Positions 1-64,000 of a stretch of DNA of 64,000 nt are shown here, in pieces. Each line of letters starts with the position of its first letter. Within the stretch, counting starts at the first letter, position 1. The DNA lies in assembly GCA_017654855.1 (NCBI GenBank), contig CM030334.1, forward strand, positions 4,030,001 through 4,094,000, given 5' to 3'. The notes below the pieces were generated by a model. That model was not told the DNA's origin and searched no databases. It worked only from the letters and a program-made list of their open reading frames with translations. This DNA comes from Podospora anserina. Taxonomy: Eukaryota. The translations under genes were made by a program, and so were the position numbers.

Positions 1-2139
1 AGCCCTGCTTGATCACCTCGGCCACTTGCAGACTGGTCAACTGCCCCCCGGTTCTCTTGCCCTTGACCGCTTTGGATCCATCAGTTCCCAGCATCTCCTT
101 GTAGTGGACACTGACGCTGACAAGCGTATCGATGGAGTTGCTCGCCCTGTTGGCCAGCCCGTAGGTATCTCTAAACTTCACCAGCACCTCCCCCGTTTCG
201 ACAACCTTGTAAAACAGATCGTCGTACGCTGCCGGTGTGGGTAAGAATGTCTCACCGGCCGACAGTCCCAAGGCGAGCAAATTGACCACATGATCCAACA
301 GCGTGTTGATGTGACTCAGCCCCTTGAGATCAGAGGCATATGTTGTCAGGAATCGGATCAGGCTGAGTAGAGACCGAAACAGGTCAGCCCAGTGGTACTG
401 CAGCCGTGTTCGCGACCGGGACATGTAGCTAATGATTCGCAGCAGAATGCCGACACACAGCGTGTAGAGGCCGACGTCCAGTCTGCGTCGCAGATTGTGG
501 TTGATGGCGTCAATCATGGTGTCCATGACAGCTGTGGCAATCACTCTCTCGGACCGCACCAGCGGCAAATAAGGGGATCGTTGCCGGCAAAGCCTCACCG
601 GCACTTTGCTTTCGTCTGAACACATCCTTTTGCATAGGACAGGGTCCTCAATCAGTAACCGGAACACCATCAGGTTGAGGTGACAATACAAGGTTGTTCT
701 CTGGGAGAGGTGGGCGTGCTGGAGGAGGTAGGACGTGAGAGAAATGAAGTTTGCAAACGGGGAGTCTTCCCCCTTTTCCGACCTTGGGGCACCGGTCACC
801 AGCTCCAGACTGAACAGCTTGTTGGCGTGAGAAAAATCATATGTGGCAAGCAAGACGGCAGCTTCCTCTCCCGGCCTACAAGATCATTAGCAATATTTTC
901 CCACAACTAGAAACAGACGTGCACTCACAGCTCGGCAAACATTCTTTTGGCAGTGTCTGCGTCGTAGACCGGTTTGGGCGGGGGCTTTCCCCCTGGCGCA
1001 ATAGCCCCTAGCCCAATCTTGTTGAGCGTGTTGGCCAGCGTCCATCCTTCTGGTAGGTCTTCTTGGACATCGATATACTGATCCCGGAGCTTCTGGCACG
1101 TCTTGCCCACGCCCTTGACGATATCCTTGATGACCCGCTCGTTGACAAAATCGTTCAAGCGCATTTGATAAGGGTTTTGAAACTCAAACTTGTTGTAGTT
1201 GGCCAGCAGTCCAAGCAGCATGAACGGCCTCGTTATCCTCGTCTCGTCGCCAGAAGTTTCCAGTGAAGATTGTGATTGAATACACTGTCTCGGTCAGCAC
1301 CACGGCCCTTTCACATCAGGAGTTTAGTAACATACGCTTATTATCGCTGGGAACAGATCCCTCTGAATAAAGTACGTGAGCAAGCTCGTTTGATACGCCC
1401 CCGAGGACACGGCGAGCGCCAGTTCCACCGCCCGTTGCTGCAAATCGGCTGTATAAGTGCAGTTGGATTTCCCCTTTCGCTGCTGCTGCTGCTGCTGTGG
1501 TTCCTGTCCATCCGCCGGCTGCCTTTTGTCCTGCGCATGACCAACCCCATGTGGGCAACACTCTACCCCTGGGCCCCTTCCATTGCGTATGAGGCCCTCC
1601 AGCGCTGCGACAAAGTCCCCAAACACGGTATCGATCTGATCCAGCCCGGCCAAAACCTCAATGATATCCGAGCTCGGGTTTGTGTACCGTTTTGCAAGCA
1701 CGCAAGTCATGAACGTGGACAAGGTGTCGAGTGCATGCAGATCCCCGACTCCATATGGCCGTCGCAACGCCTGTACCGCCTTGATGAATAGTTGCCTTGT
1801 CTGGGTCGACAGATGGAGTAAATCGCCGACTGGGGTCTCGTCGAGCATGCGCCTCAAGCTGGCGCGGTCGGGCCGCAGGAGAAAGAACTCCTTCCAGAAG
1901 CCTTCGGGCTTTTCGGCCGGTGCATCTTCATCGTCCTTTTGGCACACAGTCTGTCAACCTCTGCGTCTGATAATTCGGTCACTCGGGGCTAACCTGTGAA
2001 CCGGGACAAGTATCAGCTGTTGTTCCTCACCAGGCACCCACCGCTGGGGACGAACCTTGAATAGGGCTTCATAGAGCCGGACGATTTTGGGCTGGAAAAC
2101 CTCGGGCCGGGGCTGGTGTGTTAGGGGAGAAGGCTCCAT
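1..2139 (-). CDS. ARMH3/UPF0668 (DUF1741)-like armadillo-helical protein; 3' end runs off the window
   Basis: Spliced ORF MEPSPLTHQPRPEVFQPKIVRLYEALFK|DDEDAPAEKPEGFWKEFFLL...LLANYNKFEFQNPY...HYWADLFRSLLSL. Intron 2055-1936 plus two more GT-AG introns near 1335-1285 and 929-876. Frame stays open towards position 1. Family assigned from recalled motifs. Confidence 0.8.
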
Positions 2140-2928
2140 GGGTTTACATATAACTTCCCGCAGTCAACTCGGCTGTGGTCGGTCGAGAATTGGGGTACGA
2201 GCGGTCGTGGTTGGGGTCGGGATTCGGGACAGCGTCGCGTTCGGTCGGGAACCCGCCAATCTGGCTCCCTGTCTCCGTCATCAAAGAAACGGAGAACACA
2301 GTGCGCGTCAGTTAGGTGGGGCTGCTATTTTTGGGCGCTTCTTGGCGGTGACGGGACAGTGCGGGCGAAACAACCGACAACCGCCTCATTCTCATAGGGC
2401 TGAAGACAAGCCGGTGAAGAATTAGACTCAATACATGACCATGTTTACCAGAACTGTCAAACTTATCAGGTGCGCCCCTTCTCAATAACCAACATGATCC
2501 GACCATGTCCGATCAGTCTCCTTGTTCTTTTCTCCGCCACCTCCACGCCCGTTTGGATACATACACGCACCTTTTTTTGTTTCTACAGTACGTCTATCCC
2601 CGTAGAGTTCTTGTGTATACCAATGCCCAGTGGCAACAAGCCGCCATTGCTGTTTCTGTTTAATCCACATCTCAGTTTGTGCCGAACCTCTACCACCACA
2701 AAAGGCCCAAAAATGTTGAAAGGACAGATCGTAGCCGCCACCGACCCATTTCCCCCGGCAAAGAGATAACAGCAAGCTCAAAACAAAAGTGTCGCTAGTG
2801 AATATTCCAAAATGCCTAGGCTATGAGAAAGACAGTAAAGGATTGTAAACTCGAAATGTGAGTGTTGGGTTAGATGTAGAAAAAAACAGCCCGCTATTAA
2901 ACGCCCCAGGGAAAGCAAAGAAAAAAAG

Positions 2929-4974
2929 TCAAATCCCCCAGCTTCCCCTCCGCTCGCGCACACCCCAGGCCAAGGGGCTGATGGCGTTCAGGTCCGGATG
3001 TTGCCGGGCCCACTCATAGATGTAGAGCTTCAGCGCCTTCCATCTTGGACACCTGTCCTCCTCCTTGACATTGTCCTGCTCTTCGCTATCGAGCATGATA
3101 TGTCCGGTGGCCTTGATCCTCTTCCCGTCCGCCCTTCTCGGACCAGAGTCCTCACTGTTCTGGGACTGCGAGCCAGAGGATTGAGAATTGCCGTGGGCTT
3201 CTGCGCCCCACAGATCCTCCATGATGGCGTCGTCGTCCCTTTCCAGTTCCTGCACGGGAATCCGGCTGATCTTGCTCAGCTCCTCATCGTAGAGCCTAGC
3301 CGTGGCCGGGTATCCAAGAGACAAGTAATTGTACACCTGCGTCACAAACTTGTCATCAAACTCGGCGGCAATCTTCTCCTCGAGGTCAGCCACAGCCTTC
3401 TCTTGCTTCAGTTTCTCGTCCAGGTTGTGCAGGTTGTGGAGCATGTGAAGGCCCTTGGGTGCGTTGTTCTTGGTTCGGTGCTCGGGAACGACCAGACCCC
3501 CATTCGCCGACTGTGGTTTCTTTTGGAGCTGAATAGAGCCTCCTCCTGGGATATGCAGACTGTCGGCCCTCGAACCAACCGGCGTCGGCTCCTCGCTCAG
3601 TTCGACTGGAGCAGTTCCAAAAGCCTGGTCAAATGGATCTGTGTTGCTTGCGTCGGGCATGGGCGTCGTGATCATCAGCGGCCTGTCCACATGAGCAATC
3701 TTTTCGTTTTGGTTGCTCGTGTAGCAGTAACCGCGCCAGAGGCCATGCTGTTCTGTCGGGTCACGGTGCTGGTCCTCCAGCGTCGTTCCCGTCTCCAGAT
3801 CCCACAAATGATCCGGCTCCAGCTTGGTCTGCTTCGGGGACGGGCACTTTCTAAACGTTAGATCCTGGCCGAGCATGGGAGGTGATTTTTTCAGTCGCAA
3901 CCGATGGGCGGCCCTCGCCCTCTCCAGGGACATGTCTCTCTCCTGGCCGTAGGGGTTGAAAGGTGCATGGTGCCCAAAAGATGTTTCCGGAGGTATACGC
4001 GAGGCCGGGGCATAAGGCATGTCGCCAGCCTTGCCAGCAGGCGCCGAGGGTATGTACGGCATGAAGCTCTCGCCGATGGGTCGGACCGGGGGAGAGTCTG
4101 GCTCCATGTTGGGCATGCGACTCTCTCCAGTGGGCGGCAGAGGCGACTCGGCACGGAGCAAGGGCATATGAGTCTCTCCAATGGCCACCAGCGAGCCTGA
4201 TGACGGCCGTGGCCTCCACAGGGGAGAGTTGGCTATGGACGACCTCTGTCTGCTCGTCAAATCTATGGCATCGCTAGGGACATCAATGCTCATCTTGTCC
4301 AGGTCCAACGTGTCTATCCGACTCATGTCACGCTGCCTGTGGGCATTCACCATTTGTGCATGCTCTTGCATCTCCTTGAAGGCCCAGCTAATGTCCTCCT
4401 CGGACGAGTTGCGTCTCGAGTGCATGGGATTCCATGGGCCCCTCGTCAAAGGTCTCCCGCGGGGCCCGTCGTCTTCTGACCCTTCCCTGACATAGAAATG
4501 TTCGGCACCGCCTATGCGCTGGCCGCTGTTGGGGAACGCGCTCATGGCAATGTCCTGGAGCTTCCTTTGAGCATCGCGGGCCACGAGATCAAACAAGGGG
4601 CCGGCAATCTCATCATCACACGATTCGCGCCGGGCATGAGCCCTCTGTCTCTCGGGGCTTGCTGGGATGGATCCATGGCTTCGTTTCCTTCGGGGTTTGG
4701 GGGCGTAAATGTGATTTGTGTAGGGTGTGATATCTGTCCTGTCTGTCGGACGGGTGGCTGGGCCTTCGTCTCCGACTCGCCTAGATCTTCGGACCGAGGA
4801 CTCTACCAGTTGCGGCGCAAACTTGCGTCGCTCTCGCGGAGGTGGTGATGGCGACCTCGGGGATGGACTCGGGGTCAGCTCGTTGGGCGGTATGGACTTT
4901 CGATAGCGTTCAAAGGTGGTCTCTATCAATTTGGGTGCGAACTTTGGCCCCGGCCGATCTTTGGTGTTGGCCAT
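2929..4974 (-). CDS. Conserved fungal hypothetical protein (681 aa, largely disordered, conserved-looking C-terminus)
   Basis: Long ORF with repeated KFAP.L.E.[ST] motifs and C-terminal FVTQVYNYLSLGYPATAR...CPRWKALKLYIYEWAR...WGVRERRGSWG. A canonical intron at 5090-5035 lies upstream. Confidence 0.8.
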   Translation of the reverse strand: MANTKDRPGPKFAPKLIETTFERYRKSIPPNELTPSPSPRSPSPPPRERRKFAPQLVESSVRRSRRVGDEGPATRPTDRTDITPYTNHIYAPKPRRKRSHGSIPASPERQRAHARRESCDDEIAGPLFDLVARDAQRKLQDIAMSAFPNSGQRIGGAEHFYVREGSEDDGPRGRPLTRGPWNPMHSRRNSSEEDISWAFKEMQEHAQMVNAHRQRDMSRIDTLDLDKMSIDVPSDAIDLTSRQRSSIANSPLWRPRPSSGSLVAIGETHMPLLRAESPLPPTGESRMPNMEPDSPPVRPIGESFMPYIPSAPAGKAGDMPYAPASRIPPETSFGHHAPFNPYGQERDMSLERARAAHRLRLKKSPPMLGQDLTFRKCPSPKQTKLEPDHLWDLETGTTLEDQHRDPTEQHGLWRGYCYTSNQNEKIAHVDRPLMITTPMPDASNTDPFDQAFGTAPVELSEEPTPVGSRADSLHIPGGGSIQLQKKPQSANGGLVVPEHRTKNNAPKGLHMLHNLHNLDEKLKQEKAVADLEEKIAAEFDDKFVTQVYNYLSLGYPATARLYDEELSKISRIPVQELERDDDAIMEDLWGAEAHGNSQSSGSQSQNSEDSGPRRADGKRIKATGHIMLDSEEQDNVKEEDRCPRWKALKLYIYEWARQHPDLNAISPLAWGVRERRGSWGI

Positions 4975-7622
4975 TACAGGTTCTGATTGGAACCACCGGG
5001 TGGAGTTACACCATGCGTTCAGTACTCTACTGGGCTGTCGAGTTAGTCTTGACGGTCAAGGGAAACAGGAGGGCAGGAGGGCGCACCCACCAACCACGTT
5101 TTGGAATGTTGGATGACTTCAGGTCCCGTCGTGAATCATGAAGCTCTGGCACAAGAACAGGCCAGCGGCGCGGCACACCCAGACGGCTTCCAACTTGATT
5201 TGTATGCCGTGAGCGGGGGCGAGTCGGCAGAGGGATGCGAGGATTCGGAGGAGGCGGTCACAGAAGCTGAGGCGGGTATTGCAACATTGCTGGAGCGATG
5301 TCCGTGGTGCGTGGGCCACGATAGCAGCAGCCACGCAGCCAACACCAGCGCTTACCGCAGCTGGCAGAAAGTGGGCGGGAGACCCCAGAGTGGGATGAAT
5401 GGTGGGGCATTGCCCATGTCGCTGCACTGTGCGAAGAAGCCACTGCGGAACACAGTCGGACCCGCGTGATCCATTGGCCGGGCGTATTTCAAGCCACAGC
5501 TGCCACACACTTGGCCATCCGCACCGTATGCTTATCGTTCGCACACCGTCACTGTACAGATGCACCCCAAATCCAGCACCTGAGATCAAGCAAACAGCGG
5601 GGTGCGAGCTGCAGTCTCTATCCATGTCGTCCTGCCTTGCGAGCTTGAAGCCTGACATCATTCACCGGTAATCGCATCTTTTCTGACTGCTGTTGGCTCA
5701 TCAACCTGGGAACTGGAGAGCAATAACGATCACAAGCCCTGGCGCACTCAAAGGGACTGACTATCAGGGTCCACAAAGAACCAAGGAGATCTCCTTTGAC
5801 ATCTAACAAAGTACAAAGTAGACTCACCGTCTGTCTCCCTAGGTAGGCGGTGTCGGCTCAGCTCCCCTACGGGCCAGCGCATGTTTTGACTTTTTAGGTC
5901 AAGTGACGCTCAAGTGCCCGTCCGGTGCCCGTCGCAGTCTTTACGGAATGGAAATGGTCAATTTCAGGGTCCAAGTCGGTGAGGGTGCGCTGGCTTCACC
6001 CAGCCTTGGCTCGCCCGTCCTTTATCCTTCGGCGAGTCTCGAGGACTTCCCCGTCCTCTGTTCGGTACCATGCTGGTGGCTTCAGGGACCAAGCCGCTAG
6101 AGAAACCCGCCTCCATTTCAACGGGCACTATCGGGTGACGCTCCACTATCAAAACCCGAGCCCGTGAGCGGTGGGCAACTCTGGTTGTCAAGAAACTCGA
6201 AATCACGCAACACAGCCCAGAAGTCGGCTTGGAAAAAGTTACTGCCAGTTTCGACGTGAGAGGAGACAGTCTTCCGCCCGTCCATCACCCTTGGTCTCTA
6301 GGCTCGTGACATCTGAGGTGAGATAAACCCGCGCGGGGGTGCAACCCCCACACAGAGTCGCCCGTTTCTTGACCACACCGCCCACCCTCGCCAACCTTAA
6401 TACCCCTGTCCGGTTGGAAGGGTGGAAGGGTCCTCAACCGCCACCAGCCAAGAGAGCTTACCTTCACCAAGTCCCGATCGCCGATAGCCGACTAACACTA
6501 CAAAACGACAGCTCACACACTTCAAGTAGTGTACCTACCTACCCAAGCCCCCAAGAACAATATGTTCATCTCATGTTTGCCAATGTCACGATGCCGCCAG
6601 AAAACACTGCCATTCGGTCAGCCACACGCAGTGAAAGACCTTCCCGTGACTGGGCCAGATTTTCTTGTGGCTGTCTCTTATTGGAGATGATGCAAAGGAA
6701 CTTATGCAGCATCCCCTGCCGGGCATATAGACACTGCACACCTCCCTCCTTAGGTCACCAACAACAGTTTGACCCCACAGGCCACTTTTCGCAGTTCCTC
6801 CAATACACTCCGGCCGGCCCAATCGGCAGGATGGCGTCCCCGGGGTCGGGTGTCCTGATATACTCCGGTTATCCCCTTGGATCTCCATACGGAGCACTGG
6901 GACGCAGACACTTTCTCGCCTCTGAGTAAGCAACATATCCAATGTAGAAGCAGCGAGCGGCCAGTAGTATATGTAGTATCCCCAAACCAATGACCTCAGC
7001 CCAGAAAACCCGCTTTTTACCCCAGACTCTTGGCCGCTACGAGATCGTTTTTTGGCATTTTGCGGGGAAGTGGCAAATGGCGTTAAACAGTTGGTTGTAT
7101 CTCACGTCCCTTGTCGTTTATGATGGCGCCTGGCCGGGAAGACGGCATACCCGACACGGATTATGGCCGACACGAGACGTGCTAGTGCTATGCGGATATC
7201 CGATATTCACATTCCACCATCAAGGCCCGATGGCTTGGTCTCTCTGGAGCGAGTGTCATTGAGAAGACAAGTACACAGAAATATAGAGACCCCAGCGTGT
7301 AATCGCCTCTCAGGACATGATATCTGACTCCCTAAAGCTGCCTCACTCGGGGACTTTCGTTATCTTCAGAAGTCTATCAACTCTGTTTACTATCTATGTA
7401 GATGGCATCATTGAGCGTTCTCCTCCCAAATAGCAGTCTCGGTTATTCGGGTGTTAATATAACATGATAGGAAAGGTATTCGAGATGCATAGAATAATCA
7501 TGGCTGACTCACATGCTGTGAGCCTAGCTTCTCGTAACGGTGCCCATCAACGTGTTACGTCGCATGGCTCTCCGTTTTTTTTGCGTATTACAAGAGACTC
7601 CAATCTAGGTACATAGGTAGGT

Positions 7623-8402
7623 ATGATGTCTTGGAGTGAGAAGAGTGTTGTTGACGATGTGCGATCAATACTATGAACAAAACGGGAAATAGTATCTCGA
7701 GACTTTTCGAATATATCGTTATCGATGTGCTGTTCAGGGCACTTGGCAATGTCATCCTGTCTTGAACTCCTCTCGAGTCGTTCGTGATACTTCAAGACCA
7801 ATCACCAAGGCAGGTTGACTCGACTGCCTGGAGGCTGCTACTCTGGAGTGGTTTCACTTTTCAAGTATGGATTAGCTAGATATGTGATGATCCTCCGCAT
7901 TTACTGCCACCCAGACAGAGTGCCACAAAGACACGGATGTCGGTTTGAAGATGCGACCACAGTGCGCAATGAACTATTCAGCCACAACCACCACTTCCTA
8001 TCAGATCTGAAATACAAGAGAAGCCTGTCCCCTTCCCATGCAGAAGGTCTTCGGCCTATACACATCTACGCGGCGTAGTGATAAGTGCGCTGGTTAGAAT
8101 TCTTATCACAGTTTTAAACGATTATGACTTGTTCAGACCTGGCGAGCATTCCCTCTACTCAACCTGAATTCAGTGTCCGGCATTACAATGGTTCATCAAG
8201 ACGATATCACAGACGCCACAGTCATACTGCGTCAGACACATATGGGTTGGAAATGAGGATGGAAAGATGGCGTCGACGGGAAAGGAGATTAGATGAACTT
8301 TGTGGACCAGGAGGACTCAGGAGGCGTGCTTCCCGGCGTCGGATAGATAGAATTGTCAAATGCGGTGACACCATCACGCAAAGGATAGTATGTACAGCAT
8401 GA
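7623..8402 (+). pseudogene. Possible decayed ankyrin-repeat gene remnant
   Basis: Consecutive same-frame segments separated by stops (7674, 7785, 8076-8084, 8115). They give LSMCCSGHLAMSSCLELL...TNHQGRLT...GVVSLFKYG and AEGLRPIHIYAA, then in a shifted frame SALVRILIT, resembling the G-T-P-L-H-x-A-A...L-V-x-x-L-L ankyrin consensus. Confidence 0.3.
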
Positions 8403-10404
8403 ATTTGTGTATCATGAAGGCTACGAAAGTGTGTTCTCATGACCTCACTCCTTTTCCAAAGTTACAACGAGCGGACTGTCAGGTTAAGCCATGCTACCGT
8501 TGTTTCAATACAGGTAGTGACAACACAGTCACCTCTAGTAGAAGACTAGTAGAAGAGTTGAAGATTTGACGTCAGAAAGGAGGAATGATCATGACCACAT
8601 TGGCTGATGCAATCACGCGTGGAAGAACCACCCTTCATCTACAGCTGTCTTGCAAGCAATATGAGTACTGGGAGCAGCAGTCTTGTGCGCCTGAGGCTGA
8701 ATCATGGGTGGTCAACCAAAAGATAAGCCAACTTGGATTCGTTGAGAGTGCTCAACCGCTATCGAAAATGGGCCGGGTTGGGCGTTAATGTCTCAAGCGG
8801 TTGAGAGATTGCAATGTAACGGATGATTGAATGGTTGGTCCAAGGCTTGCTATCTACCGACGTTGACGCCACCACGTTCAACGCGCGCGATCTCTCAAGG
8901 GTCCGTGGGGGCACCGTCCAAGGCCTTGTGACAGCTGCAACCCTACCACCCGGAAACGTCTCTGAAAAACCACAGAAAGAGATGCTGGTCCTGGTTGTCG
9001 ATTGAAACGCGGCTCCAGACACGCTCGGATGCGTCTTCGATCACGAGCACGATTCCGGGAACGCCTGGCAGCTTCCCAGACTCTGGGAACCTAGGAATGG
9101 GGGTCAGCCCCTGGCTGTGCCAAGAGAATCTCTCCCGAATGTCGCGTGGCAGCGGATGACGGCGAGGCTTTTCAACCTGCTGGCTGATGCCAAGAGTAGA
9201 GATGTTGGTTCGGCTGGATAAAGCTGCAAGTCCTCGCATTGCTGCTGTGTTTTTGTCGACGAGAAAGACAGCGTGGAAAATGCTGTGACACGGCTGCAAA
9301 GATGTCAGGGGGTGGGTCACGATAAGCGGATGGCATATGATATGGACTATGAGTGGAGGATCTCGAGATGTCCATGGCCAGGGTCTTGAGCTTTGACGGG
9401 CCAAGACAGTTATCTACTACACAAAACTTTGCTGTCGAGAGACGGGAGCATGTCGTGCCAGTGCAGTCTGGCCGTCATGTCGCGTGTCTGGTTCGGCCAA
9501 TGCAAGACGGCGGCGAATGCCCGTTACCTATCTCTCCTCATGCCCCTGGCCAACCACGGATCGCGAGCCCGACAAAAGAACATCTCGGCAGCCAAGTTTC
9601 TCCCCGTCGTCTCCTGGATGCCAGGCGGGGCCAGCAAGATGGGCAAATGAGCTGAACGGTGGGCACCAGTGGCACCGTATTCAGGGGAGTCCCCGGCGGC
9701 GGAACAACGGGAAAAAGCTAAAATTGGGAGTGATGGAAATGCAATAAAGAACAGCCCCATTTTGCATGTTCGAGAACACGAAGGGGTCTCCTGATGACGG
9801 GTACCTGAAAGTCTTTGGAACTCTCTCGGGTCAGCATCACGGACCGCTGGTCGATACAGCTTGCCGAGCGCCCGTCTCGGCGAGGGTCGTGGTGCAACTC
9901 TGGGCCGATAAGCTTGGATCTGGCAGAGACAATGGTGGTTGCGATGGTTGTGGTGATGCAGGTCAAAAAACAGGATCGCTGATTCGCGGCCCACAGTGAC
10001 ACAAGCCCAAGACTTCAACGCTCCGCCAAACTGGATTCGCGAACCAGGATCCCTTTGATAGATGAAATTAAAATGAAATAAGCCCAGGAACCGACGACGG
10101 GCTGCTTAGTTTAGAAACACCAGATCCCGCCCTGGCCTTTTTCTTTCCTGCTGCATCATCTTATACCTACCTAGAACCCAGGACATGATAGACTGCTTGC
10201 CGTTCCATCAGTCGGCCTCGAGGACGTTTCTGCCGACGAGGACACACGACACAAGCGCACGAAAAGCGACCGACACCGAATCCTACATTGCACTAGGCGG
10301 CCCCTTTGCAGAACGGCGACCAACCGTGGCACACTAAGGGTAGCCCAGAGCGACGGGAGCAGAGCAGTACGCGGCCGTTCTGTCCATGCTCGTCCTCGTC
10401 CACT

Positions 10405-13400
10405 ATGGCGGCGTCAAGATATAACACTCTGCCGGCCGGCCAGGCTGATGACGACACGCCTGATCAACACGGCCAGCGCCCGCCGTTTTCCCCAGATTCC
10501 TTCGCCTCGCGCCTCTCGCCAACGTCGCAGTCCACCTCGACCAGCCTGGCCTCGCCCACCCAGTCGCCCAATCCCATGGCTCATGCGAGCTTGGCCGAAA
10601 AGACGTTTACTCCCCTCTCCATGAACGAAAGCGATTACCTGTCGGACCACTCGGCCACCGACCGCCTGCTGAGAAAAAAGTCGTCCTTCTCCCTCGAACA
10701 CGAATCGATGCTGAGCACCTCCAACACTTCCAGAGGCGAAACGTTTCTGCAGGTGGGCAGTGCCATTGGCAGAAGCAACAGTGTCAGCAGCACGTCCAGT
10801 GCCACGGCAGCTGGCCGGGGCGTGACGGTTGTCAGCTCCATGGTCCAATCGTTTGAAGCCCTGCACGCAGCAGTGGTTGAGAAAGAACGAGAACTGGCGG
10901 CCAAAAAGAGCAGTGCCAGTCTTCGCCCGTCTCTCGGTCCGGTGTCAAGGACAACATCGCCGGCTCCAAATGCAGACCTGACAGACGCAAGCCAGCACCA
11001 GCACCAGCACCAGCACCAGCAACACCTGGGGTCCAGTCTTGGCGGAGCTGTTGGCGCCACCGATACGACCATCGTGCCGCAGACAACCGACCCCCCAGCG
11101 CAAAATGCGAAGGCCGCCCCTGAGTCCCCGATCCGCTCCCCGATTTCAGTGACGGCCCAGACGCCCCTGATCCGACCGACTCCCACGACAATTCCTTCTC
11201 CCACCACCTCGATTGAATCGCCATTGCCCCGAACCTCTTCCACCGCGAGCATCAGCCTGACACACCCCACCCCAGACCTCAACAAGCGATCGCAGTCGGG
11301 CGCCTACCTCGGCAACATTGCCGCCCTCGAAGCCACGGCCGAGCGCCTGTCCATGACCAGTTCCATCGAAGTCGCCATTCGCGAAGAGCACAACGAGCTC
11401 AAGCGGTCCGAGAGTCGGAAGTCGTCGATTCTTCAACGTGCGAGGGGTACCTCAGCCGGCTCCGATTCTGGTTCGGCATTGCATCTCGGAAGCAGAAAGA
11501 ACTCGGTGGTGGAAACGAACAACGCAGCCCGTTTTGGCGGTTATGTCATGAGTCCCCAACATTCCTTGTCTGGCGCGTCGGCCCGTCTCCGCTCTGGCAG
11601 CAAGGCCAGCTCCAGTGGCTTGCCAGCTCCGGAGTCCGTTGCGCTTTCGTCTAGCCTGGAGAACGGCGAAGACTTTCCATTCATGTCTCGGAGTGGACCA
11701 GGAAAAGCGTCAACGAGAAGTGCGGCCAGCAAGCTGTCCCTTGCCGAGATTGCCGAACTGGAACACCCAACAGCCCTGACGCGGGATGCCATGGACCGAG
11801 CCGACCTGGGAGTGCCGGACAACGACGAGGAGGAGGAGAGGCGCATACTAGCGAGTGCCCACCAATATATTGAGCCAGAGTTCGCCGATGAGGGGGAAGG
11901 GGCGCGCACACCTCAGAATGAGAACCAAACCTTTCTGGATGATCCCGCCCCGCGGCTGCAGCTCCACCATCCCGACCAGTACTCGCAGTATTGGGACCAG
12001 AATAATGACCAGGCGAGAAGACCAACGACGGCCGCTTCCGTTACCACGTTTGATCAAGCTCAGACAGCGTTTGGTGACTTTGACGGCGTCCACTGTGACC
12101 CCGAAGCCGACCAGTTTGTGCCTCACCAGGAGCCTGAGCTGCCTCCGCCTCGGTCACAACAGCAACCGCAGCACCATGGCATCAACAATTCGTTGGGGCC
12201 CCGCCCGACATCATACTTTGACCCATCTACCGGGCAGCAAATGCTCTACTACCCAGCTCCGGTCCCCGCCATGCTCAATCTGCCACCAAAGTTGTCCAAA
12301 AAGCCCAAGGCGGGACCCAGAACCGCGAGGCGGTCCCAGGTCATGAGTGCGATGCCGATGGTGACAACGCGGGAATCACGGGTGTGGCTTCCTGATCCGA
12401 CTCATACTGTGGGCGGAGGTAGCCAGCACAACGTGCCCCTCATGCCGGAGCTCCTCGGCGGAGATTACGCTCCCCAGACATCAAATGCCGACGAGCTGGC
12501 GCCACCACAAGCGCCCGCCCTTGCTTCGGGCCACTCCAGGCACGCGTCCGAGGCGAGCACCATCCATCCGGCTGCTCCTGTTGTGGAAGAGCAACGAGAA
12601 TTCCGTCGTCCTCAACGTTTGACCGACAACCGCAAATCCCGGGCGACTGTATTGGACGGCTTGCCACCGCAGCTCCGTGCAAGTGCCTTTTTCGAGCTGC
12701 CCTCTACCCATCTCCCCAAGATTGAGGTCAAGGACGGATCTGCCATGGCGACGCTCGACAGCATCCTCGACGCCTCGGCCGCTGCGCCCGTCAGCGCTTT
12801 TACCGACCACGCCTTTGCCGGGGCCTTGGGTGATGAGGTGTATGGGACTGAGAAGAAGCGCAAATCAAAGAAGCCGCCCAAGAAGTCCGACGCAGAGCCT
12901 GTGGAGGAGGAGGTGGTGGCCAAGCCAAAACGAAAGACGCTTGTCAAGAGGAACTCGAGCTCGGCTCTACTTGACTACGACAACGAACCGAAGAAGAGAT
13001 CTAGTCGGTTTTCCCTTTTCCCGAGCAGAGGCGATGACGACGACAGCGATGACGATGACGAGCGGATCAGACGAAATGGTGATCGTTCACCCGGCGATGG
13101 CCCTCTGCAGTCTCCCAACCCCCTCGCCCCGGGTGCCGACGAAGAGTCCAGTGAACAATCCAGCGACGAGTCTAGTGAGAACGAAAGGTCTGTCTACAGA
13201 GGCCCGCCCACGACGCTGCTCGCAGAGTTGCAGATCCGGAAGCGCCAGAATCAGCAGCGAGTCAAGGACGGCACCCGGCTTCCCCGCGGCCAGCACGGCA
13301 CCACTCTTCTTGAACTGGACGCTGTTGCTCAGGTGGAACAGAAGACCAGGAAGGGCAAGCGTGTTAATCTCGCCTGGGAAGACCCAAGCGCCAACCCGTA

Positions 13401-14604
13401 TCAAGGCTCCGACATGGACGACGAGGACGTGCCGCTGGGCATGCTGGCGCTTGCCAAGGCCACTGGTGACGGAACCAACAGGTCAACCATGGACATTGGC
13501 GCTCTCATGAGCGAGGTGAATCGTCCCCTTGGCTTGATGGAGCGCCGGGAAATCGAAGACAACGAGCCCCTCAGTCGCCGCCGCGAGAGGTTGCAGGGCA
13601 GAGACAGCGGCCATGTTCCGTTGTCTCTGGACCTTATTCAGAAGCGAATGAGCCACATGCCGCTCACACAAACAAACGGCGCTCCCATTGGGTTGATGGG
13701 TATGCGATCCCAGTCGAGACTCAATCTTCAGCTTCCCCAAGAAGAACGACCAGTCTCCATGATGGGCGCCAACGCAGACGAGAGTGATCCCGAGGTGGAG
13801 GGGGAGACGCTGGCTGCCCGCAAAGCACGACTGGCAGCCGAAAACCCCTTGCCGCGCACCCGTCCTGTCAGCGGCATGTTCTCGGCCGAGCTTCTCAGCC
13901 AGTTTGGCGGCGCCGACGAGGAGGCTGCCGACGCCAAGAGCAAAGAAGTGAGCAATGAGGCTGCCGCGGTGGTGGATGTGCCCGAGGAAGAAGAGACGTT
14001 GGGCCAGCGAAGACGCAGACTACAAGCCGAGAGGGAGGCACGGGAGCGCGAGATGGCTGCTGGAGGCGGCATATATCCACCTCGTGCTGCTACGCCCGTT
14101 GGACTTTTCCCAGGCGTGAGCGGCCTGCAAGCCAACCCTCAAGCCCGCCCGCTCTCCATGGCCAACATGCTTGGTGCTCATCCCATCGATACCCCCATGG
14201 GTCACATGAACCCCCTCGAGCAAGCGCGCCTGAACCGGGAGGCCGAAGTAATGAGGGTGCAGCAGGAGCAAGAACTCCGAATGGCAGCGCTCCGAGCTCA
14301 GATGCCCACAAGTCTGGTTGCCGTCTCGTCCGGGGGCAGGAGTGGCGGATACATGAATGGCATGTTCAACAACGGAATGGGGGGGCACGCTGTGGGCCAG
14401 GCCGGCGCTGCTGGGATGAGCCTAGGCTACGGCAACGGCAGCAACCTGAGCTTGCTGACGCCGCAACAACCAATGATGCATGGTGGTGGCATTCCGATGA
14501 ATGGTGTTTATGGTGGTGGATACGGGATGCAAGTACCTGGCCAAGTGGGCCAAGTGGGACAGGTTGATATGGTGGAGCGCTGGCGGCAGAGCGTGTTGCC
14601 GTGA
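10405..14604 (+). CDS. Large conserved fungal hypothetical protein (~1400 aa, low complexity/disordered)
   Basis: 4.2 kb uninterrupted ORF, first ATG at 10405. Motifs YYPAPVPAMLNLPPKLSK, PTTLLAELQIRK, repeated EETLxxRRxRL, and C-terminal DMVERWRQSV. Confidence 0.85.
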   Translation: MAASRYNTLPAGQADDDTPDQHGQRPPFSPDSFASRLSPTSQSTSTSLASPTQSPNPMAHASLAEKTFTPLSMNESDYLSDHSATDRLLRKKSSFSLEHESMLSTSNTSRGETFLQVGSAIGRSNSVSSTSSATAAGRGVTVVSSMVQSFEALHAAVVEKERELAAKKSSASLRPSLGPVSRTTSPAPNADLTDASQHQHQHQHQQHLGSSLGGAVGATDTTIVPQTTDPPAQNAKAAPESPIRSPISVTAQTPLIRPTPTTIPSPTTSIESPLPRTSSTASISLTHPTPDLNKRSQSGAYLGNIAALEATAERLSMTSSIEVAIREEHNELKRSESRKSSILQRARGTSAGSDSGSALHLGSRKNSVVETNNAARFGGYVMSPQHSLSGASARLRSGSKASSSGLPAPESVALSSSLENGEDFPFMSRSGPGKASTRSAASKLSLAEIAELEHPTALTRDAMDRADLGVPDNDEEEERRILASAHQYIEPEFADEGEGARTPQNENQTFLDDPAPRLQLHHPDQYSQYWDQNNDQARRPTTAASVTTFDQAQTAFGDFDGVHCDPEADQFVPHQEPELPPPRSQQQPQHHGINNSLGPRPTSYFDPSTGQQMLYYPAPVPAMLNLPPKLSKKPKAGPRTARRSQVMSAMPMVTTRESRVWLPDPTHTVGGGSQHNVPLMPELLGGDYAPQTSNADELAPPQAPALASGHSRHASEASTIHPAAPVVEEQREFRRPQRLTDNRKSRATVLDGLPPQLRASAFFELPSTHLPKIEVKDGSAMATLDSILDASAAAPVSAFTDHAFAGALGDEVYGTEKKRKSKKPPKKSDAEPVEEEVVAKPKRKTLVKRNSSSALLDYDNEPKKRSSRFSLFPSRGDDDDSDDDDERIRRNGDRSPGDGPLQSPNPLAPGADEESSEQSSDESSENERSVYRGPPTTLLAELQIRKRQNQQRVKDGTRLPRGQHGTTLLELDAVAQVEQKTRKGKRVNLAWEDPSANPYQGSDMDDEDVPLGMLALAKATGDGTNRSTMDIGALMSEVNRPLGLMERREIEDNEPLSRRRERLQGRDSGHVPLSLDLIQKRMSHMPLTQTNGAPIGLMGMRSQSRLNLQLPQEERPVSMMGANADESDPEVEGETLAARKARLAAENPLPRTRPVSGMFSAELLSQFGGADEEAADAKSKEVSNEAAAVVDVPEEEETLGQRRRRLQAEREAREREMAAGGGIYPPRAATPVGLFPGVSGLQANPQARPLSMANMLGAHPIDTPMGHMNPLEQARLNREAEVMRVQQEQELRMAALRAQMPTSLVAVSSGGRSGGYMNGMFNNGMGGHAVGQAGAAGMSLGYGNGSNLSLLTPQQPMMHGGGIPMNGVYGGGYGMQVPGQVGQVGQVDMVERWRQSVLP
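10993..11025 (+). repeat. (CAGCAC)n coding microsatellite encoding a QHQHQHQHQQH tract
   Basis: Direct hexamer repeat inside the large ORF. Confidence 0.9.
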
Positions 14605-15028
14605 ACAGGTCTTAGGTCTTTGGATAGAATTTTGGATCAAGGAGAATTTTGTTGGTACAAGCAAAAAGCTGGTATTGCTACTTGATTAGAGCATAGCATA
14701 GCATTTGGGGGGGCTGGGCTTCTGTTTGGGTATAAGTATACACTGTTGTATTGTTGTACGAGGCTGGCGGGTTTATCATTCGAGCTACCTTGAGCAATCA
14801 AAGCGAGATTTTGTTTTCATCATTCTTCACAGACCACCCAAACAATCACGCCGCGTAAAAGATCAGCCTGACCTGTATGCCTTTTATCGCCCTCGTGGGT
14901 TTTCTACGGAGAGATGAGAGGCAGCTCCGAAAAAGACAATCCCAAGATAAAGATTAAATGTTTGCACAAGACATGTAGATACAAAGTTGAGAGCTCTCAT
15001 CCCAAGCGCCAAAGACAAAAGAGGTCAC

Positions 15029-17196
15029 TCACTGCTCCCCATCTCCACCAGCATGTCCCCAGTTCAGCCACGTCTCAGCTGCGGTCTGGAGATGCCCCTG
15101 GTGCGGAAACGACACGGCATGCGGGTGATTGGCCGCGGCCGGGACTTGATGAAGCCAGTATCCCTGTGGCGTAAACATGTTGTTGCCCGCGTGGAAGAAA
15201 TAGGGGCTTGCCGTCATGGCTGTGGCTGTCCCGTCGTCTGCCATTCCCGTAAATGCCGCCGGGGACACGGCAGGCATGAATTGGGAGTGAGCCATCCCAT
15301 ACGCAGCCCCCGGCGGAAGATAGGTGGCCGCGGGGCTTTGTTGCTGCTGCTGAGGAGTTCCGCTGGTGACTGAAGTTGGCGCGGTGGAAGGTAATGGCGG
15401 CTGGAGAAGTGACGCGCTGAGACTGCCCGTGCCGGCTGACCGGTAGGTTGATGAGGGCTGGCGGTTGTGGCCGTGACTGAGGCTCTGGCTTTGACTGGAC
15501 GATGTCTCTGGGGACAGGTTCTCGCGTATCGAGACGTACATCCGAAAGGTGTTTTGGACGACGGTCTTGAGGCGGTCCCGGAGGAGATCCAGGTTGCGAT
15601 TGTTGGACGAATTGGGGTCGGCAGGGTCAGAGCCGGGTAGGGGGATGTCACCTTGTTGGATCTTGTGGTCGAGGATGTTGAAAAAGAGATCGACAAAGTA
15701 ATCCTCGCCGTCCTTTGGGGTTCCCGAGGTGAACGAAGAGGGTATCTCGTGCCATGGGCTTTCTGGCCGGGCAACCTCTGGGAACAAAACGTCCCAAATC
15801 TCAAACCACTTCTCCACCCGGTGCACCTCTTGGTTCTTCTTTCGGTTCTGCTTGTCCAGCATGGCCCATTGAACTTCGTCAACCCCTTCTTTGAGAGAGG
15901 CGTCCCGAAGAGGACAGGGGACCTCGCTCTTGCGGTGCTCGGCTAGCTTGTTGAGGGATTCTGCACGGTCTCCCCCCTTTCCTGGGTTGAATGTTTCTTT
16001 GCATCTTTCGCATTGGACGGGAGAATGTGTTCGTTTGAGATGTTCCCTGTCACAACAAGTCAGCAGGTTGTCCCAAGAGACCGACCCCGGCGACTTACTT
16101 TAGTCGCTGGATAGATTTGAACCCTGGCCCTGTACAAGGTCTGTACCGATGCTTCTTGCCAGACCCGGAATCGCCGTGGACATTGTATTTGATTGGATCC
16201 CGTTTGTGAAACGGACAAGCCAGCAGCGGCTCGCGAGTGTTTCCGCTGAGAGGGGTGGAAGGAGGTCCCATTTTGCCGCCTCCAGGGTCCTTTTGGTCTT
16301 CTTCGTCTTGATCCTTGTCTCGGCCGTCCCTCGCCCCTTCGTCCGAGTCTGTACGCCTCCTTTTGCGAGACGGACCCGAACCCGAACCCTGGGACGGCGA
16401 AGTATTGGCCGGGGAGGACTCGTGTTTGGCTCCATCCCCTGCTCCGGCATGAGATGCTGCACATCGCCAGTTTTCCACTTTACTCTTGAGAGCCAAGTTG
16501 AAGTCGCGGTGAAGCAGCGGAATCAAAAAGGCTGCCAGAGAATAGTCCTTGTCCACAGCCGAGATCACAAGAGACTCTAGATTCCCGTTTTCACCACTCC
16601 ATTCGTCATCGTCATCATCCTGGTCGGAATTATCCTCCTGTTCATCGTCCTCTTCATCGAGCCGGGCTGTCTCACACCCGCTCTCATCGGCATCGAAATC
16701 CGACTCGACATCTTCGTCGATCTCGTCTGCCTCGTCGCCTTCTCTGTCAGCAGCCGAGAATGATTTTCGTAAAGAGCTGGGAAGACTCGGTGAGTGACTT
16801 CGACCAAGGGATCGGTTTAACCGGTCAGCTGGTGTTTCTGGACGTTGGGGTGGAATCTTGGGCAATCTTGCTTGTGTAAGTCACGTCACTTTGCCGCACG
16901 GTTTACACTGAATCGGACACCTACTCGTTGGCCCCAGCCTTGACCTCCTCTTCCTCATGAAACCCATATTCCGTCCCTGGTCCGGCTGAGGTCGCCCAGC
17001 TGCTTGTTGTGGAGGCGGCGTACTCGCAAAAGTTGGTCGAGCTGCCTTCTGACGGAGTGACGCTGCTTGGACTGGGGGATCTTGATGAGTGCTCCTGTGA
17101 GCTCAATTTGTTCACCCAGTTTGCGCGCAGTTTGAACTCATCATCGAAGGTCATTACGGACAGCAGAGGGTGAACGTATGATTCGGCTCCGTCCAT
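15029..17196 (-). CDS. Fungal C2H2-like zinc-finger protein (LACPF-type); start uncertain
   Basis: Three exons joined by phase-2 introns 16924-16867 and 16098-16047. Spliced product contains LACPFHKRDP..Y...C.GPGFKSIQRLKEHLKRTH..QCERCKETF...H...C and W..IWDVLFP..P.SPW. The frame is open further upstream, so an extra 5' exon is possible. Confidence 0.8.
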
Positions 17197-18016
17197 TTTG
17201 CCACTTTGCTCGACAGAGGCTCGTGACAGCGAAGATCGAGAACTGGGTTTGGGAAGAAAACAACCTGGAACTGGGAATAAATGTTTTTGGTCTTTGGCCC
17301 GCCAAACCCCTCAACATTTCCAAATACCTTACCGAACCAGCCCGATTAGGGCTTCTTACCCCCTTAGCCTCCGTCACCGTCATCCTGTGGTTTTGTGTCG
17401 ATGGAGACGATAGCAGGGGAAAAAACGACCCAATTGCGAGCTGGCGCAATTGCGTAGAAAACCATGTCACTCATTGGATCGAAAAGTCGCCAGGCTCACA
17501 GAGATTGGCTGACTTTGCATGCCACTAACTGCAGGGCAAACGGATACCTACCCGAATGACACGCTGGACTGGCTGTACTTGTGCTTGGTCCGCTGCTTTT
17601 GTTGTTTCTGTGTAAGGTTTTGCGAATGCGCGCAAATGCGTTTTCTCACCATCAGGCGTGGACGTCTAGAATCGCAGAGTACGGGTATGTACTTGGCACA
17701 CAGATGCATATGCGCACGTTTCTCCCGGGATGCATGCAGGGTAAGAAGTTGCCACGCTCATGCGTGCTAATAGATACTTGACACTTTATCCCGGAGGGCC
17801 TCATACCTCAGGATCCAGAGATGTAAGCCCGGTCTCAATATGGCTCATTAACACAGTCCAACTTACACCCGCGATTAGCCTGAGTCAGGCCTATGTGCAC
17901 CTGATCTATTTACCCGACAACGATGTCGGATAACAAAATGGGATCCTCAGCTTCAGGTAGAGCGAGAAACTTATCATGATGGCGCATACCAGACCAACGC
18001 AGGCAGCTTGTTCAAG

Positions 18017-19785
18017 ATGCTGTTTCAAGCACTGATTCTTGGCATCGCTGCCCTCGAACACATCCGCGGCCTTCCAACCTCAGCCAGCCAACCTGTGGGA
18101 GCCCGTCAGTACTATCCGGATCCCGACGACCCATCTCTTCCCCCGTCTCCTGAAGATTGCCTCAGGCTATCCTTCAGCGAGCCAGCGTGGTCCATCTACG
18201 ATCCCGCACTGCTGTCGGTGAATGTCTCAGATGGAGGCACTCAAGGCGATATTCGCTTCTACACCAGAAACGTCGCTACTGGCCAACATGCAGATTGCAG
18301 AGTGACCAATATCGAACTCAACCCAAAGGGCGCCCAGTTGGAAACTTGGCACAACTGCAATGTCACAGACTTGCAATTTCAGTTTCTTCTCGATGACTTT
18401 CAGGTGAGACTGAGGGGTGGTTGGAAGTGCGCTGACTCTGAGTGAGTGCTGTACTCATAACCCCCAAGAGCATCCAAACTGATACTTATCGTGTGACAAA
18501 GCCTGAGTTTCCACGGACATGGTGTCTGGGAAGAACCTGTCGTTCAAGGTTGTCTGGAAGAGTGGAATACACCTCGTGGTCAAGAGACGCTTTGCATCAT
18601 GGGAGGATCATATGTCGCTGCCACGCTGACTAGTCCGATGGATCTACAACCTCAATGGCCCCTGCTTCCCTACACACCTTTTGAGAGGGCGTGGAGATGC
18701 GTCGATCGCTCATGGGATCCCGAGTTTACTGTCCACAGCTTGGAATACCAGCATCACGAGGGTTCATACGAATTTACTCTGGATCTTGAGAATCATTCCA
18801 GCGGCGAAAGGACAGTCTGCAAATCCGAGACACTTGACGAGAAGGGCCTACCTACCGATGGCTCAACACCGTGGGTAAAGTGTTTGGCTGAGAATGCCAC
18901 GTTCGACGTTCTGCTGGACAGGACGTATGATATCCTGGGGATTCGCCAGGAGTGGAAGTGTAGTGACAATGTCAAGGATATTGAGCCGTAGGTCTTGTCT
19001 CTTCTACTTTGTGCCATGTGAGGGCCGGCTAACGCATTTGAAACAGAGAAGACTATCGTGCCACGGGATTGATTCAGGCACGCCTTGATTGTGCCAAACC
19101 GACAGACAAAATACACAAAGACTATACTTGCACCCTACCTGCCGCGTCACCATTGACATTTACTGGATATCCTGCCATCGACAAAACCGTGCTCCCGCCT
19201 TTCCCTCACACTTTCTACAACAGAAGTTGCACAATCAACTCCATCAGCAACACCCATACTCTTACCTTGAACGAGTACAAGATTGAAACGGCCGATGACG
19301 GAAAACTCGAGGGGACTTTCAGTTTCTATAATCCTGGGCCCGGAGAAACGTGGAGCCTGTCCAAGATTCCTGTGCTCAACGATGCAACTTGGCATGAGTG
19401 CACCCCTGGGAAGGGAACAGAACTGCCTTGGCAATTGGCCAGATGCAGTTATGCACTTTCTTTGCACGAAAAGTCGCCCGAAATCCGGTTTGATCTGGCA
19501 TGGTACTGTGATGATCGCGATCCAAGTAATGCGTAGGTTTTAACCCCTGTTTAACCCCTGAGTGGTTGCCCATGGCAACAAGAAGTTTTGAATGAAAGCT
19601 GACAGAGATATAGCATCTTGTTCGAAGCCAGCGCTCAAGCAGACTTAACTGGCAAAACTGCCTGCCAGGGCGGAATTTGCCAGTTCCCCTCAGGGATAAC
19701 AGAGGTGGCACTCCAGGTTACAAATTTGACGTGGGAAACCGGGCATGGAGTCATGCAGAAGGGCCCAATCTTACCCTGGGTATAG
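18017..19785 (+). CDS. Secreted Cys-rich protein with three tandem Alt a 1 (AA1)-like beta domains
   Basis: Signal peptide MLFQALILGIAALEHIRG. Introns 18442-18501, 18988-19046 and 19533-19613 restore one frame. Three repeats of C...W/F-x-I...F...N....C...W..C...W-x-C-x-D. Fold assignment is inference. Confidence 0.75.
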
Positions 19786-20653
19786 CGCGGATCGTCCGCG
19801 ATTGCAAAAGATAGGAGACCTTGACAGAAAAGGAGAAGCGGCTGTGGCCTATTTCCATATTTGAGCAACAATAGAACCAAGCTTCGACGTGATTGGGACT
19901 CCTTCCCACTTGGAAAAGCAGCTGGGTCCAGACAGACTGATGGTAGGACCGGGTGAGCCAACTGCCGAAGCTGACAGAGCTCGACAAGATTTTCTCCAAA
20001 TCCCCACATGTTTGATTGGCGAACCAAGGGGCGGGCTCATCGTGGGTATGCAGCCGGGTTATTCTTGAGAGACCACTGAACCAAATCTTTATGCGTATCA
20101 GTTGGGGGGGTTGGGGTCACACGGCTAGGTAGGTACCTATCATTGCAAAAATTGGGTGATTTCCATCACTGCGACCTACCTGCCTGAATGATTCATCATG
20201 GTAAGAAAAGTCAATAGTTCAATATTGAATGCAATATCATCCCTGATGCAAGGTTCAAAGATAACCGTAAGAGGTCATATGCATTAAAGTTGGGCTCGTG
20301 TGTTCATTACGACGAATAGAACATCTCCCCGTGAGACGGGTGAGAGGTCTGTTGGTTCTGATGGTGTAACACTTTTACACCAACGGGCCATCCACACAAG
20401 AAATTTACCCGGTCGGAGTGATGTACAATACCTACAATCGCCATGTACGTGTAACATCAAGACCCAGAGATGCATGTCTTGAACTTGTGTGTTGGAAGGA
20501 CTATACATACTTACCTATAATTAATGCCCGCCGGGATGCACCGGTAGTTGCAGGGTCCCTTCAATCGGTAAGATATATAATGTGCCGTCACTGTCTTGCA
20601 AATAATCTGCAATTTGCTCCCCCTCAACCCCCCACTTGTTCCCTATCCTCATA

Positions 20654-22416
20654 ATGACCGACAAACCCACCCCTTCGACAGTGGTCGAGCCCCAACAAGG
20701 AACCAAGGATAGCAACGAAAAGAGAGACAGAAAAGGCCGCATTCATGAGTTCCAGGAAACCGAGGGCTACATTATTGACATCGCCGAGGATGATTCCGCG
20801 CCAGCAGGGCTCAAACTTGCCAAGGATGGCCACACCGTCTTGATCCCCCAGCCCAGTGATGATAAGCATGATCCTCTGAACTGGACGTGGAACAAGAAGC
20901 ACCTCATGCTTTTTATCGTGTCTTGGGTGTCCTTTCTGCCTGACTATGGGAGCGCAACCGGGGCTGTCACTCTGATCCCGCAAGCCGCGGAGTGGGGGAC
21001 CACCCCAGACACTGTGAATCACTCACAAGCCGGCAATGTGTTCATGTTGGGCGCAGGTGGCGTGGTTGGTATGTACCTACCGACTTTCTCAGCAACTTGA
21101 ACACAAGAAAACTTGTCTGACCCCGAAGCAGTCGTGATTCTTTCGGCCTACTTTGGCCGTCTCCCTGTCGTCTTTTGGTTCCTCCTCATCTCCGTCGCAA
21201 CAGCAGCCTGGTGTGCCGAACCAGATACGTTCGAATCATTCATGGCGGCCCGTATTCTCAACGGCTTCTTCTCGACAGTCAGCCAGGCAGGGGGGTTGAT
21301 GTTTATCAAAGACATGTTTTTCTTTCATGAACAGGCGAGGAAGATCAACATTTGGGCGTGAGCTTTTCTGTTCATGGATGGATTCTGTCCAGACTTGTTG
21401 ACAAGTTTTTGCAAACAGATCATTTATTGTCATGTCCCCCTACGTCGGTCCTCTCTTTGCCGCTTTCATGACAGAAACACTACACTGGTCAGTGCCATTT
21501 TGGGTGTACTTTGGCATGAATGTGCTGGGAATGGCACTGGTCGTTGCATTTCTGGAAGAGACATACTATGACAGGACCATACCATCGGACCAACAGCCTG
21601 CTCGAGGCAACCGTTTTGCCAGACTGATCGGCACCGCCCAATGGAAGTGTCGACATCTCCGCAACACCTTTGGCCAAGCTTGTTGGAGAACCGTCAGTGT
21701 GCTTCTCAAGCCAATCGTAGCTCTCTCGTGCGTTTTTTACGCCTTGGTATGTTTGTTTTAATTCTGTTTCGTGTCAGCAACTGGCCTCAAATGAGCTGAC
21801 ACGATCGTAGACGTTTGCATGGGCGGTGGGCATCAACACCACGCTGGCCATATTTGTCACCCCACTGTACGGCTTCGGACCAAAACAAGTGGGATTCTTC
21901 TACTTCACCCCGGTGGTTGCTGTGGCACTGGGGGAGGCAACAGGGCACTGGCTGCATGACGCTCTTGCCAAGCAGTATATCCGCTCTCACAAGGGACATT
22001 TCGAGCCCGAGGTGCGCCTGCGAGCCGTAGTTCTGGCAATGCCGGTTGTCATTGTCGGCCTAGTTCTCATCGGGCAGTGTTTTGAGAACCAGTGGCACTT
22101 CATGGCCACCAGCGTCTGCTGGGGCCTTTATGTTTTCGGCATGATGATCACCACAGTAGCACTGAGTAGTTACTGCCTTGATAGCTACCCGGAGGCATCT
22201 GGCGAGGTTTCGGCGTGGCTCAACATGGCCCGGACTGTCGGAGGGTTTATCGTCAGCTATTTTCAGGTCAGATGGGCCGAAGCGCAGGGAACGAAGCAGA
22301 GCTTTGGGATTCAGGCTGGGATCTGCGGCGGTGCTATTTTGTTCATTGTCGCTTTGATAGTGTGGGGGAAGAGGCTGAGAATTTGGGCGGGACCACTAAA
22401 CTTTGCAACGACGTAA
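20654..22416 (+). CDS. MFS transporter
   Basis: LIPQPSDDKHDPLNWTWNKK N-terminal motif, many TM segments, YFGRLPV and IKDMFFFHEQARK. Three introns near 21069, 21358 and 21747. Confidence 0.9.
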
Positions 22417-22598
22417 TGTCAGGGTTAGGGTATGTAGCTTGACATGACGTCTTTGCACCACCTGTCCCCCAACCAGTCATGGTGCCGGATTCACTCGGCC
22501 ACAAAAGCACCTAATAAACTTTTAATCCGCGCAGCCATAAATACCTTAATATCGTCCACCTTCTTTGCCCTTTTCCCAAAACACCAAACACAGTCAAA

Positions 22599-23681
22599 AT
22601 GCCCAGAGTCGCAGACCGAAAATCCTGGCGAAAGCCAGCAGCTCCTCCAGTGGAAGCTCCCCAAACCCCGCCAGAAGCAGCGCCAAGATCCCACTATCAC
22701 ACCTCGCAACACCACGGCCACCATCAAGACCCGGACCCGGCACTCGATGTGGAACTCGTTGATCACACCGAGAGGCTGCCACTTCGCTCGAAGCGCACTC
22801 GGCGTCTGGAGGAGAAGCTTGCCAGAAAAAAACGGACCGCGACCACCCCACTATGCTTGGAGGATATGCCGTTTGAGATCCTCGACGCCATCCTTTTGTG
22901 CTGTCAACCTCGCGATCTTTTCGCCATGTCACGTGTCTCAAAGGGCTACCGAGATTTCATCAAACAAGAAGGATCCCGAATCGCCAAATCCATCATCGAG
23001 CGGCGATATCCCTGTTTGGCAGCTTGTTTTCTTCGGCCTGTCCTTTTGGAAAACATTCAAGACTTGGGAGTCCGCAGGCACATGGGACATCCGAAAGTGA
23101 CGAGCAGAGTCAGAGGTCACATGTTTCACCACATACCCACAATCCGAGGCGAGCTTGTCTGCAGCTGTCCGACATGCTATCATCGTTGGAACGCTCTCGG
23201 GCTGCTGGTCGACTTTGCACACTGGCAGGACTTTCTAGATAAAGGCGAAGCAATTCCACGCATACCATTCGGGCGGCGTCCGATGTGGAACAAGGTATTG
23301 CTAAACCGAAACATGCAGGTTGTTCTGAAGGGCATCCGCGATCCTCTTTGGTATGCTCGCATCCTCGAAAAGCACCTGGAGTCGACTACGCGCGCCATCC
23401 GACGCCAGGTGCTCAACAAGAGCAACAAGCGCCAGCATTATCGCCTCACTGACCAAGACCTACAAGAAGGAACCGACCACTTTCTCGAAGCCGAGGGGCC
23501 GCCTACCATCGACTATCCCTTCCATAGAGACAGTTACTACATGCTCGAAGCCTACCTGCCCAATCGCTCCTGGATTGATGGGAAATGGGTCTATCTACCA
23601 GCCAGCCTTCACGAGAGAGACGTCGCTGGTCTGATCAACAGTCTATTTCCTGTACCTGGCAAAGAAGAAGCAGAAGGATAG
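22599..23681 (+). CDS. F-box domain protein
   Basis: LEDMPFEILDAILLCCQPRDLFAMSRVSKGYRDFI matches the F-box consensus; single-exon 360 aa ORF. Confidence 0.8.
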   Translation: MPRVADRKSWRKPAAPPVEAPQTPPEAAPRSHYHTSQHHGHHQDPDPALDVELVDHTERLPLRSKRTRRLEEKLARKKRTATTPLCLEDMPFEILDAILLCCQPRDLFAMSRVSKGYRDFIKQEGSRIAKSIIERRYPCLAACFLRPVLLENIQDLGVRRHMGHPKVTSRVRGHMFHHIPTIRGELVCSCPTCYHRWNALGLLVDFAHWQDFLDKGEAIPRIPFGRRPMWNKVLLNRNMQVVLKGIRDPLWYARILEKHLESTTRAIRRQVLNKSNKRQHYRLTDQDLQEGTDHFLEAEGPPTIDYPFHRDSYYMLEAYLPNRSWIDGKWVYLPASLHERDVAGLINSLFPVPGKEEAEG

Positions 23682-23943
23682 ATGTCTGTGCAATAAATGA
23701 CCAATACGCCTACCAGGTAGTTTTAGCTGAAGCTGCGCAGGGGCCTCCCCGCACAATCTCCACAAATCACATCACAGCCTTGTGGCTTGCACAGCCCCTA
23801 CTTCAGGACTTTTCCAAGAACTCATTGCTCCCGGTGGCCTCTATGAGCGATAGACCATAACCTCAAGTTGACCCAACTTGAATTTGAAAAAAAAAACCAT
23901 CAACATCTCCTCGAACCAGCCAACAACAGCCAACATCATCAGC

Positions 23944-35574: not shown

Positions 35575-36846
35575 ATGTTTCCAGGCGAATCGTTTCTTCT
35601 CCTCTGCTCTTTATCTCTGGCTTTCGCTGGGGTAATTGAGTCTTCCCAACAGCGAGGGTATGTGTCCAAAACCTGTTTAGCAAGTGTTTCAAAACAAGAA
35701 TTAGGTAACGAACCGGCAAATAGGAGCCTCGAGAGACGCCACTGGGCTGTGAGAACCTACACAACAAATCCCCAAATACCGCGCCCTCTCAGTTCTCCGT
35801 CACTTTTGAGACCTCTTACCCCCACAGTTGCGCAGTACCCATCAAAGGCAAATTATATCGTGGATACTCTCGATTTTTTGAGTCGTTTTACATGCCCACT
35901 ACAGTCTTCTCTTAATACGTATGTCTAGGGGGAGCCCAGTTCCTGCTTGCCAAAACTTGGAGTAGTTGTACCACTTCAAACTCCCGAGGAGAATGAGCTC
36001 GTCGAATACTTGGACTACAGATACCCTTCAGCCATCGATAACCTCATACAAAAGGGTCTCTTTCCAAAGCCACTTTCACCATACCTAAAGCAAGGCCCAC
36101 TAACACTCCAGGCCGTACTATCTCTCCCCAGAGACGATCTTCTTGGAATCGGGTACCTGATAGCGAACGACACGGACACGTGCAAGAATATGGAATGTCA
36201 GAATGGCCTGTTCAATCCACTGACTTCAACCTCGCTGAGACCCATCCCAACGCCCATGAAGCAGCACATCAGCAGGATCGATGCCTGGAGCAGAAGTAAA
36301 GCAACCGCAACCGCAACAAGCACAAAACAAACCTCGGTAGCTGTCAGCGCTCAACCTACGCGTGCACCCACACCTATCATCATAACTACTAGCTCAACCG
36401 TCGTCACCACCAACCTCCAGGGCTACACAACTCTCAACCGCGTAACGAAAACAGGAACCCAAACTATAACCCCTTCATCACCAACACCCACCCCAGACCC
36501 AGTCAGTACATACATACTGCAAGAACAAGACAAAGCGGACATCGTCGAGGCATTCTCCTCCGCCATGCCACGTCTCTTTGATCGACTTCTAGCACCAAGT
36601 CCTACCGTAACGGCGACATTGAAAACAAAAGAGATTCCAGCTTCGAAGGTGGAAAGAAAAATAGTAGAGACGTCGATACCCGGGCCTTGGATCGGGGGAG
36701 GCAACATTACTGTGAGGTTTTATGAGGCTAATTTGACTTCTGATGGTGATAAGGAAGAGAAGGTAAATGGGACGGTAGGGAATTTGGTCGGGCAAGGTGT
36801 ATGGGGTTGGTTAGTGGTAGTGATGGGGATGATGGTCTTGCTTTGA
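35575..36846 (+). CDS. Secreted/GPI-type Ser/Thr-rich surface protein interrupted by an in-frame TAG at 35926-35928 (editing-restored gene or recent pseudogene)
   Basis: Signal peptide, frame-preserving 66-nt intron 35658-35723, LERR dibasic site. The same frame continues after the TAG through an S/T-rich region to a hydrophobic C-terminal tail. Confidence 0.7.
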
Positions 36847-37847
36847 CATGGAGGGGACGGTCCACTTCCATTTTCTTCTTCACCGTCAAAGTAGGTAGTT
36901 ATACTAAGGTAGGTAGTTAACACTGAATTACAGAGATATCTTTGCTTGAAAAGAGAGTCTTTTCGGGGCTACTTCTCAACGTAAGTTCAAATTCTCAATA
37001 ACTGAAAGATCAGGGAATTTCGTGACCGGCTCTCTCAGGACTTTTCAGCTCGTCATCATGCCCTGGAATTCAGCATCAGATGCAGCTTTTCTACCCGTTA
37101 TGCAACCCAGGGTTTCAGTATACCTAAGGTAACGGGCCGACTGAGTCCACCCAGACCGCAGCCTCTTGGGTTACATGAATCCACCATGATGGATTCTCGA
37201 AACACAATACCCAAGGTAGGTACGGTATCCGGGCAAGTATTCTAGATGTCAGATTTGGCAAGTAGGTACCTACTCGGAAATGTCAAACGAATGACGTAGT
37301 TACTTTATTGCTGGGTTGTATGGAATGTGTCAGGTGAAACCTGTCAAGAGTCTAAAGATGTGGTTCTCGCTGTTCAATGAAGCCATGGCGCCACGTCATA
37401 GTCAAACTACGGAGATAATGATGATTGAACTATGCCTTTCAGATAATTCAAGCGACGTGTTCGGTACCTACCTTATCTAAGGAGCTCATGATACCAACCT
37501 AGGTGGCCAGCTCGAGTCGACTTGCCAACTAGACCTATTGGCGGAAACCCTTCACCCTCCAAACCTCTTCAAGCCATGGTGATCCTTTCCATTTGCTTCG
37601 GAGAGCCGACTGAAATAACCCCAAGTGAAAATTGGGCGGGAACACAGACTAAACTCACTGTTGGTGTAGGCTGCCATGCCGAAGCCCAATCCTATTTTTA
37701 TCTAACGAGCCTAGGTAAGTATAGGTATACCAGAGAAAGACAACGCCGTGCCATGCCCCGGATCAAGGACACCAGAACCACCAGGCAAAGTCTGCTTCAC
37801 CACCGACCCTCTCGGGCGCTTCTTGGCCCAATGGCAACGAGGCTCAA

Positions 37848-37872
37848 CGGCCTTTTGTCGGTGCCATGACGG
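37848..37872 (+). promoter_or_regulatory. Tandem CGG-N8-CGG-N8-CGG (AmyR/COL-26-type Zn2Cys6 site) upstream of the starch LPMO
   Basis: CGG ccttttgt CGG tgccatga CGG, about 550 bp upstream of the AA13 ATG. Confidence 0.45.
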
Positions 37873-38414
37873 TGCATGGTCAACCTTAGCATGACGTGCA
37901 GCTTGCACGTGTTAACAATTCCCAGCCAGATTCGGTCCGTTTGACTGCGGGCATGCTCCCCAGATCAGCAACTCCGGCCGCAGACTGCAGTGCAATGGCC
38001 CGGCACTACTAACCGAGGTGCGCCGTGCCAAGTGCCCTTCTCCACAGACGGGGTTTGTTGTGGTCGCGGGGCCCCGGATTGTGGCGCCCACGGGAGTGAT
38101 CTGGTGTAACGGTGAAAAGACGTTGACGATCTTGGGGAATTTCGCCCTGGAAGACGCACTGAAACGCGACATCGCAAGGCTTTCGCGAGCCAGGTGGTGG
38201 CCTACCTCGGCAGCATAGTTTTTTTTTGAAGGGCCGAGCAAGACGCCGACAAATGTCACCTCCAAAAATGAAGGCTTGGTAGGTCGCCGTGGTCGTCGCC
38301 ATGAAGCAAAAATCTACCTATTTAGGTCCCGGACCCTCGCTGCCATGATGCTCCAAAACACCACCAGCCAGCCTCATCGCCTCCGAAGAGCCCATTCAGT
38401 AACGACTAGCCAAA

Positions 38415-39625
38415 ATGAAGCTGTCATCGACCTTTTCCGTCCTCACGGTGGCCACTCTGGTTCACGGCCATGGTTACCTGACCATCCCGTCCAGTCGGAC
38501 ACGTCTTGGCTCCGAGGTAAGAGCTGCAAGCTGCGAGTTCTCTGGAACCTCAGTACTGACACATGGGCCCAACAGGCTGGCCTTGACTCCTGCCCCGAGT
38601 GCTCCATTCTCGAGCCTGTCTCGGCCTGGCCCGATCTTGACGTTGCTCCTGTTGGCCGCAGTGGACCCTGTGGTTACAACGCCCGCGTGAGCATCGACTA
38701 CAACCAGCCTCGCGCTGGGCTGTGGGGCAACTCTCCCGTCGCCCGCTACTCTCCTGGCCAGACCATCGACGTCCAGTGGTGCGTCGACAACAATGGTGAC
38801 CACGGTGGCATGTTCGCCTACCGTATCTGCCAGGATCACGCGCTCGTCAAGAAGTTCCTCACACCTGGCTATCTCCCCACCGACGAGGAGAAGCAGGCCG
38901 CCGAGGACTGTTTCGAGAGGGGCACCCTTCCCTGCACCGACGTCTCGGGCCAGAACTGCGGCTTCAGCCCTGACTGCTCCCCCGGTCAGCCGTGTTGGCG
39001 CAACGACTGGTTCACCTGCAATGCTTTCAATGCCGGTGACCGTCGCGCCTGCCAGGGCGTTGACGATGCTCCCCGCGGGTCTTGCTACACCTCGATTGCT
39101 GGAGGTTTCCCCGTCACCAAGAAGATCAAGCTTCCCAACATCAACGTCGGTCACACCCTCCTGAGCTTCAAGTGGAACTCGTTCCAGACCGGTCAGATCT
39201 ACCTGTCCTGCGCAGATATTGCCATCGGCGAGGGCAGCGGCACCGTCGACCCGCCTGCTTCGACCACCTTCTCGACTGTCGTCACCCCCGGTGCCTCGTG
39301 TGCTGCCGCCCCGTCGGTGCCTGTCGTCTTCAACGAGAAGGCCACCACTGCCTATGGCCAGAACATCAAGGTTGTTGGCTCCATCGCCGCGCTCGGCAGT
39401 TGGAACCCGGCCAACGCTGTGCCCCTCTCTGCTGCCGGTTACACCAACTCCAACCCCCTCTGGTCTACCACCCTCAACCTGGCTCCTGGCACTTCCTTCA
39501 CCTACAAGTTCATCAGGGTGGACAGCAACGGCGCTGTAACCTGGGAGAGCGATCCCAACAGGTCCTACACCGTTCCTGCTGCCTGCCAGGGCCAGAGCGT
39601 GGCTGTCGATTCCACCTGGCGCTAA
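38415..39625 (+). CDS. Starch-active lytic polysaccharide monooxygenase AA13 with C-terminal CBM20
   Basis: Signal peptide, then mature N-terminal His ([14 protein letters not shown]); intron 38517-38575. [43 protein letters not shown]20 T.YGQNI.VVGSI.ALG.W...WESDPNR...W. Confidence 0.95.
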
Positions 39626-40320
39626 ATTGTGATTGATGGTTGAATAAAAGTCGGGCGGCATCGGGCGTTCGGATTGCATGGGGGAATAAAAGGGGTCACG
39701 AAGGAGGTCACATTACATCGGGCATTGCATCTTCTATCTGTCTTCAACACTTTATACTGTACATATTTGTTCTCTTCTCTTCATGTTCATCATTTTTATG
39801 CAAGGTTCGCGATGGAGATAGGGAATCATGGAGTGGCAACCCGACGTTACATTTCGATCTCCGCCATGTGCACATGCTCTGATGTTGATCGCATCCCCGT
39901 CTCCATTTCATCACCCCAAGGCTGAATATGGATCCAGACCGTCGGAAGGAAGCTCTCAAAATGGGAGGGCGGCCCATTGCTTTCCGACCCTGCGTGTTCC
40001 CGGTGGCGATTGGCGAACAGCATCCAGGCGTGGTCTCGTCGAGCTTCTATGGCACTGATAAACCCGGAAACCGTCCCGGGAAAATCCACCCGTCCATCAC
40101 CCCGACCTCTCGGGCCGGACAAGAGTGCAGGAAACGGCGTTGCCAAGACTCGCCAAGCACACGAAACCCCTGAAGGGCGGCTCATCGACTTCCGCATCGT
40201 GAATATGGCAATCAGCTATGTGCTGGAACTAAACAAAGATAAATACCATCATGGCCTTTTGCTTTTGGTTCGGCCTCTGGAAGGGGCAAGCTGCTTCATC
40301 ACAGTCTTCCAGTCACCATC

Positions 40321-41708
40321 ATGGTCCTCGCCAAGTCCTTCGTCCTCAGCTTACTGGCCCTTACCGCTGCCGCCGCCCCCAGCGGCCCAGGTGGAAAGGG
40401 TCCTCACAAGGGCAAGACCCCCAAGGGTTTTGTCACCGTGCAAGACGGAAAGTTCAAGCTCGACGGCAAGGACTTTTACTTTGCCGGTAGCAATGCGTAC
40501 TACTTCCCCTTTAGTGGCGTATGTCATCACCATCCATTCCAGTCACGATCAATTAATATATGCTAACAACAATCAGGACCAATCCGATGTCGAAAAGGGG
40601 TTGACCGCCGCCAAGAAGGCAGGTCTCACCGTCTTCCGCACCTGGGGATTCAACGACAAGAACAGCACATATATCCCGGGTGGTCTTCCACAGTATGGTG
40701 GTGAAGGCGCTGGTCCTTCCGAGGTGGTCTTCCAGTGGTTCCACCCCAACGGCACCTCCACCATCAACGTGGCCGGCTTCGACAAGGTTGTCAAGGCCGC
40801 TGACAAGGTCGGAACCAAGCTGTTGGTTGCCCTGACAAACAACTGGGCGGATTACGGAGGCATGGACGTCTACACCGTCAACCTGGGTGGAAAGTATCAC
40901 GATGACGTATGTACCTTACTCAGAGCTGCCCTTCTTCTCACATGGTGGTGGGATAACTGACAGTGAACAGTTCTACACAGTTCCCAAGATCAAGAACGCC
41001 TACAAGCGCTACGTCAGGGAGATGGTCCTTCGCTACAAGGACTCCCCCACCATCTTTGGCTGGGAGCTCGCCAACGAGCCTCGTTGCGGTGCTGACGGCA
41101 CTCGCAACCTTCCTCGTAGCCCGAACTGCAACCCGGCCGTCATGGGCGCTTGGGTCAAGGAGATGAGCGCCTACATCAAGTCGCTCGATCCCCACCATCT
41201 CGTCACTTGGGGCGGAGAGGGTGAATTCAACCTGCCCCAGGGTTCTGATGACTGGGCCTACGCTGGCGGGAACGGCGGTGACTTTGACCACGAGATTGCC
41301 ATCGACACAATTGACTTTGGTGTGTTCCATTCGTACCCGGACTGGTGGTCAAAGACTGTGGAATGGACACAGCAGTGGATCCGGGACCACGCCGCGGCTG
41401 GTCGCAAGGCCAAGAAGCCTGTTGTCCACGAGGAGTACGGCTGGATGACGCCCGAGGCCAGACTCGAGTACCTCGGAAAGACACACAACTCTACCCGTCT
41501 GGAGGTAATTGGCAGCTGGCAAAAGATCGAGGTGGAGGAGAAGCTGGCGGGAACCATGTACTGGCAGTTTGGGTACGGTGGTTACTCATATGGGCGCAAC
41601 CACAATGACGGCTTCACCATTTACTTGGAGGACCCCGAGGCCAAGGAGCTGGTGTATGGTCATGCCAAGGCTATGAACAAGCTCAACAAGAAGAAGGGTG
41701 GCAGATAG
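40321..41708 (+). CDS. Glycoside hydrolase family 5 endo-beta-1,4-mannanase (GH5_7-like), secreted
   Basis: Signal peptide; introns 40519-40576 and 40907-40970. [25 protein letters not shown], catalytic WELANEP and VHEEYG. Confidence 0.93.
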
Positions 41709-42921
41709 AGAGGGAGCAGCACCCCCAACATCTTGATATCGGTTAGCATCCCACATGCATGTATAATAGAAGGTTGTCAGGGAAAATCAAAAGCTTGATT
41801 GCGCACTTGATTGACTTGGGGTGATTGTGTGGAGATAAGCATCAGTGCCGACTTGGCAATGTAGGGAGTATAAGGGCCAAGGCGGAAAAAGCCGGTGTCG
41901 TGAAGCTTCGCCCACTCCTGTTGAGATCTTCTTCAGCCGTGGGATGCAGGGAGGATCTGAACGGGACCGCGAGACGCTGATCGTGGGTCTTGTGCATCAG
42001 TTGCCGCTTTAAGAATGGCCGGGTCTTGTGATGGTTTTTCCATGTTATGAGTGTCCACCTTCGAAAGAGAGGTAGGTAGTGACGGAAAACGAATATCTGA
42101 AAGTTGTACGACTACATACGAAACCAGATCACCTTTCCACATGATGCCCACGTCAATTTGTCTATCTTTTTATCACAGGCCAGGTCTCAACCCAGGACAC
42201 GAATACAGAGGGTTGCTTGCATTTTATTCTGGTTTCTACACATCTTTTGAGGCCGCCCCCTTTTGATTCACCTAGACTAGGTAGGTAGGTACAGCTAATG
42301 GCTTTCTTCACTTGCATGAAAGTTGAGCTGAGCCTACTCTGTAACGGGTTGTACAATTATTAGGATCATTATCTGTTGGGCCAGAGCTGACGGAAAATCC
42401 AAGCATTCGAACGCATGATCCGATTACTTCGGGAAGGATGGATGACAGACTGACCTACATTGGGAGTTTGTGGAAGGTTCCAAAGAATGCGAAAGGCACA
42501 GTTGTCTCTCGCAACCGGACATCGGACAACTATCCGACGTTAGGTGGGTGAAATCATGGTGCCTAGTTCCAAATAACATCAATATAAAATGTTGATAGCT
42601 TCAGCTCAGAGAACCTGAACCTGACACAAAAAGATCTGAGTTTGTTACCACTGGATCCCCCTTAACGTTTGCCGGCTGCACATGGCCGATTCGGCTACAC
42701 AAGCTAGCCACGAGCCAAGTGTTGATCCTGCTTAAAGCGGCGAGGGGCCGCGTGGGTGGTGCACCCATTTCAATCTGACCGACGGGACACAGACTCGGAA
42801 GAGTCGGATTTGTTTGCTCATACTCGCCTATAAAGATGTGAGAGCCCGTTGCCTCTGTGTTGAGTGGTTGTTCTCAGCCCGGTTGACCATTCATCCCCTG
42901 CGGATATCCACATCGCGTACA

Positions 42922-43110
42922 ATGAAGCTCTCGGCGCCAATTCTATTCTTCTCTTTCTTTGCTGCTGCCTCGGTTGCCCAATACACCGGGCCATGTTCAG
43001 TTAACGACTGCGGTGCGAGTCACAGAGTGTGCGCTCGAGGATGGCTCTGTGTCCCCTACCCAAGCTTTGACCCTGCAAAGAGACAAGGTTGTACGTGCAG
43101 TACCGCCTGA
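42922..43110 (+). CDS. Small secreted cysteine-rich peptide (62 aa, 6 Cys)
   Basis: TATAAA near 42828. Signal peptide MKLSAPILFFSFFAAASVA; mature QYTGPCSVNDCGASHRVCARGWLCVPYPSFDPAKRQGCTCSTA. Confidence 0.8.
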   Translation: MKLSAPILFFSFFAAASVAQYTGPCSVNDCGASHRVCARGWLCVPYPSFDPAKRQGCTCSTA

Positions 43111-43757
43111 AGTGGGTTCGACCATCAGTTACCTATTAAATGGACCTGTACTGATTTTCTTCCAGACCGAACATCAAACAAGCTACAGCACGGAATTCTG
43201 TAGCAAATGGGATGATGGCCGTTTTTCCTAGGCTGTCTTGCTGGACCAAGCTCAGACTCAACTCTGATTTTGCAAAGGTCCAAGAATTGTTCGGAGTTAC
43301 GGGTTGCGCGGGATTGCACATGGGTTCGCTTCATTGGAACAAAGTCTCGAAGAAGAATAAATACACTTCTGCTTGCCTACCGATGTTTTTTTCGTTTATC
43401 GCACTGTTGGTCATATTCGCTCGGTTTCAATAGTGGTACTATGGAACGACATTATCTTGTCCCACCTGCCAATCATGGCCTGCTGTGCGTGTTTTTGGAA
43501 CCGCAGAGCCTCGTTGTATCACGCCGAGGTGTAAGATGAGGTAGGATCGGCACCACCTGTAGATGATATCATCACATGCACCTTGCCACGCCGTCGAACC
43601 CTTTTTTTTTTAAATAAAAAAAAGGGGAAAAACAACCTTGCCTACCTACCTTGTAAGCTTTGGACTGTGCTATTTGTCTAATCTCGTCCCAGCTTTCGAA
43701 GCTAAGCTTTCCCAAGGCAAAAACTCCACGACGAATTTGACATGAAATGCAAGCAGC

Positions 43758-45268
43758 ATGGGCTCTGACGGGGAGAAGCCAGCATCTCCAACTCTATCCG
43801 ACACCGGCAATTATGTATCAGAAGCCATCCCCACCCTCGACCGCCACGAAGAAAAGCGGCTTCTCTTGAAGCTAGATGCCGTTTTCATTCCAATCATCAT
43901 GCTGGTCTATCTTTCTTGCTTCCTTGACCGCACCAATATCGGCAATGTCAAAGTGGCGGGGATGCCGGAGGATATCGGCGCATCTGATGTCGAGTTTTCG
44001 ACCGCAGTGTCCATCTTTTACGCAACATATGTCGCATTCGAATCACCCTGGGCTATCCTACTCAAGAAACTCACTCCGAGAGTTGTGTTGACAGGCCTCT
44101 GCGTGGTCTGGAGCTTGACTACTATTTTCTCTGGTTTCATCACAAATATCGGGGGGCTGTATGCTGCAAGGTTAATACTAGGAGCATGTGAAGGCGGCCT
44201 CTTCCCCGGCTTAAATCTGTACCTGACCATGGTCTACAAACGAGAAGAACAAGCTCGCAGGGTCTCGTATTTGTTTGTTTGTGCGGCATTGTCGGGTGCG
44301 TTTGGGGGTTTGTTGGCATACGTGATCCTGAAAATGGACGGCATAGGTGGATATGCTGGTTGGAGATGGGTTTACATCATAGAAGGCATCTTCAGCATCC
44401 TCATAGGCTTGTTGATTTGGTTTGGCTTGCCAAACGATCCCACCAACGCCTACTTCTTGAACGAGAGAGAAAGGGAAATGATGCAGATACGAGCAAAGCA
44501 GAGGGCACAGTATATGGGCAGTGAGGAGTTCAGTTGGGAAGAGATCAGAATAGCTTTGAAGGATTTCAAATTGTGGATCAGGTAAAGCCCCTTTTCTATC
44601 CCTTACCAACCCTATTCATGTCCTGAACACAGTTCTAACTTGGCGAAAGCGGAGCCATTCAATTCTGCCAGGACATACTTTTGTACGGTTTTAGCACGTT
44701 TCTCCCTTCCATCATCACCAGTATGGGCCATAGCAGCATCGAAGCTCAATACCTCACTATCCCCGTTTACATTCTCGGAGGAGCGTGCTTTTTGACCCTG
44801 GCATTTGTTTCCGACCATCTGTGCATCCGAGGCCCGTTCATTGCCTTTGCCAACGTCTTTGGCATCGTCGGTTACATTCTCATCATCTGCCCGACAAGTA
44901 ACGCCGTCAAATTCTTTGGCACGTTTCTGTGCGCAATTGCAGTGTACAGTGGTCCTGGACTCAATCTCACGTGGCTCAATGTAAACGTCGCACCCCATTA
45001 TCGCCGGGCAGCTTCGATTGGATTCCAACAGACCATCGGCAACACAGCTGGCATCGTGGCAGGCCAAATTTACCGGACTTCACCGTATCTCTTGGGCAAC
45101 ATCTTTTCGGTCAGCGGTCTGGGCCTGGCTCAACTACTAATCCTCATTCATTGGTTGTACATTAGACGTTGCAACTTGCTCAAGGAGCAGATTGCCAGTG
45201 GCAAAGTGCAAGACAAGAGAAGGGTAAAGACTGGTGACTGGGAGTTGGACTTTAAATATCATCTCTAG
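43758..45268 (+). CDS. MFS transporter, anion:cation symporter (Dal5/Tna1-like) family
   Basis: EKRLLLKLD..IP...YL.CFLDRTNIGN, G.CEGGLFPG..YLT..YKREE, GWRWVYIIEG; intron 44582-44649. Confidence 0.92.
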
Positions 45269-45549
45269 GCATAAGGCGCCCAAATCGTGTCCCTCGAAAG
45301 CTTTTGGCAGAAATCTCGGCTATTGCCACACTGGAGAATGATCAAGTGATCGAATACGCCGCAAATCCGGCCCGTTTGATTCTTCTCGATTTAGCCTGTC
45401 CAGCCTTCATGTTGTAATCCCTACCAGGATTGCTCCGATGCATACAGGCACTCATCAGAACATCCCAAATTCAGAAGAAACAGGCCAACCTTGCAAGAAA
45501 TCCTACATTTGAATTCCTCACATGCCTAGAACTCTTAATGAGAGCCACA

Positions 45550-46203
45550 ATGAAATACATACGCCCTTTGTTAATAATTCTGGCAGCTGCAATACCTCTT
45601 ACTTTTGCCCAGCCGTCTCCCAACATCCTTGACTGGCTAGACCTCTCATCCACCCCCTCCACACCATCAACATGCCGTACTGTACTCTCTGGCCAGGCGC
45701 TTTTCTTTCCTAATTTCAGGGCCTATCTTGAAGGACAAAACTCCTCAACTGGATACACATCATGCCGGGCACGGCTTCCCTTTGAGTACATGCCGCACGG
45801 GTTTGCATTCTCAGTGTTCCACACATTCGTCTCTGGACACCTTACACTAGAAAAGGGCACAGTGCTGAAGGAGATCGGGGTAGAAGTTGCGTATCTTGAC
45901 GAGCAAGTCAGGAAGATGCAGACTGATGGAAGGGTGATTAAGAATGTGTATGGACAGAGAGCAAGCGGGTACAATGGTACATTTGCGCTTTCTGTGCATC
46001 TGAAGCCTATGGAGAAGGATGATGGGGAGTTGGGGGTGGCGAGCTGTCCGGGTGCATATTCTCAGCCTGTGATTGAGGTAGATTTGTGGGCCAAGCTAGC
46101 AGTAGATGATGGTTACTTGGGAGAAGGGAGTGAGGCCACCTACAAACAGTCATGGGTGGAGGGTCCAATGGTGGAGTTTGACGTTCTTTGGTCATCCTGT
46201 TAG
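45550..46203 (+). CDS. Secreted protein, divergent DUF4360-like
   Basis: Signal peptide MKYIRPLLIILAAAIPLTFA. C..RL.F..MPHGF.FSV......G.L.LE.G, SCPG and terminal W-x-x-C resemble the DUF4360 pattern (recalled, not searched). Confidence 0.6.
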   Translation: MKYIRPLLIILAAAIPLTFAQPSPNILDWLDLSSTPSTPSTCRTVLSGQALFFPNFRAYLEGQNSSTGYTSCRARLPFEYMPHGFAFSVFHTFVSGHLTLEKGTVLKEIGVEVAYLDEQVRKMQTDGRVIKNVYGQRASGYNGTFALSVHLKPMEKDDGELGVASCPGAYSQPVIEVDLWAKLAVDDGYLGEGSEATYKQSWVEGPMVEFDVLWSSC

Positions 46204-47039
46204 CGAAAGGTGGTTGGATGGCCTGCCATGCCAGTTACTATGTTTGCCCGCCGTCTGAAGTAAAACGTGTAGCGCTGTGGATTTAGACCTTCTCAAACAG
46301 AGAATGGTCTCATAGTTATCCCATAGGGCCTTTGGCCTAGGTATCTTTTGAGCCTGTTGGCTGCCTTTGAAAGGGCTTGGGCTAATGTGTTGCTTTTTTG
46401 ACTTTCAGGTTCTTTCTAGTGTCATTTACCTAGCCCGTTTGGTATGGATATGAGTGGCTTAAAGAATTGGCCGCCGTGATGATAGGTAGATCATTGGTTG
46501 GATAGAGTGATACCAGAAAGTCAGCCGTGAGAACTGTCGCACCGAGCGTTTGAGACTGTGTAATTCCCGAGCTGCAGACTTTGGCGCTGGCTGTGCTGCA
46601 GTGTCTCAACTTGGCCCAGCAGCCTTCTCGAGCTTGGATGCCTCACGGTGATTGGTGTGTCGGATTGCGCCACTATTTTGACATTTCTTCTCTCAGGGGC
46701 CACACAAAGGCAGTCAATTGCCGTGGGGGTGCCAAGTCGTGCTGGAAAAGCCGTGAGCTCGAACCAGTCAGTGACAATGCACGTCTAGAAATAAAATGTC
46801 CCACGGTAATTGCAGGAGAAATGCGTCCTTGAGCGCCCATTTCAGGAGGTGGAGGTGGCGGTGGAGGGCTATTGAAGAATGAGTCCCCATCCTTTTCAGA
46901 TATTGTGGTCTTGGATTTTCCCTCTGGACAAAATCAGTGATGCTACCCTTTTCAAAGCTCTCCTCAATGTTACTGCCGAGTCATCTAAACATCAGAATCA
47001 CCACGAACTAAAAGTCAGCTCTCCCAAAAAGGGACAACG

Positions 47040-47945
47040 ATGGGCCGAATATCACAACTAGCTATTTTATGGCTTCTTCACCTATGCCCGGGGCTTGCAC
47101 AAGATGCTTCAAATACCAGACATGTTCGTTATGATCCTCCTCCATTGATAACCTCAGGGGCAATCGCCAAGCCTTCAGGGGTAAGTGGGTCGGCGTTTGT
47201 GTTGCCTTTCAACTAACAACCATCGACACAGTCCACGACACAGTCAGGATATGAAGATACACGATCTTTAAACGTAGAAAAAACACCTCTATCTACCTCG
47301 GTAGCAGCGGCAAATCCCTCCGAATCGCTATCAAGCAGCAGCCCAACTCTCAGCACCGGGGCCCAAGCTGGTATCATAACAGGCTCTGCCCTTCTCTTCT
47401 TCCTCCTGCTCAGTCTCGCCGTGTATCTTTTCTGCCTCAGGAACAGAAAAAAACAGTCGCCACTCGGTATTAATGCCCATTCTGGGTTAACCACACGCCC
47501 CAGCAATCAACACCTCATCAGCAGCCCAACAAGCCAAGCCACGCTCCAAACACCCAAACGCGCCCGAACACCGCTTTCCTTCCCCTTTTCTAACTCCAAA
47601 AGAACCGGCCAAGAACAACAGGGAATACCTCTGAGCCCCAGTGCTCTTGACGTTGTGCGAGAGAGGCTAGAGATGGAGTCATTGGGGTTCGGCTACCAGC
47701 AAGACAGACGGGACAACAGGCGAGAGGCCAAGAGCGTGGTGGAAAGCTTGGACTGGGACTGGAAGCGGGTGTATGTGTATCCATTTGCCTCGTCGGCATC
47801 ATCTCGAGGGTCCGTTTACTCTACATCGGAGGATGCGCCAGGGCTAGAACAAGGAAAGATTGGACCAGGGCTGGGATCTTATTGGGAGGTCAGCAGTCGT
47901 GGCAGCAATGGGGGTACTGGCACACCTGGGGGGAGTCGAAGATAG
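47040..47945 (+). CDS. Single-pass membrane protein (Mid2/Wsc-like topology)
   Basis: Signal peptide MGRISQLAILWLLHLCPGLA; intron 47181-47231 (GTAAGT...ACTAAC...CAG). S/T-rich ectodomain, TM LSTGAQAGIITGSALLFFLLLSLAVYLFCL followed by RNRKK. Only partly visible in the ORF track. Confidence 0.8.
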
Positions 47946-48179
47946 GGGTCTGGCAGCGAATAATGATGCAAGGGAAAGACCTGGGGAACTACATGGTCGA
48001 GTGATGATGAGGATCGAAGCGGTAATGATAATGATAACCAAGACGGAGGCTGATAAAATACGCAGAGGCCACATCTAGTAGCATAAAAAGCAAAGACGTT
48101 TCGTTACATGGACTTTAGGTATCTGTATTAACATGTAAACTAACGCCTGGAGGATATGCTACCACTCTAACCGACCACT

Positions 48180-49340
48180 CTATTTTCTGCTCCTCAATGT
48201 TCTCTGGACTTTGGCTGGCGGCCCAGCATCCTCACCCTCGCTGTCATCCTCCTCCTCCTCATCAACGTCATCGTGGTCAACCTCGTCTTCGTCAAGAGAC
48301 TCGATGGCCGCCAGATCCTCCTCGTCTTCGTCCTCGTCCTCTTCCTCATCATCGTCCTCATCAGAATCCGGCAGAGCACTGTGATTGATGGGGAAGTCGT
48401 CCTCGTCATCAGCAGGCCCCGCTCTCGGACCACCGTTTGTGAGCGCCTTGGTGCTTTCCTGGCCCTCTACGTAGACCACTTGGGCCTCATCTTGATCCTC
48501 GTCCTCTGACTCGCTCAGCTCATCCTTTCCTTCGAGACGATCGCGGTTGCCGCCGGCCAGCTTGGCAGATTTCCTAAACTTCAGCTGAGCGTCCAGCATC
48601 TCCAACTTGCCTCGAAGCGCCAAGAGCGCTGGCAGACCCCTCGCGCGCTCCTCCAAAACACGACTGAGCTCGGCTAACCGGGCAGTCAAATCTGGCTGTG
48701 TGACAAGGGCGCCACCGTGGGCAATCATGGTGAACTTCATCCAGCTCATCAGGTTCATGGCACGGCCGGGGCGACGGTGCATGCGGGAGGCAAGCCTGGA
48801 AAGGAGTTCGAGAGCAAGGGCCGAGTCCATGCGATTGATTGTGTTCTCTACAATTTTGAGGTCGCTAGTCTGGAGGCACAACTCGAGGAGCTGCGCATCG
48901 TTGGTTCGGAGGGCTTGGTTGATAACGGTGCCGAGCGAGGCGGCGTTGATGAGGCCGGCTTGCCTCTGGTGCAAATCGGAGCGCGAAGAAGGGCCAGCAG
49001 TGTCAGCAGCAAGAGAGGCTACTACATCGACCGTCGAGTTGCCGCGCACAATATCGCCAAAAGCAGCCGGAGCAGCAGGCTCAGCATCATCCACATCGCC
49101 GCCCATGCCCATGTCCATGTCGACATCTCCTTGTGTTGTCTCCTCGGCCACTTGCTCGATCTGCTGCTGATCCTTCACATCCTCGTCGTCACTTGGGAGC
49201 TCGATGGGTTCGTCAGGCTGCTTGGACAAGCCGGTGGACACGGCGGCTCTGGTTTCGTCGATTTTGGCCTTGGAGCGTGCCTTTGCGCTGGCCCTGACGA
49301 CTGGAGCCGCGATGGTCGCGACTTTTCTCTTGGTTGACAT
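48180..49340 (-). CDS. UTP5: SSU processome component Utp5 (Dip2/Utp12 domain)
   Basis: SLGTVINQALRTND..LLE.CL......I..TI.R...W....MIAHGGAL...LL.L.GKLEML, followed by an acidic tail. Confidence 0.85.
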   Translation of the reverse strand: MSTKRKVATIAAPVVRASAKARSKAKIDETRAAVSTGLSKQPDEPIELPSDDEDVKDQQQIEQVAEETTQGDVDMDMGMGGDVDDAEPAAPAAFGDIVRGNSTVDVVASLAADTAGPSSRSDLHQRQAGLINAASLGTVINQALRTNDAQLLELCLQTSDLKIVENTINRMDSALALELLSRLASRMHRRPGRAMNLMSWMKFTMIAHGGALVTQPDLTARLAELSRVLEERARGLPALLALRGKLEMLDAQLKFRKSAKLAGGNRDRLEGKDELSESEDEDQDEAQVVYVEGQESTKALTNGGPRAGPADDEDDFPINHSALPDSDEDDDEEEDEDEDEEDLAAIESLDEDEVDHDDVDEEEEDDSEGEDAGPPAKVQRTLRSRK

Positions 49341-51296
49341 GGCTTGCGATCTGGAGTACTTGGGTGACTGAAAGACAGCCAATGAGAGCTCGATACAGCT
49401 TAATATACCAGTGGAGGGCTTTTGGTTCAATGGAAGGGCCCAGACGAGTGGCCTCAAAGGTTGGATTATTTGCTTTGGTGGTTTGCTGTGATTGAAGCCG
49501 CAGGCAAAAAATCCAAACTGTAACCAAAACTTTTTTGCGGATCTCCGCTTGGCACGCCCAGCATTGAATGTGGGGTTCTGGTGCAGCTTAGATGGTCCGT
49601 GTGTACTTGGCAGATTGGTGAGCTTCACTCAGCCACACGCATTTCAGAGATGTAGCTGTGGCTGGTGCAACCGAAGGGCACGGTGTCAGTTGGGCACCGA
49701 GTTCTGCCAGTCTACTTTACGAGGGCGTCACTGCTGCCTGGTGGGCAAACAAAAGAGAGCAACGGATATTCTACTGTGTACCTATGATCAAGCTCATCAA
49801 CGCGACGAAGGGTTTGGAGTCACTCAATTGAAAGAGAGTTGGGCGAGCGTGGCGGCACGGACGATAGAATGCCCAACCCAAATCCCGAATTCATCTTTTC
49901 GACATTCCATCAAAGGATGCATCAAAACCTCACCAGCAACACACAAACCATCAGATCATGCCTGGAACGCGTCCAGTCATTTATTTCACCTTCAGAAATT
50001 ATGTTGGTGACCTGTTTTGCTGGGTCACTGCATTCGCGTCATTATCGCGTATCCCTGTTCACTTAGCGCCATTTGCGACCCAGCACCGCAGCTGTTTCAG
50101 CCTGTCGCCTCTGGTCGCAGTTGCCATCTTCTTTTTGCCATCGCCAGGATGGTAGGTACGAGGAATCAAGATTCCATCCATCGAGAGCTGTTGAGATAAC
50201 GAGATATTGCCGTGGTGTTGGTCCATCCTGGTGACGGAGCCGAAAAGGTCGGATTGGCAGTTGCTGGGCCTATAGTCTGGTGTATGTGTAGGTATCCCCC
50301 CTTTCCACTCCTTTGTGTATGTTGCCCGTCGCATCCGGCGTGTCTCGTTCGGTTCTGCTACGTATTGTTATCGCATTTTGCCCTCCTTGGGCATAACTGT
50401 ATGGATATTCTACCAGAACGTGATGAATAGGGATAATAATGTTTGCATTTGCTGCTGAAGTATTGATGTTGGCATTGCGGTGGCCTCGTCGAGGGGTTGG
50501 TGGCAGGAGAAAATTCAAGAGCTGGGTTCGCACAGAAGACACTTTGTGCCCCCGGTCTCGTGTGCGCACGGCCCACTATAGCTCGGATGTGGCCAATCAG
50601 AAACAGGCGAGCCGCATCGATAAGACCAATCAAGCCAGTCAGAGGCGGATCCCCTCCCTTCGTGCTGAGCTAGGCAGCTGTGATAAATAGCCCCGAGCTG
50701 CCGACCGGGACTGACATGTGTTTTCACCCAGAAATTTCGAAAAAAAAAGGTCGCGGTACAAAACCACGCCGAACCCCCCCCCAAACTGACCAACCAGCGC
50801 CCGCCAAAGCATCCCCAGCCACCGACCATCAAAAGGCCACCCTCCCCGGCTCGAGTTTTTCCACCTCCGAGCAACGCTCTCTGGCAAGGCTAGCAACCCC
50901 AAGCCTATAATTCTCAGCCTTTACCCCGGCCGACTTTTTTCGCCAGACTGTGAGTGGTTGCCAATTTTCTCCTTCGCTTTTTATCTTTTGGGGTTCGCGA
51001 TCCAACGCGTGTGCACGTCCCCATCCACCTTGCCCACTCCCCGCCGCGCGCCCAATCGTGTGTCTTCCACCATCCACGTCGTCGTCGACATCTCGCCGCC
51101 GCAATTTGGACAACCTATCAGCTCCAATACAATAAACCATCCCATTTATTTCATCAACGACTTGTCTCTCGACTTGTCCCCCGACGCGCCGCTTCGATAC
51201 ACTTTGACTCGGCCATGCGTTGCTAATTCAACGACTCCTTGACCTAGCCGATTTCATGTCGCGTCGTTCCTGAATCCAGAAATCCCCAAATCCCGA

Positions 51297-54291
51297 ATGG
51301 CAGTTATGGCCACTCAGCAATCAGAAGGCGCGGTTGTTGGCGAAAAGCCTGTCGCCAGCTCGCTGGAGCTCGAGAAGGATGCGCGCAATGGAGGCGCCGA
51401 AGTGAATGGGTATGTGGCGGCATTGGCTCCTTCCTTCGGAGTCGCATCAAGGTTTGCATGTCAGACTGGAAGCTGACAGCTTTGCTTCTAGCCACACTTC
51501 CCCCGAAGCCCCAAACCACACCGAAAAGGACGAGACCGACTCCAAACAAAGCCACAACCAAGAAGCTTTCTCAACAAACAGTGCACTGAAAAGCGAGTCG
51601 GCCGATGCCAGTGACAAACCAATCCCAGACGTTCCCACAGATGCACAGGAGGCGCCCAAGGACGCCGAGCCCGTAAAGATGGACGTCGCGACTCCACCCG
51701 ACACAGAAATGCCGGATGCACCACCAAGTCCGGCTGCCGAGGTGAAGCAAGCCGAGACACAAATCGAGCTTCCAGCCGAAGTCGCTCCCGACACACAAGC
51801 TGCGGCTCCATCGAAAGAAGACCAGCCAGCCAAGCCGCCCACGCCTGACGCCCTGATCACATCTGACGCAAAGAACGAGGCTCCGACCAAAGCCATGTCC
51901 ACTTCGGTATCTCCCATGACCAAGACGGCCCCTACCCCCCCAGCTACCGATAAGGAGGAAGATGTGGTGATGGCAGATGCGCAGGTGACCGCCGAGAGCA
52001 CTCAAGAGACGCCTGTTTTCGCAACTGTCCCGGACGTGAAGCCGAGCATCGAGAAGGATCCAGCTCCAGCGTCGCCCTCCAAGGCATCTCCTCTTCCAAG
52101 CGCGACGGCCGATACCAGCATGTCTGACCTGGCTGCGTCTGCCAAGGTGTCGCGTGAACGGGATATCGACAGTGAGGATGAACCAGTTGCCAAGCGCACC
52201 AAGGTTGACCATTCCATCGAGGCCAAGAACAATGTCAACCCCCAAGATCGCATGGATGTCGACCGCCAGTCAGCTCCCCGGGCCACACCTGCGCAGGCTG
52301 CGAACGGAAGACTCAAGTATCTCAATGACGATTCCCTCAACGACAATCCCATCACAGATTGGCAGAACCGGCAAATTCGTCAAGTTCTTGCAGGTGTCAA
52401 AAAAACCAAGGTGGGCGGCAACTTTCGGCAATCGGTTCAGCATCTGTGGCCCATGCTCTGGCCTGATTACTCGGCACGGATTGCCAATCCTATTGATATT
52501 TCGGCCATGGAGAGACGCTTGCGTGGGGACGGGCAGAGCTACAAGAATCTTGGCGAGTTCAAACGGGACTTGAATCTGTTGGTGGAAAACGCCGTCAGCT
52601 TCAACGGCGAAGCTCACGAAGTGACTGTGCAAGCCAAGGGCTGCCGTTCTGCTATTCTCGACCGTCTCTCCAAGGTCCCTGCCACTGAACCTGCCCGCCC
52701 CGACAAGAAGGACAGCATCAAGCATCACAATATCCGCCATGCCGAACCCCGCTCTGCCGTCCACCAGTCTTCCACCGCCACGCCCCGTCCCCCAAAACCG
52801 GCGGCCCCAGCCCCCAAGCCCGCTGTCGAGAACCCTGCTTTTGCCATCCCTCCCGGCAACAACGGTATGCCGCTCATTCGGCGCGACTCGACCAAGGTTG
52901 ACAGCCGCGCCAAGCGCCCCGTCAAGCCACCTCAGCCAAGAGATGTCTTTACCGACAAGCGCAAGAAGAAGCTCCCCCCCGAGCTTCGGTTCTGCGATGA
53001 AGTTCTCACCGAGCTGAGGAAGACCAAGTATTACGATTGCAACGGCGCCTTCCTTCAACCCGTCGACGTCGTCGCTCTGCAAATCCCCACATATTACAAG
53101 GTGGTCAAGAAGCCCATGGACCTTTCCACCATGGCCAGCAAGCTGCATTCTGGCGAGTACGCTTCGGCCAAGGATGTTGAACGAGACTTTGACCTGATCG
53201 TTAAGAACGCCAAGGCCTTCAATGGAGACGACCATCCCGTCACCATTGCCGGCTACAAGCTGCAGAGTCTCTTTCGCGCCGAGATGAACCGAAAGGATGA
53301 GTGGCTCGCCCGCAACGCCCCTCCCGAGGTAATCAACACAGCCAGCCCACGGATCAAAGACGAGTCCGACGACGAGCCCTCGGACACGGAACCGGAGCCA
53401 GAGCAATCCGAGGAGATCACTAAGGCCCAAACCAAGATCACCAGCATCCAGAAGCGACTCGATGACGAGCAAAAGAAGCTGTCCGAGATGATCAACACTG
53501 GATCGGCAAGCGAAGAGGATGTTGACATTTCTCACTCCATCATCAGCACTTTGCAGAAGCAACTGATCCGAGAGAGGAACAACCTCAAGGAGCTGACTGC
53601 CGCCGTCAAACCGGCAAAGCCAAACAAGCCTGCCAAGTCCAAGAAGACGCACCAGCACCTTGGCGGCGTCACCAAGAAGGCCGTTGCCGCAGGAGGAGCG
53701 GGCGGGGGTGGCCATCATGCCGCGGGAGCTGTTAAGAAGGGCCCCAAGAGACCGCCCCCCAAGAAGAAGATCAGTGAGGCTGAGAAGGCTGTTATCACCG
53801 AGCATCTGAGCGAGCTGGACGGTGTGCCCTTGGAGCGGGCCATCGAGCTAATCAAGAGGGACACGGGACAGGGAGAGAATGAGTCGGGTGAATTGGAACT
53901 TGATATTGAGCAAGTCTCCGAGGAGGCCCTGGTCAGGCTCTACGAAATAATAATCAGGGCCCACCCGCACTTGAAGGTCGAGAGGGAGAAGAAGGTAGTG
54001 GACAAGACTTGGGGCCAGGCGGCGGACCATCACCACTCCAACAGCAATGCCAAGTCCAAGTCGGGCGCTGCGTCGGCGGCGTCCAAGTCCAAGAAGAACA
54101 AGCCCATGAGCAAGTCGGAGCAGGAGCGCCGCATTCAGCAGCTCAACGAATTGAGAGCACAAGCTAACCGCAACCAATCCGGCAGTCAGGAGCCAATGGA
54201 GTCGATTGAGGGAACAGGCAGGGCCTCAGCCGAGCCTCCCACGGCGGTCAATGCCGACAGTGAGGACGAAGTCGATTCCGAAGAGGACTAA
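51297..54291 (+). CDS. BDF1: BET-family double-bromodomain protein with ET domain
   Basis: Exon 1 MAVMATQQ..., intron 51410-51491. Bromodomain 1 (PDY...IANPIDIS...FNG), bromodomain 2 (FLQPVDVVALQIPTYY.VVKKPMDLST...FNG), and ET domain (ELELDIEQV). Confidence 0.92.
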
Positions 54292-56427
54292 AGAGCGCCG
54301 TCGCTTGTTCAGTGTGACACATGGCCAACCACTCTACCATCATATCCATCGCCATGTTACCTCTTCTTGGGTTTCTCCAGCATCCACATCATGCGTTGAC
54401 GGACCTGGCCTTTTATTTTCATCTTGGTACTTGACTTGGCCACCCCGATCCCCGCCGAAGCGTGTGATCTTGGTTACCTAGCCTTCGGCCACACAGTCAA
54501 CCAGCTCCTTGTCCTGCCATCCCTCATCAGCGCTACCCCGTTTGTGTTTGCCACTTAACCAACCGTTGTCGCCAAGGTCTCTTTAGCCTTTTGGCCTGTA
54601 GGAATATTTGTCTGTACCATATTATTAACTTCCACGGTCTTGGGTCGCCGGCAACGTCGCAGCACGTTGTGGTCATGCGCGATGGGTTCTCTTGCTCACG
54701 GATACCACCCAGAGCTTTGAGACGGCCAACATTGTGGCCATGATTCACCGTCGCACCACGGCGGGGAGTAGAGGAATGAGATGGCAAATGGCGGCGTGTT
54801 TCCTCCTGGCTCCTTTGGAGCAGTTGAAACCTTTTCGGAGCAACTTTGCTCATTCATCGGGCCCAGATGGGCGGGGAAATGTCTGAGTAGAGGTGGGGTT
54901 GTAAACCTTTGCAAGCTTTGCTGTCATTGGACGGAGATCGGTTTTTTCAGCATATCCATCACTGATATCTTACCGACGACCCGGCAGCCGCAGCTTGGGG
55001 CTTAGCAAGAAAAGCAAAGGGGAGTCATGGGCTTTTTTTCGGGAGCAATTTTGCGCTCTTCCTCAACAAAGCCTCACTGGGCCGTCTGCCTTTTCCAGCA
55101 AGACAGCGAAGTGGAGGAGTGATAGCGGAGCCAAGTCCTCGTACAGGCAAATTAAGAAAAATTGAAGGACTTGCTTCCTAGGAATCTTGTTCACCATGTC
55201 GCGTACATGTGTGCGACGCTTGTAGCGTTGAGCTTGTTGGTTGTCATGGCGTGTCGTGATGTGCCGTCCAGTATCGTGATTTGTTTGTTGTCTTTCTTTC
55301 CAGTGGACTGCCCTAACAGTACCAGGGTTCTCAGCCCCGCAGAGGAACTCTTTCGTAAAACGGCCGTTGGAGGAAATGTCCAGTGGCATTAGCCAGGGGG
55401 TGGCGGGCTTTGGCGGTTGGCGAGTCGCTCAAAATGGGTCTGCTCGTGGTGTCTTTTGTTGCAATGTCGCAAGCCCTCAATGTCCGTAGCATCTTCGCTG
55501 CGAGGACTGCGCCCTCTTGGTCATGCCCACCGTCAACATGTTGAGCAGGCCACGAAGTTCGCAGACAAGTGTTGATGGCAAGGCGGAAGCAAAGTGTGGG
55601 GGAACGACGGGGCGGAGAGCCACCGCTGTGGGTGGGTGGGCGACGGGAGCTGGCAAGCAGACCCTAAAATTCGGCATCGGCGGATAGGCAGCTTATTATC
55701 TGCTCACTCGAGGCAGGGGACAGAGGAGCCCTGGGTCTGGGTGGGGAAACAAGCAGGTCAGTATAATATTCAGGAAGCAGAGAACTGGATTTCTCCATAC
55801 CTTGATTACTCCAAAGCTGTGATGCTGGATGCTGTTGGGAAACAAAATTGCCCACCGTCGGTTGGTGCATCAAATTGCTGTCCGTCGCAGATAGCGTAGA
55901 TGGGTCCCGAGATGCCCTGAACAGGTAGGTAGTGAATACATGGTAAAGAGGGGGAAAGAAAGAAGGTCAATATTGATGGCATGATATATTCAGCAATCAA
56001 TTCGTAGTGATCCCCTCTGGCAATTACCCTGGCAATGTTGGCCGAAAAGATAGGAGCTGGTCGGCTTCGTGGAGTGATGCTGAATGTCGGGTGATACCCT
56101 GACGTGTCTGGTGCTGGGCTTACGGTGGGCGGCAAAAGTTTCTTAAGAGGGGGTTGAATTTGTTAGTGCAAGTCCAGGAAATGGGACGAAACCTTAGGCA
56201 GCCTGCTCGGTTCTTGGCCCGATAAAACTCGCATTCCAACCACCAAAGACACCATTTCCGCATTTTCAACCTGGAACCAACGCGTTGCGCTCCCATGCCG
56301 TCTTTTAGCACTCCCGCGGCGTGGTAACCAGCAACAGATGGTTTCTTCACATGATGCTGATCTGTAACAGTTCAAGTCCGAGACAACGGGGCGGGTCATG
56401 GTCATTTCTTCTCTGCTCTACTACTCC

Positions 56428-57015
56428 TCAGCCCAGCACCTTATCCTCCCCCCTCAGCCTTCTTCTAGCCTCCATCAAGGCCTTCCCCAGTCTGTTCTCC
56501 CCCCACCACTCCCTATCCACCGGCCCCTCCACCATTTGCTTCTCAGTGAAGCCAATTCCCCAGATCCGGTCGTTGCTTGCTGCCTCGACCAACTCTCTAA
56601 CGCCTGTCCCCAATAACACTCCTCGAAGTCTTTCGTTCTGCCCAAACTTGGCCAGGTTCCCTCTCACCACCACATCCTGCTTGATCTGATCCCATTCAGC
56701 ATCGTTGAAGCCTTTTATTTGTCTTCCCAGTCTCTTTTGCGCCTTTGGGTCGGATGTCGCCAGGATCTTCTTTGCGATGGCGAGGTCCTCGAACTGCACC
56801 GCTTTGAGGTACATCATGAACTGTTCGGCGGTCTTGAACTCTAGTTTTTGGGCTCCATCGATGTCGCCTGAGGGTGGTTTGGTAGTTATAGAGTAGATTT
56901 CGTCGACGGAAATGCTAAAGTAGCAGCTGTACCACTGAGAGAACTCGCCGTAGGCAGCACCCGTCAAGTAGAAAAAGAGCGGTCTATTGGGGTTGTCGTT
57001 GGTGAGCTCAGCCAT
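56428..57015 (-). CDS. NADAR (YbiA/DUF1768) family N-glycosidase
   Basis: FSQWY, F.TAEQFMM.LKA..F.D, P..QK.LGR.I..F...W, KF.QN..L...LL.TG..ELVEAA..DRIWGIG, GENRLGKALM. Confidence 0.92.
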   Translation of the reverse strand: MAELTNDNPNRPLFFYLTGAAYGEFSQWYSCYFSISVDEIYSITTKPPSGDIDGAQKLEFKTAEQFMMYLKAVQFEDLAIAKKILATSDPKAQKRLGRQIKGFNDAEWDQIKQDVVVRGNLAKFGQNERLRGVLLGTGVRELVEAASNDRIWGIGFTEKQMVEGPVDREWWGENRLGKALMEARRRLRGEDKVLG

Positions 57016-58329
57016 CTTGTCTGGATTTTTGGTGGTGGTGTGCTGTTGAGCCTCAAGCAACTATTGGTGTGTGAACTCCAAAAGTCTTGGGCTTGTCAAC
57101 TTTTTTATGTTGAGAACTGCTCATATGAAATGCAGGTTGACAACGGTGGTGACTCTACGCCGATACTAGCACCCATGTTAGTGTTTGAAGACTACGACCA
57201 AAAGGGCCAACCGAAAGACCAAAATTGAGTGCGCATTGCGAGACACCCAGCCGTGGTGATTCCACACCGACAATAACGCTTGTTGGCAAGTATTAAAGCT
57301 GGAGATCAAAAAGTCCGGATGCTGTCGTGACAGTAGCGTGAGTAGCAACCCTAACCCGGGCGTTGATCATTCTGGAGACTCGTTGCCCCACGGCAGTCTG
57401 CCACGTGCCTGCTCTTTGCTACATTCTTCTCTGCGAAGATGATTTGGCAAAAAAGTCCCAAGATCTTGTGCAGGGGAAGAGCGTTACGGGGTTTGAGAGT
57501 CTCTTTCTGCAACCATTGAATATATTCCCAAGCTGGGTGCTATGTACGAAGCATCAGTCCTGGTTGACCGAGCCTCAACGAATCCTCCTGGGAACAGGGC
57601 CAACCACCACAACAAAGCAAACAGTCTCATGACCTGATATGACGCCCTCATCTACTCCGTACTTGCCCTCTCTTTGTCCAGTCTCAAGGCTCTCGTCCCA
57701 GCTGACGGACGCCCAGGCGCTAGGTGGGCGCTGCACCCCAGGGATTTCTTGTGGGGACGGCAGCCCCGCAATATTGCGTCACCGACAGGGGTGAAGGTGG
57801 GGTCCGATTGGACGACATCCCATCCAAACCACCAAACATTCCTCCTGTTTGCTTCCCTTGGGCTGGTGGATGATGATCCTCAAGTCCCTTGTTTTTCCCA
57901 ATGCACCCCCCAATCTTCGGCATGATGCCGTGGCTTTTCTCCATTCTATTCGGCCCCTTTCAGTTTTCACTCAGGTCAAGCACCCCAGTGCCGCTTTGCC
58001 GCATGGATAGTAGAGTGCGTGCATAGTGCTGCCGCTGATGGATGATGAATACCACCACCCTCAGTGCCCGTGAACTTGCTTGCGGCGGTAAGCCCGTGAC
58101 ATCATCGGGGAAGAGTACGATCGTCAACCCTTTTGGGTCAGCCTGTCTCAAGTGATGGATATATTCATGAGGATCCGCGCCAGCGGCTCCAAAGACATTT
58201 TCGAGAAAGTAATTCTGTGTTCCACTTTTGGTGATCTCTCACCCACACAAAGAATCTGTGTTTTTCTTCTCCTGTGGTGAAAGAACAAGTGGCGAACTGA
58301 CGACCAGAACGACGAGCTGAGCTGCCGAG

Positions 58330-60207
58330 ATGCTCGGAAAGAAGTGAGTCTCGAGCTTCATCAATCCATCTCTCGATAGGCTACCTATACTGATAATCCT
58401 CCAAGGTCCATACGCGTCAATGGCGCCGACTGTGGTGTTGAGGCCCTGATCCTCGGGGCCATCACCTCGATCGGCGGCTTTCTTTTTGGCTATGATACCG
58501 GCCAGATCTCGGGCATGCTGCTGTTCCGAGACTTCAAAGATCGCTTCGGTCAGGTCGACACGCCGGAGGGCCGAGACTTTCAGCCCATCATTCAGTCCCT
58601 GCTCGTCTCGTTGATGAGTATCGGTACACTCTTGGGAGCCTTGAGCGCTTCTTAGTATGTTCTGTCGGTTGCAAAATCAAAAAGCACCAGTATGCCTAAC
58701 TAATTCTCTATGCAGCACTGCCGACTGGTGGGGCCGTAGAAAGAGTCTCACGTTCGGTGTCGGTGTTTTCATCATCGGCAACATCATTCAAATCACCGCC
58801 ATGAACCACTGGGTCCACATGATGATGGGCCGCTTCGTGGCCGGCTTGGGCGTCGGCAACCTCTCTGTCGGTGTTCCCATGTTCCAGTCCGAGTGCTCAC
58901 CCCGAGAGATTCGTGGTGCTGTTGTCGCCTCGTACCAGCTCATGATCACGTTCGGTATCCTCATCGCCAACCTTGTCAACTATGGCGTCAGGGAGATTGA
59001 GGACCAGTCCGCTTCGTGGAGGATTGTCATTGGGCTGGGCATCGCCTTTTCCTTGCCCCTCGGTCTAGGTATCTTGTTGGTTCCCGAATCCCCAAGATGG
59101 CTTGCCGCCAGATCCAGGTGGGACGAAGCTCGTCTGTCACTGGCGCGTCTTCGTGGCATGAAGAACGACCCTCAACACCAGCTTATCGAGGACGATATGG
59201 TGGAGATGAAGGGAATTCTTGAAAAGGAGCGTGCTGTTGGCGTCGGGTCCTGGGCCGAGTGTTTTGTGCCAAAGCCCAATGGTGTGCCCAAACAGGTGTA
59301 CCGTACGATTCTCGGCATCTCGCTCCATTTCCTTCAGCAGTGGACCGGCGTCAACTACTTCTTCTATTATGGCGCCACCATCTTCGAGTCGGCTGGCATT
59401 GAAGATCCAATCCAAACACAGCTCATTTTGGGCGCCGTCAATGTGGCCTGCACCTTTTATGGCCTATATGTCGTCGAAAAGTACGGTCGTCGGTGGCCTC
59501 TGCTCATCGGCGCCATTTGGCAGGCGGCGTGGCTCGCTGTGTTCGCCTCGATGGGCACTGCGTTGGATCCCGAGAACAACCGGACTTCAGGTATCCTCAT
59601 GATCGTGTCGGCCGCCATGTTTATTGCCTCCTTCGCTGTCACGTGGGGGCCGATCTGCTGGGTCGTCATCGGTGAAACCTTCCCTCTGCGCACCCGTGCC
59701 AAGCAGGCCTCCTTGGCCACTGCTGGCAACTGGCTTGGAAATTGTGAGTACTTGGCCTCCTTACCCAAAGACACGATGCTGATATTGTTCTCAGTTATGA
59801 TCTCCTTCCTCACGCCCCTTGCAACCGATGGCATTGGGTATGCCTACGGTTTTGTGTTTGTCGCCACCAACATCGCGGGCGCACTGCTGGTGTACTTCTT
59901 CCTCTACGAGTCGGTCAGTCTCAGTCTGGAGAACGTCGACACGATGTACAGCCAACCCGATCTGAAGCCCTGGACGTCCAAGAAGTGGATGCCCCCTGGA
60001 TATGTCACACGCATGAACAGAGACGAAGACTTCTTCCACAACGACCGGGCTCAGCATGCCAGCGGAGTTGATGATTTGGATGACCGGACCACCGCTGTAC
60101 CAAGCGGCAGGCCTAGCCGGGTGGTTGATGAAGAAAAGAAGGCCGATGGCGTCAATGGGCTGGGAGCCACAGAGTCGAGGGAAGAAAGGGTCAACCGGGC
60201 GGTGTGA
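58330..60207 (+). CDS. Sugar porter family (hexose) transporter
   Basis: Short exon 1 MLGKK; GGFLFGYDTGQISG, GRRK, PESPRWL, QQWTGVNYFFYYG, GETFPLR. Three introns near 58344, 58655 and 59744. Confidence 0.93.
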
Positions 60208-61040
60208 AGGTTTTGAGGGGTGTGTAAAAGGATTGTTTTCTTTCTTGCGGCCGTATGCACAGTGGAGTTTGGGAGCGCTTGGAGTAACCCATGTTTTTGT
60301 TTCGGTTAATTCTTTGGCAGCATGAGCTTTGAACTATGAAGCATGATGATGATTCTGACCATTTGAGCACTTTTCCGTGTGAATTGTGAAGATTGACGGG
60401 TAACAGGCGGCCGGAGGAGGAATGGATGGGATGATTCCGTGACACAGGTTTGGACTGTTGGCATGACACAAGAATAATGCCAAGACATGATTCATTTCTG
60501 CTGAGAGCCGCCCTGCCGGAGAAGGGAGCCGCCTCTGAAGTTTCCAGGCTCCGCGGGGGTCATGGACGATTATTGGAGATGAGGGCCTCCGGGAAATTCT
60601 GAGTAGACTTTGGAAGAAAGCGTTGTTAACAAGGAATTCGAACATCTCGAACATCTATCAAGTAAACCTTTGAAGCCGCCCTGACACACCGCTGACGGCG
60701 AGCCAGTTCATCCCGCCAGGAAGGCACTTATTGATGGACATGCCGGCGAGCGCTTGGCTCGAGCCCACGACCGCCATAATGGAATGCGCTTGACGCGAAC
60801 TCTTTTTTTCTTCCTCCTGGGAGAAATGGCGGCTTCCGTCCAAAAAAAGAAGCGGCAACATGTAGCAAGAGCCGAGTGACACCCGCCAATGCCTACGCAT
60901 GTGCGATGCTGCACAGTGTTGACACGTGCTCCTGCCACTTCAACGCAATTCCACTCCACAGATGCCACAATAGGTATAAGAACGCCCTCGTCAGACCGTC
61001 CGGGACGAGCCAATCCCATGATACATCAGCTGCCTCGAAC

Positions 61041-62869
61041 ATGATACGCTCTTTTCTGTTAGTGGCCGCTGTGGCCTCGGCGACTTCGGCCCGTGTGATG
61101 GATAGTCTTGCAGCTGTCCCGAGGGGGTGGGAATCAGTCCGTCCAGCGTTGCCAGAAGAGACGGTATCTCTTCGCATTGCCCTCAAACAGCAGCGAGCTG
61201 AAGCCCTGGAACAAGCCGTCCTCGATATCTCGACTCCCGGACATCCCAAATACGGCAGACACCTAACCCGCGATGAGCTCAGGTCCTACACAACTCCCTC
61301 CCAGTCAGCCACTCTCGCCGTCACCCGTTGGCTCGAGGATCACAACATCCAGACTGCGGTTGCCGACAATGACTGGGTTACCTTCAGCACCACGGTCGAA
61401 AACGCCAGCCATCTTCTCAAGACGGATTTTGCCTGGTATCGGAACGTCGAGAACAACATCGAGCTCAAGCTGCGGACACTTGCCTACTCGGTGCCAGATG
61501 AGGTGGCACCACACATTGATCTGGTGCAGCCCACCACTCGGTTCGGCCAGCCTGTTGCCAAACGGTCCACCATCTTCGAGATGCACCATCTTGATGCCAA
61601 TGCTGCCAATAAGATCAAGCTTGCCGCCGCCGGCCAAGCAAACTGCAACCTTACCATCACCCCGGATTGTCTCAAGTGGCTGTACGACATCAAGTACAAA
61701 CCCACAGATTCGATTGAGAACACGATTGCATTTGCTTCGTTTTTGGAGCAGTACGCCCGCTATGACGACTTCCAGACGTTTCAGAGCAGGTATATTCCAG
61801 AAGCGCAGGGGCAGAACTTCACTGTCGAGCTGGTTAACGGCGGTTTGGATGATCAAAATAGCTGGCGTGACAGTGGTGAGTAGTACCATGGCCGTTTCTC
61901 AAAGTGCTTGCCGACTCACATACGTATCTTGCCCGCACAGGTGAAGCAAACCTCGATGTCCAGTACATCCACGCAGTCAGCCACCCTGCTCCCATACTCC
62001 AATACAGCACGGGCGGGCGCGGTCCCCTGATCCCCACCAAGACCCAGCCCAAGCCCCCGGGCACCAACGAGCCTTATCTCGAATGGCTCACCTACCTCCT
62101 CAACCAGACCGACGACAAGATACCCAAGGTCATCTCGGTCTCGTACGGCGAAGAGGAACAGTCGATTCCCCGTGACTACGCCGTCAAGGTCTGCAACATG
62201 TTCATGCAGCTCGGAGGACGTGGTGTCTCGGTCATCTTTGCGTCGGGGGACTCAGGTCCAGGCACGCATTGCATCCGTAGCACGGACAATGCGACCTTCT
62301 TTGAGCCAACCTTCCCGGCCGGCTGCCCCTATGTCACCTCGGTGGGGGCCACGTACCTCACCAACCCCGAGAAAGCCATCAGCTTCTCGTCTGGCGGCTT
62401 CAGCATGTATCACCCAAGACCGCAGTGGCAGAGGACGGCCGTGGAGCCGTACCTGCGAACGATTGGAGACACGTATGCGCCCTACTTTGACCCCCGCGGC
62501 AGGGCCATACCGGACATCTCAGCTCAGGGGTCCAACTTCAATGTCATTGACAAGGGATACAACTCGCTGCTGTCAGGCACGAGCGCTTCGGCGCCGGTGG
62601 TGGCCGGGATTGTGGGCCTGTTGAACGCGGCGAGATATACACTGGGGTTGCCGTCGCTGGGGTTCTTGAACCCGTGGTTGTACAACAATTCGGATGCTTT
62701 CACCGATGTGGTTGCCGGGGCTGGAGTCGGGTGCCGAAGGCGTAAGGAGCTGGGGTACGGCGGCGCGTCCTGGAATGCCACGGTGGGTTGGGATCCGGTG
62801 ACGGGGTTGGGCACGCCCAAGTTTGGAAGACTGTTGCAGCTGGCGGCCCCGGGGGTTGCCAATGCCTAG
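61041..62869 (+). CDS. Secreted sedolisin/tripeptidyl-peptidase (peptidase S53)
   Basis: Signal peptide and pro-domain (STPGHPKYG.HL); intron 61876-61940. Catalytic GEANLD, SGDSG, GTSAS; Ca-site GWDPVTGLGTP. Confidence 0.95.
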
Positions 62870-64000
62870 AGCAAGAGGGGAAGGGCAGTGTTAGTGGGTA
62901 ATTAATAGTTTAGTTGTAGAGTTAATGAGGGATTGAGTCGCTCACTTTGAAAGAGACGTGAGGGGCAATCTGGGTCCATCTGCATGTGCATCTCTCAGGT
63001 TTGTGTAACGGGCTTGGATGACGTGTGAGTGGAATGTGTGGGTGGGAGGGTGGCTGCATTGCCCGTTGATCGGTGTCTTTGAGTTTGAGGCTGTCACCAA
63101 AGTCAACGGTGGCTAAAAATGGAGCCCTGGCTGGTTGACCGCGGCACCGGCTTCAGGGGGAGATGTGCCGGGGGGAAGGGGGACGCTGACTCCACTTTGT
63201 CGTTGGGCTCAGATTGACATTTGACAGATTCTTTCAATTTTGGTGGTTCATGATTGATGGGAATAACCGGCGGGAAGCAGCGTGGTGGTATTGGGCTGTT
63301 TATTTCATGCAAGGCGGCAAGGCGGTGCGAGGATGTGTACATGTATGGAGTTCGGTCGAGGCAGGTCATGATGCAGAATCTTGTTCTGGTGGTTGTTGTG
63401 CTGCATGATACCTGATCATGAGCACGAGATGAGAGTGTGGGCAACAAAGTGAGAAGAGAGGGCTTTTGGAGAGATTTTCTTGGGATTAAATGTTTCTTTA
63501 TTGACTGTTGCCCTGATCTTCTGTTTCAGGGCGCCAAGACTGGGCCTGTTTGTCAAAGTGGTGGGTGGTGGTGATGCGATGATGGCCCGCGCCGAGCAAA
63601 AGCTTCCCCAGCTCTTGGTGTTGCATCAGCTACTCGTACACCGCCCAACCTAGCCAAAAGCACTCCACTTGTTTGATCCAGACCAGACTCTCACACTTAT
63701 CGCAGCTCCATACCCAACCTACACCTGCAATTAGTGACGTGAGCTAAAAAGACGAGATAGCTCGCCAAAGAATAGAGACATCTCACAGTCAAATTGCTTG
63801 AACTGTGAAGAGTGTGTAGGTGCTGTGCCTGACCAAAGAAAAAAAAAACTATCGTCGATCGCGGTTTGGCAGCACAAAACGGGGGCCAGGACGGGGGACC
63901 CTTGGCGTCCAACCCTCCAATGCGCTAGCGCCCAGGCGGGATCCTTGGGTGGAGAGAGCACCAGTCGGCTTTTTCATCGCGTCCCTCTTTTTGGCTGCGG

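Follow-up and report, generated by a model that had tools for sequence, protein, structure and literature searches.

Cases in which a premature stop codon is corrected at the RNA level are known from Fusarium graminearum, in which A-to-I mRNA editing restores full-length products from genes that would otherwise be classed as pseudogenes. According to Qi et al. 2024 (PMC10776026), 71 pseudogenes of this fungus carry premature stops that are corrected by editing; 43 of them encode hypothetical proteins, 50 contain disordered regions, 55 are upregulated in perithecia, and the genes are lineage-restricted. The corrected TAGs of this collection come mainly from TGG, and often from other codons that lie one step away. 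The early UAG of Neurospora rfk-1 represents a related case. The editing machinery consists of Tad2, Tad3 and Ame1, and editing is common in Sordariomycetes, as stated in PMC11087585. Regarding the sequence context, Feng et al. 2022 (PMC9600606) report that Fusarium sites prefer C or U at position -2, U at -1, G at +2 and A or G at +1, +3 and +4, and that a ±30 nt fold places around 62% of them in the loop of a predicted hairpin, a preference that is not obligatory. Natural stops are also affected, as a preprint (bioRxiv 10.1101/059725) counts editing at 323 of the 1,559 natural UAG stops of edited F. graminearum genes. The literature searched contained no survey of editing in a fungus of the Podospora or Cercophora type, and the one Podospora transcriptome preprint does no more than mention ADAT genes.

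The gene described here lies in a 64,000-nucleotide stretch of Podospora anserina DNA, which is called the window. With PUK1 and the 71 Fusarium genes described in PMC10776026, it shares one UAG that interrupts the frame of a transcribed Sordariomycete ORF with no other defect, a U at -1 with purines downstream, a lineage-restricted hypothetical protein with a disordered stretch, and a stop that lies one step from a K/E-type codon. It differs from what is reported there in that no edited read has been found, in that neither the stop nor Trp is kept in relatives, in the frameshift carried by a sibling lineage, and in the lack of a hairpin loop. A TAG or TGG at the equivalent codon of relatives is usual, although not universal, among such genes, and the relatives of the window gene carry K, E, N or H. 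Editing rescue at this locus is presented as a candidate of an already known phenomenon. The nonsense allele is real, and the reading that we favour, and to which we would give about an even chance, is that of a young loss of function in a dispensable and rapidly evolving gene, at which any editing would be incidental.

When the window DNA is read in frame, a single reading frame extends from ATG 35575 to TGA 36844-36846 and is split by one premature TAG (aat acg tat gtc TAG ggg gag ccc). The spliced coding sequence comprises 1206 nt, that is, 401 codons plus the stop, of which the premature TAG occupies codon 96, leaving 305 codons open 3′ of it in the same frame. No second lesion was found across the 401 codons of the window copy. 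The preliminary description had proposed two ORF pieces in the same frame parted by the TAG, a 66-nt intron at 35658-35723, a product of about 401 aa and, for the unedited message, an unanchored peptide of about 95 aa. The frame reading and the codon count bear out the first and third of these proposals, the intron is spliced out in RNA contigs of two sequencing runs (X1 and X2), and the TAG does precede both the Ser/Thr-rich stalk and the hydrophobic tail. The position of the 66-nt intron coincides with a gap in the aligned protein of Cercophora samala (P0003). Since its length is a multiple of three and it is free of stops, a bacterial-style ORF list passes straight through it; left unspliced, it would add a 22-residue insertion to a protein that is otherwise the same. 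RNA contigs are colinear with the DNA out to 36949, so the last exon has no further intron. At the 5′ side, the loose end of the X1 contig was matched to the first exon by eye, and the letters AG fit either side of the joint. Ahead of the coding start, an ATG at 35507 begins a short uORF of five codons (ATG ACA GTC TGG TCC TAA). The coordinates of all these features, together with those of the neighbouring genes, are collected in Table 1.

Table 1. Features of the split gene and of its surroundings, in window coordinates
Feature	Position	Strand	Remarks
Large ORF with DUF2828 (E 3e-141) and DUF7788 (E 7e-86)	31387-33699	+	Upstream; ordinary conserved neighbour
Small secreted Cys-containing ORF	34231-34650		
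5′UTR first exon, 3′ part	35215-35246	+	An X1 contig has a loose end at 35492 that matches 35215-35244
5′UTR intron, GT..AG, 247 nt (putative)	35247-35493	+	From the X1 loose end and the sequence; one contig of one run
Exon with ATG 35575	35494-35657	+	Codons 1-23: signal-peptide-like hydrophobic N-terminus (hydropathy maximum at residues 4-23)
Coding intron, GTATGT..AG, 66 nt, phase 2	35658-35723	+	Absent from one contig each of X1 and X2
Last exon	35724-36949	+	Coding to TGA 36844-36846; RNA contigs colinear to 36949
Dibasic RR, candidate Kex2-type processing site	35734-35739	+	Spliced residues 32-33
N-terminal four-Cys domain	35749-36144	+	Very rapid divergence among sibling lineages
GTATGT donor-like hexamer overlapping the TAG site	35919-35924	+	No joint in the three bridging RNA contigs
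Premature amber TAG	35926-35928	+	A35927 is the candidate edited base; context C-U-A-G-G-G-G
Ser/Thr-rich stretch, likely O-glycosylated stalk	36241-36480	+	33-42% S+T; spliced residues 201-280
C-terminal hydrophobic tail, GPI-signal-like or tail-anchor	36796-36843	+	Second hydropathy maximum, residues 386-401
CBM20 ORF (E 5e-36)	38219-39625	+	LPMO_10 sub-threshold (21.3 bits, cut-off 23)
GH5-type hydrolase fragment	40836-41708		

The evidence for the transcript comes from Logan contigs of four runs, which were aligned to window positions 35400-37000. Three of the runs (X1, X2 and X3) belong to the same organism, X1 and X2 carrying the same organism label and coming from two studies, while the fourth (X6) belongs to a second organism, referred to as organism B. 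No run listed as containing the stretch is recorded as RNA. Contigs of X1 and X2 skip exactly 66 nt with GT..AG ends, which establishes both that these runs are RNA and that the intron is real. The TAG is bridged in X1 by a contig covering 35846-36882, in X2 by one covering 35839-36949 and in X3 by one covering 35789-36045, all of them extending far beyond 31 letters on either side of the stop and aligning with 0 differences, 0 gaps and no joint; further X3 contigs (36029-36283 and 36426-36909) also show 0 differences and 0 gaps. Transcription of the gene continues, the coding intron and, as one contig implies, the 5′UTR intron are removed, and the TAG is retained in bulk mRNA. The base at 35927 is A in 3/3 same-organism runs, in contigs that keep the majority base and from runs whose stage is unassigned; as minority variants are dropped from such contigs, partial editing would be invisible in them.

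The translation has the hydrophobic termini, the RR, the Cys residues and the Ser/Thr stretch that had previously been proposed for the protein. Only two segments are strongly hydrophobic by hydropathy, spliced residues 4-23 and 386-401, and the final 17 residues are hydrophobic or Gly throughout. The RR dipeptide is the sole [KR]R of the protein, and it is kept as ARR in both distant orthologues, P0003 and P0011. Four Cys lie in the mature part, the first pair being invariant across 5/5 aligned sequences, and the column of the TAG sits within the conserved C-x16-C loop. Towards the C-terminus the protein contains a conserved block, SIPGPWIGGGNITVRFYEA. No Pfam family matches the window protein at E<=1, and the structure models are of low confidence (AlphaFold2 mean pLDDT 36.7 from a 5-sequence alignment; Atlas model pLDDT 0.34). 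In its N-terminal signal, Ser/Thr-rich middle and hydrophobic tail, the protein resembles KRE1 (PF17056) and other fungal GPI-anchored Ser/Thr-rich wall proteins, and a language-model feature search placed KRE1-type and other cell-wall clusters nearest, at 0.87-0.88, values below the 0.9 bar that make this likeness a lead only. It differs from KRE1 in having no Pfam match at E<=1; the likeness is one of architecture, and GPI attachment would be putative.

Relatives of the gene are few. A search with the read-through translation (P0001, in which the TAG is read as W and the intron is included) returned two proteins among 8000 candidates scored: P0003, a hypothetical protein of 417 aa from Cercophora samala (KAK0668938.1, E 5e-109) that aligns end to end, and P0002, a 299-aa ORF that is nearly identical to another ORF, P0007, and starts only at a TTG after the TAG site. 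A region-restricted repeat of the word search gave nothing beyond these earlier matches (2/297 candidates). An exhaustive HMMER profile scan of 1.84 billion representative proteins yielded 7 matches at E<=0.001; two of these are repeat proteins, and four are orthologues, complete or partial, that come from other organisms or are fragments. Judging from these two proteins and seven matches, and from the lack of a Pfam domain, the family is, at the level of sequence, small and lineage-restricted. Its nearest named homologue is that of C. samala, a member of the Sordariales (Sordariomycetes). P0007 is a continuous ORF of 365 aa with homology on both sides of the TAG, and P0011, a distant orthologue of 318 aa, has the same layout and is also continuous across the TAG column. 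As both flanks of the TAG match single continuous proteins (P0003, P0007 and P0011), the two pieces in the window constitute one gene.

At the column where the window has its stop, P0007 carries K (TYVKEEPSFC), P0004 carries E (TYVEGEPTPC), the C. samala protein P0003 carries N and P0011 carries H, so that neither W nor a stop is present in any of the four relatives that cover it (0/4). A transversion at the first position is all that separates TAG from AAG or GAG. With sense codons in 4/4 relatives, the stop is derived and allele-specific, and the column unconstrained. A lineage-specific nonsense mutation had been named beforehand as an observation that would speak against editing; the confinement of the stop to this allele bears this out in part, and it is not decisive in view of the origins of corrected stops given in PMC10776026.

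Close relatives of the window gene are known as five ORF forms: P0007, P0004, P0002, P0006 and P0005, the last being the window's own allele. Just one of the five, P0007 (1/18 contigs), has an uninterrupted frame, which covers the gene from directly 3′ of the intron as far as its usual stop. P0004, from a single contig, shifts frame after DTCK through the loss of one A at about 36190, as read against the window DNA, and P0006, again from one contig, comprises the last 75 residues only; P0002 likewise comes from one contig. Because A-to-I editing cannot mend the frameshift of P0004, at least one sibling lineage seems to be without the full-length protein. No protein search returned a window-type ORF open across the TAG. 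To see whether the haplotype of P0002 stops at the same codon, the initial 59 residues of P0007 were looked up exactly, with no match, and since the 117-aa N-terminal ORF of the window is itself absent from that resource the look-up had no power; of the 117 pattern matches to P0007 in a metagenome scan, none was confirmed.

The divergence is spread very unevenly along the protein. Between the window and P0007, 40 of 132 residues differ over codons 59-190 (P0001 numbering), versus 4 of 233 in the remainder, and the boundary between both regions (35749-36144 versus 36145-36843) is sharp and falls at about 36145. In P0004, a third haplotype, the differences are likewise mostly N-terminal. Such a distribution could come about through diversifying or balancing selection on the four-Cys domain, through introgression there, or through old alleles that several species share. 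RNA contigs of organism B (X6) match the P0002/P0007 haplotype, with which they share V401A and M417I, and allow a comparison of 527 nt of coding DNA with the window. There are 12 differences in total, two of them without a listed place; the 7 listed coding differences comprise 5 synonymous and 2 non-synonymous changes, a small count in which both lineages are mixed, and a hand binomial of 5:2 against the 3:1 neutral expectation gives about 0.013. The comparison suggests that the C-terminal half was under purifying selection at some point along the window or organism B lineages, perhaps before the TAG arose or in the other lineage.

Repeat-induced point mutation (RIP) was considered as the cause of the TAG and of the N-terminal divergence, and rejected. 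The N-terminal changes relative to P0007 comprise 21 transversions and 18 transitions, the latter balanced in direction (9:9), along with 3 multi-step and 2 ambiguous changes, and the TAG itself is a transversion from AAG or GAG. As a separate observation, the segment 35551-37658 has TpA/ApT and (CpA+TpG)/(ApC+GpT) ratios of about 1.0 each, versus 0.56 and 1.31 in the whole window, and its GC content falls to 0.46-0.50; just 0.16% of 457-nt windows are as extreme as 35724-36180 on both of these RIP-type indices, which are locally raised. A further fragment, P0010 (61 aa, aligning at about 36619-36792 and differing from the window by 13 residues), was at first sight a RIP-mutated copy, and this too was rejected: its 15 base changes are all C>T and occur in every dinucleotide context, and changes that ignore the neighbouring base are those of a bisulfite-converted-library artefact.

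Among the stop codons, TAG alone becomes a sense codon through one A-to-I edit of an A that follows U. Scored against the Fusarium consensus (C/U at -2, U at -1, A/G at +1, G at +2, A/G at +3 and A/G at +4), A35927 has a favoured neighbour everywhere between -2 and +4 (C-U-A-G-G-G-G; six of six), a better fit than the editing-favoured context that the preliminary description had reported. The same six-of-six motif is found at 17 of the 866 TAGs of the window (2.0%) and at 34 of its 29,434 A's. In the predicted structure, A35927 is not in a hairpin loop and instead forms a pair at the foot of a weak stem of the ±30 nt fold, which is itself unremarkable (z +0.61, with 142 of 200 shuffles at least as stable); a second fold has a z of +1.36.

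According to the reading that we favour, a lineage-restricted Sordariales-type gene encoding a secreted surface protein (signal peptide, RR site, four-Cys domain, Ser/Thr stalk, SIPGPWIGGGNITVRFYEA block and hydrophobic tail) would have acquired a fixed amber when one base was substituted in the first position of a codon that is hydrophilic and variable; the ancestral-type codons would be those of the relatives, an AAG-type K, a GAG-type E, N or H. With the TAG kept in bulk mRNA, ordinary translation would yield a precursor of 95 residues devoid of the second Cys of the first pair, of the stalk and of the anchor, and the gene would be undergoing repeated loss among sibling lineages. We infer both the loss of function and the dispensability from the unspliced TAG in the RNA contigs of 3/3 same-organism runs, the lack of W or a stop at the column in relatives (0/4), the single open form among the five close-relative ORF forms together with the frameshift of P0004, the tiny family devoid of a Pfam domain, and the position of A35927 outside a hairpin loop. 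Several observations weigh against it. The window copy has no second lesion and keeps 305 codons open, and the stop is a TAG whose six-of-six Fusarium motif occurs at only 17 of 866 window TAGs. Moreover, the C-terminal half looks constrained in the comparison with organism B, the short P0002 and P0006 ORF calls may have other causes, and, by analogy, natural UAG stops of edited F. graminearum genes are themselves edited, at the frequency (323/1,559) given in the preprint cited above. If the mRNA is present in fruiting bodies, that frequency would make some editing here quite possible, and, taken together, the motif, the identity of the stop as TAG and the unbroken frame 3′ of it place the odds of editing well above those of a random stop. 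The main competing explanation, which we consider possible and still rather unlikely, is that Tad2-Tad3-Ame1 would convert A35927 into inosine in fruiting bodies, turning UAG into UGG (Trp), so that the full-length anchored protein of 401 residues would be made only in sexual development and vegetative cells would make the truncated peptide. The complete context, the intact 305-codon frame and an mRNA that is transcribed and spliced with its TAG are all in accordance with this explanation, as are a nearest named homologue from the Sordariales, within a class in which editing is common (PMC11087585), and a resemblance to the 71 Fusarium cases, described in PMC10776026 as mostly hypothetical (43/71), disorder-rich (50/71) and lineage-restricted; Trp may also be tolerated at a column as variable as K/E/N/H. 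It is opposed by the lack of A>G in 3/3 bridging RNA contigs, a weak point given that contigs keep the majority base, by the lack of W or TAG at the column in 4/4 relatives, by a sibling-lineage frameshift that is beyond repair by editing and argues that the gene is dispensable, and by the position of A35927 outside a hairpin loop; in addition, the literature search returned no editing catalogue for a close relative. In a more far-reaching version of the editing explanation, a recently born editing-corrected stop would have arisen from a Lys/Glu-type codon, not from Trp, in a hypervariable, recognition-like domain displayed only in the fruiting body, and P0002, from the 30%-divergent haplotype, may hold a stop of its own within the same ~22 codons; this version we regard as unlikely.

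The remaining explanations fare worse. That the truncated product is itself functional, as a secreted peptide of some 60-75 residues after signal-peptide and RR cleavage with the downstream frame left as a relic, or that low-level readthrough at UAG-G yields a small amount of full-length protein, would agree with a message that is kept and spliced and with a signal peptide and RR site lying 5′ of the stop; nevertheless, the peptide would retain one unpaired Cys of the pair that is invariant in 5/5 aligned sequences, no relative ends at that point, and we know of no readthrough context at this UAG; this option is improbable. Even less credit can be given to a stage-specific intron that would start at the 35919 GTATGT donor and remove the TAG in another tissue. 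A consensus donor hexamer does overlap the stop, yet the joint is found in 0/3 bridging RNA contigs, so that splicing escape is not the main form, as had been doubted from the start; the in-frame acceptors would leave an intron of either 102 nt or 21 nt, the latter much shorter than fungal introns are, and P0003, P0007, P0004 and P0011 all encode the residues that such an intron would remove. As for a sequencing or assembly error, which the preliminary description had named as a possible refutation, its probability is close to negligible. Two studies contributed the three runs whose RNA contigs contain the same TAG, P0005, a 299-aa ORF opening at the next start codon 3′ of the TAG and matching the window at 100% identity, occurs on 14 public contigs, and six genome-sized runs from three studies, one of which may be the source of the window, contain all sampled words of the stretch.

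Beyond the Fusarium genes, the locus can be set against ordinary unitary pseudogenes or segregating nonsense alleles of fungal orphan genes. With these it shares a derived, lineage-specific stop at which orthologues have sense codons, independent lesions in close relatives, fast evolution, a narrow distribution and the lack of a known domain. It departs from an ordinary pseudogene in having one lesion only, in being transcribed and correctly spliced, and in a stop context found at 2% of TAGs. Should editing be true, a Sordariales case outside Neurospora and Sordaria would join the Fusarium-centred catalogue of corrected stops, and it would be a very young stop of non-Trp origin in a rapidly diversifying surface protein, which would help to ask how such stops arise; under its more far-reaching version, editing would have been caught letting stops recur in a gene under diversifying selection. 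If editing is false, the locus represents ordinary orphan-gene decay, and it warns that a perfect motif around a TAG does not amount to evidence of editing.

Two of the profile matches, P0009 (2251 aa) and P0012 (2329 aa), are very long proteins with 7 profile-matching stretches apiece. P0009 contains a unit, recurring about every 150 residues, that resembles YPSAIDNLIQKGLFPKPLSPYLKQGP with ~30-34% identity over 35-47 residues, a likeness that may reflect a shared small module or chance similarity. Regarding the surroundings of the gene, no Rfam family matches 34800-37600 at E<=1, and the flanks (Table 1) are ordinary gene-dense DNA, in which the CBM20 ORF downstream is probably a starch-active lytic polysaccharide monooxygenase gene.
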